64,000 nt of DNA from an uncultured delta proteobacterium (GTDB lineage: Bacteria; Desulfobacterota; Binatia; UBA9968), in assembly GCA_963771465.1 (NCBI GenBank), contig CAVYTU010000008.1, forward strand, positions 286,469 through 350,468. Reading direction: 5' to 3'. A program made the translations under genes and the position numbers. A model generated the notes under the pieces. That model ran no database searches and was not told where the DNA came from. It worked only from the letters and a program-made list of their open reading frames with translations. This document shows, piece after piece, positions 1-64,000 of this stretch. Numbering within the stretch: the first letter of the stretch is position 1; the number at the start of each line of letters is the position of its first letter.

Positions 1-188
1 AAGACTACGTCACACAAGTCGGGCAAGGACCGTTGTCGGAACGAAAAAGCGAGCGACTGATTAGAGCTGACGTGGGGCTGCTGCTCTACCGCAAACTCTG
101 GGAACGTGAAGTCATGGCACACGCCGAAGGCCGACCACTAAAAAAGTGGCATCGCTCCGAAGCGGTCATCGACAGCGAAGATGAGTAG
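1..188 (+). CDS. C-terminal fragment of a probable Rieske aromatic ring-hydroxylating oxygenase alpha subunit (partial, window edge)
   Basis: Frame from nt 3 reads DYVTQVGQGPLSERKSERLIRADVGLLLYRKLWERE...DE* with TAG at 186-188. This resembles the QD..Q.GQG....R..E.L...D.G motif of phthalate/LigX-type Rieske oxygenases. Confidence 0.6.
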   Translation, partial: DYVTQVGQGPLSERKSERLIRADVGLLLYRKLWEREVMAHAEGRPLKKWHRSEAVIDSEDE

Positions 189-238
189 AAATTTAGATTC
201 GGAGTTGGCTGGCGCAATGCGAACAAACGACCGCTTGC

Positions 239-835
239 CTATTTCTTAAATCCGCCGATCAGCGCGCGCTTGGGGTCGTCCCAAAAGCTCTGCACGTTGT
301 CAAAGCCGACCTCTCTGAGCCAGTTTAATTGCTCGTCGAGCGACGGCCGCATGCGGTCGAAGTTTAGGAAACAGCCGCCCGGCTTGATCAGCGAAAACGC
401 TTCACCATAAATCGACTTGATGGTTTCGTAGGCGCGCACGTTGTGGATCGCGATTGAGGACACCACGGCTTCGAAAGGACCACCAATTTTTTCGCTCCAT
501 CCCGGGTGGCTAAAGTCCGCTTGCACATGGCGGACTCGACCTTTGAGCCCAGCCATGCGCGCTTCACCGAGCTTGATCATTTCGTCCGAGCCGTCGTGAC
601 ACACCGCCTTGGCATTGGAAAAATGGCCGAGGAGAAATTGGCACAGCGCGCCATATCCCGAGCCCAGATCTAACAGCGTGATCGGCGCATCCTTCGCATA
701 GGGAATGACCTGCGTCATCAAACGGAACGGTTCTTCCCGCTGTGCTTCCTTGGGATCTTGTCCTTCAGCCCAACGATTTACATACTCCGCCGACGACCAA
801 TCATGGTGTTCCCATAAGTCTGCTATTTTTGCCAT
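239..835 (-). CDS. Class I SAM-dependent methyltransferase
   Basis: 198 aa; LLDLGSGYG motif I; VVSSIAIHN; LIKPGGCFLN. Confidence 0.85.
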   Translation of the reverse strand: MAKIADLWEHHDWSSAEYVNRWAEGQDPKEAQREEPFRLMTQVIPYAKDAPITLLDLGSGYGALCQFLLGHFSNAKAVCHDGSDEMIKLGEARMAGLKGRVRHVQADFSHPGWSEKIGGPFEAVVSSIAIHNVRAYETIKSIYGEAFSLIKPGGCFLNFDRMRPSLDEQLNWLREVGFDNVQSFWDDPKRALIGGFKK

Positions 836-970
836 GGGTAAAAACTATCCGAAATCGCGCCTCAAAGTCAACGGCAAACTGCCTCGCCAAGTTATTGCAA
901 AGCCATCGACTCATCGGATAACAATCTGACAGACGTAATTCTCTTCAGCCATGAATAGTCGGAGGAACAA

Positions 971-1755
971 ATGAAATTGAAAGACCAAGTCGCACTGATC
1001 ATCGGCGGCGCCCGCGGCATTGGTGAGACCATTGCGCACACTTTTTCTAACGAAGGCGCCAGCATCGCGCTCGTCGATTTGGCAAAGATGAAGGCTGAGC
1101 TTAACGGGGTCGTTCAAGCTGTCAATCAAAAAGGTGGCAAAGCCTGCGCCATCACCGCCGATTGCAGCGACGACCGACAGGTGAACCACTTGGTTGACGA
1201 AACCGTGCGCCGTTTCGGCAAGATCGATGTCTTAATCAACAGCGCCGGCTTCCGCGGCCCGCTCGTGCCGTGACCGAAATCAGCGAAAAAGAATTTGACG
1301 ACGTGATCTTGTACAACCTCAAGCTAGTGTTTCTTTGCTGCCGCGCGGTGTTGAAGCAAATGGTCAAACAGAAGAGCGGCAGCATCGTCAGTATCTCCGG
1401 CACCGCCGGCAGAGAAGGCATGGCCATGCGCGGTTCCCTCTGCGCCGCCAAGTGGGGTGTGGTCGGCTTGACCCAAACCATCGCCAAAGAATACGGTCCT
1501 CATGGCATCAGAGCCAACATCATCTGCCCCGGCGGCATGGACGAACCCGATCTGCGCGAGATGTACGCCGAGCGCGCCAAAAACTTGGGCATGACCTTCA
1601 AAGAATTAGAGAATCAAATCCTCGCCCTCACGCCGCTGCGCAAGTACGCAAAACACGAGGAAGTCGCCAACGCCGCGCTATTCCTCGCTTCGAGCGACTC
1701 ATCGCACACCACCGGTGAATCGCTGAATGTTTCGGGCGGACGGTTGATGAGCTAA
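971..1755 (+). CDS. Short-chain dehydrogenase/reductase (SDR), split by a frameshift near 1270
   Basis: ORF 971-1273 has GGARGIG and DVLINSAG. ORF 1270-1755 has LCAAKWG (catalytic YxxxK Tyr replaced by Leu) and TGESLNVSGG. The halves join into one ~260 aa SDR. Confidence 0.85.
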
Positions 1756-1790
1756 AAGCAACGTCTAAGATTTCAACGAACGGACCGACT

Positions 1791-1818
1791 TGTCATCCGG
1801 AGCGCCAGCGAAGGATCT
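1791..1818. repeat. REP-like extragenic palindromic element
   Basis: TGTCATCCGGAGCGCCAGCGAAGGATCT between convergent genes; resembles the GTCATCCTGAGCG..GCGAAGGATCT intergenic repeat type. Confidence 0.45.
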
Positions 1819-1895
1819 GCTTTGTTGCGCCACAAATCGTAAAATACAATCTTTGCCAATGGTTCAGTTTGTCTATCGACTGATTGTTTTTCGAT

Positions 1896-3110
1896 TTAAG
1901 TCGCGGACGATCTTGCGAATTGGGCCGGCGTCACGCTGATCATTCCTAATTTGGCTTCCCGAAACAGCGCCAATCCCGACGCCAACAAGATCAAACTCAT
2001 CACCAGCATAAACCCGTCGTAGCTGCCGGTGCGATCGAAAACCAGACTCGCGATCATCGGGCCGCCGGCGGAGCCGATTTGGTGGACGATGAAACTCATG
2101 CCGAGAATGACGCCGGCCATGCGCGGTCCGACCAGTTCGTAGAATAAGACGTTCCCCACCGCGACGGTGCCGAAGGTCGGACCGATGGCGAGACCGACCA
2201 CCGCCAAGTAAGCCCACTCATTGCTGATGTGGAGGGACATCAGTAACGTCCCAACACCGCGCGTCAGATAGCTGGCGCCGAGCATGCGCGCGCGCCCGTA
2301 GCGATCTGAGAGCGAGCCGAAAAGCAACGCTGAGATCACCGCAGCGCCGCCAAAAACGCTGACCGCTTTAGCTCCGGTCGCGGCGTCGAAGCCTTTACTC
2401 ATGGTCAGCGCCACCAGATGGGCGATTTGAAAAAACGCCACGCCGCAGGAAAACCGCACGGCAAAAAGCAACAGCATCGAACGATTGCGCAGGTACGGCA
2501 GACACGCGCTCCACGCCATGCGCGTGTTCCGGCTCGCCTGTGAGCCGGCGGGATCGCGCGCGCCGAACCAAGCCAATGGCAAGGCGACAAAGAATAATAC
2601 CGCGCTGGCAGCGAGCGCCGCCGTGCGCCAATCGTAAGAACGAATCAAGAAATAAATCACCGGCGCGAATAAGAGCGGACTCATCGGCGGTGCGGTCTGA
2701 ATCACCGCCACGGCGAGCCCGCGATTCGTCGCGAAATGCTTCGACACGAGCAATGACATGATCGCTAAACTGCACGCGCCCATCGCCAAACCGACCAGCA
2801 CGCCGTAAGTCAGCGACAGTTGCCAAAGATTTTGCGACAAGCCCATACCGGCGAAACCCGCAGACATAAGCAAGATACCGATCAACACCACCGGCCGCGA
2901 GCCGCGATCGTCGGCCAACTTACCGAACATAATCGCTCCCGCGCCCCAGCCCAACATCGCGATAACGTAGGGCAGCGTCGCCAGCGAGCGCGACAATCCG
3001 AACTCCTTTTCAATCGGCGGCAGGAACAAACTGAACGTGCTCATACCGATCGATGTCATTGTCGCTACGGCAGTGCAGAGCAGCAAGATCGGCGTGCGCG
3101 AAAGATTCAT
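1896..3110 (-). CDS. MFS transporter (OFA/monocarboxylate-like)
   Basis: About 12 hydrophobic segments; GKLADDRGSR and GSLSDRYGRAR motif-A loops; ATG at 3110 chosen as start. Confidence 0.88.
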   Translation of the reverse strand: MNLSRTPILLLCTAVATMTSIGMSTFSLFLPPIEKEFGLSRSLATLPYVIAMLGWGAGAIMFGKLADDRGSRPVVLIGILLMSAGFAGMGLSQNLWQLSLTYGVLVGLAMGACSLAIMSLLVSKHFATNRGLAVAVIQTAPPMSPLLFAPVIYFLIRSYDWRTAALAASAVLFFVALPLAWFGARDPAGSQASRNTRMAWSACLPYLRNRSMLLLFAVRFSCGVAFFQIAHLVALTMSKGFDAATGAKAVSVFGGAAVISALLFGSLSDRYGRARMLGASYLTRGVGTLLMSLHISNEWAYLAVVGLAIGPTFGTVAVGNVLFYELVGPRMAGVILGMSFIVHQIGSAGGPMIASLVFDRTGSYDGFMLVMSLILLASGLALFREAKLGMISVTPAQFARSSAT

Positions 3111-3324
3111 GCGACCGACTATGCCAGCGCCGCGGCTAGCGATCAACGCGATTACTCTGGGGAAACCAAATATTATCGCCCGTCGGTTCACGGCTGCTAA
3201 GTGATTCGCCAATTTGCATTGGCTTCTTAATGTCTGTTAACAGTGGCGCTAACATCGCCAATCGCGAGCGATTTTTCTCACCGTTTTAGTTTGCCGGCGC
3301 TGCTTTTGATTCGGAGGAAGAATC

Positions 3325-4377
3325 ATGATTCGAACTTCCGTTACGTTCCTGGTCGGTGCAGTTATCCTTCTGCCGTTCCAACCTTCACTGGGGTTCTGCC
3401 AGGCGTCTTTTTATCAAGGCAAGACGATTACCGTAGTCCAAATCGTTGGCGCGGGCGGTACCGGCGATGTGCGCCGCAGGGCGCTTTTTCCATTCTTACA
3501 GAAGTATATCCCGGGAAACCCGACGATCATTTCCGATTACATGCCAGGAGGCGGCGGCCGCAAAGCGGCAAATCATATTTACCGTGTCGCCAAACCGGAC
3601 GGTTTGACCATCGGCGGTATGTCGGCGTCGTTGGTAACGAATGCAATTCTGGATACTGGCGGCGTGCAATACGACCTCGACAAATTCATTTATCTCGGAT
3701 CGCCCGTCAGCATCTTTCATTATATTCTGCTTACCTGGAAGGACGCGGGTTTGAGCAGCATGGACAAATTTCGCGCCGCGTCGGGCGTACGCATCGGCGG
3801 CCAGGAAGTCGGCCATGACGTTTATATCAGCGCGCGGGTGTTCGCTTACCTCGTGGGTCTAAAAGAACCTAAATTTGTCCTGGGTTACGGCGGCCCTGAG
3901 ATGGACATCGCGTTAGAACGCGGCGAGATCGACGCTCGCGCTGCGTCATCGGAAACTTTGACCACTCGCAACGCCAGTTGGGTCGAAAAAAAACAGGTAG
4001 ACTTGCACGCCATCGTCGAGGTGCCGAAAGGTAATAGACCTGCCGCTTTTGCGCGCCTGCCCGAGCTGGAAGAATTTGCCGTTTCAGACCGTGAGCGCAA
4101 GCTCGTCACCATGTACCGAACTTTTCGCTTGGTCGGGACGCCCTATATTTTCCCTCCGGGGACGCCTAAGGAACAAGTACAAATTATTCGAGACGCGATG
4201 AGAAAAGCTTACCAGGACCCGGAGTTCCACAAACAATTCAAAAAACTCTCGGGTTTCGATGCGTCACCGATCATGCCGGAAGAAATGGAGAAAGCGATTC
4301 GCGAACTGCCGCGTGATCGAGAGACCGTAGAATTATTTAAAAAGCTTGCCGGCGGCGACCCGATGCCTCCGCGCTAA
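3325..4377 (+). CDS. Tripartite tricarboxylate transporter substrate-binding protein (Bug/TctC family)
   Basis: Signal peptide; FYQGKTIT, PGNPTI, MPGGGG, KPDGLTIG, ALERGEIDA. Confidence 0.85.
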   Translation: MIRTSVTFLVGAVILLPFQPSLGFCQASFYQGKTITVVQIVGAGGTGDVRRRALFPFLQKYIPGNPTIISDYMPGGGGRKAANHIYRVAKPDGLTIGGMSASLVTNAILDTGGVQYDLDKFIYLGSPVSIFHYILLTWKDAGLSSMDKFRAASGVRIGGQEVGHDVYISARVFAYLVGLKEPKFVLGYGGPEMDIALERGEIDARAASSETLTTRNASWVEKKQVDLHAIVEVPKGNRPAAFARLPELEEFAVSDRERKLVTMYRTFRLVGTPYIFPPGTPKEQVQIIRDAMRKAYQDPEFHKQFKKLSGFDASPIMPEEMEKAIRELPRDRETVELFKKLAGGDPMPPR

Positions 4378-4512
4378 ACCGGGCTGAAAGACACCGACAA
4401 GATTCACCTGAAGAGCAGCAGGTAATAAAAACACGGCCAGCCTGCGAGTAATCGCACCCTGACTCGCGGTGTCAATTTTTCACCGACGTAGTCCGCAATA
4501 AATTTTCCAACT

Positions 4513-5490
4513 CTAAAGGTATCCGCGCCCGAGCCAGAACCGCTCCGCTGCCGGATGGAGCGGAATGACCAGCGGACCGTCCGCCGTGTCGCGGCACATG
4601 GTTGCCAACGGCAGCGGCCCCGGTTCTTGCCAGCCGATTCGATCCTTTCGCGCTTCGAGCGCTGCGCAGATCGACGTCACAATGGCATCGGGAACGGCAG
4701 CGTGGGTGTAAACCGCGAAGCCACTGAAATCCAAAGTCGGCAAATCGGCGCCTAGTTTCGGGTAGCGCGCCTTGGGCATTATTGCGCGGCGCAGACCGAG
4801 CGCTTCGAGCTTGGTCAGCATGCCCTCATCGAGCGGCAGAATGCGCATGCCTGCATCCAGCGCCGCATTGGCCCAGCCGCGCACAGCTTCGTCGACGATC
4901 ATGTCGATCTCACCGCGTTGCATCGCACCGAAGCGGTTGCTCTTCATCGGCAAGCCATCGTCGTAGCGCACCTCGCCGCCCCAAGAAACGATATCGTCGA
5001 GCGAAAAGCCCGCTGCCGCCAACACGGCGTTGACGACGGGATGAAGCGCATGGTCGCGCTGACCGCGTAGCGAGATGCGCAACGGCACGCGGCGCTCGCG
5101 AATCTCGTGCAACGATTGCAGGCCGCTCTTTTCAGTCACGGCGAACGCCAGCTGGTCCGGAGACGGGATGATTGTGATGGCGCGCAACGGAATGGGAATT
5201 TTGTATGGCCCGGTGCCGCGCACCGCTAGCGCGAGATACATCGCCGGATTGCTGATCGCCAGCTGCATCTCGCCACGTGCGACTAGATCGATCGCCGCCG
5301 GCCCATCGCTGGCGATCATGTTCACCGCCCACTGCTCCGCGCCCTGCACGCGCAAGCTCACCCGTGCCTGGCGGTTGGGCCAATCCGGTTGATCGACCAT
5401 TTCCGACGCGACTTCGAGGACCAGACGGGATCGGATGGTGTCGCGTCCAACCGGGCGGGCGGCCGTCTCAATAGGTTTCTTGCTATCCAT
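4513..5490 (-). CDS. TAXI-family TRAP solute-receptor-like protein, no evident signal peptide
   Basis: VARGEMQLAISNP, PLRAITII, GEIDMI and C-terminal IPLHPAAERFW...GYL typical of TAXI proteins. Confidence 0.7.
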   Translation of the reverse strand: MDSKKPIETAARPVGRDTIRSRLVLEVASEMVDQPDWPNRQARVSLRVQGAEQWAVNMIASDGPAAIDLVARGEMQLAISNPAMYLALAVRGTGPYKIPIPLRAITIIPSPDQLAFAVTEKSGLQSLHEIRERRVPLRISLRGQRDHALHPVVNAVLAAAGFSLDDIVSWGGEVRYDDGLPMKSNRFGAMQRGEIDMIVDEAVRGWANAALDAGMRILPLDEGMLTKLEALGLRRAIMPKARYPKLGADLPTLDFSGFAVYTHAAVPDAIVTSICAALEARKDRIGWQEPGPLPLATMCRDTADGPLVIPLHPAAERFWLGRGYL

Positions 5491-5515
5491 TGGCAAAAAT
5501 CACAATCTTCAGAAT

Positions 5516-6612
5516 TTAGTTAAACGTCAAAATCCCACGACCCAAAATCCGTCCGTGTTCCAAGTCATCGACGGCCTCGTTGATTTGCTCGAGCTTGTAA
5601 CGATTGGTGATCAACTCAGTGCAACTTCAATTTGTCTTGCGCGCAGCCAGCGCAGGAAAATTGGAAAATCGCGGTCCGGCTTGCAGTCGCCGCCGCTGGT
5701 GCGCGCGAAGGAACGATTGCCGATAAACAAACTCGTATCCAAGAGCGCTTTGGTATCGGGCGGCGTAATGCCGACCAGCAATGCCTTGCCGCCCGGGTTG
5801 AAACCCGAGTATCCCGGCCGCACGGCGCGCAGAATCTGCTCCTGGGTCAACGGCAATCCGATCGCATCGATTGCGAAGTCAGCGCCGCCGCCGGTGAGCT
5901 CTTTGATCGCTTGCACGGCGTCGAGATTTTGCGCGTTGATCCCATGAGTCGCGCCGAATCGACGGGCGAATTCGAGTTTGCGGTCATTCACGTCGACCGC
6001 AATCACCGGATAGGCGTCGACGATCGCGGCGGCGGAGATCGCGCACAGGCCAATCCCGCCGGCGCCGAAAACGGCGACCGATTGACCCGGCCTTACTTTC
6101 AATGTGTTGATGATCGCGCCGGCGCCGGTCATCACCGCGCAGCCGACAATCGATGTCACATCCGTCGGCAGATCTTTCGGCAGCGGCACGACGACGCGCT
6201 CCTGTGCGACAGCGTACTCAGCCCAGGTGGCGGCCGAGTGCATCACTTGCTTGCCTTTCCAGTTGGCCCAGTATTGGGCGCGATCGTTGAGCGCATGCAG
6301 TACCATCGGTTGGTTAGTTTTCGCGCTGTCTCGGTCGACCCAAGTCGTGATAACGTGATCGCCTTCCTTCACATGAGTGACGTCGCGTCCCTTAGCGGCG
6401 ACAACGCCGGTGGACTCATGGCCTAAGAGCGCCGGCAAACTTTGTCCTTGGCGCGCCGGTCGCTGCATCGTGTGCAACTGCGAGTGACAGACGCCGCTGG
6501 AAAACAATTTCACCAACACTTGATCCGGCCCTGGATCGGCGAACTCGACTTCATCGACGATTAGCGGTCTCTTGGGCTCGACATAAATCGCCGCGCGGCC
6601 TGTCACGCTCAT
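5516..6612 (-). CDS. Zn-dependent medium-chain alcohol dehydrogenase; frameshift(s) near 5620-5640
   Basis: GVCHS, GHES, VFGAGGIG. The C-terminus TELITNRYKLEQINEAVDDLEHGRILGRGILTFN* continues in another frame to a stop at 5516. The structural-Zn four-Cys lobe is absent. Confidence 0.88.
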
Positions 6613-6803
6613 GCTCCCTCCGCATGATTGCTGAAATCATTTGGGATAAATCCAGCGAAACTCCCAAGACCCGAAAGTCTTATCACTCCGAGATGTTTTT
6701 CTAAAGCGGATCAGCGCGATTGTTGAATGACAAATTGCCCAGTCGTCGCGTCGGCAGGCGAGTGAGTCGAAGGCAACGAAGCATTTTTATTGGTGATCAG
6801 CAT

Positions 6804-7112
6804 TCAGCGCAACTCGTTGGCCTCGATCGCAGCCAGCGCCAGCTTTAGTTCTGTTAATTCCGATTTGAGTTTTTGCTGATCGGATACTAGCTTGACGTGC
6901 TCTTTACGAAGTTGACTAATTTCTTCCAACACGATGATCAGTTTAGACTTGAGCCGATTGATCTCCACCTCCGGCCCTACCGTTCGATCGTCTAACTGGA
7001 TGACACCGCGAAGCGAGTCATCCCGCGCCATTGCAGCGGACTCGGAAGCGTCCTGCTGTTGTTGACGCCCGCTATGCGAATCACTGTCGTTTGGACTTTT
7101 GTTCGCCATCAC
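6804..7112 (-). CDS. Hypothetical protein with C-terminal coiled coil
   Basis: Strong SD (GAGGGGAGG) upstream; heptad-like EINRLKSKL...LEEISQLRKEH...LKSELTELKLAL. Confidence 0.55.
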   Translation of the reverse strand: MMANKSPNDSDSHSGRQQQQDASESAAMARDDSLRGVIQLDDRTVGPEVEINRLKSKLIIVLEEISQLRKEHVKLVSDQQKLKSELTELKLALAAIEANELR

Positions 7113-7489
7113 AATGCCACCTCCCCTCTTTGCATCTCATATGAGCAAGGGTGAGGCCAGCTCCAGTGCCGAAAGTCGCAACCGAATCCTGCGCAACATC
7201 GTGATCAATTTGGCAGATGCTAGAACAACGCCGGTCGATCAAACTCAAGCATGGTCTAAACTCGATCGCCGCGAATACAATTTGTTCACCGTTCCAAAAG
7301 TGTACAGCCCATTGAGAGCAGTGATTTATCCCGAAGATCAGCGGCATCCGAGTGAAATTTTGATGCTGAAATAACTCGCACACAATCGAAGCGAGACGCC
7401 TATGCCAATGCTGCGCCTCGACTGCACGGACCCGCGCAGTCTGCCGACCAACTAACCAATGATCTCAGCCGCCTGTGCGGATTTTTGCC

Positions 7490-7519
7490 TTGACGTTAAG
7501 AAGAGCTTCGCGGTAATTT
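7490..7519 (+). promoter_or_regulatory. Putative sigma70 promoter
   Basis: TTGACG-N18-TAATTT, about 75 nt before the SD AGGAGG and ATG 7594. Confidence 0.35.
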
Positions 7520-7593
7520 CACGCCAAGTTGTCGATGCGCCAATTTGCGCTGAAAGATTTAACTCGATTAGATCACTGAACAGGAGGGTTGCC

Positions 7594-9276
7594 ATGAGAC
7601 AAGCTATTTCGTTACGGACGATGTTTGTTGTTGGCGTTATTCTCGCGGTCTTTTGCGCGCAACCGATTCACGCGCAAGACCGCGCCGGCACGTTGCAAGG
7701 AGTTGTCAAAGACGGCAAAGGCGCGACAGTGGCCGGCGCATTCGTGAAAATGCATAACGCTGACCGCCGACTCACCTTCATGGTCATCAGCCAAGAGCAA
7801 GGCCGCTACTCGGTCAATACGCTGCCGCGCGGCAAATACACCGTCCAGGCGATTGGCGGCGAGTTTCAAAGCGAGCCTTCGGCGCCGGCCGATGTGACGC
7901 CCGACACACCTGCCGCCGTGGACCTAGCACTGACCGTTACGCGCGCGCCGCAGCTTGCGCCGGCGTGGCCTGGACGATTGCCCGGCGAACGAGGCGGCGA
8001 AGCGGATGAAGCGAGGCATGGACCGCCGCCGCTTCCCGAGGGCGAAGGCGGCGAGATCATTAAAGCGAAGTGTGTCTCCTGCCACGACGCTCAACGCGTG
8101 ATTCGAGTGCGCGCCGACCGCAATCGCTGGAGTCAGATCATTCAAAACATGCGCGCTTACTCCCAAGGTTCGACACTTGCCAAAGATCTTACCGATCGCG
8201 AAGCTCAGCTGCTGCTCGACTACATGGGCACAAACTATGGGCCGAGCGCGCGCGCTGCGGCGCGGCCCAAACCCGATCCCAACAGCCGCTTACCCAGAGT
8301 CCTGATGACCGGTGATGCGATGAAATATATGGCTGTTGAGTACGAGTTGCCCAACAACCGCGCTGAACCGCACGAAGTCACCGTCGACGGCGACGGCAAC
8401 GGCTGGGTCACGCAGCGCGTCGGCGGCAAGATTGGCCGCCTCGACGGTAAAGCGCTGACCTACAGCGAATACGTTCCACCGCCCGGCCCTTCGCCGATGA
8501 ACCGGCTTAACGCCATCAACCGCGGCGCCGACAACAAACTTTGGTTTGTCGACGGCGGCCCCAATCGGCGCTGGTTGAACATCGATCCGAAGTCTCAGGA
8601 ATTTGCCGTGTTCGAGTTGCCCAAGCTCAAGAATGGTTCGGCCAGCGGCAATACCATGCGCGTCCATCCCAACGGCACGGTGTGGCTCAACTCGATCGCT
8701 GCGAACCAGGTCATTCGCTTGGATCCAAAAACTCGCGCCTTTACTGTTTATGATGTTCCCGCCGGCGTAAAGCGCGGCCGCACGGCCAATCCGTACGGCA
8801 TGGCATTTTCCGGCGACGGCAAAGTCTGGTTTATCGAAAACGCCGTCAGTCAGATGGGACGGCTCGATCCCGCCACCGGCAAGATCGACGAGTTCCCGAT
8901 CCCAGTGAAAGACCCGGTCGCACGTAAAGGCGGCATGGATTCCGCCGGCAACATCTGGGTCGGTCTCCATGGTGCTGGCAAGCTGATGAAAATCGATTAC
9001 AAGACCACCGAGATGAACGTCTTCACACCGCCGACGGAAGACTCCGGTCCGTATTCCGTTCAGGGCGATACCAAGAGTCATCTAGTCTGGTTTAGCCAGC
9101 AACATGTCGATCAAATGGCGCGTTTCGATCCCAAGACGGAAACTTTCACAGAATATCCGCTGCCCAGCGCCGAGTCCGATCCGCGCCGCATCGAGGTCGA
9201 TCCGAGCAATTCAAATCGCATTTGGTGGACCGGTAATTTGGCCGGCAGAATGGGTTACGTCGAATTGATCAAGTAA
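7594..9276 (+). CDS. Secreted protein: carboxypeptidase-regulatory-like domain + monoheme cytochrome c + Vgb (virginiamycin B lyase)-like beta-propeller
   Basis: Signal peptide; GTLQGVVKDGKGATVAGAFV; CVSCH heme motif; AEPHEVTVD and repeated G.(V/L)W blades. Confidence 0.8.
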   Translation: MRQAISLRTMFVVGVILAVFCAQPIHAQDRAGTLQGVVKDGKGATVAGAFVKMHNADRRLTFMVISQEQGRYSVNTLPRGKYTVQAIGGEFQSEPSAPADVTPDTPAAVDLALTVTRAPQLAPAWPGRLPGERGGEADEARHGPPPLPEGEGGEIIKAKCVSCHDAQRVIRVRADRNRWSQIIQNMRAYSQGSTLAKDLTDREAQLLLDYMGTNYGPSARAAARPKPDPNSRLPRVLMTGDAMKYMAVEYELPNNRAEPHEVTVDGDGNGWVTQRVGGKIGRLDGKALTYSEYVPPPGPSPMNRLNAINRGADNKLWFVDGGPNRRWLNIDPKSQEFAVFELPKLKNGSASGNTMRVHPNGTVWLNSIAANQVIRLDPKTRAFTVYDVPAGVKRGRTANPYGMAFSGDGKVWFIENAVSQMGRLDPATGKIDEFPIPVKDPVARKGGMDSAGNIWVGLHGAGKLMKIDYKTTEMNVFTPPTEDSGPYSVQGDTKSHLVWFSQQHVDQMARFDPKTETFTEYPLPSAESDPRRIEVDPSNSNRIWWTGNLAGRMGYVELIK

Positions 9277-9385
9277 ACACAGGAATTGCGGCGGGCTGCC
9301 AGAAGCTAGCGTGAATTGGTTTCCGGTATCCTGCCGATTCATTCGTGCCAATCAAGTATAGAGAAGCGTCGCAATTCGAACCTCC

Positions 9386-9847
9386 ATGACCATCGCTCTG
9401 CTTATTCTTCATGGACTCCTCGCCGTCGCCTTGCTCGGCGCGATTACGCATCAAACCATCGCCGTCTGGCTCCCAGTGCGCGGCAGCGCAGAATCGTTCG
9501 TCGGACGCATGCGCTCGGTGTCGGCAACCTCTTATGTGGCGGCGATCGTCGTGCTTTACCTCGTCACAGCGCTTTTGGGCGGCATCATTTATCCAACTTA
9601 TCGTGTTAACGTCAGTCCCATCCTGCTGCAGCTTGAGGTACACAAAGCCAACGGCGCATTCGAGCTCAAAGAACACTTCGCCGCAATCGCTCTCGGCATG
9701 TTGCCCGCCTATTGGTACTTCTGGCGCCAACCGCGGATCGACGAGCACGCGCGCACGCGTGCCGTCATCACCGCAATCCTGGCTTTTACGGTCTGGTGGA
9801 ACTTTCTCGTCGGCCACGTGCTCAACAACATTCGGGGATTTGAATGA
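9386..9847 (+). CDS. Four-TM membrane protein with several membrane-associated His residues
   Basis: LHGLLAVALLGAITHQ, FELKEHF, VGHVLNN; stop overlaps the next start. Confidence 0.75.
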   Translation: MTIALLILHGLLAVALLGAITHQTIAVWLPVRGSAESFVGRMRSVSATSYVAAIVVLYLVTALLGGIIYPTYRVNVSPILLQLEVHKANGAFELKEHFAAIALGMLPAYWYFWRQPRIDEHARTRAVITAILAFTVWWNFLVGHVLNNIRGFE

Positions 9848-10185
9848 TGATCGCCGTGCGCTCATCGGCCAACTTCGTCATCACTTTCGCCATCGCCTTT
9901 GCCGTCCTTTATGTGCTCGCAGTGGAAAACAACTGGGCGCTGTTCACCTATCACGCGGCATTGGAGGAGTTCGCCTTCTTGGTCGAGAAACAGAAAGACG
10001 GCCCGGCGATGTATTGGTACGGCTGGTTGAGCACCGCGGGTATCGGCGCGTTCGCGCTCGCCGCCGCGGCTTCCTGGGCGCCGGAGAGTTTGTCGAAACG
10101 GATTTGGCCCGGTTTGGCGTGGGCCGTGCCGCTGGCGACCATGTTCGCTTTCGTTTATATTCTGCGTGGGTTTTTCACTAAGTGA
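9844..10185 (+). CDS. Small membrane protein (about 3 TM)
   Basis: ATGA coupling to upstream gene; LFTYH, GPAMYWYGW. Confidence 0.72.
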   Translation: MMIAVRSSANFVITFAIAFAVLYVLAVENNWALFTYHAALEEFAFLVEKQKDGPAMYWYGWLSTAGIGAFALAAAASWAPESLSKRIWPGLAWAVPLATMFAFVYILRGFFTK

Positions 10186-10237
10186 ATCTTGCGCGCACAG
10201 CGGCGCGGCGAATCCCGGAATCGACCTTGGAGGCTCC

Positions 10238-10648
10238 ATGAAGTCATTGGCAATTTTACTCGCGTTGGTGTTTGCGTTCACCTTTACAGTCACTGTAACG
10301 GTGGCGAATCGAGCTTGGGCTGGCGGCGAAGCCGGACTTGACGATCATTCGCATGACGACGGGCCGTACTATTTTGGATTTGTCAAAGATAACTCTCGCA
10401 AGGCGATTCGCGACGCCAAGGTGACGGCAGAAATGAAAGGCCGGCCGTCCATCGTCACCCGTACCAATGCGGCCGGCTTCTATCGCATCCCTGGTTTTGG
10501 CAAAGACATCGCGCCGAACAACGTGAACGTCTCATGCGCGAAAGATGGCTACAAGCAGACCAAAGTGTTGGTAAAGACAGCCGCCACGAAAAAGCCGGTG
10601 ACGGCCATCGAGATCGAATGCACCATGCAGACGGTCGGGATCAAGTAG
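10238..10648 (+). CDS. Secreted carboxypeptidase-regulatory-like domain protein with His/Asp-rich N-terminus
   Basis: SD GGAGG; signal peptide; DDHSHDD; FGFVKD...DAKV...TNAAGFYRI; two Cys. Confidence 0.72.
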   Translation: MKSLAILLALVFAFTFTVTVTVANRAWAGGEAGLDDHSHDDGPYYFGFVKDNSRKAIRDAKVTAEMKGRPSIVTRTNAAGFYRIPGFGKDIAPNNVNVSCAKDGYKQTKVLVKTAATKKPVTAIEIECTMQTVGIK

Positions 10649-10686
10649 CATTGCAACATGCCGAGAATAACCCCTGTCTATCTGCC

Positions 10687-11733
10687 ATGCCGTCATCACG
10701 CGTCACTCCAGCGCAAGCGCAAATTCGGGCTATCCTCATCTCAAGATACGCTTTCGTCTGCGCGCTCGTTCTAATTCTCTGCGCCGGCGATCGTGTCGAC
10801 GTTGCGGCGCAAAACATTCCGCTCCGCTACGGCCAAGCGATCTCGGCGGCGAAAAGCATTTTCTCGCTGCCGATCTTTGTCGGCGAGCGCGAGGGCTTCT
10901 TTCGGCGCGAGGGATTGGACTTCAAAATTATCATTCCGATCCCCGGCGGTTCGGACAAAATGATCGATGCGCTGCACGACGATACCGTGGACATCACCCA
11001 CGTCGCCGTGCCGTTTTTGATCCGCGCCGCGCTCAACGGCTCTGACGCCGTTGCCATCGCTGCTGAATTTACCAATCCGATCTATAGTTTGGTCGCCAAG
11101 CCTGAAATAAAATCCTTCACCGATCTCAAAGGCAAGTTGCTCGGTCTCGCCGACGAAGCCGGCACGATCACAATCTCGACACGCAAACTACTCGCCTTGC
11201 ACGGCGTGCGTGCCGGCGATTTTCGCGTCAAGATCATCGAAGGCACGCCGACGCGCTGGAACTGCCTCAAACGCGGCGAATGCGACGCCGTGCCGCTCGG
11301 CCAGCCGCAGGACTTGATCGCGCAAAAGGAAGGATTTCGCGTGCTCGGTGTTTCCAACGACGCCGTGCCGGACTTTCTCTACACCGTCAGCGCCGTGCGG
11401 AAATCCTGGGCCGAAAAAAACCGCGACGCGGTGGTGCGCTACCTCCGCGGTCTCAGCGCGGCGTTCAAATTCATCCGCGACCCGGCGAACCGCAAAGCTG
11501 TCGTCAAAACCATCGTCGACACGACCGACACTCCCGCCGACATCGCGCAGCAAACCCTCGCACTATTCTTCGAGCCCGAACGCAACGTGCTGCCGAAGCA
11601 AGGCGAAATCAACCTCAAAGGGTTGCGCCAGGTGATCGCCTTCATGGGCGAAGCGGGATTGCTCAAACCGCCGCTGCCAGCGCCAGACCGCTTTGTCGAA
11701 TTGAAATATTTACAGACTGCCGGCGTGAAGTAG
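10687..11733 (+). CDS. ABC transporter substrate-binding protein (SsuA/THI5/NMT1 family)
   Basis: GFFRREGLD, IKSFTDLKGK, RGECDA; start uncertain. Confidence 0.82.
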   Translation: MPSSRVTPAQAQIRAILISRYAFVCALVLILCAGDRVDVAAQNIPLRYGQAISAAKSIFSLPIFVGEREGFFRREGLDFKIIIPIPGGSDKMIDALHDDTVDITHVAVPFLIRAALNGSDAVAIAAEFTNPIYSLVAKPEIKSFTDLKGKLLGLADEAGTITISTRKLLALHGVRAGDFRVKIIEGTPTRWNCLKRGECDAVPLGQPQDLIAQKEGFRVLGVSNDAVPDFLYTVSAVRKSWAEKNRDAVVRYLRGLSAAFKFIRDPANRKAVVKTIVDTTDTPADIAQQTLALFFEPERNVLPKQGEINLKGLRQVIAFMGEAGLLKPPLPAPDRFVELKYLQTAGVK

Positions 11734-11803
11734 GCGATTAGAGAGATCTGAATCGGCTACGAGCCATTCAGTTCACCTGTGGGAAATTGTATAGTCAAAG
11801 CTT

Positions 11804-12562
11804 ATGATTCCCTACCGCGACGAAAACGAAACCCAGCGCCTGGCGCTAGTCACCGGCGCCATCATCGCATTGAACATTTTCTCATGGCTGTTCGTCCAAG
11901 GCGCCGGTTCTGATCTCGCGCTGGCCAAGTCAGTATGCAATCTCGGACTCATTCCCGGTGAATTGACTGCGACCCTGCCGCCGGGAAGCCGCTTTCCACT
12001 CGGCGAAGGCGTCGCCTGCGTCACCGACCCCGGCCGTCAAGCGTCGCATTTAATCACCTCGATGTTTCTTCATGGCGGCTGGATGCATCTCTTAGGCAAC
12101 ATGTGGTTCCTATGGATTTTCGGCAACAACGTCGAAGACTCCATGGGTCACCTGCGCTTCATCGCTTTCTACCTGCTAACAGGATTGGCTGCTGCATTCG
12201 GTCAAGTCGTCACCAATCCCAATTCCATCATTCCCATGGTCGGCGCCTCGGGAGCGATCAGCGGCGTCATGGGCGCCTATCTGGTGCTTTATCCGCGAGT
12301 GAAAGTTTACGCGCTGATACCGATTTTCATCTTTTTCACTTCCGTCGCGCTGCCCGCTTGGGCCATGCTTGGCTACTGGTTTGTCATCCAGCTCCTCAGC
12401 GGATTGGTTTCGCCCGGGGAAATGGGCGGCGTCGCCTTCTGGGCGCATACCGGCGGTTTCATCGCCGGCGTAGTCCTAATCAAACTCTTCGCCCGCCAAG
12501 AGTACATCAAAGCCCACCGCGCCCATCACTGGCGCCCGCAGCGTGTCATGGGCGAGTGGTGA
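11804..12562 (+). CDS. Rhomboid intramembrane serine protease
   Basis: SMFLHGGWMHLLGNM, GASG (catalytic Ser), AHTGG (catalytic His). Confidence 0.93.
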   Translation: MIPYRDENETQRLALVTGAIIALNIFSWLFVQGAGSDLALAKSVCNLGLIPGELTATLPPGSRFPLGEGVACVTDPGRQASHLITSMFLHGGWMHLLGNMWFLWIFGNNVEDSMGHLRFIAFYLLTGLAAAFGQVVTNPNSIIPMVGASGAISGVMGAYLVLYPRVKVYALIPIFIFFTSVALPAWAMLGYWFVIQLLSGLVSPGEMGGVAFWAHTGGFIAGVVLIKLFARQEYIKAHRAHHWRPQRVMGEW

Positions 12563-12649
12563 GCGATCACGCGATTAGCACGCGTTGTCGCAACGACATA
12601 ACATTCGTCCGATGAACGAGGCAGGATAGCAGGTTGATGATGAACACCC

Positions 12650-13657
12650 TTAGTTTTTAAAAACTTTGTCGATAAAACCGCTCTTGTCCAACTCACGCAC
12701 GATGGACTCGTCGACCATGTCCTCGAAGCGTAGTTGCGCGCCGGGTTTGCGCGCGGTCGCTATCGCCTCGCGGATCTGAACTTCCACCCCGGGCCGGGTC
12801 ACCAGCGGCACCGCGTCGTAAAGTTTAGCGCTCGCCGTGTAGGCCGCTTCCAGATAATCCTCATTGTTAGTCCTTGCGTATTTCGCCATGATCTTCTTGC
12901 TCTCGACTTTGCGCGTTTTAACGAAGTGCACCGCTTCGATATGCGCCATGATTACTTTTCTGACGGTTTCTCGATTCTTCTGCAAGTAAACCTTCGTCGT
13001 CGCCGCGCAGATGTAGGGAAACTCAAAGCGCTGTTTAAAATCCGCCGTGCTGATGAGAATCCTGAAGGGCATCCCTTTAGTCAGATGAATGATGCCTGGA
13101 GGCGACGGGAAACCCGCGATGCGACCGACGCGAAACGCCGCGGCACGCTCCGACGATCCGCCGACTTGCATGATCGGCACTTGCTTGTCGGGCTCCAATC
13201 CCAAGCCGCGCAGCAGTGCCCGCGCCGCCACGTCGGAGGCGCTGCCGAGACGGCTGATGCCGATACTTTTGCCCTTCAGTTCCTCCGCCGATTTTATCGA
13301 TTCGTTGACGACCAACTCGTACGGCAAGGAATTGAGATAGCAGGAGACCATGGCGATCTGTGCGCCGGCCAACACCGCGTTCGCGATCGCACCTCCCGAC
13401 ACGTTGGCAGCATGGACATCGCCAGCCAGGAGACTCGTCAAACTGGTCGTCGTGCTGGGAATAAACAGCAGTTCGGCGTCTAGACCGTATTTCTTATAAA
13501 ACCCCAAATCCTGCGCCAGAAACCACACCGCATTGCTGGTCTCCAACGCACTGTGTGACAAGCGTATCTTCTCCTGGCCCAAAGCGTGGCCAAAAAGACC
13601 GGCCGTGACAAACAACAATAGACCGCTGAGAAGATTCATCGGCCGCGAAACTTTCAT
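12650..13657 (-). CDS. ABC transporter substrate-binding protein (SsuA/THI5/NMT1 family)
   Basis: Signal peptide; GFYKKYGLD, IKSAEELKGKSIGISRLGS. Confidence 0.85.
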   Translation of the reverse strand: MKVSRPMNLLSGLLLFVTAGLFGHALGQEKIRLSHSALETSNAVWFLAQDLGFYKKYGLDAELLFIPSTTTSLTSLLAGDVHAANVSGGAIANAVLAGAQIAMVSCYLNSLPYELVVNESIKSAEELKGKSIGISRLGSASDVAARALLRGLGLEPDKQVPIMQVGGSSERAAAFRVGRIAGFPSPPGIIHLTKGMPFRILISTADFKQRFEFPYICAATTKVYLQKNRETVRKVIMAHIEAVHFVKTRKVESKKIMAKYARTNNEDYLEAAYTASAKLYDAVPLVTRPGVEVQIREAIATARKPGAQLRFEDMVDESIVRELDKSGFIDKVFKN

Positions 13658-13735
13658 AGGTCCTCCTTTTGAGAGCTGCGCTGTGGACCGTAACCAAGAT
13701 GGTTTGAGTGTTGTACTTAACTGGTAAAGAATCCT

Positions 13736-14047
13736 CTAGCGCCACGCGGCATCGCTTGGAATAATATTCTTGCCGAAACGGCGTTCCGCCGGCGCCGCGA
13801 TCCAGTCTTTGGTTTTCTCCGCGTAGTACTTGAAATGCGGCGACTCGCGATGCGCCGCTAGCGCTGCCTCGTCCCTGTAGACCTCGTAAAAATAGAAACG
13901 GTACGGATCATCGCGGTCCTGGATAACATCGAAGCGCAAACAGCCCGGCTCATCCTTTTCGGAATGCTCCGCGTCGTGGCGCACCACGTCCAAAAACTCC
14001 CCGACGTGTTCCGGTTTCACTTGAATCGTGACATGCAGAATCACCAT
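13736..14047 (-). CDS. Antibiotic biosynthesis monooxygenase (ABM/LsrG-like) protein
   Basis: EPGCLRFDV, FYEVYRDEAALAAHRESPHF. Confidence 0.88.
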   Translation of the reverse strand: MVILHVTIQVKPEHVGEFLDVVRHDAEHSEKDEPGCLRFDVIQDRDDPYRFYFYEVYRDEAALAAHRESPHFKYYAEKTKDWIAAPAERRFGKNIIPSDAAWR

Positions 14048-14187
14048 GGCGCCTCCTTATTTAATTCGGATTATTCACAATCCAACAGGTTTCTTTGGAT
14101 ATTTAGGAACCGACACCAAGCTTCGGCCAATGATTCCGTTAAACTAAGTCCGTCTCTGTGGCACATAGCAAACTATCGTTTAGCGAG

Positions 14188-14832
14188 ATGGACGCAAGAA
14201 CACAAACAAATTTCTGGGACCGTCGTATCGTTCCCGCGGCCGCACTGACCGTCTACTTCATCGGTTGCTCGCTCCTTCTCCACCCGTATGACAACCTGCC
14301 CTTTGTAGACGATTGAGCCTACGCGTGGAGCGTCGAACAACTGCTGAAGACCAGAGAGCTACGTATTTCCGACTGGTCGGCTCACTATCCGCTTGCGCAG
14401 ATTGCATGGGATATCTGTTCCGTTTGCCCTTCGGTTTTTCCTTTACCGCGCTGCGGGTCTCGACTGTGGTACTGTCCCTTTTGTCAGCCTCGCCAATATT
14501 GCGTTTTTCTTTACCCTTGGCATCTGCCGGACCGCGCAAGGTATCTGTGGCTGGGGAGCGAGGATCGTTTCACGCGACGCTGTTCGTCGAACGGTTTTGC
14601 ATAGTCTCTGGTGCTTGAAACGGTGCAGTCTGCCATTCGCGCATGGATCACACCGTTCTTAACCGGGCGCAAATTTACGGGCTGCGTCAATCTGCTGACG
14701 AGAGCCTTCGAGAGGTTTACGCGATCGCTTGGCTTTGAGCCGCCCGGCCTGTTCCGTCCCGAGCTTCCACCTATTCGGAAGCAAGGCGAGGCCTCCTACG
14801 GGTTGTTCGTGCTTCTTAGTCTCGTCGTTTAG
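14188..14832 (+). pseudogene. Degraded GT-C (ArnT/PMT-like) glycosyltransferase gene
   Basis: From ATG 14188: ...HPYDNLPFVDD*AYAWSVEQLLKTRELRISDWSAHYPLAQIAW, with TGA at 14314-14316 where W is expected. A frameshift then leads into GYLFRLPFGFSFTALRVSTVVL. The 3' extent is uncertain. Confidence 0.6.
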
Positions 14833-14892
14833 ACATGTCGATTTTTCGATTACTTATATAAATCAAAAGCTTGCGTACCCAGCATCCATTTT

Positions 14893-15034
14893 ACAGCTCT
14901 AGAGGTTTGTGTAGACAGCTGTTTTCGCAGGCCTGGATAAGCTGTATCAAATTAGTAAATCAGCTCTCCACCTATTGCAATGCAGCTGGTTGGCTGATAG
15001 AAAGACAGCTCTTAAATAGAATGTTTAGAGCTGA
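14893..15034. repeat. Array of seven palindromic AGCT-core octamers (consensus ACAGCT[G/C]T) at 22-23 bp period
   Basis: AGCT starts at 14895, 14917, 14940, 14962, 14984, 15007 and 15029; spacers are unrelated to each other; the array ends 17 nt before the ATG at 15052. Confidence 0.85.
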
Positions 15035-15051
15035 CGGCGAAAGATCGTAGG

Positions 15052-16162
15052 ATGAAACTTACTTTTCCTGTCATAAGAGGAAGCATGGGTAGGCGAGAGT
15101 ATTATTCGCTCCTGGTTCCGCTTTCAGAGATTCCTCATTTATTCAAATTTAACGATTGGGCAGGATGTACTCCGGAATTGCAGGCGCAAAGGGTGCTGAA
15201 TAAGGCAAGGGTTCCGGATATCACGAACTACATACTTGAAAATGATGATGGGTTTTTGTTTTCATCTATCACCGCTTCCTACTCTTGTCCCGTAAAGTTC
15301 ACCTCTTCAGCAGAGTACGCCGACGTTGGCACTTTAGAGATGGACTTCGAAAACCTGGAGCTTATTATCAACGATGGCCAGCATCGGTGCGCGGCGATTG
15401 CTGCGGCACTCAAAGAGAATCCTGCGCTTGGGAAGGAAAAAATCTCGGTGCTTCTCTTTGAGACGGAAAGTATGGAACGGCTTCAGCAGATGTTCTCAGA
15501 TTTAAATCGATTCGTGCAGCAGACGTCAAAATCGCTAGGGATGCTCTATGATCGTCGAGATAACCTTTCCGCGCTCACAATGGAGTTGGCCGAGCAGGTC
15601 GACGTATTCCGAGACATGGTGGAGAAAGAGAAAGTAACGATTCCGCGGAGGTCTCCCAAGCTTTTTACCATCTCGGCTTTATACGAAGCGAATGAAGAAT
15701 TGCTGGGTAAAAAAATCGCTGAACAGGGATCACCGGTGTACGGAGAGATTCTCAAGACGGCTGTCGATTACTGGACAGAGCTTTCGCAGATCATTGGTGA
15801 CTGGCAAAAAGTCAAAAATGGCGAACTTAGCGCTTCCGAACTCCGCCAAGAGAAGATCAATACTCATGCGGTTGTTTTGCGTGCGCTCGGAGGGCGTTGG
15901 CAAAACGTTGCTCGAAAAATATCCTGAGAACTGGCGGGGAAAACTCAAACTTCTCGAAAGGCTTGATTGGCGGAAAACCGTAGATAGTAGCGCGAATCCT
16001 CTGTGGGATGCCGTGTGTATCACCGCGGGTTCAGTCGTCTCCAACAGACAGGCACGAGCAGCTACTTTCGCGGTCTTGTTACGAGAAATCGGCGAATCGC
16101 CAAACGGAAAAGTGACACACAAAGAATCTGCGGAGGTGACTAGTGCGCAGGCGACTGAATAA
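15052..16162 (+). CDS. dndB: DndB-like DGQHR-domain protein, frameshift near 15895
   Basis: FPVIRGSMGRREYY, QRVLNKARVP, FSSITAS, INDGQHR, QQMFSDLN, KLFTISALY. The C-terminus continues in ORF 15692-16162 (GVGKTLLEKYPENW...DWRK...W). Confidence 0.8.
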
Positions 16163-16226
16163 TCGAAACCACCGTAAAAATTCTACCGTTGCCGATCGGC
16201 AGGGAGCTGCCGGGGGCGCTCTCAGC

Positions 16227-18118
16227 GTGGTTAGTGCCGATGCTGCGGAGGATCGATCTACAACTCGCCTGTGGCAGTTACTTCCAACTGCATGGAACTT
16301 AATCCGACCCTACTGGTCCTCGGAGGACCGCTGGGCGGCGTGGGGGCTGCTCGTCGTCGTGGTCGGACTCACCCTCGGGATGGTTCATATCAGTGTGCTC
16401 TTTAGTTATTGGAATAAAGCATTCTTCAGCGCCCTTGAGAATAGAGACCAAACCGCCTTTCTCCATCAACTGCTCCGCGTGTCGTGGCTAATCGGTATCT
16501 ATCATCGTCTTCGCCGTCTATCAGCTTTACCTGAATCAGATGCTCGAGATCCGCTGGCGGCGCTGGCTTACCGAGCGATACCTTCGCGCTTGGCTGGCCG
16601 ATGGAGCTTATTATCGGATGCAGCTCGACGCGCGTGACACCGACAATCCCGACCAACGCATCGCTGAAGACGTTCACCTGCTGGTTTCCCATACCCTCAC
16701 TCTTCTTATGGGAGGATTGCGGGCGGTGGTGTCGATGGCTGCTTTTATGGGAATCCTCTGGTCGCTCTCCGGGACGTTCACGGTCCCGCTTGGCTGGTTC
16801 TCTCTCAGTTTGCCGGGCTACATGGTGTGGGCGGCCATGTTATACGCTATCGGCGGGACTTGGCTCACCGACCGGATCGGTCGCCCACTCGTGGGCCTAA
16901 ATTTCGACAAGCAGCGTTGTGAAGCCGACTTCCGGTTCAGCCTAGTGCGCTTTCGCGAGAACGCCGAGGGAGTCGCGCTCTACCGCGGCGAGGCGGACGA
17001 GTTACGTTCTTTCCGCGAACGGTTCGAAGCGGTAGTGACCAATTGGTGGGGCATCATGCGCCGACATAAGCGGTTGACTTGCTTCACTTCAGGCTACGGC
17101 CAAGGGGCCTGGATTTTCCCGTCCGTCATGGCGGCGCCGCGTTACTTCCGAGGCGAGATTGCGCTCGGAGGGCTCATGCAGACGATCGGGGCTTTCAGCC
17201 AGCTACAGGATTCGCTAAGCTTTTTTATCGACTCTTATAAAGTGATTGCTGAATGGTGCTCGGTGGTCGAGAGGCTCTCCGGGTTCGAACGCGCACTCGA
17301 GCACGTGCTGATTCAGGCGGCGAATGGCGGAGGCGTCCGCAGTCGATGAGCGGCCAGCGGCTCATTTAGCTGTAGAGGGTGTGGATCTCCATCTGCCTAG
17401 TGGTCAGCCGCTCATCGCCAATGTGAATCTCTCGCTCCAGAGCGGCGACACAGTACTCCTAGGGGGAGCTTCGGGATGCGGCAAGAGTACGCTGGTTCGT
17501 GCCATGGCGGGAATTTGGCCTTTTGGCCAGTGGCGAGATCCGCCGACCGCGTCGGCGCGCGGGTCCTCTTTCTTCCGCAGAGACCTTACCTGCCGATCGG
17601 TACACTTCGGGAAGTGGTGAGTTACCCGATGCCAACGGGTGGGTGTGATGACGCGATACTGCGTGAGGCGCTACTGGCCGTCGGGCTCCCTGGGTTCGCC
17701 GAACGGCTTAGCGAGGCTGGCCATTGGGCGCTCCAACTTTCCCCCGGCGAACAGCAGCGCATCGCCTTTGCCCGCGCGCTGGTACAGAAGCCCGAGTGGC
17801 TGTTCCTTGATGAGGCGACCTCGGCAGTCGACGAGGCTACAGAGGCGCGTCTTGTATCGACTGGTGCGCGAGCGGCTTGCCGGCACGACTGTATTCAGCA
17901 TCGGTCATCGGGCGACATTGCGTGCGTTCCACGCTCGCCAGCTTTTGGTGCGGGCCAACGGGGCAGGGACCTTCCTCGATCGTAGAAGTGACCGCCGTGC
18001 CGGAATCGGCTCGAAGCAATTCCGCCACTTCCGATGCACGACAAAGTCGCTGCAATGGCTGGGTAATAATCGCGACCGAACTATAACGTCTAACGATCTC
18101 CGGTCGTTACCACGTTAA
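16227..18118 (+). CDS. YddA/BacA-like (ABCD-type) fused ABC permease/ATPase, several frameshifts
   Basis: PYWSSEDRW, IRWRRWLT, DNPDQRIAED, EADFRFSLVRFRENAE, Walker A GASGCGKST, LSPGEQQR, LDEATSA spread over ORFs 16143, 16540, 17324, 17476 and 17639; ends approximate. Confidence 0.82.
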
Positions 18119-18411
18119 TGAAATCCGTCGAGATATGCGACGATAAGTGTATTTGAATGCTTAGGCGTGCGGCTGGCTCTAAATGTTACTGAGCACTTCT
18201 CAAGATCTTTCCCCGAGCATCTGATCGCGCAGTCACACTGATATTCAGGCAGGCGTTGGGTGCAGTTGTTTTGCCAAAGCACTGTGCTCGTACCTTGCGC
18301 GTGACAGTTTTCGCAAATATTCAAAAACTCTCTCCCGGCAATCCAGCTTTGAAACATTGACTGGAGGGTTTTACAATGTCCCCAGCCCATCAGCCAATCT
18401 GAAGTTGGAGG

Positions 18412-20124
18412 TCAAGGCGGAAGTTGGATGCCTGCCTTCGCGTACGATTCTTCAAGCTTTGCCAAACCTTCTCTATCTTCGGTGAGATCGTAGACAAAAA
18501 TAGAGTATCCGATCTTGGCTATCGGCTGTCGCGTCCACAACCAGCGAAATAGCGGGTAATAAGCGGTCGAAACATCTTGCAAGTTGTAAACGCTGATTGC
18601 CAGAATTTTGCGCGGGGCTGTGGCCGGAACTTTGTCCGCGGGCGGCGGCCATTCTAAAGGCCACGCTCCGGGCACGTATTGATAACGAATGCCGTAATAG
18701 GATGGAGGAGCGGTACCGAAGTATGACAAATAGATCATCGGAAGATTGTTTTTATCGATATAGGCCTTGAGGCCTTCCAGGTCCTGGCCCCAGTCGAGAT
18801 TCGAATCGCTCAGGTAGCGATAACCTTCTTCGGGTCCCCCAACGAGTTCATTGAAGTAAGCCAGCTGATGCGGTGCAACCCGGAGCGAAGAGATAGCCGT
18901 CAAGACCACTGGGATCCCGATAAGCACGGGTGCGAGCCAGGGGCGGTGGAGTCGGACCGTTGCAAGTCGCGACGCGAGGACGAACAAAAGGGGATACACA
19001 GGAAGAAGATGGCGCAGACCGATACTGATCTTCGACTGGGTCATAACGGTAAAGAAAATGACCACTGGCAAGAGAAGAACAATGGCGTCACGCCGCCTGA
19101 GAGGAGATCCGGCTCTATAAAATGCAAAGGACGCAAATATTAGAGCAAGACTGCCGATTGGCGTCTTGATTAGAAAAGAGATTATGAAATAGCTCCACCA
19201 GCCCTGGTAGGAATATTCTCCCAAGAAAAAAGCCAGCAGGCCTGCTTGGGCCAAACTTAAAAACTCAAAAAGGCCGGATAGCCACGGCTGAAATCCCTGA
19301 AAAAAGTAAGCTGACGGAACCGTAAGGAAGGCAAGAAAAAGTATGAGAGAAAAGACCGCTGCTGCCTGAAAGAGCTTGTGCCGTAGCTCGTCTTCATTCT
19401 GTTTTAAGGGCAAGAGAGTATAAGGGTTCCGATCGATTATAAGAGGTAGAGCAACGATCAAAGCGAGGGTGGGAATAAGGAGAATCGCTGAATATTTAGA
19501 GAGTAAGGCCATGCCTGTAGAAATGCCGGTGGCGACCAGAACCCACCATCGGGGTGAATTGAGATACTCCCAGAGAAGGTAGAGAGCCAAGAAAATAAAT
19601 AGAGTGACGCCGATGTCGGTAGTTATGAGAGAGGAATGCGCGATGAGAATCGGCTCCAAAGACGCAAGCGCCATGGCCAGCATCGCTGCGCGATTACCCC
19701 AAAGTCGGTAGGCCCACCATCCGGTGAGCACTAAGAGGACGCCGCCGAGAAACAAATTAGGCAAGCGACTCAGAGCAAGGATTCGATCAGCCGGAACTGC
19801 GGATTTGTACAGGAAGTCACGCCCAATGAGATAACCATATCGGTCGTGCCAGAGTTGTGGATCGGGATTGAAAGGGAGCCGATGGACTAGAAAGAGCGGG
19901 AGTGCGAAAAGCTCTTTGAGCAGCGGCGGGTTTTGCGGCTCGAGGCGAAAGTCTTTCTTTGTAAGATAGGAGTACCCTGCAGCGAGATGCATGGCCTCGT
20001 CAACCGTTTGAGAGTTGGCGCGAATGAAGAAAGTTCCCTGCACGAAAAAACCGAGCAGTATCAATACCGCTCCAATGAGCGCGGATTTAGTTGTGAATGA
20101 AATCAAAGTACTCGTGCATGCCAT
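18412..20124 (-). CDS. GT-C fold glycosyltransferase (ArnT/PMT, GT39/GT83-like), copy 1
   Basis: TVDEAMH, NPPLLK, HSSLITTD, SKYSA, LSDSNLDWGQDL; multiple TM segments. Confidence 0.85.
   Translation of the reverse strand: MACTSTLISFTTKSALIGAVLILLGFFVQGTFFIRANSQTVDEAMHLAAGYSYLTKKDFRLEPQNPPLLKELFALPLFLVHRLPFNPDPQLWHDRYGYLIGRDFLYKSAVPADRILALSRLPNLFLGGVLLVLTGWWAYRLWGNRAAMLAMALASLEPILIAHSSLITTDIGVTLFIFLALYLLWEYLNSPRWWVLVATGISTGMALLSKYSAILLIPTLALIVALPLIIDRNPYTLLPLKQNEDELRHKLFQAAAVFSLILFLAFLTVPSAYFFQGFQPWLSGLFEFLSLAQAGLLAFFLGEYSYQGWWSYFIISFLIKTPIGSLALIFASFAFYRAGSPLRRRDAIVLLLPVVIFFTVMTQSKISIGLRHLLPVYPLLFVLASRLATVRLHRPWLAPVLIGIPVVLTAISSLRVAPHQLAYFNELVGGPEEGYRYLSDSNLDWGQDLEGLKAYIDKNNLPMIYLSYFGTAPPSYYGIRYQYVPGAWPLEWPPPADKVPATAPRKILAISVYNLQDVSTAYYPLFRWLWTRQPIAKIGYSIFVYDLTEDREGLAKLEESYAKAGIQLPP
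18431..19007. repeat. Direct repeat of about 577 bp, copy 1 (3' part of GT-C gene)
   Basis: Near-identical to 20310-20886 (offset 1879); four mismatches seen by eye. Confidence 0.92.
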
Positions 20125-20290
20125 GTGGGTAAATGGGGCTCACGTCTCCGACTGGTCCGCCCATAGTACATTGATCAGTTGTGGAAAACTTGGTTCTGTT
20201 TGCCCCACTCGATTGAAAACGGCAACATGGCTCTGTCGAGCAGGTAATGTTTGCGTCAATGCTCGATCGCTAAAAACCAGCAACGAGAAC

Positions 20291-21976
20291 TCAGGGCGGC
20301 AGTGTAATCCCTGCCTTCGCGTACGATTCTTCAAGCTTTGCCAAACCTTCTCTATCTTCGGTGAGATCGTAGACAAAAATAGAGTATCCAATCTTGGCTA
20401 TCGGCTGTCGCGTCCAGAGCCAGCGAAATAGCGGGTAATAAGCGGTCGAAACATCTTGCAAGTTGTAAACGCTGATTGCCAGAATTTTGCGCGGGGCTGT
20501 GGCCGGAACTTTGTCCGCGGGCGGCGGCCATTCTAAAGGCCACGCTCCGGGCACGTATTGATAACGAATGCCGTAATAGGATGGAGGAGCGGTACCGAAG
20601 TATGACAAATAGATCATCGGAAGATTGTTTTTATCGATATAGGCCTTGAGGCCTTCCAGGTCCTGGCCCCAGTCGAGATTCGAATCGCTCAGGTAGCGAT
20701 AACCTTCTTCGGGTCCCCCAACGAGTTCATTGAAGTAAGCCAGCTGATGCGGTGCAACCCGGAGCGAAGAGATAGCCGTCAAGACCACTGGGATCCCGAT
20801 AAGCACGGGTGCGAGCCAGGGGCGGTGGAATCGGACCGTTGCAAGTCGCGACGCGAGGACGAACAAAAGGGGATACACAGGAAGAATATGACGCAGACCG
20901 ATGTTCACTTTCGCTTGGCTCGTAGCAACGAAGATAAACACCACGGGTACTAATAGTAAAATCGCTTCGCGCCTGCCAAGTCGGGTGCCGACGCGGTAAA
21001 AAGCTAGCGACGCTGCGATCAGTATGAGACTGCCGATCGGTGTTTTAATGAGAAACGATACTATAAAATAGTTCCACCACCCTAGGTAAGAGGATTCTCC
21101 GAGGAAGAAGGCGAGCCGTCCCGCATGGGCCAAGCTCATAAACTGCTCCAAACCGGAGATCCAAGGAGTAAAGCCTTGAAATAAGTAGGCTGGAGGAATC
21201 GTTACGACGGCAAATGATAGAATCACAAAAAACACGGCTGCTGCCTGAAAGAACTTGTGTCGTGGCTCATTTTTATTCCGTTCCAAGGGCAAGAGAGTAT
21301 AAGTGTTGATTAAGAACAATAATGTAATGATCAGAGCAATTATCGGAATGAGAAGAAGCGCTGAAAATTTAGAGACAAGCGCCAAGCCTGTACAAATGCC
21401 CGTGAGCGCTAAAACCCACCATTTGGGTTGATTTAAATACTCCCAAAGAAAATAGAGCGCGAGAAAAATGAAGAGGGCGACACCAAGATCGGTAGTAATG
21501 AGGGAGGAATGAGCGACGAGATTCGGTTCCAAAGACGTAAGCGCCATGGCTAGTATGGCGGCGCGGCTTCCCCATAGACTGTAGGCCCACCAACCCACCG
21601 CTAGTACCAACACGCCTCCGAGTAATAAATTAGGGAAGCGACTTACAGCAAGTATTCCATCCGCAGAAAGCGTGGATTTGTACAGGAAGTCCTGTCCGAT
21701 GATGTAACCGTCCGCGCCACGCCACTGTTGTGGATTTGGATTGAAGGCGGGCCTGTAAATTATGAAAAGAGGAAGCGCTTGAAGTTCTTTTATGAGGGGG
21801 GGATGCTCAGGATCAAGACGAAAGTCTCTTCTGTCAAGATAAGAATACCCTGCTGCGATATGGATTCCCTCGTCGTAGGTTGGCGAGTTGGTCCAGATGA
21901 AAAAGGCGCCCTGCGCGAGGAATACGACGAGAAAAAGTGTTCCGGCGCCGGCAAATTTAATTGTATTCAGACGCAA
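20291..21976 (-). CDS. GT-C fold glycosyltransferase (ArnT/PMT-like), copy 2
   Basis: TYDEGIH, HPPLIK, HSSLITTD, SKFSA, LSDSNLDWGQDL; start uncertain (TTG 21976 chosen; ORF open to 22108). Confidence 0.85.
   Translation of the reverse strand: MRLNTIKFAGAGTLFLVVFLAQGAFFIWTNSPTYDEGIHIAAGYSYLDRRDFRLDPEHPPLIKELQALPLFIIYRPAFNPNPQQWRGADGYIIGQDFLYKSTLSADGILAVSRFPNLLLGGVLVLAVGWWAYSLWGSRAAILAMALTSLEPNLVAHSSLITTDLGVALFIFLALYFLWEYLNQPKWWVLALTGICTGLALVSKFSALLLIPIIALIITLLFLINTYTLLPLERNKNEPRHKFFQAAAVFFVILSFAVVTIPPAYLFQGFTPWISGLEQFMSLAHAGRLAFFLGESSYLGWWNYFIVSFLIKTPIGSLILIAASLAFYRVGTRLGRREAILLLVPVVFIFVATSQAKVNIGLRHILPVYPLLFVLASRLATVRFHRPWLAPVLIGIPVVLTAISSLRVAPHQLAYFNELVGGPEEGYRYLSDSNLDWGQDLEGLKAYIDKNNLPMIYLSYFGTAPPSYYGIRYQYVPGAWPLEWPPPADKVPATAPRKILAISVYNLQDVSTAYYPLFRWLWTRQPIAKIGYSIFVYDLTEDREGLAKLEESYAKAGITLPP
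20310..20886. repeat. Direct repeat of about 577 bp, copy 2
   Basis: Matches 18431-19007. Confidence 0.92.
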
Positions 21977-21998
21977 AGGATATACTTTGGAAGGCCAA

Positions 21999-23171
21999 TC
22001 AGTTGAACCCCGCCGTCTGCAAGAGCGTTTTAAGGACGCGGTCGGCAGCGAAGCACTCGCGCGCCACCTCAGCGGCATGGGCGGCCGCTCGCTCGTAATC
22101 CGACTCAATTATCTTGACTGCTTCAGCGGCTTCTTCGACAGTTTGAAACGCGTGTAATCCCGGCCCGAGAGGCAGAACTTCCCCGAAGCCGGTGTCGTGT
22201 TCCACAGCGGGTCTCCCGGCGGCCAAGTAACAGGCGGCGCGATCACTGAACCAGCCGGTTCGCAGTTTGATATTCATTTCTTTCGCCACCGTAAACTCAG
22301 CGCGGGAGTTGCATAGATAGTTTCGATATTGCCAAGGATCGAATGAGACCTCTTCGGGATTGACCAATTTCCAGCCGTGTCCGGAAAGCAAATCGGCGTC
22401 TCCCGGGACACTCTGAACGTTCATTGCAAGCTCGAATGAGGCTCCGGTTCGCGCCGGCAAGGCAAGAAACCCGAGCCATTCGCGGCGTTTTTGCCAGTGA
22501 AGAGTCTCGCCTCGATACTTTATGTCGCGACCCGACGTATTCCAGACACCGACGGTGGTATAGCAAGGTCCCGGCGGCATGGTATTTTTCCAGAGCTTCA
22601 GCACTACTGGTTGGCGCGTGGGATACCAGTCCATGCCAGCTGTCGGGGTATCAGATCGAAGCGTGCCGATGTTTTCACCGAAAGTGAAAAGCTTGTCATA
22701 GCTCTTTAAGAGCTTACGCAGAATGTCATCGCCATTTACGAGTCTCAACTGTGTATAAGCAGGATCCGAATCGATGTAGATCGACTGTGCGCCTGCTCGC
22801 CTCTCGAGTGAGATATCGTTTACATCTCCCAGGTTGATCAACAGATCCGCCCCACGGAGAAGCTCCTCGGCTAATTTGGCTCCAGGCCCATACCTCACGC
22901 CCCGCTGGCTATCTATAAAACACCAGTGATCGCCAAAGCCGACGCGTTCCAGAAACTCCCCTGCCGTTTTGATTCCGTAATCGTACGAAGGGCCGTACTC
23001 TTTAGTGATAGGATTGTACGCCAGGCTGTAATGAGCCGTGTCCTCATAGAACCACACGTCATAGCCTAACGATTTGAGGCCTAGGAGATAGTGCGCGGCC
23101 TGCCACGCATAGCCGCCGATCGGAAAGCGCACCAGGTACCCGGCGAAAACGATTCTCAAATTACGGTTCAT
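21999..23171 (-). CDS. Putative GT-B glycosyltransferase (CgeB/YkvP-like C-terminus), paralog D
   Basis: YLLGLKSLGYDVWFYED, YIDSDPAYTQ, FTFGENIG, SRAEFTVAK, GWFSDRAACYLAAGRP. Confidence 0.7.
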   Translation of the reverse strand: MNRNLRIVFAGYLVRFPIGGYAWQAAHYLLGLKSLGYDVWFYEDTAHYSLAYNPITKEYGPSYDYGIKTAGEFLERVGFGDHWCFIDSQRGVRYGPGAKLAEELLRGADLLINLGDVNDISLERRAGAQSIYIDSDPAYTQLRLVNGDDILRKLLKSYDKLFTFGENIGTLRSDTPTAGMDWYPTRQPVVLKLWKNTMPPGPCYTTVGVWNTSGRDIKYRGETLHWQKRREWLGFLALPARTGASFELAMNVQSVPGDADLLSGHGWKLVNPEEVSFDPWQYRNYLCNSRAEFTVAKEMNIKLRTGWFSDRAACYLAAGRPAVEHDTGFGEVLPLGPGLHAFQTVEEAAEAVKIIESDYERAAAHAAEVARECFAADRVLKTLLQTAGFN

Positions 23172-24318
23172 ACCCGGCAAGTCGCATGAGTCGGCTTAAC
23201 ACTAGATCGGAATCGAGAAATTCTCGCGCGAAGGAGACTGCCGCTGCGGCGTGCCGCGCATAGTCGCTCTCGACATTGTTGATGGCTTCGGCCGCAGTAT
23301 CAATATCGGTAAAAGTCAAAAACCCGCTTCCTGTCGGCAGATATTTTCCGATACCCGTATCTTGAACGATGACAGGTCTCCCTGCCGCCAGGTAACAAGC
23401 GCTCCGATCACTGAACCAGCCCGTCCGTCCCGCGGTATAGCCGCCCTTAACAACCGTAAATTCTCCTCTGGAGCCGAAGATGTATCTCCGATAGTCATCG
23501 GGAGTCGAGGCATGATCACTAGGCGAAACCAGACGCCAGTCATGCTGCTCGAGTTCAAATCGAGCTTTTTCATTGGAATTAATGAGCAGGCAGATTTCCA
23601 AGGGGACAGAGACTCGCTGGGGAAGATCGATCAGACGTAAAAACTCGTCTGCTTTCTGTCCGTACCATACACCGCGCCATTGTACAGGTTTGAACCCGCG
23701 CCAGTCGGCGATCGTCGAATAGGCCAGCCCGGGAACTTGGTCAGTGATCCACTCACAGAGTACCACCGGAGGAAGGGTGCTCTCCCAGCGAATCCCGCAA
23801 GTAGGAAATGGGCAATCCGTTTTCCCAAGATTTAAGCCGGTCGTGACGTACACGTCATGGCCACGCAGATAGATGTCAAATCCCAGCTCTTGCCAGATCT
23901 GTGTATATCCTGGGTCCATGTCGAGATACATACGCTTGCGCACTTTTGTTAGGATCGACTCTCGGCGCAAATTTCCGGACAGATTGATTAACAGGTCGAT
24001 GTCGGGTGCAAGTCTCTCAAGCTGTGCAAGAGAGAGTCCCACAGAACCTGAGTCGTCGCGGTCGAATAAGGCAGCGTGATCGGCGAGGTCGAATCGGTCT
24101 ATCAATGTGCGGAAATGGGTTGCGTTTACAGAATGGGCAAAGCACACGCGCTGGCCGTCCTCGTCCACGCACTTCTCCGGAGCGATTTGCTCGATATAAT
24201 AGGCATCAAATCCGAGCCGGCGTAAACCGAGAACGTACTGCAGGAACGCCCATGTATTGCCGCCATAGCCCGGGCCCGCCCCGGCAACGCATCCGGCGAT
24301 CATAATTCGTTTCGCCAT
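23161..24318 (-). CDS. Putative GT-B glycosyltransferase (CgeB/YkvP-like), paralog C
   Basis: YVLGLRRLGFDAYYIE, YLDMDPGYTQ, SRGEFTVVK, GWFSDRSACYLAAGRPVIVQDTG. Confidence 0.7.
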   Translation of the reverse strand: MAKRIMIAGCVAGAGPGYGGNTWAFLQYVLGLRRLGFDAYYIEQIAPEKCVDEDGQRVCFAHSVNATHFRTLIDRFDLADHAALFDRDDSGSVGLSLAQLERLAPDIDLLINLSGNLRRESILTKVRKRMYLDMDPGYTQIWQELGFDIYLRGHDVYVTTGLNLGKTDCPFPTCGIRWESTLPPVVLCEWITDQVPGLAYSTIADWRGFKPVQWRGVWYGQKADEFLRLIDLPQRVSVPLEICLLINSNEKARFELEQHDWRLVSPSDHASTPDDYRRYIFGSRGEFTVVKGGYTAGRTGWFSDRSACYLAAGRPVIVQDTGIGKYLPTGSGFLTFTDIDTAAEAINNVESDYARHAAAAVSFAREFLDSDLVLSRLMRLAGYEP

Positions 24319-24382
24319 ACTAATTAGCGCTCAGTACCGACACTCGCCATTGATCGTGAGATTCAGCAGCAGGTCTAGCTAG

Positions 24383-25546
24383 CTAAATCCCCACCGCTTG
24401 TAAAAGCCTGCCAAGCACCTTCTCTGCTGAAAAGTACTCAGTGGCAATTTCTCGAGCAGCTTCACAGTGGCCGGCATAATCAGAATTGATTTTCTCCAGG
24501 GCCACCAGCACGTCGTCCATACTTGCAAACGAGAAAAGTCCTCGGCCTGTGGAAATGAACCGGCTAAAACCGGTGTCTTGGGTGATGACTGGCTTACCTG
24601 CAGCGAGATAACAGACGCTTCTGTCACTGAACCAGCCACTCCTGGTTCGCACTACCAAATCCTTCGATACTGTAAACTCGCCGCGGGAGACGTAAATGTA
24701 ATCGCGGTAGGTTTCCAAATCGCAAGACTTTTCGTAAGCGTCGACCAAAGACCATCCATTCTGTTGCAAGGGCTGAGTGGTCGTCCCGTTATCGGCATCC
24801 AGAGCGAGCTCAAACTTTTGTGAAGTTCGCCGCGGGATATGCTGAAACTGAATGAAATTGAGATGCTTAGACCAGTAGTATGTGTCGCCGTCAAAGACAA
24901 TATCCTTTCCGGTATTCTTCCAGACAGTGATCGTCGTGAAGTTCTTCGCTTCCGGGTTGAATCGATATTCCCACAGGTCGAGCAAAACCGGAGGACGGGT
25001 CGCCGTCCACTTGAATCTATCTAAGGGCACGCGGCAGTCAGGGTAACCGTAATTCTCGCCATAGGTAAAGTGATGCGTATGGGCATCCATGGACTCCGCG
25101 GTACGTTTGTCGCCCTGCGCCTCCTTCATCTGTTCATAAACAGGATCAGTCTGTATATAAATCCGAATGGGGCAGCTCAGATGCTCCTCCCGGAGGCGAG
25201 TTGCGCCACAAAGATTAAGAATTGCATCAGCCTCTCTAAAGACGCGCTGCACTGCGCCTCGGCTGAGGCCGTGATAGGTATTATGACCCATGTCCCAGTA
25301 AGCCCACCGCTCTTGTAGGCCACATCGCTCCATGAGCCGCTTGAGAAAGTCGACGTTGTAAGAGCAGTCGTCTGCTACGGACCGAAGGCGAGGATCATAA
25401 GGAGGAGCACCGGAGTCCTCGACATAATAGACGTCATATCCCAGCCGTTTGAGACCAATCAGGTGATGCAATGTCTGCCAGGCCACGCCGGCCAGTGGAA
25501 GTCGCCCAGCCAGATGCAGGACTAAAATGGTCTTACGTCGCGTCAT
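24383..25546 (-). CDS. Putative GT-B glycosyltransferase (CgeB/YkvP-like), paralog B
   Basis: GLKRLGYDVYYVED, YIQTDP, HFTYGENYG, SRGEFTVSK, GWFSDRSVCYLAAGKPVITQDTG. Confidence 0.7.
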   Translation of the reverse strand: MTRRKTILVLHLAGRLPLAGVAWQTLHHLIGLKRLGYDVYYVEDSGAPPYDPRLRSVADDCSYNVDFLKRLMERCGLQERWAYWDMGHNTYHGLSRGAVQRVFREADAILNLCGATRLREEHLSCPIRIYIQTDPVYEQMKEAQGDKRTAESMDAHTHHFTYGENYGYPDCRVPLDRFKWTATRPPVLLDLWEYRFNPEAKNFTTITVWKNTGKDIVFDGDTYYWSKHLNFIQFQHIPRRTSQKFELALDADNGTTTQPLQQNGWSLVDAYEKSCDLETYRDYIYVSRGEFTVSKDLVVRTRSGWFSDRSVCYLAAGKPVITQDTGFSRFISTGRGLFSFASMDDVLVALEKINSDYAGHCEAAREIATEYFSAEKVLGRLLQAVGI

Positions 25547-25711
25547 ACCTTGGCGTTTTCCAGACATCCAGCCCAAGGCGGCCAATGAAAGGTCAAACTG
25601 AGAGAGCGCACGTCCACTTCCTGCCAGACATGCTGCGGCATTCGACCCATCAGTCAGGACAACTATTTACCATGACTCGCTCGCCTCGAGTGCTTGGGAT
25701 TGTGCCCGCCA

Positions 25712-26467
25712 TCAGTCACTCGCACAGTTTTGAAGGTCTGTTTTAGATTCGCTCCCGGCGATGCGAACCTCGTAATCGTGAAGGAGTTGCTTTTTATCAA
25801 GCTGCTCTCGCACCTGGGGCTTTTTGGCTGCCACAACTCTGACGCTGAAGTGACGACCTTCGCTATGTGGACGATGGCCATCCGTGAGATGGGTTGTCAC
25901 GAAGTCTTCTCGCAAAAGCTCGCGAAGACTTTCCACCGACAACACCGTGGGTTCATCGGGAGTGGGCGCGCCTCCGATATCAACGCTAACAAACAGCGCG
26001 CCGTTCGGCTTTAGAAGCCGCCAAATTTCTTTCAACGCCACTGCCGGGTTCGGCATGTGATCGAGCGCGTTTCTGCATATGACCAAGTCGGCGCAGTCAT
26101 CCAGGAGCGGAAGATTTTCGGCGCCAAGCGACAGATAAACTGTGCGGCTGCCTTCTTCCTCGGCTATCAGCAATCCGAGTTTCTGATAAACATAAAGAAG
26201 CGGATCGATGGCCACTTTCACGGCCGCCGGAAACGCACTGAGATCGCCGGTGCAGCCGCAGCCAATACTCACGACGACCTTGTCCGCCAACCATGTCGCA
26301 TCTCGTTCGAGACAAGTCAGTATTTCCTTCAGCAAGAGCTTAGAGTAAGCCGCGCGTTCAGCGTCATAGGACCCGCCAAATTGATCGCGTCCATATTTTT
26401 CGTGGTAAAGAAACCAGCCGATCTCATCTAAATAGCGCCGGTCGGTCAAGTCGGGAATTTGCGACAT
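25712..26467 (-). CDS. Class I SAM-dependent methyltransferase
   Basis: VVSIGCGCTG, AIDPL, AENLP, DLVICRNALDH, LLKPNG; SD AAGGAG before ATG 26467. Confidence 0.82.
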   Translation of the reverse strand: MSQIPDLTDRRYLDEIGWFLYHEKYGRDQFGGSYDAERAAYSKLLLKEILTCLERDATWLADKVVVSIGCGCTGDLSAFPAAVKVAIDPLLYVYQKLGLLIAEEEGSRTVYLSLGAENLPLLDDCADLVICRNALDHMPNPAVALKEIWRLLKPNGALFVSVDIGGAPTPDEPTVLSVESLRELLREDFVTTHLTDGHRPHSEGRHFSVRVVAAKKPQVREQLDKKQLLHDYEVRIAGSESKTDLQNCASD

Positions 26468-26483
26468 CTTAGGCTCCTTCTTT

Positions 26484-27644
26484 TCACGAAATGCCGGCAT
26501 CCTGAAGCAGTTCGCCTAACACACGATCGGCGCTGAAATATTCCGCCGCAATCTGCCGGGCTGCCTGGCAGTGGTGCGCGTAATCCGCATCAATTGCTCG
26601 CGCCGCTTCAACCGCCTCGTTTAGCGTTGCGAAAGCGAAAAGCCCCTGTCCCGTCGGGATGAACTTGCTAAACCCGGTTTCTTGTGTGATCACTGGCTTC
26701 CCTGCAGCCAGATAACATACGCTGCGATCGCTAAACCAACCGCTTCGGGTGCGCGCGAACACATCTTTCGCGACTGTGAATTCTCCGCGCGAGCTGGATA
26801 TGTATTTGTGATAGCTCTGCAGCTCCAAAGAGATGTCGAGCGCATCGATCAGAGACCATCGCTTCTCCGCCAGCTGATCCCTGACGGGCTTATCGGCTTG
26901 TGCGGCGATCTCGAATTTCTGTGAAGTTTCCGAGGGGATATCTTGGAAATATAAAAAGTTGACATGTTTGGACCAGTAATATTTCTGCCCCTGAAACATA
27001 ACGTCCTCGGCGTGTTCTAAAGTGGCTATAGTGGTGAATTTTTCCGCTAGCGGAGTATAACAATATGGCCACAGGTCAAGAACGACGGGAGGACGTGTTG
27101 GGCTCCAGTCGAATCCGCTTAAAGGAAGCGGGCAGTCACGATGCCCAAGATTTTCCGCATAGGTGAAATGGTGCGTGTGCGCGGTTAGCAACGCCGTTGT
27201 TTTCTTATTTCCCTGACTAAGCTCGATCTGCGGTCGTGCAGGATCTGTCTCCAAATAGATTCGAATCGGACAGTCGAGATGCTCTTCGCGCAACCAGGTC
27301 CCCCCGCAGAGATTAATCAACGCATCAGCTTCTCCGTAGAGCGCGCGAAGCCTTTCAAGGGACAGGCCGTACGAGATGTTGTGGAGCGAGTCCCAATAGG
27401 CCCAACGGTCGCCGAGATCAAACCGTTCCATCATCCTACAGATGAAAGCCACATTGTATGAGTAATCCTCGAGATTTCTTTTGGCGAGCGGGTTATATGG
27501 AGGAGCGCCGGAATCTTCAATATAATAAACGTCGTAGCCCAAACGCTTCAAACCGACCAAATAATGCAATGCTTGAAATCCCACTCCGGCTAATGGGTAT
27601 TGTCCGGCGAGGTGCAGCACCAGAATTTTCTTGCGCTCACGCAT
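26484..27644 (-). CDS. Putative GT-B glycosyltransferase (CgeB/YkvP-like), paralog A
   Basis: GLKRLGYDVYYIED, YLETDP, HFTYAENLG, SRGEFTVAK, GWFSDRSVCYLAAGKPVITQETG. Confidence 0.7.
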   Translation of the reverse strand: MRERKKILVLHLAGQYPLAGVGFQALHYLVGLKRLGYDVYYIEDSGAPPYNPLAKRNLEDYSYNVAFICRMMERFDLGDRWAYWDSLHNISYGLSLERLRALYGEADALINLCGGTWLREEHLDCPIRIYLETDPARPQIELSQGNKKTTALLTAHTHHFTYAENLGHRDCPLPLSGFDWSPTRPPVVLDLWPYCYTPLAEKFTTIATLEHAEDVMFQGQKYYWSKHVNFLYFQDIPSETSQKFEIAAQADKPVRDQLAEKRWSLIDALDISLELQSYHKYISSSRGEFTVAKDVFARTRSGWFSDRSVCYLAAGKPVITQETGFSKFIPTGQGLFAFATLNEAVEAARAIDADYAHHCQAARQIAAEYFSADRVLGELLQDAGIS

Positions 27645-27759
27645 TGCTTATTCCAGGGTGCATTTCTTTACGCGGCGGAGGCGCCATTTTCCCGTTGGTG
27701 CGCAGTGCTGGTCCCAACTTCTTTTTTTCGTTTTTTATTAAGTAAGATTGGGGGTTGGT

Positions 27760-27915
27760 TCACAGACGTTTCGCACGCGTTTCTATCGCCCGCAAGAGTT
27801 GAATGCGCGAAGACGGCGGACGGCCGCCGAACGCGTGTACTTTTTCGCGTCGGTAGAGGAACCGGAGGACCTCATCTAGATAGCGCGGATCAGTCGGCTC
27901 AGATGTGTCCGGCAT
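27760..27915 (-). CDS. 51-aa small ORF homologous to the N-terminus (and weakly the C-terminus) of the operon's methyltransferase
   Basis: Hand translation: MPDTSEPTDPRYLDEVLRFLYRREKVHAFGGRPPSSRIQLLRAIETRAKRL*; below the ORF-track cutoff. Confidence 0.6.
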   Translation of the reverse strand: MPDTSEPTDPRYLDEVLRFLYRREKVHAFGGRPPSSRIQLLRAIETRAKRL

Positions 27916-27945
27916 GTTGTATTCTCACACAGGTTCGCCGTCGAA

Positions 27946-29727
27946 TTATTTGATCATACGGAGTTTTCGCTCTTCTTCGTAGAGGCCAAACTGCGTCTGG
28001 TATAGAGACGCAAACGGACCACGACGGCGTATAAGTTCTGTGAAAGTTCCCTCTTCGAGTATCTCGCCATGGTGTAAGACTAGGATCCGATCTACACGCC
28101 GGACGGTCGAAAGCCGGTGAGCAATGATCAATGTTGTCTTACCCTCCATCAAGGTCTCCAGACTCGCCATGATGAGGCTCTCCGTCTCCGTATCTACAGA
28201 AGAGGTCGGTTCGTCCAAGATCAGCACGGGGGCATTGCGCAAAATAGCCCGTGCAATCGTCAGACGCTGTTTCTGTCCTTCCGATAGGGTAGCGCCCTGT
28301 TCCCCTACTACCGTTTCATATCGCTGGGGAAGCTCTGTGATGAAATCGTCAATGTGAGCAAGCCGCGCTGCGGACATAACTTCGTCAAGGGTCGCGTCGG
28401 GTCGGCCATAAGCGATGTTCTCGCGTACGGTGATCGGAAAAATAAGAGGAGGCTGAAGTACCATGGCGATTTGGCGGCGTAAAGACTGAAGCTGGAACTC
28501 CCGCACGTCAACGCCGTCAAGAGTCACGCGACCTCGTTGTGGATCGTAAAAGCGAGGCACTAAACTAACTAAAGTGGATTTCCCGGCCCCGCTCGCCCCC
28601 ACAATCGCGACACTTTCGCCGGGCTGTATTTGCAGATTGATTTCTTTTAACACCGGGCGCTCGTTGGCATATTCAAAAACGACTCTTTGAAACGAAATTC
28701 GTCCTTTGGTTCGATCTTCGCCGAAAATTCTCGGGCCATCCTTGAGGTCTCGTTCGACCTCGAGTATTTCAAAGACACGGTTGAGTCCAACCCTAGCCTC
28801 TTGGACAAGTCCGTAAGTTTGGAGAATCCGATTAATCGGCACATAGAGAGATACCAGATAAGAAACAAAAACGATGAGTTCTCCCATTGTCATCGATCCG
28901 CTAAAAACACGCTGGGCGCCCACCCAAAGCACCAGCGCCATCCCAATCGCAATGACGACATCGACTCCCCATGAGTAAAAACTTTGCAGCGTATAAAGAC
29001 GCAGATCCGCCGCCAGGCTCCGCTCGCTTACCTTCATAAATCTTCTTTGCTCGTCTTCTTCTTTCGTGAATGCTTGAATAATTCTTACGGCGGACATCGC
29101 CCTTTGCACCACGGAATAAACCTCGCTTTGCTGTCGTCGCGAGCGGGTTGCTGCAGACACGATCCGTCTGTTGAGAATAACGATGACCGCTATCAAAACG
29201 GGGACAATGCTGATTGCCAAAAGAGTCAGATATCCATCGAGCCGCGCCATAATAAAAAACATTCCGCCCAACAGCAGGAGCGCGGATAGAACAGGGAAGA
29301 TGCCGTTCATCGTTAGTGTCTGGATGGCAAGCGTATCCGCGGTCACCCGATAAAGCAGATCGCCGACTTGATTGCGATGATGAAAATTTAGTGAAAGTCG
29401 CTGTAGCTGGTTATAAAGATCGCCGCGCAAGTCATGGACCATCTTCTGGCCAATGCGAATCGTTGTATAACTATTGAGGACCGTAGCCCCACCCAAAAGA
29501 AAGTAGATCAATACGAGCCCGGTGGCCGCCCCGGCCAGAACCCAGCTGGAGGACCAATCGGTTAGCATCGACCAAGGAAGAGGCTTGCCGGTAAGCACGT
29601 GGTCTAGAACGATCTTGATCGGCCAGGGCTTCAGCAACTCCAACGCGCTAATCAAAGCAACCTGACACAACGCAAAGAGGAAGATGAAGCGGTAAGGGTA
29701 TAGGTAAGAACGAACCGTGCGTTTCAT
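27946..29727 (-). CDS. ABC exporter, fused TMD+NBD (MsbA/NdvA-like)
   Basis: Six TM segments; Walker A GASGAGKST, signature LSEGQKQR, LILDEPTS, IAHRLST. Confidence 0.92.
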   Translation of the reverse strand: MKRTVRSYLYPYRFIFLFALCQVALISALELLKPWPIKIVLDHVLTGKPLPWSMLTDWSSSWVLAGAATGLVLIYFLLGGATVLNSYTTIRIGQKMVHDLRGDLYNQLQRLSLNFHHRNQVGDLLYRVTADTLAIQTLTMNGIFPVLSALLLLGGMFFIMARLDGYLTLLAISIVPVLIAVIVILNRRIVSAATRSRRQQSEVYSVVQRAMSAVRIIQAFTKEEDEQRRFMKVSERSLAADLRLYTLQSFYSWGVDVVIAIGMALVLWVGAQRVFSGSMTMGELIVFVSYLVSLYVPINRILQTYGLVQEARVGLNRVFEILEVERDLKDGPRIFGEDRTKGRISFQRVVFEYANERPVLKEINLQIQPGESVAIVGASGAGKSTLVSLVPRFYDPQRGRVTLDGVDVREFQLQSLRRQIAMVLQPPLIFPITVRENIAYGRPDATLDEVMSAARLAHIDDFITELPQRYETVVGEQGATLSEGQKQRLTIARAILRNAPVLILDEPTSSVDTETESLIMASLETLMEGKTTLIIAHRLSTVRRVDRILVLHHGEILEEGTFTELIRRRGPFASLYQTQFGLYEEERKLRMIK

Positions 29728-29743
29728 GAGCGGGATATCCTCA

Positions 29744-32344
29744 TCAAGCTTCTTCCGCGGATTTCTGGACCGGCACGAAGTCGAGCTTGTGCGCGAGCGC
29801 TTCAAGAACATGGTAGAGCAGATGGCCCAAGCGGAATTTCTGGTAGAGAATAGCGCTGCCGTGCGCCCAGCCGATAAATGCAGCAGCCGCGGCTACCGTG
29901 GGCACTCCTAGAAAAGCCGCGAACGCCGCCACCGCAAGGTAGGAACACAGGAACGCGACCGAGATCCTGGACATTCGCAAGGCGCAGCGAACGCGAAGCA
30001 GTCGTTTAGAACCCGTATGATTTTCCGTAGCGGTTTTTATTTGAGCCTTGGCCCAAGGTCCCTGGCAGATTTCCAAGTCCCAATCACTCCAGCCCTGGTC
30101 CATGGCGATGAGATATTTTCGCGGCAGCAGAAAGTCCATCACCGAGTGGAGCAGGCTTTCTTTTTCCTGTCCCTGCTCGTTCCAATACGAGAGACAGAAG
30201 GCGCGCTCCTGCCAACAAATCTGCGGCTCTTGCGTGGGACCGTTTAAATCGACGGGCTTCACCTCCCGAAGTCTGCGCAGGCGCCAGCGGTAGCGTTCAA
30301 AGGTTCGGATCAAAGGTCCCAGGTAGATCAGGAGCGCTATCAGGAGCGTCGCGCGCCCGCCGCGAAATCGTGGCGCTACTCGGGCATTCACCGCAGAAGC
30401 GACACATTGGTAGAGAGTGAGAAACAATGGACAAGTCCCCAGCCAGAAGACACCACCGAAAGCAAATGCACAGGCGAGAAGTAGCAGCGAAATCAAGTTC
30501 CACTCGAGCGTCAATGGCAGGCAAGACACGATCGAGGGAGACGGCTGATAAAGTGTTTGGAAGAGGCCCCGACCGAATACGCCGGAATAGATTCTCGGCT
30601 GACTATTCAAAAGATAAGTCGAGAGGTCGCCATAAATTCGCCCGAACCAACGCGATTGACCGAGCACGTTAAAGCGTGAGGGATGTTTAAAGAACAACAG
30701 CGTCTCGGCCTTGCCGTAGCCGCGCTGCTGCTTTAGGTAATCGCGAACTGTGTTACGGCGAAAGTGCCAGACCACTGCGGCCGGACTAAAGCCGATCTTG
30801 TAACCTTTGTTCTGAAGCCGCCAGCACAGATCGACATCATCGCCGGCGGCGCGAAAAATCGGATCAAATCCGTTGATCGCATCCAAAGCTTCGCGGCGAA
30901 ACGCCATATTACAGCCCGGGATATGCTCAGCGACTTCATCGTCCAACAAAACGTGAGCTGGCGCTCCCGGCGAGACCGCGACGCAAGATGCGACGAATGA
31001 ATCGTCTGGCGGCGACAGATTCGGCCCGCCGACGGCGGCAAACTCCGATGTCTGAAACCGGGCCACGAGATGGGTGAGCCAATCCTCATCGGCGACGCAA
31101 TCGGCGTCCGTAAACGCGATAATTTCGCCGCGGGCGGCATCGATACCGACGTTGCGCGCGGCGCTCAAACCCTGATTTTCTTGGTTAATAAGGCGGATGT
31201 AATCATAGCTTTCGGCAATTTGCCGCGTACCATCGGTCGAGCCGTCATTGACGACAACAACTTCGTAATTGGGGTAATTGAGTTTCTCCAGCGAAGCGAG
31301 ACAATCATTGATCGTTCGCTGGCCATTATACACGCAGACAATGACCGAAACCTTAGGATAGGCGCGAAGCGGCGGCGGCAGCGCACCGTCATAGTATTGT
31401 TGCACTGAAAAAAATGCGGGCTTCTTGCGACGGCTGCGATCGACTAAGCCAAAGGCCCAGTCGTTAACCTGAAACCCGCCATCACCTGATAGCGGGAACG
31501 CGTACCAATCATCAGTCCAAGAAAAGATCACCGTGCCGGCTACGCCCGTCTCAAAACAGGCGCGAAGTTGCCAACCCAGAGTTTCCGCTTGAAAGGCGTT
31601 TCCCTGACGAATCGAATCGATACCGATCTCGGTAAGAACGAGCGGCCGATCGCCCGCCAAGTTGTGCAGGTGCGACAGGTAACGACGGAAGTCCTCCTCC
31701 CGATGCAGATAAACGTTGAAGGCCAGAAAGTCGGCAAAATCCGTTTCGAGGTATTCGGTGGAAGGAAAATTAGCGTAACTTACGAATGCTTGATTATCGA
31801 CGCTCTTCACACAATCTACCAATTCACCAAGAAAAGTGCGTATTTTGTCGCCGCCGTACCAACGGACAATTTCCGGTGGAATTTCGTTACCGACTAAATA
31901 AGCAAACACAGCGGCGTGATAAGCGCATGAGGCAACTGCGCGCGCGACGCTTGCGCGAATATCCGCCTGAGTTCGACGGGAATCGAGGAAAGATATGTGC
32001 TGAGCCCAAGGAATACCGACGATGACTCTGAGATCGTACGAGTAGGCCAGATCGAGGAGCCACTTTGGCGGCGGTGTGAAAGTTCGAATACAATTGACGC
32101 CAAGCTCGCTCATCGCCGCAAAATCTGTTTCGACAAGATCAGAATCCGGGAACGGCACCCCTGCTTCAGTAGGAGCAAAGGGTCCGTAAGTAACTCCCTT
32201 CAAAAAATATTTTTGATCATTTTGAAAGAAATACCGGCCCCGCAGGGAAAGTCTGTCTCTTGAAGTTTTGCTTGGGCGAGAAAATTCTGCGACTGAAGGA
32301 ATCGACATGTTTCTGGTGAGTTCCCCTTCTGTCAAATACATCAC
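29744..32344 (-). CDS. Fusion of a clan GH-A TIM-barrel glycoside hydrolase, a GT2 glycosyltransferase and a C-terminal membrane domain
   Basis: GH: KGVTYGPF, VGNEIP, LTEIG, FSWTDDW, FGLVD. GT2: VSVIVCVYN, NDGSTD, FTDADC, GDDVD, QQRGY. C-terminal TM helices. Confidence 0.85.
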   Translation of the reverse strand: MMYLTEGELTRNMSIPSVAEFSRPSKTSRDRLSLRGRYFFQNDQKYFLKGVTYGPFAPTEAGVPFPDSDLVETDFAAMSELGVNCIRTFTPPPKWLLDLAYSYDLRVIVGIPWAQHISFLDSRRTQADIRASVARAVASCAYHAAVFAYLVGNEIPPEIVRWYGGDKIRTFLGELVDCVKSVDNQAFVSYANFPSTEYLETDFADFLAFNVYLHREEDFRRYLSHLHNLAGDRPLVLTEIGIDSIRQGNAFQAETLGWQLRACFETGVAGTVIFSWTDDWYAFPLSGDGGFQVNDWAFGLVDRSRRKKPAFFSVQQYYDGALPPPLRAYPKVSVIVCVYNGQRTINDCLASLEKLNYPNYEVVVVNDGSTDGTRQIAESYDYIRLINQENQGLSAARNVGIDAARGEIIAFTDADCVADEDWLTHLVARFQTSEFAAVGGPNLSPPDDSFVASCVAVSPGAPAHVLLDDEVAEHIPGCNMAFRREALDAINGFDPIFRAAGDDVDLCWRLQNKGYKIGFSPAAVVWHFRRNTVRDYLKQQRGYGKAETLLFFKHPSRFNVLGQSRWFGRIYGDLSTYLLNSQPRIYSGVFGRGLFQTLYQPSPSIVSCLPLTLEWNLISLLLLACAFAFGGVFWLGTCPLFLTLYQCVASAVNARVAPRFRGGRATLLIALLIYLGPLIRTFERYRWRLRRLREVKPVDLNGPTQEPQICWQERAFCLSYWNEQGQEKESLLHSVMDFLLPRKYLIAMDQGWSDWDLEICQGPWAKAQIKTATENHTGSKRLLRVRCALRMSRISVAFLCSYLAVAAFAAFLGVPTVAAAAAFIGWAHGSAILYQKFRLGHLLYHVLEALAHKLDFVPVQKSAEEA

Positions 32345-32410
32345 ATCCCCCAGTCTGAAATGGGTAACGCGAAAAGGCGAATCTTTCGTGTTTGAATGTG
32401 GCTAAGACAC

Positions 32411-32426
32411 CGCAACATTGATGCCA
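32411..32426 (-). promoter_or_regulatory. Sigma54 (-24/-12) promoter of the glycosylation operon
   Basis: Minus strand TGGCATCAATGTTGCG (GG-N10-GC), about 67 nt upstream of ATG 32344. Confidence 0.72.
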
Positions 32427-32774
32427 TGCTCATGAATAATTATTTTTTGTTGATATTACGGGTGTTTGATTCGATCGAGACACCGTAGACAATGGATTTA
32501 CTGGAGGATTTAACCTGCTCTGAGTGTGGAGAAATTCCTGCTCGCTGGCCGTATGACGTCGGGCCGATCGGCAGCGGAATGATAATAAGGACAGATTAAA
32601 GGAAAAGAGTGCGCGACTTTATTCTTGTGGCTCGGAAATTGAATCGGAAATAGGCTAGTGCCGCACGCCGATGGAATTTGATCCAACAAGACCGTAACTC
32701 ACAATTTTCGTCGACGAACAGGCAAGGAACGGGGAACTTCAATCATCGCCGAGTGAAACGACCTTGACGATTTT

Positions 32775-33839
32775 TTATTTACTCACCGGTGGGCGAAACG
32801 TGGCGAAAACTTTGTCGGAATTTGTGATCCACGATTCTAAAAACAACGATTCGTCCGGCTTGCGATTTAGCGCGGCCATCGCTCCCGCCAAGCAGAACCA
32901 ATTAAGCAGCTCGTGATGGCCGCGCTCTTCGGCTTCCGTCAATTTTGTATTGCGCCAAATTTCCCACTCACCCATGCGCAGCGCTTCGTAGTATCGCCGG
33001 TCCGACTCGACATCAGGATACATGCGACCATGCTTTGCGGTGAGAAAAGAATGGGACCAGCTCGAGGACGCGATCAATGCAACCCGCCATGGACTGTCGA
33101 CCAACGCCCGCGCAGTCGCCGCGCCGATCTGAAAACAGCGCCACGGCTGCGGACCCGGCGGATCTTCGCGGCCTTCGAAGCTTTTCCCTTTCGACGGCGT
33201 CGGCGGTATCCCTTCACTGGCGGTAAGAAAGCGCCCGTAAGCATTGGTGGTAAACGGCACCAGCGGATAGGAAAACCCGTTGCGGTCCCAGTCGAGAAAT
33301 AAAACCGAATTGGCAAACGCGTGGCCCAGATTGGCGTGCAGCGGTTTGTATGCGTAGGCGATATCGAATCCTTCATTCAACAAGCATGACGCAAGATGTT
33401 TGCCGCCCTCGCGATGGCCGCGCACGGAAAAAACTTTTTCCTTCGGCTCGTGCCACGAATTAACGCCGCGCTGGTTGTGGAGCCAAGGTTGGAATTCCGC
33501 GCCGTCGTAAGCCAACACGGAAAACGGCGGCACGCAGTCTTCGCGAAAGTTCTCGAACTGATCGTCGCCCCACATGACGCAGAAGTCTGGCTTGAACTCA
33601 TCCAGCGCGCGCCGCGCCATGCGAAAGCCATCGATCATCTCCAAGCGATGCGCGTCGGAATGTGCTTGGCCGTCGTCGTTACCCCACTGCCGGCGCATCG
33701 GCGCCGGCCAATTTTCGAGCGAGCGCAAATGCTCCGGCAACGCCGGGTCGGCGAGACAAATCTTAATGCGCCGGCAAAGATTCCCCTCTGCCATCAAGCC
33801 CGGATAGTGCGTCACGCCCAGACCCAGTATTTGTCCCAT
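32775..33839 (-). CDS. Extradiol ring-cleavage dioxygenase, LigB (class III) family
   Basis: LGVTHYP, MWGDDQFENF, LGHAF, IASSSWSH, GHHELLNW. Confidence 0.8.
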   Translation of the reverse strand: MGQILGLGVTHYPGLMAEGNLCRRIKICLADPALPEHLRSLENWPAPMRRQWGNDDGQAHSDAHRLEMIDGFRMARRALDEFKPDFCVMWGDDQFENFREDCVPPFSVLAYDGAEFQPWLHNQRGVNSWHEPKEKVFSVRGHREGGKHLASCLLNEGFDIAYAYKPLHANLGHAFANSVLFLDWDRNGFSYPLVPFTTNAYGRFLTASEGIPPTPSKGKSFEGREDPPGPQPWRCFQIGAATARALVDSPWRVALIASSSWSHSFLTAKHGRMYPDVESDRRYYEALRMGEWEIWRNTKLTEAEERGHHELLNWFCLAGAMAALNRKPDESLFLESWITNSDKVFATFRPPVSK

Positions 33840-33988
33840 GGTTGTCTCCCGCGACGAAGCGTTAGATTCATGCCATCCGTGAATTGCCAACCGGAAACTG
33901 GTCTTTTGCTAGACGAGCATCGGAGATTTATCTAGCCACGGATCGGAGTATGACAGTCATGAACGAAGAACCGGTTGGATATCAGCCG

Positions 33989-34016
33989 GAGTTTATCCTG
34001 AGACCGTCGGAAGGGC
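33989..34016. repeat. Degenerate REP-like element
   Basis: GAGTTTATCCTGAGACCGTCGGAAGGGC, resembling the ATCCTGAGC..GTCGAAGG intergenic repeat type and the element at 1791. Confidence 0.35.
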
Positions 34017-34084
34017 CGATGTAATGATATGACAGAGATTCTCGACGGAAGTCTTGGCAGAAAATCTGTCATTACAGTTTCACC

Positions 34085-35137
34085 CTATTGCGCCAGCAAT
34101 TTCTTTGCGCGCTCGATGACCTCCGGAGGAGCGTCGAATATTGCTTTCACCAGCGCCTCGAGTTCTTCGCCGGTTGTCGTATCGATATCCATGCGGCCTT
34201 TTTTCGCCTCGGCCATCACCTCAGGATCGCTCATGGTTTTGAGAAAGGCGTCGCGCAGAATTTTCACTCGATCCGGCGGCGTCCCCGGTGTCACCATGAT
34301 CGGCCTACCAAACTCTCCCGCCGCCAGAAGAATTTGCGATAAGCGGCGGCTGTTGGGCGAAGCCTTATATTGGTCGAAGAGCTCATTAAGCGTCGGCGTG
34401 TCGCCTAGATTGACGTCACGTTTGCGCGAAGTCTGGACCAAATGGCGATCGAAGTTTCGCTTATGCCATGAATCAAACGGCTCCCGGCCAAAATGCGCCG
34501 ACAGACTATGGGAGCGACAAACCACTTCGCCCTTTTCCACCGCGATATCGATCTCGCTGCCGCCGGCGTAACCCAGTACCGTGTTAAATTTTGCGCCCAC
34601 GGTCTCTTCAAGAATTCTCGATAGGATATAATCACTGCTCGCCGTGCCGGTGCTACCGCATTTAGGCGGCTCCTTGGCTTTAATAACGTCGGCGATGCTC
34701 TTGTAGGGAGCGTCGGCCCGCATGTAAGAGACGATCGATTCGACCGCCGGCGAACCGATAAAATGAAACTTGCGCAGGTCAAACTGCGCTTCGGCGCGTC
34801 CGACCAGTTGGTCGATGTAGATGCCGTTAAGAGGCATCACCAGCGAAAGACCGTCCGGCTTGGCTACTTTGTAGACATGGTTGGTGGCGATCACCGACCC
34901 CGCGCCAGGCATATTTTGCGGGATGATCTCCGGCTGACCGGGAATATGTTTGCCCATGAATCGGGCGAACAGCCGCCCCCAGCGGTCATAAAATCCACCC
35001 GTCGTGTTGCCGATCACGAGACGGATCGTTTTACCTTTGTAGTAGGGCTCGGTTTGCGCACGGAGTTCTGGCGCGCTGCTGAGAAAAAAAGCCGTCAGAG
35101 GGAGAATCAAAGCTAGACCAATCCTAAGCATCTTCAT
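34085..35137 (-). CDS. Bug/TctC family substrate-binding protein
   Basis: Signal peptide; YYKGKTIR, GGFYD, NMPGAGS, KPDGL, AVEKGEV. Confidence 0.87.
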   Translation of the reverse strand: MKMLRIGLALILPLTAFFLSSAPELRAQTEPYYKGKTIRLVIGNTTGGFYDRWGRLFARFMGKHIPGQPEIIPQNMPGAGSVIATNHVYKVAKPDGLSLVMPLNGIYIDQLVGRAEAQFDLRKFHFIGSPAVESIVSYMRADAPYKSIADVIKAKEPPKCGSTGTASSDYILSRILEETVGAKFNTVLGYAGGSEIDIAVEKGEVVCRSHSLSAHFGREPFDSWHKRNFDRHLVQTSRKRDVNLGDTPTLNELFDQYKASPNSRRLSQILLAAGEFGRPIMVTPGTPPDRVKILRDAFLKTMSDPEVMAEAKKGRMDIDTTTGEELEALVKAIFDAPPEVIERAKKLLAQ

Positions 35138-35258
35138 GGCGGTGTCCTTTCGCTGCTACGGTCGTTAGTGCGTCAGATCAATTTTTTCGTAAGCTCCTTC
35201 ACTTGAGGCGCTTGAATGGTGGAGCTGTAAAATTCATACGTCATTGCAATACTCCAGA

Positions 35259-37397
35259 TCACTTCGCCAACGGATCGGGCCGCAGCTGAAAGTGCACGGC
35301 GAGCGGCTTGGAGCCCTTGCCGTTTTCCATCAGCCACGGCGCGCGGTCGCCGCTCGAGCTCCACAAGCCGCGGCCTTTCCAGCCGGCTTTGGGATCATCG
35401 ATGCGCCCGTCGAATCCTTTGGCGTAGAAACCGAGCGGATACGGCACGCGCAAAAGGATCATCTTACCGTCCTTTAGGGCGACCAGACCGTTGTGCAAGT
35501 TGGCGGTGGACATCGGCACGTCCTCGCCGAGGCCCAAGATGTTGTGCTGATCGACCCAGGAGTAATAGCTCGACTCGGCGCTGTTTTCGCCGATGCCTTG
35601 AAAGCCAGGCCCGGGATATTGATGAAAGGCCCAGCCCTCGGGGCAATGATCGCCGGTGGCTTTTGGGCCGTTGAGCGGTCCCTTGCACTTTCTACGATCG
35701 AAGCTGGCGAGATGGCCGCTCGATAGCGATGCCCAAACGACTCCCTGTTTGTCGATGTCGGCGCCGCGAATGCCGAATCCTGGCAGCGGGATGTTATAGA
35801 CTTCCGCGAGCGCGGTCTCCGACGGATTGGAGCCGGGTACAAGACGTACGACGGCTCCAGGAAATGTCTGCCAAGATCCCCAAACAGATCCGTCGGCAGG
35901 ACTCGGCATCACGGCGTAGTAGCTTGCCGCGATCCGCTTGTCTTTAGTGGGATCGACCGGTTGGTTTGGCTCGACGAAGTCGTCACGCTTACCGTTGCCA
36001 TTGGTGTCGAGAATAAACGGCGTCCAGCCCTGCGCTTTCGCCGCGTCACCAGTCTCGTCGAATATCTTCATGTCGAGCCAACCGACGACCTGACCACCGC
36101 CGCTAGTCCACAATCTGTCATTGGCATCGAACTGCAAATGATGCGTCCCGTAGCAAGTGTCGACAAACGTGTACTTCATCGTCTTCGGATCCAGCATCGT
36201 CAGGTGTCGACCGCTGCGCTCGGTAGGAAAGGCCTTTGCCGAGGGATGGTCCGAGCCCTTCTTGCAAAAAGCCGGATTGTTCGGACCGCGCACCCGCGCC
36301 GCAAACCAGACGCGTCCGTTACGGTCGAACATGCCGTTGTGGTTGTTCGCCTTGCTTTTCCAAACCTGTTCGCTGCCCCAATAAGGCGACGGCTGCATCG
36401 GCTTTTCCTCAACACCTGGCGTATCGGCGTCGCGCACAGGCGTTTCGAAATTTTTGACGGTGTGCGTTTTCGGATCGAGGATCGGAATGACATCGACGCT
36501 CAATTCAGTCGACCCATATACCGGACCATATGCGTTTACCGTCGGAAAGCGACGATCGGAAGCGATCAAGTCGTGCAAATAGTGCTTGTCATCGAGCCAA
36601 TCCCAGGTCGTCACGACAATGTTGCGCTCGGCCCCTTGCGGCCGTGTGGGTTTGGTATGGGGCAACTCGCCCTTGGCGACGCGGTCGGTCCAGTCGGCCA
36701 AATATTTGATCGGGATGGCGTCGAGTTCTTTGGTCATTCGGGCGAACATCGGCACGCCGCCTTGTCCAGACTGGATGCGACGAAACCACGCCTCCTCGGA
36801 ATTGGCAAACTTGCCCATAGGAAAGGGCACATTCTGGGGAAACGTGCGCGTGGAGCGCGTGCCTATCGCATGGCAGTTGGCGCAGCCGTTTGACTTCATT
36901 TGGTTCAGATATTGATTTTGCGTCAGCTTGGCGCCAGTTTTTCCGTCTCCACCGAACTCGTTCTTCTCCGGAATCTTCATCATCGAATACCAATGAATCG
37001 CCGGATAGAATTCCGCCGCCGCTGCATCATTCGGCGCGACGACTGCTTTTAGATTCAAAATCTTTCCTGGCGCCGATTTGATCTTCGGCGAATCGACTAA
37101 GCCGTAGCCGCGCACCCAAATATCGAAGTTGGCCTTAGGCAGATCGGGTATCACGTAACGGCCGCGGTCGTCGGTGACCACCATCCTGGCGAACCGCGTC
37201 GGCAATTCCCTAGTCTCGGCAATCACCCAAACGCCGGCTTCCGGTCCTTTCGCGCTCGTGACCACGCCGCCGATATCATCCTGGTCAATGCTCACCGAAG
37301 CGGACTGCTGACTGTTGAGTTCAATCGGCGAAAACGCCAGCAACGCGGCTACGCCAACGACTAGCACGCCTAACCCCAATGACGTTGTTTTGCGCAT
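35259..37397 (-). CDS. Secreted protein: carboxypeptidase-regulatory-like domain + c-type heme motif + beta-propeller-like region
   Basis: SD GAGGAG; signal peptide; GPEAGVWVIAET, VTDDRGRY, WVRGYGLVDS; CANCH; YLHD, NNHN, THHLQF, DTNGNGKRD. Confidence 0.75.
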   Translation of the reverse strand: MRKTTSLGLGVLVVGVAALLAFSPIELNSQQSASVSIDQDDIGGVVTSAKGPEAGVWVIAETRELPTRFARMVVTDDRGRYVIPDLPKANFDIWVRGYGLVDSPKIKSAPGKILNLKAVVAPNDAAAAEFYPAIHWYSMMKIPEKNEFGGDGKTGAKLTQNQYLNQMKSNGCANCHAIGTRSTRTFPQNVPFPMGKFANSEEAWFRRIQSGQGGVPMFARMTKELDAIPIKYLADWTDRVAKGELPHTKPTRPQGAERNIVVTTWDWLDDKHYLHDLIASDRRFPTVNAYGPVYGSTELSVDVIPILDPKTHTVKNFETPVRDADTPGVEEKPMQPSPYWGSEQVWKSKANNHNGMFDRNGRVWFAARVRGPNNPAFCKKGSDHPSAKAFPTERSGRHLTMLDPKTMKYTFVDTCYGTHHLQFDANDRLWTSGGGQVVGWLDMKIFDETGDAAKAQGWTPFILDTNGNGKRDDFVEPNQPVDPTKDKRIAASYYAVMPSPADGSVWGSWQTFPGAVVRLVPGSNPSETALAEVYNIPLPGFGIRGADIDKQGVVWASLSSGHLASFDRRKCKGPLNGPKATGDHCPEGWAFHQYPGPGFQGIGENSAESSYYSWVDQHNILGLGEDVPMSTANLHNGLVALKDGKMILLRVPYPLGFYAKGFDGRIDDPKAGWKGRGLWSSSGDRAPWLMENGKGSKPLAVHFQLRPDPLAK

Positions 37398-37599
37398 GTA
37401 TTTCTCCTCGTGAGTTTTCTCACTTCCCAAAAGGCTACCGGAGAGTAACTAATAGCGCGTTGCGGTGTCAAGCTGAGCCTGTCATTCGTACAACCCTTGA
37501 GATACCAGGTGAACCGATGGACAATGCAGCCGCGCCAATCGCTTTATCTGCAGCGAGACCACACGCCCCCTTCCATTGCGCGACCCGTGGGACAGCCGC

Positions 37600-37830
37600 A
37601 ACGAGACGACAAACTTCGGGAAGATGTTTCACCGGAAGAATTCGGCGAGTATCACGCGATCGATTTAATCGGTTCGATGCGAAGGCTGGGCATCACTTTC
37701 GCAGCGCCGCGTCATTCGCTCATGCTCGCGGTGAAGAATGAGATTTTCGACGACCTTCTGATGGGGAATTTTATGAAAACGACGTTGCACGGCGACCCCA
37801 GCGCGCGGTCACTCTATCCGGATTTTAATA
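37600..37830 (+). pseudogene. Remnant of a conserved gene, possibly the C-terminal part of an MBL-fold hydrolase/hydroxylase-like protein
   Basis: GITFAAPRHSLMLAVKNEIFDDLLMGNFMKTTLHG...LYPDF reads as real protein but has no N-terminus and runs into the convergent SOD gene; family assignment is from memory only. Confidence 0.35.
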
Positions 37831-38490
37831 AGAGGCTCCCGAGTCCCGCTCAAGGCTTGACCTCGTCTCCAACTGACAGGCTTGAGTTTCACCGACCGCG
37901 GTCGCTAAAGCAAACCTTTTTTCGCATGCTTCCCAGTCGATGACGCGTAGAAATGCCTGAATGTAGTTGGACTTCTTAGACCCATATTCGACTGTGTACG
38001 CGTGCGCATGGACATCTAACACCAAAAGCGGATAGGCACTTGGGAATGGGTCGAGGTCATGGCCGTCAACCCACGCATTGAACAGTTTGTCCGTAAAGAG
38101 ATCATAGAAAAGCACGGCCCAGCCGTCACCGTCTGTTAGCGCGATAGCGGTAAAATTCTTCTCCCAATCTTCATAAGCGCCAAGGTCGGCGCAAAGCTTT
38201 TTAAAGAGGTTGCTATCGCGATCGGGTACACCGCTGTTTTTGAAGATGCTGCCAAAATATAATTCGTGCAGTTTGATGGCGTTGATGGCCCGAGAAAATC
38301 TTCGCTCGATCAATTGATGACGTGGAGGTGTTTCCGTTTTTCCATCGCTTCGAACTATCCGCAGCATCTGCTCCAATTGGTTGGCTTGCGAGACATAATT
38401 TTTGTACAGCGAAAAATGATCGTTAAGCAGCCGAATGCTAAATCCGGTCGTGCCGACGAGGGAATTAAAATTCGTGACCATGAAGGGCAT
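37825..38490 (-). CDS. Fe/Mn superoxide dismutase family protein (atypical)
   Basis: LNDHFSLYKNYV, KLHELYF, GDGWAVL, PLLVLDVHAHAY, IDW. Confidence 0.78.
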   Translation of the reverse strand: MPFMVTNFNSLVGTTGFSIRLLNDHFSLYKNYVSQANQLEQMLRIVRSDGKTETPPRHQLIERRFSRAINAIKLHELYFGSIFKNSGVPDRDSNLFKKLCADLGAYEDWEKNFTAIALTDGDGWAVLFYDLFTDKLFNAWVDGHDLDPFPSAYPLLVLDVHAHAYTVEYGSKKSNYIQAFLRVIDWEACEKRFALATAVGETQACQLETRSSLERDSGASY

Positions 38491-38676
38491 GGCGTGTCAC
38501 CTCGACCATCGTTGGATATTTATGACGCTGCTGACCCATACCGAATTAACTGATGTAGAGTACGGCAATGACAAACGACACAGCGATCACGGCACAGAGA
38601 ATTTCCGCCAGAACAACTAGGTAATCGAACGATTTTGTCGATCTTATTGGCACTCTGTTGAATCCCCACATAACGC

Positions 38677-39066
38677 CTACCTGATCCCTACCGCTTGCAG
38701 TGCCGAGGATAAAAACGTCAAGCGCTGATGCAACGCGAGCGCGCTAAATGGTTTTGATATGAAGTCATCGCAGCCGGCTGCGAGACAGCGCCGCCGCATG
38801 GTCGCACTCGGGTCGGCACTGGTGCCAAGAATCGGGATATTTCGATAGACCGAGTGTTGTTTGAGCATCCGTGCCAGCTCGAAGCCTGACAGGATTGCCA
38901 TTCGCATGTTCAAGAGAATGACCGCCGGCGACTCATGTTCGAGCCGCTCCAGCGCGTCTTGGGCATTCTGGCTCAGAGTGGCGTTCCAACCGAATGAAGC
39001 CCCTAGATTTCCTAGGATCTCGCCAAGGCTATCGAGATCGTCTACGACCAGGAGAGATTTTTGCAT
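38677..39066 (-). CDS. Stand-alone receiver-domain protein with the phosphoacceptor Asp replaced by Asn
   Basis: LLVVDD, VILLNMRM (canonical ILLDI.M), AGCDDFISKPF. Confidence 0.78.
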   Translation of the reverse strand: MQKSLLVVDDLDSLGEILGNLGASFGWNATLSQNAQDALERLEHESPAVILLNMRMAILSGFELARMLKQHSVYRNIPILGTSADPSATMRRRCLAAGCDDFISKPFSALALHQRLTFLSSALQAVGIR

Positions 39067-39158
39067 CGTCTTTTCTCTTGCTCGAACGACGAAGGACAGT
39101 TCGAGCGAAAGCGAATTCTCAAATTCGTCACAAAGCGATAGCACTCAACGGGGCGGGC

Positions 39159-40151
39159 TCACTGCGCCAAGTGTTCCTCCCAATGTTTGAACAGTTGCTC
39201 TTCAGAAAGTCCCTGGAAGCGCGCCATGTAACCGGCTTTGTTAAGCACATTCAACAAACGACGCCGCGATCCCCAGTCACTCCAAAACACCCCTGGCATG
39301 GGGAGCACGGATAAACACCCAGGATCATGAACCGGAAGTTTTTCCAGCACCGCTTGTGAGAAGTTGACCGGTGCCAAGGCGGCGTAGACTTTTCGCTTAC
39401 GCTCGATCCCGTTGCGATCGCCGTTCGCTTCTGAAAGCTCCCTAAGCGGATAATAGAGATCGGGGACAAGGCATCGCATCAGGTCGAGAAGTGTTTTCGC
39501 ATGGGCCACCAGCACCATGGTATTCCACAACGCCCCGCGCAGGATAAGTCGTCGCGCGACAGGCGGCGCCGGCTTCTCAATGAAGCCATCGACATAACGG
39601 AGATCGCAAACTCCGGTGGCGGCCACGGATTTTCCCGGCAAGATATAGCCGTATTCGGTCTCCGCCTCATTGGGCTCGGCGCCAAGCAGTATCACCCGTG
39701 AGGGGTCTCGTTCGACCATCCAGAGGGCCATTGCCAGGTAAGACACGAAGATATCTTCCTCTAAAATAAAGTGATCCGACGGAAAAATCGCCACGGCGGC
39801 ATTGCGGGATTGCTTATGAAGTTGCAGGAGCGGTAGAAGGATACCCGGTGCGGTCTCTTTATTTTCCGGTTGGATGACGACCGTATCGCGGGGCCGAGTG
39901 CCTATCTGTCGCCGCGCTTCCGGGAAGCTCAAGTGATTCTCGTTCACTACCGAAAACAGGCGCCTGCGAGGAATCAGTTTCTCCGCGCGGGAAAACGTAT
40001 GCTCGAACATCGAGCGGGTGCCGATGAAATTGACGTATTGTTTGGGTATCGCCTCCTGTCGTAATTGTTGCACAAACGAACGAAGACGAGTGCCGTCGCC
40101 ACCTGCTAATACGATTCCACATCGAACCGAAGAATCGGATGAAATGCGCAT
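39159..40151 (-). CDS. Sugar-phosphate nucleotidyltransferase (mannose-1-phosphate guanylyltransferase-like, no cupin domain)
   Basis: IVLAGGDGTRL, PKQY, QPENKETAPG, FPSDH, EYGYI, FIEKP, WSDWG. Confidence 0.85.
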   Translation of the reverse strand: MRISSDSSVRCGIVLAGGDGTRLRSFVQQLRQEAIPKQYVNFIGTRSMFEHTFSRAEKLIPRRRLFSVVNENHLSFPEARRQIGTRPRDTVVIQPENKETAPGILLPLLQLHKQSRNAAVAIFPSDHFILEEDIFVSYLAMALWMVERDPSRVILLGAEPNEAETEYGYILPGKSVAATGVCDLRYVDGFIEKPAPPVARRLILRGALWNTMVLVAHAKTLLDLMRCLVPDLYYPLRELSEANGDRNGIERKRKVYAALAPVNFSQAVLEKLPVHDPGCLSVLPMPGVFWSDWGSRRRLLNVLNKAGYMARFQGLSEEQLFKHWEEHLAQ

Positions 40152-40239
40152 GCGAGTTTGCCCTCCAAAAGTTTTCGAAGACCGTGAAGAATTTTGCAAT
40201 CTCGACGATGCTGCCAAGGCACGATGTCTCAACCATTAG

Positions 40240-40255
40240 CGCAATTACAATGCCA
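40240..40255 (-). promoter_or_regulatory. Sigma54 (-24/-12) promoter
   Basis: Minus strand TGGCATTGTAATTGCG (GG-N10-GC), about 90 nt upstream of ATG 40151. Confidence 0.78.
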
Positions 40256-40271
40256 GCGCTTCGACACCCAG

Positions 40272-40284
40272 CAAGTTATTGAAT
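40272..40284 (-). promoter_or_regulatory. Putative IHF binding site
   Basis: Minus strand ATTCAATAACTTG, one mismatch to WATCAANNNNTTR, lying between the promoter and the candidate enhancers. Confidence 0.5.
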
Positions 40285-40327
40285 TTGAAATAGTTGGCGG
40301 AAGATCAGCGATCACCAGCGGGCAAAG

Positions 40328-40410
40328 TGTCTTCAGAAAGAAACACTTATTCGCTATTGAAGACTGCTTGCCGTGATTTTAGCGGGTTACGTTGTCTACC
40401 AAGATAGACA
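40328..40410. promoter_or_regulatory. Two TGT-N12-ACA palindromic enhancer (UAS) candidates
   Basis: TGTCTTCAGAAAGAAACA (40328-40345) and TGTCTACCAAGATAGACA (40393-40410). Confidence 0.6.
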
Positions 40411-40415
40411 TGTCG

Positions 40416-41786
40416 CTATACAGAAAGTGTCTTAATCGAATAGGATCTTAGTTTTTTGTAAAAGGATGCCCGGCTAATTCCCAACAATCTAGCCGCGCGA
40501 GATCGGTTGCCTTTCACTTGGTGGAGCGCTTCGATGATTTTTTGCCGTTCGACCGCTTGGAGAGCGGTCTTGGTGGCCTGTGATAGCGGAATCAGCGCGC
40601 TGTCGGTCGCCGGCGCGAGCGGAAACAAACTGTCAGGCGTGATCTCAGGGCCGGAGCTGATCAATATGGCTCTCGCGAGAAGGTTTTCGAGTTCGCGGAC
40701 ATTGCCGGGCCACGGATAGTCCATCAAGCGGCGCAAGGCCGCGGCCGAAACGGTTTTAGGCGCAAGGCGGTTTTCCTTTGAGTGCTTATTGATGAAATGA
40801 TCGATCAACAGCGGAATATCGTCGCGGCGATCGCGCAAAGGCGGAAGCTGGATCGGCACCACCGCGAGCCGATAGAATAGATCCTCGCGAAACGTCTTTC
40901 TTTCCATTTCGGTTTTCAGATCCTTGTTGGTTGCGGCGATCACCCGAACGTCGACCTTGATGCTCTTGCTGGTTCCGAGCCGGCGAATTTCGTTCTCCTG
41001 AAGCACTCTCAATAACTTGGACTGAAAGGCCATCGTGGTGTCGCCGATCTCATCGAGCAGAATCGTTCCGCCGTCGGCTTCCTCAAACAGGCCTTTCTTG
41101 TTGGTGATGGCGCCGGTAAAGGCGCCGCGCACGTAGCCGAAAAGCTCGCTCTCGAGAAGGGTCTCCGGCAATGCGGCACAGTCAACGGCGACCAACGGCC
41201 CTTCGCTCCGTTCGCTGTGTTGATGCAGCGCTCGGGCAATCAGCTCCTTTCCCGTGCCGGATTCGCCTTGAATGAGAATCGTTGAGTTGCTGCGCGCCAC
41301 CATGCGGATCAAGCGAAAGACGGCGTGCATCGGCTTGCTCCGGCCGATGATTTGTTCGGAGTCGAGGTCAACCGCCAATTCACCGCGCAGGCGCTCGACC
41401 TCGCGCTGCAACCGATGGAGCTCGAGGCCTCTCTCGACGACTAACTGCAACTCTTCGTTATCGACGGGCTTGATCAAGTAATCATAGGCCCCGTCCTTCA
41501 TAGCTTGCACTGCCGTTTGGACCGTGCCAAAGGCTGTCAGTAGGACAAACGGTGTCGAAGGGGCGAGGACCTTGCCGTTGCGTAATAGGTCTAAGCCGCT
41601 CATCCCGGGCATTTTCAAGTCGGTGACAACGAGATCGAACAATTCCATTTCAAGCTTTTCCAACGCCTCCTCGGCCGTAGAAGCGCCCTGCACCGCGTAG
41701 CCCTTCTTCGTCAACACTCGCTTAAAGAGAGCGACAACGTTTTCTTCGTCGTCGACGATCAGGATTCGCTGTTGACCCGCATCCAT
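40416..41786 (-). CDS. Sigma54-dependent response regulator (NtrC/AtoC family; REC-AAA+-Fis HTH)
   Basis: [56 protein letters not shown]. Confidence 0.95.
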   Translation of the reverse strand: MDAGQQRILIVDDEENVVALFKRVLTKKGYAVQGASTAEEALEKLEMELFDLVVTDLKMPGMSGLDLLRNGKVLAPSTPFVLLTAFGTVQTAVQAMKDGAYDYLIKPVDNEELQLVVERGLELHRLQREVERLRGELAVDLDSEQIIGRSKPMHAVFRLIRMVARSNSTILIQGESGTGKELIARALHQHSERSEGPLVAVDCAALPETLLESELFGYVRGAFTGAITNKKGLFEEADGGTILLDEIGDTTMAFQSKLLRVLQENEIRRLGTSKSIKVDVRVIAATNKDLKTEMERKTFREDLFYRLAVVPIQLPPLRDRRDDIPLLIDHFINKHSKENRLAPKTVSAAALRRLMDYPWPGNVRELENLLARAILISSGPEITPDSLFPLAPATDSALIPLSQATKTALQAVERQKIIEALHQVKGNRSRAARLLGISRASFYKKLRSYSIKTLSV

Positions 41787-41790
41787 CGCG

Positions 41791-44544
41791 CTACACCTCG
41801 CCAAGTGGGAAATGCAGGTAGAAGGTCGCGCCGCTTCCCGGCGCGCTCTCCACGCTGATCCGCCCTTTATGGGTTTCCATAATGCGCTCGCAGATGAAGA
41901 GCCCGAGCCCCATACCCTTGCTCTTTTTAGTACTGTAGAAAGGGCGAAAGATGTTCGCCTTGGTTTCGGCATCGATTCCCGTGCCCGTATCTGTGACCGC
42001 GATGATCAACTCGCGGCCACCCGAACCTTCTTTTCTATCAGCCGGTAGCTCCTGTCTTGAAGAAGTAACTGCGCGAATCGTCAGGACACCGCCGTTGGGC
42101 ATGGCTTCGGCGGCGTTAAAGCAGAGGTTGATGATCACCTGGCGCAGCTGTTGGGGATCGGCGTAGATGTGCGGCAGTCCGGGTGGAATGACCGTCTCAA
42201 CCTTTACTTTGGACTTCTCCAGGTAGGGTAGACACACCTTTAGACTGTCATCGATGGTGTATTCAACAGCAGCGAGCACTAGATCCGCGGTGGAAGGGCG
42301 GGCAAGATCGAGAAGACTTTTAATGATCTCCTTGCAACGGACGGTTTCCTGGACAACAATCTTTAAGGAATGCTGGTGCGACTGCGATGCCGTCCGGTCA
42401 TCGATCATATCCTGGGTGAATCCCAGAATAATCTGCAGCGGATTGTTAAATTCGTGCGCGATGGACGCCGCGAGCTCGCCGAAGGAAATCAAACGGTCCG
42501 AGACGATGAGTTTTTCCTCGAGTTTTTTCGTCACGTCGCGCAGTTTTTGCTCGACTCTCTGGCGCACCGCCATGCCGGCTCTGAGAGCTTCGTTGGCCTC
42601 GGCCAGCTCCTGGGTCCGCTCCTGCACTCGCAATTCGAGATTGTCGTGGGCTTTCTGTAAGTCCACCGCCTGAGCTTGGCTCTGTTCGTAGAGCTGAGAA
42701 TTGTAAATGGCGATGGCCGCCTGGATTGCCACGGAGGACAGAAAATCGATTTCTTCGTCGCTAAACTCGTGTTCTTCCCTGGTGTAGAGGCAAAGAATTC
42801 CATTGACTTCTTGTTTGATAATCAGTGGAATCGCAAGACACGAGACTAAACTGTTTCTTACGTAGAAGTCGGGAACCATGGAACGCGAATCGGTTTGAAC
42901 GTTACGCACAATCAGGGGCGCCTTGGATTCAATCACCTGTTGGGCCCGACCGTCGGATGATGGGCTTTGGGCCGCATGCCATTCAGTTAGGTCGATGTTT
43001 CGGCAGCATAACTTCTCCAGCTTTTTGTTTTCGCGGTTGAGCAGTCTGACCGTAGTCGCGATCGGATAGGGAAAACTGACCTCGATTCTGTGCAGGAGAA
43101 CGCTCAGGACTTCTTGCAGATCTAACGTGGAGCTAATGACGCTATTGATATCGTGCAGAGTCGTGATGCGCTGGAGATCGGTTAGTATTTGCTCCTCGGC
43201 GCGCTTTCGATCGGTGATATCGCGCACGATGGCAATGACCTTGTCGCCGCCCAGCGGGCTGAGCATGATGTCCACGGGGAACTCGCTGCCATCCTTGCGC
43301 CGACCACGCAGATCAAGACCGACTCCCATCGAACGGATGCGGGGTTCAGTCATGTAACCTCGCCGATGTTTCGCATGGCTATTTCGGAACCGCTCGGGAA
43401 TTAACATCTCAATGGAATTTCCCAGTAATTCTTGGCGGCTATAGCCAAACATAGTCTCTACTGGGGCGTTGAGGTGTGCCATGAGACCCGCCTGATCGAG
43501 GACGACGATGGCGTCCGGCGCATATTCGAAGAGGCTCTGATTGAATTGCTCGCTTTGCCGCAGCAACTCTTCCGCCTTTTTCCGCTCGGTAATGTCGGTT
43601 GCGATACCGCAAGTCGCGTTAATATTTCCGACCGCGTCAAACAGCGGGAATTTAGTGACAAGACTGGTGTGCGGCCCGTCGCCGTGGAGCGCAACTTCTT
43701 CGAATTGCAGCGGCTCGCCGGATTGGAGCACCTTGAGATCGTTGCGGCGAAATGTCGCAGCGGGTTCATGAGCGAAGATCTCAAAGTCGGTCTTGCCTAA
43801 AAGCTTTGAGCCGGCTTGATGGGTGAGTTTTTCAAATTCTGGATTGACGTACAGATAGCGTCCTTCAACGTCTTTGAGGAATATCATTGACGGACTGTTG
43901 TCCATGACTCCTGCCAGCCGGGTTTCGCTCTCGCGCAGGGCTTGCTCGGATTGCTTGCGCTCGCTTATGTCGCGCAGGAGCCAGCGCAGGCCGATGGGAC
44001 GCGCCCCCCGCGTCGAGACGTCAACGATCCTCGAAACCGCCAACGAAGTCGGGAACGATGGGCCACGACGTGGCTGCATTTCCGCTTCCCATGTCCGTAT
44101 CTTCTCTTCGTTTTTCAGTCCGTCGAGTAACTTTCTGAATGGCTGATGCTGCGCTTGCGGAATAAAAACGATGATCGGCTTACCGACGAGAAAGTTCTGC
44201 CGTACGCGCAGCAGCTTTGCCGCAACGCGGTTGGCTTCGTGAATGGTACCGAGCATGTCGGTTACCAGGTAACCGTCCGGGGCGAAATCAAACAGCTCGA
44301 GATAGTGCCGGCGTTGGGCTTCTAATTCCTGCCGAGAGGCCGCTAATTGCTCGTTAGAGGCACGCATTTCCTCCACCGACACTTGCAACTCTTCCAAGGC
44401 GATGGAAAGTTCTTCCAAGGCTTCGTTCACTAGCCCTGGGTCGGGAGAAGACACGCCGGCGCGACGGTATAGATCTTCCAGCCGTTGGCGGGCGGCCTGC
44501 GCTTGTCGGGCGAGGGTCGTCTCTCCTCTCACCGCCGCTTTCAT
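41791..44544 (-). CDS. Cytoplasmic sensor histidine kinase (coiled coil, three PAS, GAF, HisKA, HATPase)
   Basis: AHEFNNPL, NLCFNAAEA, DTGTGI, GMGLGL; ATG overlaps the CheR stop. Confidence 0.93.
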   Translation of the reverse strand: MKAAVRGETTLARQAQAARQRLEDLYRRAGVSSPDPGLVNEALEELSIALEELQVSVEEMRASNEQLAASRQELEAQRRHYLELFDFAPDGYLVTDMLGTIHEANRVAAKLLRVRQNFLVGKPIIVFIPQAQHQPFRKLLDGLKNEEKIRTWEAEMQPRRGPSFPTSLAVSRIVDVSTRGARPIGLRWLLRDISERKQSEQALRESETRLAGVMDNSPSMIFLKDVEGRYLYVNPEFEKLTHQAGSKLLGKTDFEIFAHEPAATFRRNDLKVLQSGEPLQFEEVALHGDGPHTSLVTKFPLFDAVGNINATCGIATDITERKKAEELLRQSEQFNQSLFEYAPDAIVVLDQAGLMAHLNAPVETMFGYSRQELLGNSIEMLIPERFRNSHAKHRRGYMTEPRIRSMGVGLDLRGRRKDGSEFPVDIMLSPLGGDKVIAIVRDITDRKRAEEQILTDLQRITTLHDINSVISSTLDLQEVLSVLLHRIEVSFPYPIATTVRLLNRENKKLEKLCCRNIDLTEWHAAQSPSSDGRAQQVIESKAPLIVRNVQTDSRSMVPDFYVRNSLVSCLAIPLIIKQEVNGILCLYTREEHEFSDEEIDFLSSVAIQAAIAIYNSQLYEQSQAQAVDLQKAHDNLELRVQERTQELAEANEALRAGMAVRQRVEQKLRDVTKKLEEKLIVSDRLISFGELAASIAHEFNNPLQIILGFTQDMIDDRTASQSHQHSLKIVVQETVRCKEIIKSLLDLARPSTADLVLAAVEYTIDDSLKVCLPYLEKSKVKVETVIPPGLPHIYADPQQLRQVIINLCFNAAEAMPNGGVLTIRAVTSSRQELPADRKEGSGGRELIIAVTDTGTGIDAETKANIFRPFYSTKKSKGMGLGLFICERIMETHKGRISVESAPGSGATFYLHFPLGEV

Positions 44545-46413
44545 CGTTCCACTTCCTCCATCAATAATACGACTCCGTGACGCTCCTTGTTCTGGAGCTG
44601 GAGGTGAGGTCGGAGATTCAGTGGCGTGCATGTGATGCGGCATTTGATAGCCTTGCCTCGACGGTTAGTGGCGTCCAATTCGACCTCCTGGTATTCCGCC
44701 TCGCCGGACAAGCAGGGACGCACGGCTCCCCGTAGTTTCTCGACCGGCAGACCGATTTCCAGGTTCAGTAACGATCGTCCTTTGACTTCAGCTTCTCTGA
44801 GCCCCCACAGGTCCTCGGCTCTGTGATTCCAGACTAGGATGTTGAGATTTCGGTCTACGACCACGGCTCCGGAGCGAAGGCCGGCGAGGATCGATTGCAA
44901 GAAAGCATTGGCACGATTGAGTTCCTCTGAGCTCTGGCGCAACTCGTCGTTAACCGTCCGCAGTTCTTCGTTGGTAGACTGCAATTCCTCGTTCATGGTC
45001 TCGAGCTCTTCATTGGTGGACTGCAGTTCTTCGTTGGTGGTCTCGAGCTCCTCGTTAGTAGACTGCAACTCCTCATTGGTGGTTTGGAGCTCTTCGTTGG
45101 TGGACTGGAGCTCCTCATTGGCGGTTTGGACTTCTTCCCTGGCGCGCTGGAGTTCCTCCTGCAGCCTGTGGAAGAGCGTCACGTCGGCGAATGAGACGGC
45201 GACACCTATCGGGATATTCACTTCCTCATAAAGCGGTGTGACCGTGACGTCCAGGTACTGAATTTCTCCGTTGGGAAAGTGTCGATCCACGCTTGTCAGG
45301 GTAACCGAGCGATGCTCGGCGTAGGCTTGTTCGATAAGAGAACGCAATTCCACGGGACGATAGGATAGCTCCAGATCCTGCAAGGGTCGTCCGATATCCT
45401 TAGGATTTATACTCAGAAGAATTCGCGCCTTTTGGTTGGCGAATGCAAGATTGCCATTCAAATCCACCGCGACCCTGGCCACGGGAGACAACTCGAAGGT
45501 CATGTCGCGCAGACGATTCGTCCTGGCAATCGTTACAGGGTTGGCTTCATGGTTGCCCGGCTGGGCCATGGCTAATAAGCGATCCCGCCCGTTGGCGTGT
45601 GGCACTTTGGCAAAGACGCGGTATTGGAGATCAGTGGGGGTGAAGAGGTTGCTGTGCGTGAGCATCAACTCCGCCCGTCCCAAAAAGAGAAATCCAGTTT
45701 CGTTGATGGCGAAATGAAAGCGCGCCAGGATGCGTCCTTGAGCCTCGGCGTTGAAATACATGATGGTATTGCGGCTGATCAGCAAGTCGAGCCGGGAGAT
45801 GGGCGCGTCCTGGATCAGGTCATGGCGACCGAAGATGACCGAACGTCGCAAATCAGCGCGAAAGACATAGCGACTATTGATCAGCTCAAAGTATTTGTTG
45901 CGCAGTTTGGCGTCGAGAGATTCCACCTCTTTTGCGCTGTAACTAGCCTGGCGGGCCGTGTTGAGAGCTTCCTCGTCTACGTCCGTGGCGTAAATTTTGA
46001 CCCGGTGGCGGAACGGTTCCATTCCCATCGCTTCTGCCAGCACGATCGCAACGGTATAGGCCTCTTCGCCGGAGGCACAACCTGCGCTCCAGACACGCAA
46101 GGTTTCATCCGATTTTTTGTCTTTGAGGATGCGCGGGATGATCTCCTCAGCCAGATAGCTCCAGGGGGCCGGGTCGCGAAAAAAAGCGGTGACGTTGATC
46201 AAGATGATATTGAAGAGCTGTAGATATTCCTCCGGGTGGACTTCCAGATAATCGATGTAGTCGGCGAAACTTTCGATACCGACCATCTCCATTCGTTTGC
46301 TTATCCGGCGCATCAGGCTCGGGCGTTTGTAGCCGGTGAAGTCGAAGCCGCGGTTTTGCTGGAGATAGTAAAGCAAAGATTCGAACTGCTTGGTTGTCTT
46401 CGCGCTCGCTCAC
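44541..46413 (-). CDS. cheR: CheR-type methyltransferase with PAS and NEELQST coiled-coil repeats
   Basis: GFDFTGYK, INVTAFFRD, RVWSAGCASGEEAY, YATDVD, SRNTIMYF. Probable GTG start at 46413 with a one-base shift near 46390. Confidence 0.88.
44955..45125 (-). repeat. Coding 21-bp (heptad) tandem repeat, NEELQ(S/T)T/NEELET
   Basis: About eight imperfect heptads inside the CheR-PAS gene. Confidence 0.85.
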
Positions 46414-47048
46414 GGTGCGTCTCCGGTGGTGACCAGGGTTACCAGGGCCGGCGCAATCTCGTCGAGCGGCAGGACGAAATCGACGCACCCGGTTTGCACG
46501 GCGGCGCCCGGCATACCGAAGAATTCTGAGCTCTTCTCATCCTGGACGATCACGGTGCCGCCCATCTTCTTGATCGCCCTAACTCCCATGGAGCCATCGC
46601 TGCCCGTACCGGAAAGAACCACGGCGATGACGCGGTCTTTAAAGCTCGCGGCCACCGACTCGAACAATAAATCCGCGGAGGGTCGGACGAAGTGCACCAA
46701 TTCCGATTGCGAAAGCGAGAGCGTGCCGTCGGGATTGACCAGCAAATGTCTGTTGGGCGGTGCGATATAGGCCATCCCCGGCGTCAAGCGGCCTCCGTCT
46801 TCGGCCTGTTTGACTTGAAGCGCGGTGCGGCGGCTGAGAATGTCCGCCATCAAGCTGCGATGCCGGGGGTCGAGGTGCTGGACGACGACGATGGACGCGG
46901 GGAAATCGGCTGGCAGCGCAGCCAAGACATGGCTCAGCGCTTTCAGGCCACCGGCCGAAGCCGCCAGCGCGATGATGTCAAAGACGCCTTTGGCGGACTC
47001 CTGGCCGATATGCGATCGGTTCTCTGGGGAAAGTTGTTTTTCTCCCAT
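46410..47048 (-). CDS. cheB: CheB-type methylesterase, catalytic domain only
   Basis: ASAGG (Ser), VVQH (His), RPSAD, LSGTGSDG (Asp), GMP; no receiver domain. Confidence 0.92.
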   Translation of the reverse strand: MGEKQLSPENRSHIGQESAKGVFDIIALAASAGGLKALSHVLAALPADFPASIVVVQHLDPRHRSLMADILSRRTALQVKQAEDGGRLTPGMAYIAPPNRHLLVNPDGTLSLSQSELVHFVRPSADLLFESVAASFKDRVIAVVLSGTGSDGSMGVRAIKKMGGTVIVQDEKSSEFFGMPGAAVQTGCVDFVLPLDEIAPALVTLVTTGDAP

Positions 47049-47099
47049 GCTCTGCCTTTCTAATCGCCAGCGCTGGGAAAAGAACCTTACTGCTAATCT

Positions 47100-47846
47100 T
47101 CAGGGCACGTCAACAGCATCTGCAGGCCGTGAACCGAGAGTATCGGAGTTGGGAGTTTGAATCGTCGCCTTCAATGGCAGGTGGTCTGAAGCTACTCGGG
47201 TGAGCGGGGATCGCAAACGGGAAATTGTCACCAGCGCCGAGGACGGCGAAACCCAGATGCGATCCAGGGCGAACACTGGAAAGGCCGAAGGAAACGTCCG
47301 CACGAGCGCGGTCTTTCCCAAACGCGTGTGGATCCAGCGCAGCGAGCGGCCAGTCGGCAGCCATTCGTTGAAGTCGCTCAATAGGATGACGACCCGTGTG
47401 CGCCGCTGCGATAACGCGGTCAAAATCTCTCCTACTTGGAATCGCCGCTCGGCCGGCAGCAGTCCGAGGTGGGTGACAATCACGCGCACGGCTTCGCCGC
47501 CGATTTCCAGGTCGGCGTCGATGGCGCCGCGCGGTTCTCTGCCGGGATAGCTGAGATCCAGTTTCTGAACCGTCAAAACTTTGTAGCTCGTCAGCAAGCC
47601 ATTGCCGTAATGTCCGTTTCGTCGCTCCAGGGAGGGACCCGGGACGGCGTGGAAACCGGTCATGGCGGCAAGATAATTCATCTGATGCAACTCTGCCGCT
47701 CCGCTCGAATCGGAATGCACTTCCTGCAGGCCGATGATCTGTGCGCCGCTTTCTTTGATGATTTGCGCGATGCGCGGCGGATCGCGGCGCTTGTCCATGC
47801 CGACGCACTCATGAATATTGTAGGAGAGGACAGAAAAATGTTGCAT
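47100..47846 (-). CDS. Endonuclease/exonuclease/phosphatase (YbhP-like) protein
   Basis: SYNIH, GLQEV, YGNG, THLGL, DFNEW, LDRIW, ASDHLP. Confidence 0.9.
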   Translation of the reverse strand: MQHFSVLSYNIHECVGMDKRRDPPRIAQIIKESGAQIIGLQEVHSDSSGAAELHQMNYLAAMTGFHAVPGPSLERRNGHYGNGLLTSYKVLTVQKLDLSYPGREPRGAIDADLEIGGEAVRVIVTHLGLLPAERRFQVGEILTALSQRRTRVVILLSDFNEWLPTGRSLRWIHTRLGKTALVRTFPSAFPVFALDRIWVSPSSALVTISRLRSPLTRVASDHLPLKATIQTPNSDTLGSRPADAVDVP

Positions 47847-47862
47847 GACGATGCCGCCTGGT

Positions 47863-50022
47863 TCACCGAGTTACAGCCGTTTTAGCAGGCCGGGAGAGTT
47901 TTCGCTTGGCGCCAGTTTGTTTGCTGGAGAACCAGCGGCGGAAACCGACGACTCCCGCCAGCATAAAGAGCAAGATTCCTATCAGGATAATTAAGGTCGC
48001 CGCGCTCGGTGTCTCGATCATTTGCTCGATTTGATTTTCAAAAAACGTAATGGCCACCACTCCGGGGCTCATTCCCAGAAAGGTTCCGAGAACGAAATCC
48101 CGAAACGGCACATGGACCGCTCCCGCCGCTAGATTGACGACGGAATAGGGAGCGACGGGAATCATGCGAATCGCAGCGACCGCAAGAATGCCATGCTTGG
48201 AAATCAACTGGTTGACCCGGTTCAATCGTTTGCCGGCGAAACGCGCGACGGTTTTCCGCCCCAGCTGACGGCCGATTGAGTAAAGGAGCACCGCGCTCGC
48301 GATACAGCCGAGCAAAGAACAGACGATCGCCAGCCACGGGTTCAAAGCGTAAGCGCTCGCGACGATCAGCAGCGTGACTGGAAAACAGGTGATTCCGCCG
48401 AGCAGGAAAGCGCCGATAACCCACAAAGGGGCGGTATGGTTTTCTCGCAGTGATGTTCCCCACCCCGCGATAGTTTCGAAATCGAGCCAATGTGCCAAAC
48501 TGGTCCAGCGCCACGCCGCTGCAAGCGCAAGCATTACGACTAGGATCAGTACACCCCGAAGCAGAGCACCGCTGGCGGAGCCGCGCGCTTCGGATAAGAC
48601 GAATTCCTCGACGAGTTTCTCGGGAGCCAGGGAAACTTCGGGATCCACCACAGCCGATTCGGGAATCATCCGGTCCAGCAGATCCGGAACCGAGCAATCG
48701 ACCGGCTCCAGGGTGCGCGAGCCGTTTCCGCGCAACGACTCGATTGCGCCGGTCAATGAATTCGTTTGGGCCAGCGCCGCAGTGACCTTTGCGGCGGTCA
48801 CTCCGAGATGCTCCGCCAGGAGAGAATTTCGGAACTGAGCAATCGCTTGTTGAACCTCTTCCCTATTGTCCGCCTCCAAGGCCAGGTCACATTCCGTGTC
48901 GAAACCCATGGAACGATTACTCAGATTGGCCGAACCAATGCGCACGAGGCGATCGTCGATGACCATAAGCTTCGAATGAATCGACAAGAACTCCTGGCGC
49001 TGGTCGTCGATGACCGGACAAAAAATGCGCAATCGACGGTATCGGTCCGCCTGCAGCAATCGCTTGACCAGACGGCCGCGCAGCACGTCCATGGTAGCGC
49101 ACTCCAGCCAGCCTTGGCTGGTCCGCGAAATCACGACGACGATTTCCGGTCCCTCCGCGTCGCGCAAGCGCTTGACCAAAGCCTCGCCGATGGCCGCAGA
49201 GCTCAAATACTGATTCTCGATGTAGATCCAGCGCTGCGCCGCCGCGATGGCGTCGTGGAAAAGTGTTTCTATCTCTCGCGTCGCTTTGTTGCCGGCATAT
49301 TCAGGCTCGGTCCGGGCGATAGCAATATTAACGTTCGATATGTCCGGCGCCAGTGAAGCCGGCCATTGATCGGTCTGAGTCGAGGGCGGCCGCAGGCGGC
49401 GGCCGGTGGCGCGCCACCATCGGTTCCTCACCCAATCTCCCAAGGCTGCCGCGGCATCACCATCGACCGCGACCTGAACATCGTGATGCGGTGGGAGAAA
49501 AACTCCGTTGGAATCAACGCGCCTGGGATCCTGGGACCGATGATCCGCTGTGTCCCAGCGTCCTTTGGCCAAATCGAGTCCGCCGACGAACCCGATGGCA
49601 TCGTCGATGACGACGACTTTGGCATGATGAGAGGCTCCGACGGGATGATTCCCGTCCATGTGAAAGTGAACGCGCGAGTGCCGGCGCCAAGAGGGCCCGA
49701 AGAATGGCAGAGACTCGCGATCGAGCGCAAAGATCATCGCGAAATCCCATACGAGAATATGGATATGGAGATGGCGCTGCCGCGCCGCCAATGAGTTAAG
49801 GTAGCTGCCCAAGTTGGGGAAAGGAGTTCGTTGATCGGCTGCGAATTTCAGCTGAATGCGACTATCGAAGTCCCATCCCAGGATGAGTATCGATTCGCGC
49901 GCTTGAGCGAAGGCATCGGCGAGCGTCGAGAAGTAAGCCGCGCCATCGATAAAGAATTTCACCCGCGACGCGTTGGCAATTTTCCAACAGTTGCGGCCCT
50001 CGCGCAAAATGTGGTCCGACAT
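47863..50022 (-). CDS. Phospholipase D family protein fused to a DedA/VTT membrane domain
   Basis: Two HKD motifs (HAKVVVID, HSKLMVID), GSANL; C-terminal RMIPVAPY...FVLGTFLGMSPG. Confidence 0.9.
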   Translation of the reverse strand: MSDHILREGRNCWKIANASRVKFFIDGAAYFSTLADAFAQARESILILGWDFDSRIQLKFAADQRTPFPNLGSYLNSLAARQRHLHIHILVWDFAMIFALDRESLPFFGPSWRRHSRVHFHMDGNHPVGASHHAKVVVIDDAIGFVGGLDLAKGRWDTADHRSQDPRRVDSNGVFLPPHHDVQVAVDGDAAAALGDWVRNRWWRATGRRLRPPSTQTDQWPASLAPDISNVNIAIARTEPEYAGNKATREIETLFHDAIAAAQRWIYIENQYLSSAAIGEALVKRLRDAEGPEIVVVISRTSQGWLECATMDVLRGRLVKRLLQADRYRRLRIFCPVIDDQRQEFLSIHSKLMVIDDRLVRIGSANLSNRSMGFDTECDLALEADNREEVQQAIAQFRNSLLAEHLGVTAAKVTAALAQTNSLTGAIESLRGNGSRTLEPVDCSVPDLLDRMIPESAVVDPEVSLAPEKLVEEFVLSEARGSASGALLRGVLILVVMLALAAAWRWTSLAHWLDFETIAGWGTSLRENHTAPLWVIGAFLLGGITCFPVTLLIVASAYALNPWLAIVCSLLGCIASAVLLYSIGRQLGRKTVARFAGKRLNRVNQLISKHGILAVAAIRMIPVAPYSVVNLAAGAVHVPFRDFVLGTFLGMSPGVVAITFFENQIEQMIETPSAATLIILIGILLFMLAGVVGFRRWFSSKQTGAKRKLSRPAKTAVTR

Positions 50023-50321
50023 GCAATTTAAATTCTAACAAAGTGAACTCAAAGTACCATACTGCTCGACCAATTTCCGATATCAGGATCGTCATCGGCG
50101 GGTCCATGTCCTGCTAGTCCGCCTCTTGCGGTGCGCCGGCGCTGAATGGATCGATTCGAACCGCGCGCTGGCGCTCTACGCCGACTGGCGCGCTAGTTTA
50201 TGGACGGCACCGTCTACGTTGCGCTAGCCGCCGCTGAATAATTTCAAGTTAATCGCTTGACACAAACATGCCCCCGTGGTGACTTACGCCACGAGGGCAT
50301 TTCTGTGCGGAGGAGATTGTC

Positions 50322-51639
50322 ATGAAGAGCAGGATTTTGTTGCTTGCAAGCGCGATTCTCGTTGGATTTCTAAGCAGTGCTGTGGCGCGCGATGTGGTCA
50401 TCGTCACGTCCTTTCCCAAAGAACTGTTTGAGACCTACAAGAAGACTTTCGAAGCGAAGCATCCCGGCACCACGGTCGTTATCAACAGCAAGCAAACCAA
50501 CGCCGGCGTCACTTACCTGCGCGAGACCAAGGCCAGACCGGAAGCGGATATCTTTTGGGTCAGCGCGCCGGATGCATTTCAGACGTTAGATTCCGACGGT
50601 TTGCTGGAGAAATACGCGCCGCCGAAAGAGATCATGGCGAAGATTCCCGCCAAGATCGGCAGTTTTCCGATCCACGATCCCGATGGCAAGTATTTCGGCT
50701 TTGCCATCAGCGGCTACGGCTTGATGTGGAATAAGAATTATTTGAAAGCGCACAAGCTGCCGGCGCCGAAAGAATGGACCGATCTGACCAACCCGCGTTA
50801 CTATAATCACTTGATCATCAGCGCGCCGTCGCGCAGCGGCACGACTCATCTAACTATCGAAACGATTCTTCAAGCGTACGGCTGGGACAAAGGCTGGGCA
50901 TTGTTGCTCAATGCCGGCGGTAACATGGGTAGCATTACCGAGCGGAGTTTTGGCGTACCGGAAGCGGTCATCAGCGGCCAATATGGCATCGGCGTGGTCA
51001 TCGACTTTTTCGGTTTGTCGGCGATCGCCAGTGGCCAGCCTGTCGAGTTCGCTTACCCATCGCTCACTTCCGTTGTTCCCGCCAGCGTGGGTATCGTCAA
51101 AGGCGGCCCCAATCCACAGGAAGCCAGAGCGTTCGTCAACTATCTCCTCAGTGAAGCCGGCCAGACGGTGCTATTCGCGCCGGAGATCGCGCGCTTGCCG
51201 GTGATTCCCGAAATGTATGCCAAGGCGCCGAAAGATTATCCCAATCCGTTCAAGAAAAAACTCGGTGGCGTGGAGTTCAACGACGAGCTGTCGTCAAGCC
51301 GGCGCGACGTCGTCAACTCGCTCTACGACCACATCATTACGTTCCGCCATAAAGAATTGCGCGAAGCCTGGAAAAGCATCTACAGCGCCGAGGAAGCGCT
51401 CGCCAAAAGCAAATCCGCTAGCGCCAGCCAAGGCAAAAGCCTGATCGCCGACGCGCGCAAACTGGCGACCCAGATCGCCATTAACGACAAGCGCGCGAGC
51501 GACAAAGAAGTAACCGGCGCTTTTAAATCCAAATCAGGTCTCAAAGCGCAGCTCGAAACCGAGTGGGAAAATTTCGCCACCGGCAACTACGCGCAAGGCT
51601 AAAGCGCTAGCCGAAAAAGCTGCGGCCATGGCGAAGTAA
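50322..51639 (+). CDS. ABC substrate-binding protein (AfuA/FbpA/PgtC-like); frameshift near 51598
   Basis: Signal peptide; PEADIFW, PKEWTDL, PSRSGTTH, ARAFVNYLLS; last helix KALAEKAAAMAK* is in the shifted frame. Confidence 0.85.
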
Positions 51640-51771
51640 ACGCGGCGCCAAGAAATCACGCCTTCAACGCGGCGGATTTTGCGCTAGGCTCTGCACTCCC
51701 GTTATGGCACTCGCATCACCGGCGACGCTACGCTACCACGAGCCCGTATCGATTGGTGGCAAGGCGGCCTC

Positions 51772-53410
51772 ATGGCGGTTCTGCTCGCCATCCTGACCGC
51801 CTTCATCCTCTACCCGGTCCTCAGTGTGTTGTGGATTTCGCTGTCGGACGATGGCAGCAACCTAACCCTCATCCATTTCGCCAATTTCTTTCGCCGTCCG
51901 CTGTTTCGCGAAGCGCTGTGGAACACGCTCTGGAGCGGCGCGTTGGTCGTCTTGTTCAGCGCCGTCCTGGCATTGCCGCTCGCTTACGTGCTGGCGCGCT
52001 ACGAATTCCGCGGCAAGCTGCTTTTACAAACCGCGGCGACGCTGCCGCTCGTCATTCCGCCTTTCGTCGGCGCGGTGGCGTTGCAATTGATTCTCGGCCG
52101 CAGCGGCATGGTGAATTTACTGCTGATGGACTGGTTCGAAATATCGATCCCGTTCATGGAAGGACTCGCCGGCGTGGTGTTGGTGCAAACGCTGCATTTC
52201 TTTCCCTTCATCCTGCTCAATACCGTGGTGTCGCTAGCGAACATCGATTCATCGCTGGAAGAGGCGGCAAAAAATTTGGGCTGCCACGGCTTTCGATTAT
52301 TCCGCCGTGTGACTTTGCCATTGATGCTGCCCGGTTTTATCGCCGGCTCGTTGCTAACTTTCATCCGCGCCATCGACGATCTCGGCACGCCGCTCATGCT
52401 CAACTACAAAAATCTTCTGGCGCCCCAGGCTTACTTGCGGATTACCACAATCGGTATGGACGATGTCGATGGCTATGTGGTTTGCGTCGTCTTGGTCGTG
52501 CTCTCGCTGGCGTCGCTGCTGGCGGCGCGGAAATATCTGAGTCTCGCCGAATACGCGAGCCTGCAGCGCGCCGCACCGGTCACCGGCACGCTGCATGGAT
52601 CGACGCTGGCGATCGTCTGGCTGGTCATCGCATTGATCTTAGCCGTTAGTCTGCTGCCGCATATCGGCATCGCGCTGCTGTCGTTCAGTAAAATCTGGAG
52701 CTTCACACTGTTGCCGACGACTTATACGCTGGGGAATTATGATGGAGATACTCTTTCGCGTGCCCCATTTCGTGATCAATACGCTCGTCTATACGCTCTT
52801 AGCCGCGGCGCTCGATATTGTCCTCGGCGCGACCATCGCTTTCCTGCTGCTCCGAAGTCGCGTGCCTGGGAAGAACCTGCTCGATGCCGTCGCCACCCTG
52901 CCGCTGGCAATCCCCGGCGTCGTCCTCGCGGTCGGCTATCTGCGCGTGTTTCACGGCTGGGACTTCCCCGGACTTGGCGCGCCGTTAACTTCCTCTTGGT
53001 TGATCCTTGTGGTCGCCTACAGCATGCGCCGGCTACCGTACACCGTGCGCGCCAGTTACGCCGCGCTGCAGCAAGTTCACGTCAGTCTCGAAGAGTCGGC
53101 GCAGAATCTTGGCGCCAATCGCCTGCGCACGTTCATACGCATCACGTTGCCGATGATTGGCAGCGGGCTGGTCGCCGGCGGGCTGATCGCGTTCATCACG
53201 TCCTGCGTCGAGCTCGCCTCGACGATCATGCTGGTACCGCGCATCGAACTCGGGCCGATCGCTTACGGCATTTATCTTTATATGCAGAGCCCGCTCGGTC
53301 GGGGCGCCGGCGCGGCCCTCGGCGTCGTCGCCATCCTGCTGGTTTCGCTCGGAACTTATCTGACCCATCGAATCTTCGGCGCGCGCGCCGGCAGCGCGTT
53401 CAGAGTGTAG
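51772..53410 (+). CDS. ABC permease (FbpB-type, two TM domains); frameshift near 52741
   Basis: EAA loops SLEEAAKNLG and SLEESAQNLGA; second half is ORF 52739-53410; true start may be ATG 51704 with a further shift. Confidence 0.87.
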
Positions 53411-53412
53411 CC

Positions 53413-54516
53413 ATGCAAGCCGGCGAGGTTGAGTTAGAAAAAATCGGTAAACGCTACGGCGAACAGTGGGTCGTGCGCAACATCGATCTGCACATTCAGC
53501 GCGGTGAGTTTTTTACCTTTCTCGGACCCAGCGGCTGCGGCAAAACCACTTTGCTGCGCATGATCGCCGGCTTCGTCGAACCCGACGCCGGGCTCGTGCG
53601 GCTCGACGGCCAAGTGGTCAATCAGGTGCCGCCGTGGCGGCGCGATATCGGCATGGTATTTCAGAGCTATGCGCTCTGGCCGCACCTGACCGTGTTTGAA
53701 AACGTCGCTTTCGGCCTGCGCGAGCGAAAAGTGGCGCGCGCGGAAATCAACCAGCGCGTGACGGACGCACTCAAGCAGGTGGAGCTGCAAGGCACTGACG
53801 CGCGCCGGCCGTCACAGCTCTCCGGCGGCCAGCAACAACGCGTCGCGTTAGCGCGCACGCTGGTGATCCAACCGCGCGTGCTTTTGCTCGATGAGCCGCT
53901 GAGCAATCTCGACGCGAGATTGCGCATCGAGATGCGTCTTGAGCTGTTGAAATTGCAGCGCGATCTGGGTCTCACGACGATTTACGTCACCCACGATCAA
54001 GAGGAAGCCTTGGCCATGTCGACCCAGATCGCCGTAATCGACCGCGGCCGGGTCATCCAGCAGGGCAAGCCGCGGGAAATTTACGAAACCCCAGCCGACG
54101 ATTTTGTCGCCGCCTTTATCGGCCAGTCGAATTTGCTGCCGGCACGGATCGATCGAGTACTGAGCGAATCGGTTGTCGTTACGGTTGAAGGCGGTATGGA
54201 ATTAACGCTCGGATTACCAATGCCAGTTAAAACCATCGCATCCGGCGATGCCGTAATGTTAAGCGTTCGCCCCGAGGCCATCGAACTCATTGATACGAGC
54301 GTGCAATCTGACCGTAAATCCCGAATCGAAGGAACGATCGCCGCTTCCGCCTATCAAGGCGCCTTTGTCGAATATGAAATCGCTGCGTTAGGAAAGAGTT
54401 TGAAAGCGCGTGTCGCCAGCCCGAGAGGAAAACCCCTGTTTGAGAGAGGTGATGAAATTGCGTTTAGTTTTGCCGCCGCGGACGTGACGTTGATAGCGGC
54501 ACAGCAGAAAAGTTAA
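53413..54516 (+). CDS. ABC ATP-binding protein (FbpC/PotA type, TOBE domain)
   Basis: GPSGCGKT, LSGGQQQR, LLDEPLSNLD, VTHDQEEA. Confidence 0.93.
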   Translation: MQAGEVELEKIGKRYGEQWVVRNIDLHIQRGEFFTFLGPSGCGKTTLLRMIAGFVEPDAGLVRLDGQVVNQVPPWRRDIGMVFQSYALWPHLTVFENVAFGLRERKVARAEINQRVTDALKQVELQGTDARRPSQLSGGQQQRVALARTLVIQPRVLLLDEPLSNLDARLRIEMRLELLKLQRDLGLTTIYVTHDQEEALAMSTQIAVIDRGRVIQQGKPREIYETPADDFVAAFIGQSNLLPARIDRVLSESVVVTVEGGMELTLGLPMPVKTIASGDAVMLSVRPEAIELIDTSVQSDRKSRIEGTIAASAYQGAFVEYEIAALGKSLKARVASPRGKPLFERGDEIAFSFAAADVTLIAAQQKS

Positions 54517-54603
54517 CGAGTGAAACGATTCGGCGACGACTCGATGAAAATCGCCGGCACTGCGAATTGTTCAGGCGGGACGGCCAGGAGATGACGGCGA
54601 ACC

Positions 54604-55725
54604 TCAGGCGTAATTACGCTGCTCGAACGCTGCCGGCGCGGTAGTGGCTGCCTGAGCTGGGAAGCTCATTAGCACGCGCGTGCCGACGTTCGGCGTGCTG
54701 GTGATTTCCAATTTGCCACCGATGATTTCGGCCATGCGCCGCGCCACCGTGAGGCCGAGACCGAGACCGGAAAAAGATCTGACCGAGGAGTTATCCGCCT
54801 GATGAAACGGTTCGAAAATCGAATCGATCTTATTCTCCTCGATGCCGGTGCCGGTGTCGACGACTTCAAATACCACGCTGCGGCGGTCCGATGACGGCTG
54901 CACGCGCACGGTCACGCTGCCCTCGCGGGTGAATTTAACCGCGTTATTGAACACGTTCTGAAACACCCGCTCGACCTTGGATCGGTCGCTGACGATGGCC
55001 ACGCCGCTGTCGGCGATTTCGACATTGACCGTCAATCCTTTCTCGCGAATGCCCTTGTCATAGCGCTTGACGGTTTCATTGACGATGTCGTGGGCGTTGA
55101 ATTGCTCGATCGTCGCGCTGCTATCGCCGACGTTGAGCGAGGTCATCCACAGGACGTTATCGATCAGTTCGAGCAGCTCCTCGGAATTGCGATACACGGT
55201 CTCGAGAATCTTTTGCTGCTCCTCGCTCAATTTACCGATCACTTGGTTGAGTAGTAAGTAAACGAATCCGACGACGACGCTTAACGGAGTTCTGAGTTCG
55301 TGGGATACGTTCGACAAGAAATCCGATTTCACCTGGCGCAGCCGCGCTTTGGCGTTGCGCCGTTCAAGCCCACGCCGCACCAACGACAAGATATGATTCA
55401 CATCGAACGGCTTGGAAATGTAATCGAAAGCGCCGAGGCGAAGCCCCTCGATGGCGGTGTCCAGCGACCCGTAGCCGGTAATGATGATCGCTTCGATATC
55501 GGGATCATGTTCTTTTACCTTTTCCAAAACGTTGATTCCCGTGAGACCGGGCATCTTGAGGTCCACCGTCACTAGATCGACAGGAATTTCTTTAAGCATC
55601 TCGATGGCTTGAGCGCCCCGGTCGGCCACGTGTACGGTGTAATAGGGATTGAGAATCATTTTGAGTGATTCGCGCGGACCCATTTCATCGTCGACAATCA
55701 GGATATGGGGTTTGCTGGTTTCCAT
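54604..55725 (-). CDS. Hybrid response regulator/histidine kinase (REC-HisKA-HATPase)
   Basis: ILIVDDE, VTVDLKMP, SHELRTPL, NAVKFT, DTGTGI, GLGLGL. Confidence 0.92.
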   Translation of the reverse strand: METSKPHILIVDDEMGPRESLKMILNPYYTVHVADRGAQAIEMLKEIPVDLVTVDLKMPGLTGINVLEKVKEHDPDIEAIIITGYGSLDTAIEGLRLGAFDYISKPFDVNHILSLVRRGLERRNAKARLRQVKSDFLSNVSHELRTPLSVVVGFVYLLLNQVIGKLSEEQQKILETVYRNSEELLELIDNVLWMTSLNVGDSSATIEQFNAHDIVNETVKRYDKGIREKGLTVNVEIADSGVAIVSDRSKVERVFQNVFNNAVKFTREGSVTVRVQPSSDRRSVVFEVVDTGTGIEENKIDSIFEPFHQADNSSVRSFSGLGLGLTVARRMAEIIGGKLEITSTPNVGTRVLMSFPAQAATTAPAAFEQRNYA

Positions 55726-55738
55726 ATCGGCTGGAATC

Positions 55739-55754
55739 AGCAAGCTATATGCCA
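55739..55754 (-). promoter_or_regulatory. Sigma54 (-24/-12) promoter candidate
   Basis: Minus strand TGGCATATAGCTTGCT (GG-N10-GC), about 14 nt before ATG 55725. Confidence 0.65.
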
Positions 55755-55844
55755 CGGGAGAACTGCTGACAACCAGCCGAATTTAAAGAATATTCAGCAA
55801 TGGAAGGGGACAACCGGAAGCTTTAGAGGAACAAAATTGTCCAA

Positions 55845-57251
55845 TTATGGCGATAATTTAGCTTCGTCATCGACATCGTTGGGATCGTGGATGTTAAGCT
55901 TTTCGATGCGGTACTTCAAGATTCTGCGGCTCGTACCCAACAGCGATGCGGCCTTGGTTTGATTGAAGCCGGTGCGTTGCAGCGCTTTGACGATCAGGTC
56001 GCGCTCGAACTCATCGACGGCATCGCTGAGCGGGCGCGAGCCGCTCAAGACGTCTTCTTTAAGCGTCGCGGTTTGATCGGTGGAACGCATGCCGACGGGC
56101 AGGTCGCGCAGCATGATGGTTTCATGCGGCGTCAAGATCGTCACCCGCTCGATTAGGTTTTCCAGTTCACGAATGTTACCCGGCCAGGGATACATGGTGA
56201 AGAAATCGATCACTTCCGGTGACAGACTTTTGGTCGCGATCGAATGCTCCTGCGCCTTGAGGCGCAAAAAATGATCGAGCAAGAGCGCAATGTCCTCACG
56301 CCTTTCTCGCAGCGGTGGCAATAACAGCGAGACCACGTTGAGCCGATAAAACAGATCCGGGCGAAACTCCGCGTTCTTCGCCAGTTGCTCAAGATCGCGG
56401 TTGCTCGCCGCGATGACGCGCACATCAACCTTGATTTCGTCGGTACCGCCCAAACGGCTAAAGGTTTCCTGCTCGATGGCGCGCAAGAATTTTGCCTGAG
56501 TACCGAGATTGAGCTCGCCGATCTCATCAAGAAACAGGGTGCCGCCATGGGCGAGCTCGAAGCGGCCGAGCTTTTTCTGCGATGCATTGGTAAAAGCGCC
56601 GCGCTCATATCCGAACAGCTCGCTTTCGATCAAAGTGTCCGGCAACGCCGCGCAGTTGACCACCACGAAGGGCTTGGAGCGCCGATCGCTATTGTAGTGA
56701 AGCGCGCGGGCGATGAGTTCCTTGCCGGTGCCGCTCTCGCCTGTGATTAACACGGTGCTCTTCTTGGCCGCCACCATGCTCACGGCTTTAAAGACATCGA
56801 CAATTTGTTTTGACTTGCCGATGACGTGATCAATGCCGTATTTGCGCCCGACTTCTTCTTTGAGCCGCTCCAACTCGCGCGACAGTTGAATTTTTTCCAG
56901 CGCATGCTCGACGCGCAGCCTGAGTTCTTCGACGTCAAACGGCTTGGTTACGTAATCAAACGCACCCGTTCCCTTGGCCGCAAACGCAGTGCGCGCTGTG
57001 TTGAGTCCGGTGAGCATAATCACCTGACAATCGGGATGGATCGATTTGATCTGCCGGAGCACCGCCAGACCGTCGGAGCCCGGCATCATGATGTCTAATA
57101 AAACGACATCGGGTTTCTCATCCGTTAGCTTTTGAATTGCCTCGTCGGCGGACGGCGCTTCAATCACCCGATAGATCTTGCCGAATACCATCTGCAGCGA
57201 CTGCCGCACCCCGGCCTCATCGTCGACCACCATCATCAACGGCTGATTCAT
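55845..57251 (-). CDS. Sigma54-dependent response regulator (NtrC family)
   Basis: [48 protein letters not shown]. Confidence 0.95.
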
Positions 57252-57252
57252 A

Positions 57253-59154
57253 TCAAGTTTCTTTTCCGTGCTCTCCAATCGGAAACTCCAATCTCAAAAG
57301 ATCTTTATCTGGGTCGGAATGATTGATGGCGAGACTGCCGCCGTTTCTCTCGACCAGCTGCTTCGCCAATAAGATTCGTAACGGTAGTATCCCCGCGTTG
57401 GGCTCGCCCGAAGCACCGCCGAGATAGTGAGTAATCGATGCCACACGAGCGCCCTCTCGGAGATAGACAACGGTCACGGCTCCTGCTCGGACAGTGTCGA
57501 TCTCGATCTCACTGCCCATTTTCACCTGGGACAGCGCCGCCAGGAGAAGGTTTTTTAATATGTAACCGAGCTGCGACTCGTCGGCGCTTATTTCGTGGCC
57601 CACACCATCGCCCTTCCACACAAAACGGGACTGCCGTTTGACAGCTTCTTGATGCAGATCATTGGCCGCGATGCGGAGTTTCTCTGCAAGGGATACTTTC
57701 GTGGGTTTGGGCCGCGAGAAATCGGCGAACTCGATCATCGCTTCCAAGAGATCGTCCATACGCTCGATATCGCCGCCGACGATTTCCTGAAAACGGGCGC
57801 GAAAATTCTCGTCCTCATAACGGTCGCCGAGCAGTTGCGCGAAGGTCTTGATCGTCACCATGGGATTCTTAAGCTCATGCGCGAGCTCATGAATCACTAA
57901 ACTCAAATCCACTGTTTGTCCGTGCCCGTTGGCCGACCCAGTACCAGCGAGGGTGCCGGTATAGACCTGAAGTCTGGGCTGGTCGGATGACGGATCCATG
58001 GCCATGTCGGGTTGAATCTCAGGGGAAAAAGGCCCAAGTGCCGCGCCGCGATCTTCGCCTCGGAAATCAAAAACCAAATCGCCGGCATCGATACGCCCGC
58101 CGCCGCTCACCGCCAGGGTCCGAGCGATCACCGTTTCCATTTCTTTGAGGTTACCAAACCAAAGATAATTCATCAGCTGACTGAGCGCTTGCGGTGAAAA
58201 TTCCGCTGCGCTCGCGGCCAGCATCACAGCATAACGACGCGCAAACCAGTTGGCGAGTGCCGGAATATCCTCACAGCGCTCGCGCAACGGTAATAATTTA
58301 AGCGTCAACGTCGCGAGTTTATAATAAAGCGCTTCGAGAAACTCGCCGCGATAGACGCGCTCTAACAATTCACCGCTCGCAGTCGTCAGATAGCGTAGCG
58401 GCGCGACTTGTTCTTCCTGTTCATCCAAAAAATCCAGCAGTAACGACTGCGTTGCCGGTGAGCTCTTTTCAAGATTCTCGATGAGCAGTGTCGTCGCCGT
58501 GGCATCGATGATTCGCTTTGTCGAAATCTCAACGCGCTTTTGCGCCAAATAACCGACGCTCACATCGGCGGCACTCATCAATATTGTTACGCCAGGATTC
58601 GGTTGTGTCGCGCGCATTCCGCGCGCCACTCGGTCTTGTCCGCAGCCCAGTTCGCCGAAAATTAGGATCGGCAAACGCACCGCCGCAAAACGTTCCACCA
58701 AACTGGCCGTGCTTCGGCTGACGTAAGGGTAGGCAACGTAGCGCTTGAGTTCATCCGGCTTCTCATCGTGATCGAATACGCGCAGCCGCGTTGATCCCGC
58801 GTGCCGCGCCAGTAACTCACCAACCCGCTCATGCAATTCATAGGGATTAAATGGCTTTGTCAGGCATGCTAGATGACCGTGTTCGGTGATTGCGCGGGCG
58901 GTTGTTTTGGTCTCGACCAAGAAGAGCACAGCAAATGGCAGTTGCGCGGCGAACCGCACAAGATGGCTCGCTTCGGCGCCAAGCTGTGGCGCAACACCAA
59001 AGATCAACAAATCGATCGGTTCGCTGGAAGCTTCAACGAACGGCAACTCACCAATCCTGAGGGATCTTTTTGAGACGCTGAATTCACGTCCCAGGATCAG
59101 CGCAAGCGTCTCCCGGATAACTTCCGATTCATCAATGACTAAGATTCGCTTCAT
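57253..59154 (-). CDS. Fusion of pseudo-receiver, degenerate sigma54-activator AAA+ domain, HisKA/DHp and degenerate HATPase
   Basis: KRILVID/LTKPF; GELGCGQD, PLRERCEDIP, WFGNLKEME; LAHELKNPM; N-box remnant ILKNLL without a DxGxG box. Confidence 0.8.
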   Translation of the reverse strand: MKRILVIDESEVIRETLALILGREFSVSKRSLRIGELPFVEASSEPIDLLIFGVAPQLGAEASHLVRFAAQLPFAVLFLVETKTTARAITEHGHLACLTKPFNPYELHERVGELLARHAGSTRLRVFDHDEKPDELKRYVAYPYVSRSTASLVERFAAVRLPILIFGELGCGQDRVARGMRATQPNPGVTILMSAADVSVGYLAQKRVEISTKRIIDATATTLLIENLEKSSPATQSLLLDFLDEQEEQVAPLRYLTTASGELLERVYRGEFLEALYYKLATLTLKLLPLRERCEDIPALANWFARRYAVMLAASAAEFSPQALSQLMNYLWFGNLKEMETVIARTLAVSGGGRIDAGDLVFDFRGEDRGAALGPFSPEIQPDMAMDPSSDQPRLQVYTGTLAGTGSANGHGQTVDLSLVIHELAHELKNPMVTIKTFAQLLGDRYEDENFRARFQEIVGGDIERMDDLLEAMIEFADFSRPKPTKVSLAEKLRIAANDLHQEAVKRQSRFVWKGDGVGHEISADESQLGYILKNLLLAALSQVKMGSEIEIDTVRAGAVTVVYLREGARVASITHYLGGASGEPNAGILPLRILLAKQLVERNGGSLAINHSDPDKDLLRLEFPIGEHGKET

Positions 59155-60640
59155 TCACTTGCGCGTGACCGTTGGCAGCCGGCCGGATGGGTTTTCCCAC
59201 CGGCACATGGATGAAGAACGACGTTCCTTTTCCAACGGTACTTTCAACCGTTACAAATCCCCCATGTTCTTGTACGATCTGGTGCGACACCGCTAGACCC
59301 AGACCGCTACCCTCGTCCTTGCTAGTGAAAAATGGATCGAAGATATGGTGTAAGTTTTCTTCCGGAATTCCGATACCATCATCTCTCACTTCGACTTGAA
59401 CGAACTCACCCGCAGGCTGGACTCCGCTTCTCTCGACGGCCCGACTCAAAAGCGTGATCTTGCCGGCGCCTGTCATCGCTTGGATAGCGTTCAAAATGAG
59501 GTTCATAAATACCTGCTTCATCTGCTCTCTGTCAATCCACGCCTTAGGCAAGTCAGCACCAAATTGGCGGGAAATTTCCACGCCCTTTTCCTTCGCCTGG
59601 GTTTCGAGAATGCGGGCGATATTATCGACTACATCGTTGACATTTTCCGGCGCCACATTGGGCTTGGATGGCCTTGCAAAGGTCAAGAGGTCGGTAATGA
59701 GACCGCAAATCCGATCAACTTCCTTGAGTGCCAGCCCTTGGAACCCCTCGCGGAATTCCGGATCGTCGTAACGTTCGGGTAAAAGTTGGGTGAATGTCCG
59801 GATGGCTACCAATGGATTACGAATTTCATGCGCGAGACCGGCCGTCAGCAGTCCTAGCGACGACAAGCGATCGGCACGCCGCAAAGTATCCTGCGACTGC
59901 TTCAGCTCCCGCTCGCGCTGCACAAGCCGCTCGGCCATCTGATCGAACCCCAAGGCGAGGGTGCCGATCTCATCGTCTCTAACGATGCCGACTCGATATT
60001 GCAGATCACCTTCCTCGATCCGTTTCGCGGCTATGGTGAGCTGTTCAATCGGTCTAACCATTCTCATCGCGATGCCGAAAATAATCGCCGCTCCAACGAA
60101 AAAGATCGCTGTCGAAATTGATATGCTCTTAATAGTCAGCGACCTCATTTCGCTAAGCATGGGATTGAGATTGAACCCTAGGCGAATTCCTCCCAGCTTC
60201 TGGTGCCCCAAAATCACCGGCTTGGAAATACCCAATATCTCTTTTTCATAATCGATATCGATAAGAGTCTGATCAGCTTTTATGACCCTCTGGCTTAGCT
60301 CGTCACGAAGCGTTGCGAGATACAATCGATTGTCGTCGTGAAAGTCTCCCACGATTCTGCCTTTGTCATCGTAGATATAGGCATAATCAACATCAGGTAG
60401 AGCCTTTGCCTGCCGCGCAATTGCTCCAAGGTGGTAGATATCCATCTTATAAAGCGGAGCCGAGACACTTAGCTCCATAAGGTCGATCCCGACTCGTGCT
60501 CTATCGCCCATCTCCTCGATCAAAAGACTCCTCTGAGACCGAATCGTTAGGAACGTGAGAGCGCCCAGCGCAGCCAGGTAGAAAAGTGCAAAAGAGAGAA
60601 AAACCCGGAGCTTGAGACCGAGTTTAAACTTTCGAGACAT
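59132..60640 (-). CDS. Membrane-bound HAMP sensor histidine kinase
   Basis: Two TM segments, periplasmic domain, HAMP (RDDEIGTLA), LAHEIRNPL, NLILNA, DDGIGI, GSGLGL. Confidence 0.93.
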   Translation of the reverse strand: MSRKFKLGLKLRVFLSFALFYLAALGALTFLTIRSQRSLLIEEMGDRARVGIDLMELSVSAPLYKMDIYHLGAIARQAKALPDVDYAYIYDDKGRIVGDFHDDNRLYLATLRDELSQRVIKADQTLIDIDYEKEILGISKPVILGHQKLGGIRLGFNLNPMLSEMRSLTIKSISISTAIFFVGAAIIFGIAMRMVRPIEQLTIAAKRIEEGDLQYRVGIVRDDEIGTLALGFDQMAERLVQRERELKQSQDTLRRADRLSSLGLLTAGLAHEIRNPLVAIRTFTQLLPERYDDPEFREGFQGLALKEVDRICGLITDLLTFARPSKPNVAPENVNDVVDNIARILETQAKEKGVEISRQFGADLPKAWIDREQMKQVFMNLILNAIQAMTGAGKITLLSRAVERSGVQPAGEFVQVEVRDDGIGIPEENLHHIFDPFFTSKDEGSGLGLAVSHQIVQEHGGFVTVESTVGKGTSFFIHVPVGKPIRPAANGHAQVNEANLSH

Positions 60641-60649
60641 GGTTGATTG

Positions 60650-61573
60650 CTACCACGATTCAACCTGTTTCCCGAGGGAAGAGAAAATGAATTTTTCAAC
60701 CACTCTCATGCGTTCATGAGATGCTGGGGGGATCGCGTCGATATTGGTTGTACCCTGCTGTCGGGTCAGCACCCCTTGACCTTCTGGATTTTTATCCATG
60801 CTGATCAACAACTCTTTGACCGCTGCAACGATCTTAGGGTCGAGATCCTTTCGTACCGAAATGATTTGTCGCGGCACGGAGATTGATTTTGCAGCGATCT
60901 TGATTCCTTCTTGAATCTCGGGCCTCAAAGCTTGAAACTCCCGATAGGATGTCGCAGCGGCATCGACTTTGCCGGTGACTAGTAGATTGATCGCGTTATC
61001 GTCGCTACCGTGAATATAACCTATGGCATCTGATTCGACCTTTCCCGGCGTCACCACTTGAACCAGTTTGAACTTATGCTCCGTCAAAATCATGCGGGGA
61101 AGAATGTGAGCAGAGGTCGAATGAGGCTCATCAAATGCGAGAACTTTACCCTTCAAACCACTCAGAGCGTCGATACCGCTATCCTTTTTCACCAAGATGA
61201 CACTGTAGTACTCAGCTTCCTTATACTTCCATTGCCTCAAAATAGGCATGGAACCTGACCACTTGGACATTACCAATGTCGCGGCGACGCTATCATGGAA
61301 GAGATCGACTTTGCCCTCTTTTGCGGCCTGGGCAAGCTGGCTAACCTTATCGACTACTAGAATTTTACCTCCGGTAAACCCCAGTGGGGCCAATTTCTTA
61401 GCGATATAATCAACAAACTCTTGGCGATCCTTGATGGCTCTGACCGGATTATCCTGAACTCTACCGAAGACAAGAAGCTTTTCCTCGGCACCGAGAGCAG
61501 AATGAGAAGCCAAAGCGATTGATAGGAAAATGAAGGAACAAATCGATACGAGAACCGGCCTGTAGCGGTACAT
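60650..61573 (-). CDS. Phosphate/phosphite/phosphonate-binding protein (PhnD-like)
   Basis: Signal peptide; YYSVILVKKDSGI, LKGKVLAF, STSAHILP, GKVDAAA. Confidence 0.8.
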   Translation of the reverse strand: MYRYRPVLVSICSFIFLSIALASHSALGAEEKLLVFGRVQDNPVRAIKDRQEFVDYIAKKLAPLGFTGGKILVVDKVSQLAQAAKEGKVDLFHDSVAATLVMSKWSGSMPILRQWKYKEAEYYSVILVKKDSGIDALSGLKGKVLAFDEPHSTSAHILPRMILTEHKFKLVQVVTPGKVESDAIGYIHGSDDNAINLLVTGKVDAAATSYREFQALRPEIQEGIKIAAKSISVPRQIISVRKDLDPKIVAAVKELLISMDKNPEGQGVLTRQQGTTNIDAIPPASHERMRVVEKFIFSSLGKQVESW

Positions 61574-61623
61574 AGTTATACCTCCTAAAATTGTTCTTTT
61601 TATGACTAATGCGTTTTATTCTA

Positions 61624-62829
61624 CTACTGTTTCTTAACGGCGGCAAATTTGCCACCGTAAGAGTGTATCACATCGGTGGGCAGCTGCGGTACCGAATTTG
61701 GCAGGATAAAAGAGGTCAGAGCGGAGAAAATAACCAGTATGGACGAAAAATAGAACACCCAGCTAAAACCAACCGAATCTGCGAGAATCCCCGCAATAAA
61801 AATGGCAATTGGTTTAAAAACGTTCGAGAGAGTTTTGAAGGCGGCAAGATCGATAGACGTTTGCTCCTCAGTAGCAAATTCCAGTTTCAGGTGATTCTGA
61901 TAAACTGCGCACGCGCTATTCAACAACTGATACAAACATATCAAGAACAAAAATAAGTAAATGGATGTGGGGAGCGACAAACTTAGGCATACGGGCACCA
62001 GCAATAAACCACTTATTACCAAAGCCTTGCGAGAATCACGGCCGACAAGAAGTCGCTTTGACAAAATGCCGACGTTAAGCCCATAAAACATAAGCCCCGC
62101 CATCATCACCGCCCCTACCAGGGTCGGCGACAGCCCAAATTCAACTGTCAGATACACGGGCAGAATGGCGCTTGCCCAAGCGTCTTCCGCGCCTTGAAGA
62201 AACCCGCGGGAAAGCCCCAGGGTCTTGATCTTGGCGTCAACGGATCCCCATACTTTGAGAAGAGGTGTCCTCGCTTGTTCCCGGACATCCGGGAGATAAA
62301 GTAAAGCTACTGCGGCACTGAATGCAGTTAGCAGACCAAAAACGATGACGGAAAACTTGAAAGGGACGAGCGCTATCAACGCGCCGCCTACAAGCATACC
62401 AATTCCCTTTGCCACGTCGCGAACGCCGAGGATCATATTTATATGGTGCGCTTGACTCTCTTTAGGAGAGAAATGCTTGACATAAACTTCGCTCATAAGC
62501 GGCATGGTAACGAGCCCACGCACAAATCTCTCCAAATATATCAAGACGAAAGCAGGGTCAAAAATATACATGAAGGAAATCATGCTGTGAACGCCGAGGC
62601 AGCCCACCAGGCAACGTCTATATCCCAGGCGGTTGATCGCCAGCCCGATTACTACGGGGGCGAGAACCTGAGCGACGGCATCGAAGAAAAAGAGAAAAGC
62701 GATCTTGGATATCGACACGCCGACCGACGCGAAATAGACAGGCAGAATAACCCGTAACGCGCCGATCGTTAATGAAGCACTCCACAAGCCCAAGGCGACA
62801 ATCGCTAGGGTCCGCTTATGGTTTTTCAT
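61624..62829 (-). CDS. MFS transporter
   Basis: 401 aa with about 12 TM segments; GLAINRLGYRR loop; AGILADSVGF. Confidence 0.8.
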   Translation of the reverse strand: MKNHKRTLAIVALGLWSASLTIGALRVILPVYFASVGVSISKIAFLFFFDAVAQVLAPVVIGLAINRLGYRRCLVGCLGVHSMISFMYIFDPAFVLIYLERFVRGLVTMPLMSEVYVKHFSPKESQAHHINMILGVRDVAKGIGMLVGGALIALVPFKFSVIVFGLLTAFSAAVALLYLPDVREQARTPLLKVWGSVDAKIKTLGLSRGFLQGAEDAWASAILPVYLTVEFGLSPTLVGAVMMAGLMFYGLNVGILSKRLLVGRDSRKALVISGLLLVPVCLSLSLPTSIYLFLFLICLYQLLNSACAVYQNHLKLEFATEEQTSIDLAAFKTLSNVFKPIAIFIAGILADSVGFSWVFYFSSILVIFSALTSFILPNSVPQLPTDVIHSYGGKFAAVKKQ

Positions 62830-62865
62830 TGAGATGGGAGATGGTCTTACCCTAGCGGTCGACCC

Positions 62866-63915
62866 TCACCGCCGTAAGCCTTGATCAGACGCAAAAAATA
62901 ATCTCGTCTCACTGTAATTCTTTAAAGGCCCTCGAAACAAACAGCCGACTCCTTCAACAAACTTTAAGAACCCTGTTTCCTGAATGCGATAATTCTTCTC
63001 TAAAGCTCCGATCCATCCCGGCTGAGTACCTTGTGGATACTTGAGTTCCAGAATAGTCTTATTTGATTTCCCTGCTGATTCTTCAATGGGATACTTCCAC
63101 GAATCATAAGTAAAGACATCAGTGCCTACGCTGTAGTACTGGTTATCCCAATCAAGAGAAACTCGCTCTGCCTCATTCTGAATGGCCAATCTCTTGTATG
63201 TCAGCAAAAAGAAGGGCCTGAGGCCCATGGTTAGAATTAGTTCCTGAATTTCCCGATACAAATTTCGAATGACCCCAGGCTCGACGCCATTCTCGCTATC
63301 TTCGAGGACGCTTTGCGTTACCTCTCTACCCTCCAAGAAGCCTACAAGATCCGCTCTGTTCAATCTGAATCTCTTTTTTCTCCATTGTCCCTTAATGCTG
63401 GTCTTAACCTCTATCCAGTAGCTTGACAACGGTTTTGGAGACTCGCCAAAAGGTTCATACGTTCTGAGCCGCACGAGCATACGACGAGCAGGATTCAAGA
63501 CCGTATAACGCGTCATGTCATAGTCTCTGTTATCGAAATAGACGGTACCGATACAGGCAATTTCGTCTATCGGTTTCAGCCCGTATTTGGAAAAGAACTC
63601 GACTAGCTCACGCCACAGGGCCGCCACCTCGTTCTGACTCACACTTACTTCATAATTTCTTTCAATTCGATCTTGGTAATTAGGACCTTCCGTATGGAAT
63701 TCCGTGATCACATCCGAGCTAATTTCATGCTTCGCTAAAAGGTTTAAATCGCCAGCATCAATCCCTAGTCCGTTTGCCGTTGGCGGCCACAACGTCTGTC
63801 GCCTCATTTCTGCTATTGGATACTTCAAGAGCGCCTCCCCCGATGTCGTCATGTCTTCGCTGAGGACGTCCCGCGATGAAATTGGCGCGGCAATAACACC
63901 CTCGAACTCTTGCAT
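62866..63915 (-). CDS. VTC/CYTH-like (polyphosphate polymerase) domain protein
   Basis: ERNY (ExKY-like), TVYFD, VRLRTY, IEVK...KKR, YKRLA, RVSLD, ILELKY; extreme C-terminus may be frameshifted. Confidence 0.75.
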   Translation of the reverse strand: MQEFEGVIAAPISSRDVLSEDMTTSGEALLKYPIAEMRRQTLWPPTANGLGIDAGDLNLLAKHEISSDVITEFHTEGPNYQDRIERNYEVSVSQNEVAALWRELVEFFSKYGLKPIDEIACIGTVYFDNRDYDMTRYTVLNPARRMLVRLRTYEPFGESPKPLSSYWIEVKTSIKGQWRKKRFRLNRADLVGFLEGREVTQSVLEDSENGVEPGVIRNLYREIQELILTMGLRPFFLLTYKRLAIQNEAERVSLDWDNQYYSVGTDVFTYDSWKYPIEESAGKSNKTILELKYPQGTQPGWIGALEKNYRIQETGFLKFVEGVGCLFRGPLKNYSETRLFFASDQGLRR

Positions 63916-64000
63916 GACGTCGTCGTTTCTAAACTCGTCGTAAATAATGCTTTATTCTTCGAAATTTGTTGAACAATGTAGCTAGTCATTTTGCGGCTTT

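Follow-up and report, generated by a model that had tools for sequence, protein, structure and literature searches.

Seven phased AGCT boxes over the promoter of an orphan DndB-family gene: a probable autoregulatory operator in an uncultured Binatia bacterium

A stretch of 64,000 nucleotides from an uncultured delta proteobacterium of the class Binatia (the window; contig CAVYTU010000008.1, positions 286,469 to 350,468) carries a regular row of short sequences with AGCT cores directly upstream of a gene of the DndB/DGQHR family. The locus raises the question of what such a row does. An earlier note on this DNA, made from the letters of the window, offered three answers: a cooperative operator, a parS-like loading array for the adjacent protein, or a switch sensitive to modification at AGCT. 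Here these answers, and others suggested by the data, are weighed against the sequence of the locus, the rest of the genome, and related loci (L numbers) in other organisms.

The array and the promoter it overlaps

The region upstream of the gene contains the following features.

14893..15034, no strand: AGCT box array, predicted operator; seven phased boxes, consensus S-AGCT-S
14894-99 CAGCTC, 14916-21 CAGCTG, 14939-44 AAGCTG, 14961-66 CAGCTC: boxes 1-4
14983-88 CAGCTG, 15006-11 CAGCTC, 15028-33 GAGCTG: boxes 5-7
14975..14980, + strand: -35 hexamer TTGCAA, lying between boxes 4 and 5; all 12 aligned promoters share its TTG
14995..15003, + strand: extended -10 element TG-n-TAGAAA, at a 17-bp spacer from the -35, between boxes 5 and 6
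15006..15033, + strand: inverted pair formed by boxes 6 and 7 (CAGCTCT ... AGAGCTG), enclosing the predicted start site and leader
14861..14873, + strand: exact match to the IHF consensus WATCAA-N4-TTR; left edge of the module

The seven 8-mers first described, with AGCT cores at 14895, 14917, 14940, 14962, 14984, 15007 and 15029, are all present; the core-to-core steps (22, 23, 22, 22, 23 and 22 bp) and the end of the array 17 nt upstream of the ATG (15052) are likewise as claimed. Their description as palindromes is accurate for the 4-bp core of all seven boxes, and for the full 6 bp of only two. The spacers are unrelated, as had been said (pairwise identity 12-38%), which rules out tandem duplication as the origin of the array. 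Nor does the array have the make-up of a tandem repeat or iteron (whole units alike, accompanied by a Rep gene); among 73 neighbour proteins scanned from related loci, a replication initiator appeared once (L064).

The phased array is real. Shuffling, proposed earlier as a control, gives a mean of 0.03 three-box matches against five overlapping ones in the window. AGCT chains at 22-23 bp in the 6.9-Mb genome comprise 23,216 singles, 138 pairs, none of three to six boxes and one of seven; the window array is the sole chain of at least six for any of the 256 4-mers in the whole genome, and eight boxes placed randomly in 230 nt gave at most five in phase over 200,000 trials. A genome scan for other phased copies, looser boxes included, found no second array, and a genome-wide regulon is therefore rejected. 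Single S-AGCT-S boxes, of which this genome holds more than 8,000, are too short and too common to mark a site, so that specificity would have to come from phasing.

The candidate promoter proposed earlier stands in one half: TTGCAA at 14975 is conserved, but TAGAAT at 15017, the suggested -10, is 36 nt away from that hexamer, and relatives do not conserve it. The -10 element listed above has an invariant TA and a nearly invariant G in a 12-sequence promoter alignment. CTGATA/TAGAAT, an alternative pair from a consensus scan, has no support from conservation. Boxes lie on both sides of the -35, within the spacer and over the start region. Contigs of an RNA run (X2) cover the array, a fact with no bearing on transcription or start site.

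The IHF-like box contains an out-of-phase AGCT (14868). Homology with L001 begins beside this box (14849) and runs to the stop of the second gene downstream (18066); the flanks differ. Upstream of the module, window 14180-14780 is a degraded remnant with stops, part of which resembles a membrane-protein gene of L010. On the far side, 18412-20124 and 20291-22108 (- strand) are two tandem, partly near-identical ORFs, labelled membrane glycosyltransferase-like on reading their sequence; relatives of these ORFs adjoin the module in several Binatia loci.

The DndB-family gene and its genome

Two overlapping genes follow the array.

15052..16162, + strand: gene of the DndB/DGQHR family (some 369 codons in relatives), broken in this assembly by an extra base near 15892-15895
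16143..18066, + strand: SbmA/BacA-like ABC transporter gene (ABC_membrane_2 and ABC_tran), overlapping the dndB stop and carrying, as assembled, several single-base frameshifts

The first gene belongs to the DndB/DGQHR family by its matches to PF14072 (297 bits over residues 5-281, cut-off 29.1, and 26 bits in the next frame) and TIGR03187 (216 bits, cut-off 58.85) and by its DGQHR motif; D108-G-Q-H-R112 is invariant in 73 aligned relatives. Against TIGR03233, the canonical DndB equivalog (cut-off 328), this split query scores 294 bits over its first 291 residues and 23 in the second frame. In L001 the gene is open over 369 aa and 96% identical to that of the window. The extra base is absent from close-strain contigs in three runs (X1-X3) of four, the fourth having no contig across the spot, and close-strain contigs also lack extra bases near 16501-16503, 17349 and 17530-17553 in the transporter gene. 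The dndB frameshift is thus likelier an assembly error than a strain-private lesion, and a true pseudogene, in view of the same contigs, is rejected as the default reading.

A model of the protein (AF2, from the 73-sequence alignment) has a pLDDT of 86 and a pTM of 0.59; a single-sequence fold reached pLDDT 35. The N-terminal domain (residues ~12-156) modestly matches ParB, Noc, KorB, PadC and sulfiredoxin (Srx) in two structure searches: the top Foldseek rows have probabilities of 0.95-0.99 with a best E of 3.4e-3 and none at or below 0.001, and the ParB, Noc and KorB matches in VIA have Z 6.5-7.0 and rmsd 3.2-3.4 over 94-98 residues. At these modest scores, the domain has the N-terminal nucleotide-binding fold of the ParB/Srx superfamily. 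The C-terminal domain (159-353) is helical and found only generic helical matches, which give no indication of a new fold. The residues that distinguish clades of the family (325-337; see below) fall where the last helix of the model begins and immediately ahead of it, a region that may be a DNA-reading surface. Sequence searches of the PDB found no DndB structure.

Neither dndC nor dndD has a match in this 99.4%-complete genome, and the window genome does not hold a Dnd phosphorothioation system (dndBCDE). DndB genes are patchy, being found in 10 of 201 genomes of the class and in 1 of 4 congeners.

Arrays, proteins and neighbouring genes across relatives

Examination of the DNA upstream of homologs, the check suggested in the earlier note, came out in its favour. 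At least four AGCT in strict 21-23 bp phase precede the gene in 38 of 78 genome relatives with enough upstream DNA (from the best 80 of 283), rising to 45 of 78 when one skipped box is allowed, and in 25 of 63 such metagenome relatives (from the best 80 of 583); these counts are descriptive, the relatives sharing kinship. Three phased boxes occur in 0 of 374 upstream regions of other ORFs in those genome loci. Pair distances between AGCT peak at 22, 44, 66, 88 and 110 bp, and steps number 208 of 22 bp, 50 of 23 and 20 of 21 (mean 22.1 bp); the consensus of the relatives' boxes is S-AGCT-S, with AT-rich spacers. Hosts, by record title, include Binatia, Acidobacteria, Alphaproteobacteria, Nitrospira and Verrucomicrobia, and two are named organisms, Sulfitobacter aestuarii TISTR 2562 (L037) and Neorhizobium sp. 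SOG26, on a plasmid (L094). Sampling of DndB in 300 genomes around each of two other hosts gave 1 and 2 matches (one genome unscored), and E. coli had no match to any array-type locus.

The boxes also keep fixed registers with the promoter. Among 54 array loci with a called promoter, a box ends directly before TTGACA in 24 and lies 9 bp after the first T in 18, the two registers together accounting for 42; the window promoter has the second.

A FastTree tree of 144 proteins (excluding 13 distant proteins as well as loci whose upstream DNA or ORF was short) places the arrays in one DndB clade of 109 members (support 0.968) with the motif (G/N)SV(V/L)SNRQAR. In a motif-blind period test of 101 of these 109 (six operon-internal genes and two near-duplicates dropped), chains of at least four at period 22 were found in 82, and at seven other periods in at most 6; the corresponding counts at period 22 are 0 of 22 in the sister clade and 1 of 8 for canonical dndC-linked genes. 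Promoters of the subclade average 4.9 AGCT and 0.3 ACGT, and those of canonical genes 0.5 AGCT and 2.4 ACGT. The sister clade (DVVNRRQ motif; residues D327/N330/R331) has ACGT-rich promoters.

On some branches within the array-bearing clade, all boxes change together and keep their register. The four boxes of L015 read GATGTC, and its C-terminal motif is VTHRQ in place of VSNRQ; GACTC boxes (L034, L139, L143, L146 and L176) and GGCTS boxes (L027) occur in six loci that all have C270-A271; box cores in L016 are AGTT/AACT. Such concerted change along the protein's own branches is what a linked reader of the boxes predicts. The link between residue and box is loose, since the AGCT array of L032 is intact despite its C270-A271, boxes are altered in L059 with those residues unchanged, and independent events are few. 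The array is absent in L036, L042, L055, L142, L144 and L169, mostly with long C-terminal extensions, and also in L045, L049 and L057; most of these nine array-less relatives keep the SNRQAR motif. Operon-internal genes have two exact boxes upstream (L052, L116, L117 and L121) or none (L046), and the array stands at the operon promoter even where a small gene intervenes (four boxes in L043, three in L141).

Several observations concern other branches. In the sister clade (L062:6140-6430 and 21 other loci), DndB is followed by a PC4-like gene and RM or helicase genes; ACGT boxes are phased at 22-23 bp in only a few members (L068), and likewise in L184 on a neighbouring branch. Four CTTCC-type boxes at 21-22 bp steps lie upstream of a canonical dndC-linked dndB (L083), and L100 has GACTTCC three times at 11- and 12-bp steps. 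Phased operators with other cores may be a family-wide DndB trait, as the promoters of L083, L100 and L188 suggest. Long-tailed DndB-like proteins in L074, L078 and L175 are accompanied by RTAAACA boxes, spaced at 21-23 bp in L078.

Viral contigs gave no DndB match in a single-protein scan, and an alignment scan found nine distant DndB relatives, none with an AGCT array. An array-first search of the same kind of contigs returned 20 loci, and the DNA fetched around them contained no DndB: 17 are perfect tandem repeats, two are degenerate repeat fields and one has unrelated spacers. The last (L212:420-489) consists of four S-AGCT-S boxes at 22 bp beside TTGACA, and could be chance or a decoy operator.

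These data bear on the idea that another host factor binds the array, or that an iteron-like or duplicated repeat merely lies beside dndB. An IHF-like box within 110 bp upstream of the first box occurs in 10 of 73 array loci and in 1 of 363 control stretches, an enrichment not corrected for AT content, and the 17 viral repeats have perfect 11- or 22-bp units with AGCT and no DndB nearby; but the unrelated spacers, the occurrence of one and the same box from Binatia and Acidobacteria to Alphaproteobacteria, Nitrospira and others, a box identity that tracks the DndB tree rather than host taxonomy, and the finding of the four-box pattern in 0 of 400 other genomes of the phylum make this very improbable.

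The genes that follow dndB are diverse. Over 76 array loci, the next gene encodes the ABC transporter in 17, a GHKL ATPase in 15 and another product in 34 (including caspase/TIR, Schlafen, helicase, OLD-like ATPase and RM enzymes); ten have no downstream DNA. The pairing of dndB with an SbmA/BacA-like ABC transporter, as in the window, recurs in 20 related loci. Genes for tRNA lie in 5 of 57 loci, indicating no tRNA-site preference. An unannotated ORF of about 100 aa directly follows dndB in L037:6110-6421 and 8 other loci, and in five others DUF3892 takes its place or lies just upstream.

A protein of about 790 aa with GHKL motifs and no Pfam or PADLOC match follows dndB in L016:6120-8492 and 32 other loci; its GHKL label comes from an atlas lead and from motifs visible in the alignment. 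An amino-methylase is present in the locus for 12 of the 15 GHKL array loci, and one with an SPPY motif in 25 of the 33 GHKL loci (e.g., L028:8435-9640, - strand). By their sequences, ATPase and methylase together are a candidate for an undescribed defence cassette.

This methylase is one reason to consider that the array senses modification, with a methylase or phosphorothioation marking AGCT and so gating the binding of DndB and the operon; phosphorothioate sites near the Streptomyces dndB promoter, moreover, affect dndB expression, according to the accessible part of that study (PMC6186775). Against this, none of the 76 array loci has dndC or dndD nearby, although the queries used did detect dndC next to dndB at canonical loci; AGCT is not depleted (observed/expected 0.98 in the window genome and 1.04 around GHKL loci); and the cassette methylase has motif-level matches only, which point to no target. 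In the window genome, where single-protein queries also found no relative of the cassette methylase or the GHKL ATPase, the modification switch suggested earlier finds no support, a verdict that does not extend to methylase-carrying relatives. As an account of the array in general, it appears quite unlikely.

A parS-like loading site, at which a ParB-fold clamp would load and spread for partition or KorB-like silencing, with promoter overlap secondary, agrees with the resemblance of the N-terminal domain to ParB, Noc and KorB and with the single array per genome. ParB clamp loading is not known to require strict phasing or fixed promoter registers, both of which are seen here. The module is chromosomal in this genome and its flanks change; no ParABS system (ParA ATPase with ParB and parS) was recognized, ParA-like genes lying near 3 of 76 array loci and adjoining dndB in none (one ParA query). 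We regard this reading as unlikely. Of the pair put forward in the earlier note, then, the parS-like array has lost ground, and the operator has gained from conservation across phyla, fixed registers and box changes along the protein tree. The same evidence favours its view of array and DndB as a module, which is indeed orphan with respect to dnd; it does not stand alone, given its overlap with the ABC transporter gene.

Some relatives have long leaders. Their last box breaks the phase, following its predecessor at 43-60 bp, and in 17 of the 19 cases that were found automatically it matches the reverse complement of the first transcribed box exactly; shuffles gave 4.6 such cases on average and 13 at most. 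The two boxes form the outer stem of a leader structure with an inner TGAGCG-loop-CGCTCT hairpin, upstream of dndB-like genes.

L017:4932-4988, L026:4926-4984, L036:4924-4990 and 27 more: leader structure examples (alignment A2)

Across these 30 leaders, hand-picked for the inner hairpin, every one of the 320 cells of the 11-pair structure is paired, and six of its pairs have changed on both sides. No shuffle out of 500 did as well, and slid controls reached 22-49% pairing. Hand-picking and kinship inflate these figures. Rfam models at gathering score had no matches in 14 long-leader loci. Boxes 6 and 7 of the window are a short form of this stem, and the final two boxes are inverted relative to each other in 18 of 26 arrays, compared with 37 of the 115 remaining adjacent pairs. 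The covariation, and the survival of the leader in relatives that lost the upstream DNA array, speak for a function at the RNA level, the boxes being arms of an mRNA leader structure. Five of the seven window boxes, however, are upstream of the -10 and cannot be in this transcript, and pairing covers the last two boxes only and leaves the 22-bp phasing unexplained; as the explanation of the array, an RNA function is exceedingly improbable.

The array as an operator, and known systems

The array is probably an autoregulatory operator of the adjacent DndB-type protein, acting through cooperative binding, promoter block and reset by a nucleotide. This reading builds on the observed phasing, promoter overlap, linkage and box variants. 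One protein unit would bind each box; because the core is palindromic, the unit is probably a dimer. Units two helix turns apart would share one face of the DNA and could cooperate through their ParB-like domains. A filled short array would cover the -35, spacer, -10 and start site, repressing dndB and the cargo gene, here an SbmA/BacA-type importer and in relatives mostly defence genes. A nucleotide bound at the DGQHR pocket may free or reset the array, so that the operon would switch steeply between on and off; the trigger could be, for example, entry into a new host or a shift in nucleotide pools. We infer binding, cooperativity, repression and trigger from Salmonella DndB and from the binding of ATP and GTP by a DndB-like protein, the latter as given in the accessible portion of a preprint (bioRxiv 10.1101/2025.10.10.680097).

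DndB of Salmonella enterica Cerro 87 represses its own dndBCDE operon through two promoter sites, and the trigger of this regulation is unknown, as far as the available text of that paper goes (PMC4507180). The two systems have in common a PF14072/DGQHR protein, a gene placed first in its operon, short palindromic boxes over the gene's own promoter and, here presumptively, repression of the gene itself and of those downstream. They differ in that the Salmonella operator consists of two TACG-N10-CGTA motifs and the present one of four to eight S-AGCT-S boxes at 22 bp, and in that dndC and dndD are missing here, the cargo being an ABC transporter or varied defence genes. No TACG-N10-CGTA occurs in the window promoter sequence, and a canonical dndB promoter, from Salmonella Infantis, contains ACGT four times in steps of 8-11 bp but neither AGCT nor a 22-bp chain. 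By analogy, the operator would work like that of Salmonella DndB, yet it belongs to no Dnd system and lacks that motif.

Defence islands have other repressors, namely the controller (C) proteins of RM systems and BrxR/CapW, which are HTH or WYL proteins, and reportedly RptR. Like these, the DndB-type protein is a portable regulator placed first before many different defence cassettes; unlike them, it would combine a ParB-fold nucleotide sensor with a long phased operator. ParB, KorB and Noc are NTP-binding clamps. The present protein shares with them (PDB 7bm8, 8qa8 and 7ol9) a ParB/Srx-like N-terminal domain, and KorB is also a transcriptional repressor according to the title of its PDB entry; but the helical C-terminal domain does not clearly match the DNA-binding domains of these clamps, the boxes are of 6 bp in a phased row rather than one long palindrome, and ParA is rare nearby.

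The parH centromere of TP228 is said to be an array of short, degenerate boxes that are bound cooperatively. BldC forms cooperative multimers on direct repeats, in the accessible account of that protein (PMC5859096). The present array resembles both in that specificity would be built from short, degenerate boxes bound cooperatively. It differs, as far as the partly available sources allow a comparison, in its unrelated protein (BldC is MerR-like and the parH binder a ribbon-helix-helix protein) with a nucleotide-binding domain in the binder itself, and in the palindromic cores and two-turn period of its boxes.

A search of the full-text literature, judged mostly by titles and abstracts and with supplements and subscription papers outside its scope, found no description of phased arrays at orphan dndB genes. 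A search for Tdp proteins found no paper, and the accessible part of the preprint on SroE of SPbeta gives no operator. New here are the correction of the promoter, the test of the frameshift, the comparison of box variants with residues, the tally of cargo and the leader stem.

A wider proposal, which we put forward only tentatively and hold to be less likely true than false, is that this DndB subclade left phosphorothioation and became a portable master switch, gated by nucleotide, that governs defence and transport cassettes. The protein might polymerise into a short filament on its phased 6-bp boxes and read them through residues near 270 and 327-331, box and protein co-evolving as orthogonal pairs. 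In one branch a further layer of control might have been added, the first transcribed box pairing with the box ahead of the ribosome site to close an undescribed mRNA leader, which may also be read by DndB or a partner.

The role of DndB is disputed: it is a transcriptional repressor in Salmonella, and has been argued, in the accessible text of another study (PMC10853773), to be a possible nucleotide-degrading effector or nuclease. The array offers a defined substrate, its naturally occurring box variants have counterparts in variants of the protein, and two of its hosts are named, so that the question can be tested directly. A ParB-fold protein apparently gains its specificity here from the helical phasing of tiny boxes, and the array can serve as a DNA signature by which unannotated defence cassettes, the GHKL ATPase-methylase unit among them, may be found.

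What the first reader, a model, noticed from the sequence alone, without database searches (positions are those of the whole stretch)
57253..59154. Triple pseudo-enzyme: dead receiver, dead sigma54 AAA+ domain and intact His-DHp with a dead ATPase
Seen: the receiver has LLIFG at the phospho-Asp position. The AAA+ domain has Walker A GELGCGQD (Lys lost), no GAFTGA loop and Walker B LIENLE, yet keeps LYYKL...PLRERCEDIP and WFGNLKEME. In place of the HTH there is a DHp, LAHELKNPMVTIKTFAQLLGDRYEDENFR, closely paralogous to the upstream kinase (LAHEIRNPLVAIRTFTQLLPERYDDPEFR), followed by a HATPase lacking G-boxes. The ORF is uninterrupted and abuts or overlaps both neighbours. Known: ChpT and Spo0B are kinase-derived phosphotransferases that keep the His but do not use ATP. 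Inference: a scaffold or phosphotransferase that may heterodimerise with the kinase through DHp and co-assemble with, or inhibit, the adjacent NtrC-type activator through its pseudo-AAA+ domain. I do not know of a characterised protein with this architecture.
Basis: partly seen in the sequence, partly recalled or inferred. Interest (0 to 1): 0.75.

Follow-up and report, generated by a model that had tools for sequence, protein, structure and literature searches.

The report
Kinase-dead third partner of a two-component system
A conserved 633-residue protein sits between a sensor kinase gene and its NtrC-type activator gene; it joins a dead receiver, a dead sigma-54 ATPase and a dead kinase ATP-binding domain to an intact phospho-histidine helix, and it looks like an uncharacterised accessory that tunes the phosphorylation of the activator.

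Summary
ORF 57253-59154 (-) is intact. Its order is pseudo-receiver, NtrC1-like AAA+ domain (no Walker A Lys, no GAFTGA), a ~45-residue disordered linker, a HisKA DHp with an intact H-E-x-x-N-P box, and a CA-fold domain without N/G1/G2 boxes.

It is not a one-off. 118 of the 120 listed close homologues are full length. About 80 more distant cluster representatives (21-56% identity) share the architecture. In a census of 84 sequences, His is kept in 83, Asn(H+4) in 84, the phospho-Asp in 15 and the Walker A Lys in 42. None keeps a full set of CA motifs.

The gene order kinase - this gene - NtrC-type activator holds down to 28% identity. Its DHp is most like the adjacent kinase's DHp. dN/dS is 0.18. 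Two congeners reduced the gene to a remnant yet keep kinase, activator and the downstream hybrid kinase intact, so it is an accessory and not an obligatory relay step.

My best reading (about 0.4): an ATP-independent DHp dimer docks the activator's receiver and removes or accepts its phosphoryl group. Heterodimerisation with the kinase and AAA+ co-assembly remain untested, because complex modelling was unavailable. I found no characterised protein with this architecture.

The parts
57253..59154 (-). Whole ORF, 633 aa plus stop (called FAM in this report)
   Evidence: the first 120 listed of 722 hits are 55-98% identical, and 118 of them are full length
58801..59154 (-). Pseudo-receiver, residues 1-118. 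Gly53 replaces the phospho-Asp; D8/E9 and K100 (TKPF) are kept
   Evidence: Response_reg 15.8 bits, below its cut-off; column comparison with NtrC; the model has a beta-alpha receiver fold
58705..58800 (-). Helical linker, residues 119-150, continuing receiver helix alpha-5 as in NtrC1-type activators
   Evidence: DSSP helices H104-130 and H133-140; the top Foldseek and PDB hits are NtrC1/NtrC4 receiver+AAA+ structures in the inactive state
58285..58704 (-). Pseudo-AAA+ alpha/beta subdomain, residues 151-290. Walker A is GELGCGQD, Walker B is LIENLE, the GAFTGA loop is deleted, and the Arg of the FRxDL motif is Leu
   Evidence: Foldseek against NtrC1, FlrC, PspF and FleQ AAA+ domains gives TMt 0.65-0.74
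58048..58284 (-). AAA+ lid, residues 291-369 (PLRERCEDIP, WFGNLKEME), the best-scoring Pfam domain
   Evidence: AAA_lid_14 58 bits; L290, W332, E338 and R345 are invariant in 85 sequences
57913..58047 (-). Disordered, poorly conserved linker, residues 370-414
   Evidence: pLDDT below 50 for residues 377-412; identity to genus orthologues 29-38% and dN 0.70-0.99 here, against dN 0.075-0.10 in the DHp
57709..57912 (-). DHp (HisKA), residues 415-482, with H426, E427, N430 and P431. This is the slowest-evolving domain
   Evidence: HisKA 33.9 bits; H426 and N430 invariant in 85 sequences; His 83/84, Asn 84/84; dN/dS 0.096
57877..57879 (-). Codon of His426, the putative phospho-acceptor
57256..57708 (-). 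Pseudo-CA domain, residues 483-633. It has the Bergerat fold. The second N-box Asn is lost (LKNLLLAAL), G1 is REGARV and G2 is GILPLRIL
   Evidence: (0 of 84 keep all three motifs); PDB profile match to ZraS DHp-CA, E 1.4e-33
59132..60640 (-). Upstream sensor kinase (TM, HAMP, HisKA, HATPase_c) with an intact CA
   Evidence: its DHp-CA is 79-88% identical in genus orthologues
55845..57278 (-). Downstream NtrC/AtoC-type sigma-54 activator (REC, AAA+ with GAFTNA, HTH_8). The start is TTG 57278 or ATG 57251
   Evidence: 87-90% identical in genus orthologues
55739..55754 (-). Sigma-54-type promoter TGGCATATAGCTTGCT, 13 nt upstream of ATG 55725 of the next gene
   Evidence: The only 1-mismatch match to the consensus in the window; conserved in 11 of 11 same-order loci; rpoN is present in the genome
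55828..55844 (-). Imperfect palindrome TTGGACAATTTTGTTCC directly after the NtrC stop codon; a candidate activator binding site
   Evidence: Seen by eye in the sequences printed, conserved in the genus loci; not tested further
54604..55755 (-). REC-HisKA-HATPase_c hybrid kinase, the fourth gene of the module. Its likely start is ATG 55725
   Evidence: follows NtrC in L114-L122 and L128 and in L166-L169

Best explanation
FAM is an accessory third component of a kinase/NtrC-type two-component module. It cannot use ATP, because both its CA and its AAA+ sites are dead. It keeps a fully canonical HisKA DHp. I propose that it forms a homodimer through the DHp (and probably through the NtrC1-like receiver-linker module). 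The dimer docks the receiver domain of the co-operonic NtrC-type activator on the same alpha-1 surface that the cognate kinase uses. It then handles the activator's phosphoryl group without ATP. The most likely form is a dedicated phosphatase and/or acceptor of back-transferred phosphate on His426, which would dampen or reset sigma-54 activation. The N-terminal pseudo-receiver/pseudo-AAA+ half, joined by a ~45-residue flexible tether, would be the regulatory or anchoring part. Shown here: the architecture, the dead sites, the conserved His/Glu/Asn, the synteny, purifying selection and dispensability. Inferred: docking to the activator, the direction of phosphoryl flow and the dimer state.
For: (1) The H-E-x-x-N-P box is the family's constant: His 83/84, Glu/Asp(H+1) 82/84, Asn(H+4) 84/84. 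The phospho-Asp is kept in 15/84, the Walker A Lys in 42/84, and a full set of CA motifs in 0/84. Asn/Thr at H+4 is the residue required for HisKA phosphatase but not kinase activity (Willett & Kirby 2012, PMC3510030, abstract read). (2) The DHp is the slowest-evolving domain (dN/dS 0.096 against 0.13-0.31 elsewhere; dN 0.075-0.10 against 0.24-0.44 in the other domains). (3) Helix alpha-1 below the His is near-identical to that of the adjacent kinase in 12 of 12 genomes compared (HExKNPxVxIKTFAQLL against HEIRNPLVAIRTFTQLL). The DHp of the fourth-gene hybrid kinase is unrelated, at 15-20% identity. In the genome the adjacent kinase is by far the best DHp paralogue. (4) The order kinase-FAM-NtrC is conserved. 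In loci from related genomes a kinase lies upstream in 12 of 13 and NtrC downstream in 12 of 13 loci where my ORF caller found FAM; L128 adds a fourteenth locus with both flanks. In a 28%-identical subfamily the counts are 11 of 12 and 10 of 12, and every miss is at a contig end. (5) The gene is under purifying selection: dN/dS is 0.18 against the 79%-identical orthologue, where dS of 0.62 is not saturated. (6) It is an accessory: G203 and G204 keep kinase, NtrC (88% and 86% identity) and hybrid kinase, but FAM is a 350-600 nt remnant. (7) The models show DHp plus CA fold, and NtrC1-like receiver plus AAA+. (8) Contigs from four soil metatranscriptome libraries match at 95% or more and bridge both gene junctions. 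This is weak evidence, because DNA carry-over is not excluded.
Against: No binding or phosphotransfer was tested, and complex modelling was unavailable. The near-invariant Glu at H+1 is the residue needed for autophosphorylation and not for phosphatase activity (PMC3510030 abstract). That fits phosphorylation of His426 by a kinase CA in trans better than a pure phosphatase. The cognate kinase carries the same H-E-x-x-N motif and could be its own phosphatase, so the need for a second one is unexplained. The strong conservation of the AAA+ lid (invariant W332, E338, R345) is not explained by a role in the DHp alone. Alpha-1 similarity to the kinase may reflect common descent and not a shared partner.
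Confidence: 0.4

Rival explanations
1. Heterodimer with the kinase. FAM's DHp pairs with one protomer of the upstream kinase. The kinase CA then phosphorylates His426 in trans, opening an alternative phosphoryl route, or FAM poisons kinase autophosphorylation as RetS does with GacS (recalled).
For: FAM's DHp is the closest paralogue of the kinase DHp region in the genome. The alpha1-alpha2 loop has the same length and a similar motif (RYEDENFR against RYDDPEFR) in 12 genomes. Glu(H+1), which is needed for autophosphorylation chemistry (PMC3510030 abstract), is kept in 82/84. The 23-nt gene overlap suggests coupled translation. HK pseudokinases and HK heterodimers are in print (PMC9491836 and PMC12675982, search listing only).
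Against: The kinase is membrane-anchored, and its HAMP (or 7TM-GAF in relatives) runs into DHp alpha-1, which favours homodimers. FAM's DHp is preceded by a disordered 45-residue linker and not by a coiled coil. Helix alpha-2 differs considerably between the two. Both arguments are inference; nothing was tested.
Confidence: 0.2
2. Anti-activator or co-assembly through the N-terminal half. FAM mimics an unphosphorylatable NtrC protomer. It either holds NtrC in an NtrC1-like off-state dimer or enters its AAA+ ring as a dead subunit. This limits sigma-54 activation and may place the DHp next to the activator's receivers.
For: The N-terminal half is homologous to NtrC1/NtrC4 receiver+AAA+ in the inactive state (E 1e-61; Foldseek). 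The most conserved parts of the pseudo-receiver are TKPFNPYEL and helix alpha-5, which form the off-state dimer surface in NtrC1 (recalled). The lid motifs are invariant. All 84 census sequences lack GAFTGA, so none can engage sigma-54 itself. Hetero-oligomers of paralogous activators are in print (RedR1/RedR2, PMC10084136, and VnfA/AnfA, PMC9542535; abstracts from the listing).
Against: The REC-AAA+ half is not especially close to the adjacent NtrC: that gene ranks 8th among genome paralogues at 23% identity. The window's clade has lost Walker A/B and the FRxDL Arg, which usually support ring contacts. This reading gives no reason for the invariant His.
Confidence: 0.15
3. Obligatory ChpT/Spo0B-type histidine phosphotransferase in a multi-step relay, for example between the receiver of the hybrid kinase and NtrC.
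For: A DHp plus a CA-like domain that cannot bind ATP is exactly the ChpT design (PMC3433190, section 3 read). His is invariant. Two receiver-bearing proteins are encoded next to it.
Against: G203 and G204 keep kinase, NtrC and hybrid kinase intact after losing FAM, so the pathway does not depend on it. The kinase has no receiver of its own to feed a relay. The hybrid kinase's DHp and FAM's DHp are unrelated.
Confidence: 0.07
4. A decaying relic in this lineage: a once-active regulator that now has little or no function.
For: It evolves 3-6 times faster than its neighbours (dN 0.32-0.39 against 0.06-0.13 for NtrC and the kinase DHp-CA). The window's clade has the most degenerate motifs in the family. 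The gene was lost or reduced in at least 3 congeners, and no match was found in 8 of 24 congeners.
Against: dN/dS is 0.18, and every domain lies at 0.10-0.22, with the linkers at 0.26-0.31. The 120 listed hits are near-full-length open frames, down to 55% identity. The degenerate motifs are themselves conserved.
Confidence: 0.08

Closest known systems
ChpT (Caulobacter) and Spo0B (Bacillus) histidine phosphotransferases
   Same: A dimeric DHp with a phospho-His, flanked by a Bergerat-fold domain that does not bind ATP, and no autophosphorylation (ChpT: PMC3433190, section 3; Spo0B recalled).
   Different: FAM keeps the full HisKA H-E-x-x-N-P box. It carries an added N-terminal NtrC-like pseudo-receiver and AAA+ half. 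It sits between a non-hybrid kinase and its regulator, and it is dispensable in natural variants. ChpT was not among the listed Foldseek hits.
DivL and RetS: kinase-like regulators that do not signal as kinases
   Same: They have a DHp+CA fold used for partner binding or regulation and not for ATP-driven autophosphorylation. Both appear among the structural matches (4q20 and 6dk7). Their functions are recalled.
   Different: DivL has Tyr in place of His, and RetS acts on another kinase. FAM's His is near-invariant, and its CA motifs are gone.
NtrC1/NtrC4/DctD-type sigma-54 activators (receiver, helical linker, AAA+)
   Same: The N-terminal 370 residues are homologous (E 1e-61) and share the fold, including the long alpha-5/linker helix.
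   Different: There is no phospho-Asp, no Walker A Lys, no Walker B acidic pair, no GAFTGA and no HTH. A DHp-CA module replaces the DNA-binding domain.
Activator paralogues that act through hetero-oligomers or lack sigma-54 contact (FleT/FleQ, HrpR/HrpS, RedR1/RedR2; GAFTGA-less TyrR, VpsR, NtrX)
   Same: These are bEBP-type AAA+ domains used without the usual DNA binding or sigma-54 contact. Hetero-oligomerisation is a precedent for co-assembly (PMC10084136 abstract; the other examples are recalled).
   Different: Those proteins are transcription factors or active ATPases. None is fused to a DHp, as far as my searches show.

Membership tests
Sigma-54 activator (bEBP, PF00158) | AAA+ fold of the bEBP type with its lid | tested here: met
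   AAA_lid_14 58 bits, Sigma54_activ_2 40 bits; Foldseek TMt 0.65-0.74 to NtrC1, PspF, FlrC and FleQ
Sigma-54 activator (bEBP, PF00158) | Walker A GxxxxGK and Walker B hhhhDE | tested here: not met
   GELGCGQ and LLIENL. The Lys is kept in 42/84 family representatives but not in this clade.
Sigma-54 activator (bEBP, PF00158) | GAFTGA loop that contacts sigma-54 | tested here: not met
   The loop is deleted in all 84 family sequences aligned
Sigma-54 activator (bEBP, PF00158) | C-terminal HTH_8 DNA-binding domain | tested here: not met
   No HTH hit; DHp-CA takes its place
Response regulator receiver (PF00072) | Phospho-acceptor Asp at the end of beta-3 | tested here: not met
   Gly53 aligns with the Asp of NtrC; the Pfam score of 15.8 is below the 30.2 cut-off
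Response regulator receiver (PF00072) | Receiver fold and conserved Lys (TKPF) | tested here: met
   DSSP of the model; K100 is present
HisKA-type histidine kinase | DHp with H-box His, acidic H+1 and Asn/Thr H+4 | tested here: met
   HisKA 33.9 bits; H426, E427 and N430 conserved
HisKA-type histidine kinase | CA domain with N, G1 and G2 boxes (ATP binding) | tested here: not met
   No HATPase_c hit; motifs absent, 0/84 with all three; the fold is kept
HisKA-type histidine kinase | ATP-dependent autophosphorylation | not testable with these tools
   Needs a biochemical assay
ChpT/Spo0B-type histidine phosphotransferase (by function) | DHp dimer plus a CA-like domain that cannot bind ATP | tested here: met
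   ChpT description in PMC3433190, section 3. The dimer state itself is inferred.
ChpT/Spo0B-type histidine phosphotransferase (by function) | Obligatory intermediate between two receiver domains | tested here: inconclusive
   Natural loss of FAM with the other three genes intact in G203 and G204 argues against an obligatory role. No biochemistry was done.

The most novel reading that the evidence does not exclude
FAM is an 'activator mimic with a phosphatase on a leash'. Its unphosphorylatable NtrC1-like receiver/AAA+ half binds the real NtrC activator, either as an off-state partner or as a dead ring subunit. This places the tethered DHp on the activator's receivers. Dephosphorylation (or back-transfer to His426) would then be coupled to the oligomeric state of the sigma-54 activator. 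That would be a new way to time or terminate enhancer-dependent transcription.
Probability: 0.15. Interest if true: 0.8.

Novelty: new variant of a known kind. Interest (0 to 1): 0.6.

Why it matters
Two-component systems are usually drawn as a kinase plus a regulator. This is a widespread fixed third gene, named by its sources mostly in uncultured Binatia, Deltaproteobacteria and Thermodesulfobacteriota MAGs. It is built by fusing an activator-like half to a kinase-like half, with every ATP site removed and only the phospho-His chemistry kept. If it is a dedicated phosphatase, a phospho-acceptor or an anti-activator, it would show how pseudo-enzymes derived from both partners of a pathway regulate that same pathway. 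It also offers a natural experiment: congeners with and without the gene. Current annotation calls these proteins 'sigma-54-interacting transcriptional regulator' or 'NtrC family response regulator'. That is wrong on both counts, because they have no GAFTGA loop and no DNA-binding domain.

Tried and rejected
(1) Genome-contig scan with alignment A1. The only pattern used, LAHE[LFI][KR]NP[ML], is common to many kinases. The apparent near-full-length matches in Pseudomonas, Xanthomonas, Sphingomonas and others turned out to be adjacent ordinary kinase and NtrC genes, not fusions (41 loci inspected). They give no evidence for the family in those genera.

(2) Search of 301 genomes of the phylum of G241 (reached through locus L055, titled a Myxococcota MAG) with P0174, and of 5 handles. 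Nothing was found, but only 4 candidates per genome were scored, so the result is uninformative.

(3) Complex prediction (FAM 410-633 in two copies plus NtrC receiver). The queue was full and then the tool was declared unavailable. No job ran.

(5) dN/dS against 41-60%-identical orthologues: dS was saturated or undefined. I used only dN from that call, and took dN/dS from the 79%-identical orthologue.

(6) L125 (G076): the E 3e-49 match lies across two other ORFs and was not counted as a family member. My greedy ORF caller also missed FAM in L128 and L135. L128 was checked by translation and is intact. L135 and L152 were not checked.

(7) Seven literature searches found no paper describing a receiver + sigma-54 AAA+ + HisKA protein. 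The M. xanthus review PMC12288465 (passages) was irrelevant.

(8) Read laying: parts of the operon without contig cover, and small-share runs, are not interpreted.

(9) P0269 was dropped from the census because it is an ordinary activator (it has GSFSGA and no H-box). Of the 148 new representatives, only the 82 with lengths of 540-720 aa were aligned.
Full report
OBSERVATION. I call the product of the ORF "FAM" throughout. The ORF at 57253-59154 (-) is open for 633 codons. Pfam finds AAA_lid_14 (58 bits, residues 291-369), Sigma54_activ_2 (40.3, 153-290), HisKA (33.9, 420-478) and a partial Sigma54_activat (29.1, 217-285). It also finds a sub-threshold Response_reg (15.8 against a cut-off of 30.2, residues 4-111) and no HATPase_c. 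No NCBIfam model reaches its cut-off; the best are NifA, PrsR and AtoC-type models at 74-80 bits against cut-offs above 500.

- Gly53 stands at the phospho-Asp position.
- Walker A is GELGCGQ against GESGTGK.
- About 11 residues are deleted where NtrC has [12 protein letters not shown].
- Walker B is LLIENL against LFLDEI.
- The FRPDLFYRL motif has become FLEALYYKL.
- The H-box LAHELKNP is intact.
- In the last domain the second N-box Asn, G1 (REGARV against DDGIGI) and G2 (GILPLRIL against GSGLGLAV) are gone.

The gene overlaps the kinase gene by 23 nt. At its other end it either overlaps the NtrC gene (TTG 57278) or ends 1 nt before its ATG 57251.

A CONSERVED FAMILY. A word-indexed search found 722 proteins at E <= 1e-5 among 8000 scored candidates. 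Of the 120 listed, 118 are 612-635 aa long and 55-91% identical over 97-100% of the query; the other two are fragments of 480 and 391 aa. Their sources name them 'DNA-binding NtrC family response regulator', 'sigma 54-interacting transcriptional regulator' or 'histidine kinase dimerization/phospho-acceptor domain-containing protein'. The organism names are Candidatus Binatia, Deltaproteobacteria and, once, Chloroflexota MAGs.

In the alignment of 119 full-length sequences the degenerate motifs are themselves conserved: DLLILG, GE[IL]GCGQ, LVIENLDKSS, LKNxLLAAL. The DHp stretch 420-480 is close to 99% conserved.

An exhaustive search of 1.84 billion cluster representatives gave 139 hits at E <= 1e-30. 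Many of these, at 25-56% identity, match as a single stretch across residues 1 to about 625. The language-model atlas places the protein in a cluster that carries AAA_lid_14, HisKA and Sigma54_activat (commonest phylum Candidatus Binatota) and next to one whose commonest phylum is Myxococcota. Named members of distant clusters are Deltaproteobacteria and Thermodesulfobacteriota MAGs.

The window's genome has a single copy. In related genomes:
- 16 of 24 congeners have a match. This tally includes the unpublished G205.
- 2 of 5 genomes of one sister family have a match, and 0 of 11 of another.
- 7 of 200 other genomes sampled from the phylum have a match at E <= 1e-40.

WHAT IS CONSTANT AND WHAT VARIES. 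I aligned 84 sequences: the window's protein, P0110, P0121, and 81 of the 82 representatives of 540-720 aa. I dropped P0269, an ordinary activator. The counts are:

| Feature | Kept in |
|---|---|
| His | 83/84 |
| Glu/Asp at H+1 | 82/84 |
| Asn at H+4 | 84/84 |
| Pro at H+5 | 82/84 |
| Phospho-Asp | 15/84 (Gly in 44) |
| Walker A Lys | 42/84 |
| All of N, G1 and G2 boxes | 0/84 (67 have none) |
| GAFTGA insertion | 0/84 |

So the family is defined by three things: a canonical H-box, a CA-like domain that cannot bind ATP, and an AAA+ domain that cannot touch sigma-54. The receiver and the nucleotide site are alive in some branches. The window's clade is the most degenerate form. In distant members Pfam still scores Response_reg above its cut-off (32.2 bits, L123) and Sigma54_activat at 103 bits.

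STRUCTURE. With an 85-sequence alignment, AlphaFold2 gives mean pLDDT 85.3 (pTM 0.50, as expected for beads on a string). It shows confident receiver, AAA+ and lid, DHp hairpin and alpha/beta domains. Segments 123-127 and 377-412 are disordered. Foldseek places the N-terminal half on NtrC1 (4l4u; 1ny5, 'inactive state'), NtrX, VpsR and NtrC4. The AAA+ part alone matches at TMt 0.65-0.74 and rmsd 2.7-5.0 A.

The C-terminal 224 residues, modelled alone (pLDDT 88.4, pTM 0.85), match DHp-CA structures: HK853 (including its complexes with RR468), CusS, DivL, ZraS, KinB and RetS. A profile search of PDB sequences agrees: NtrC4/NtrC1 receiver+AAA+ at about E 1e-61, ZraS DHp-CA at 1.4e-33 and DivL at 7e-14.

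CONTEXT. The order kinase - FAM - NtrC-type activator is conserved.
- I cut 15 loci from related genomes. My ORF caller found FAM in 13. A kinase lies immediately upstream in 12 and the activator immediately downstream in 12; each miss is at a contig end. L128 also has both flanks once FAM is translated by hand. L125 is a different protein.
- This holds at 28% identity (L123, L124, L126, L127).
- It holds in an independent subfamily with an intact Walker A, found with P0154 in metagenome contigs: kinase upstream in 11 of 12 loci and activator downstream in 10 of 12, the rest at contig ends.

In most relatives the kinase is a ~720-aa HisKA_7TM-GAF-HisKA-HATPase_c protein. In five loci (L115, L116, L123, L127, and L124 by size only) it is preceded by a beta-ketoacyl synthase gene. 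In the window and in L119 the sensor part is replaced by a TM/HAMP module with a PhnD-like binding protein, an MFS transporter and a VTC-domain gene upstream. The DHp-CA of the kinase nevertheless stays 79-88% identical.

A REC-HisKA-HATPase_c hybrid kinase follows the activator within the order. It is preceded by a sigma-54-type promoter, TGGCAT-N5-(C/A)TTGC(T/A). This is the only 1-mismatch match to the consensus in the window. It is conserved in 11 of 11 same-order loci although the rest of the spacer diverges. By my regular expression it is absent from the 3 distant loci. The genome encodes sigma-54. The circuit therefore reads: kinase to activator to sigma-54 promoter to hybrid kinase, with FAM encoded between the first two.

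THE DHp POINTS AT THE KINASE'S PARTNER. Within the genome, FAM's DHp has one outstanding paralogue, the adjacent kinase: 42% identity over 66 aa at E 4e-13, against 8e-5 for the next. In the reverse search FAM is second of 16 other matches. The REC-AAA+ half is not especially close to the adjacent activator, which ranks 8th.

In 12 genomes, FAM and its kinase share helix alpha-1 below the His almost residue for residue, and they share the alpha1-alpha2 loop motif. The hybrid kinase's DHp is unrelated, at 15-20% identity. Alpha-1 below the His is where receivers dock (stated in PMC3433190, section 3). I infer, but have not shown, that FAM and the kinase address the same receiver, that of the NtrC-type activator.

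SELECTION AND LOSS. Against the 79%-identical orthologue (dS 0.62), dN/dS is 0.18 for the whole gene. By segment it is 0.096 for the DHp, 0.13-0.22 for the three pseudo-domains and the lid, and 0.26-0.31 for the linkers. The kinase C-terminus gives 0.116. Against 56-60%-identical orthologues dS is saturated, but dN shows FAM evolving 3-6 times faster than its neighbours: 0.32-0.39 against 0.06-0.09 for NtrC and 0.09-0.13 for the kinase DHp-CA. The DHp alone keeps pace with them, at 0.075-0.10.

I examined five of the eight congeners without a match:
- G203 and G204 keep the kinase DHp-CA (80% and 78% identity), NtrC (88% and 86%) and the hybrid kinase (81% and 79%). FAM is replaced by 350-600 nt that still begin with a recognisable MRTLVIDES-like start and end with a C-terminal remnant. 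The two genomes share the same filler sequence, so this is probably one event.
- G220 has FAM remnants and an NtrC match split into three pieces.
- In G208 the module is decayed.
- G207 has no orthologue.

FAM is therefore under purifying selection where it is present, but the kinase-activator pair survives without it.

EXPRESSION. Contigs assembled from four soil metatranscriptome libraries of four studies match the operon at 95% or more. One 976-nt contig (57139-58114, 12 differences) and one 331-nt contig bridge the FAM/NtrC junction. A 383-nt contig bridges the kinase/FAM junction. The tool warns that DNA can be present in such libraries and that contigs do not prove a single transcript, so this is weak support only.

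MECHANISM. Three facts are shown. FAM cannot use ATP at either nucleotide site. The phospho-His box is the one feature selection never lets go. The gene is an accessory of a kinase/NtrC pair. Asn at H+4 is the residue required for phosphatase and not kinase activity in HisKA proteins, and Glu at H+1 is the reverse (PMC3510030, abstract).

I therefore favour (0.4) a homodimeric DHp that docks the activator's receiver and withdraws its phosphoryl group, by catalysed hydrolysis and/or back-transfer to His426. The N-terminal half would act as regulator or anchor on a 45-residue leash.

Against it stand the kinase's membrane-anchored, coiled-coil-fed DHp and FAM's disordered lead-in. The conserved lid and the NtrC1-like receiver-linker surface keep an anti-activator/co-assembly role alive (0.15). 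An obligatory ChpT-like relay (0.07) is disfavoured by the natural deletions. A functionless relic (0.08) is disfavoured by dN/dS and by the conservation of the degenerate motifs.

COMPARISON AND NOVELTY. FAM works most like ChpT/Spo0B (DHp plus dead CA) or like phosphatase-biased or pseudo-kinases such as DivL and RetS. Its N-terminal half is a member, by descent, of the NtrC1-type activators. It fails the defining tests of an active receiver, a bEBP and a histidine kinase (see Membership tests).

No curated NCBIfam or Pfam family covers the whole protein. Seven full-text searches found no description of the architecture. That library lacks most subscription journals, so a prior description cannot be excluded. 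I rate it a new variant of a known kind: a new, conserved accessory pseudo-enzyme of two-component signalling.

LIMITS. No binding, dimer state or phosphoryl flow was tested, and complex modelling was unavailable. Taxon names come from source labels of a minority of members. The genus tally includes one unpublished genome (G205).

Noticed in passing
window 55725-55754 (-), and L114-L122, L128: The conserved sigma-54-type promoter ends only 13-17 nt before the ATG of the REC-HisKA-HATPase hybrid kinase gene, and no Shine-Dalgarno sequence is visible. The transcript would be leaderless or nearly so, which is unusual for a sigma-54 promoter.
   Followed up: partly
window 55828-55844 (-): An imperfect palindrome (TTGGACAATTTTGTTCC) lies directly after the NtrC stop codon. 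It is conserved in the genus loci printed. It is a candidate binding site for the activator, about 75 nt upstream of the sigma-54 promoter.
   Followed up: no
window 59132-61573 (-) versus L114, L115, L116, L123, L127: The sensor part of the kinase has been swapped. Most relatives have a 7TM-GAF kinase of about 720 aa, often preceded by a beta-ketoacyl synthase gene. The window (and L119) has a TM/HAMP kinase with a PhnD-like binding protein, an MFS transporter and a VTC-domain gene upstream. The DHp-CA stays 79-88% identical.
   Followed up: partly
L166 6440-7030 and L167 3940-4300 (G203, G204): The space left by the lost FAM gene holds a shared stretch of about 200 nt (ATTGTCATTCTTGTCACTTTTTGC...GTTGACAGTGTCAA...) between short N- and C-terminal remnants. 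This suggests a single replacement event, possibly carrying a promoter or a small mobile element.
   Followed up: no
window 51772-54516 (+): One 914-aa open frame spans an ABC transporter unit. Pfam finds a first permease domain and the ATPase in this frame, but the second permease domain lies in another frame (52739-53410), and the middle of the long frame reads as Arg/Pro-rich nonsense. This could be a frameshift or assembly error in a fused permease, or overlapping genes.
   Followed up: partly
window 41791-47048 (-): A cluster of a CheB methylesterase, a CheR-PAS fusion and a PAS-PAS-GAF histidine kinase, with no chemoreceptor gene among the ORFs scanned. It looks like a chemotaxis-like signalling module.
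   Followed up: no
L151 1399-5705 (metagenome contig): In one distant locus two tandem ~718-aa kinases precede the FAM homologue and the NtrC gene, i.e. the kinase is duplicated within the module.
   Followed up: no
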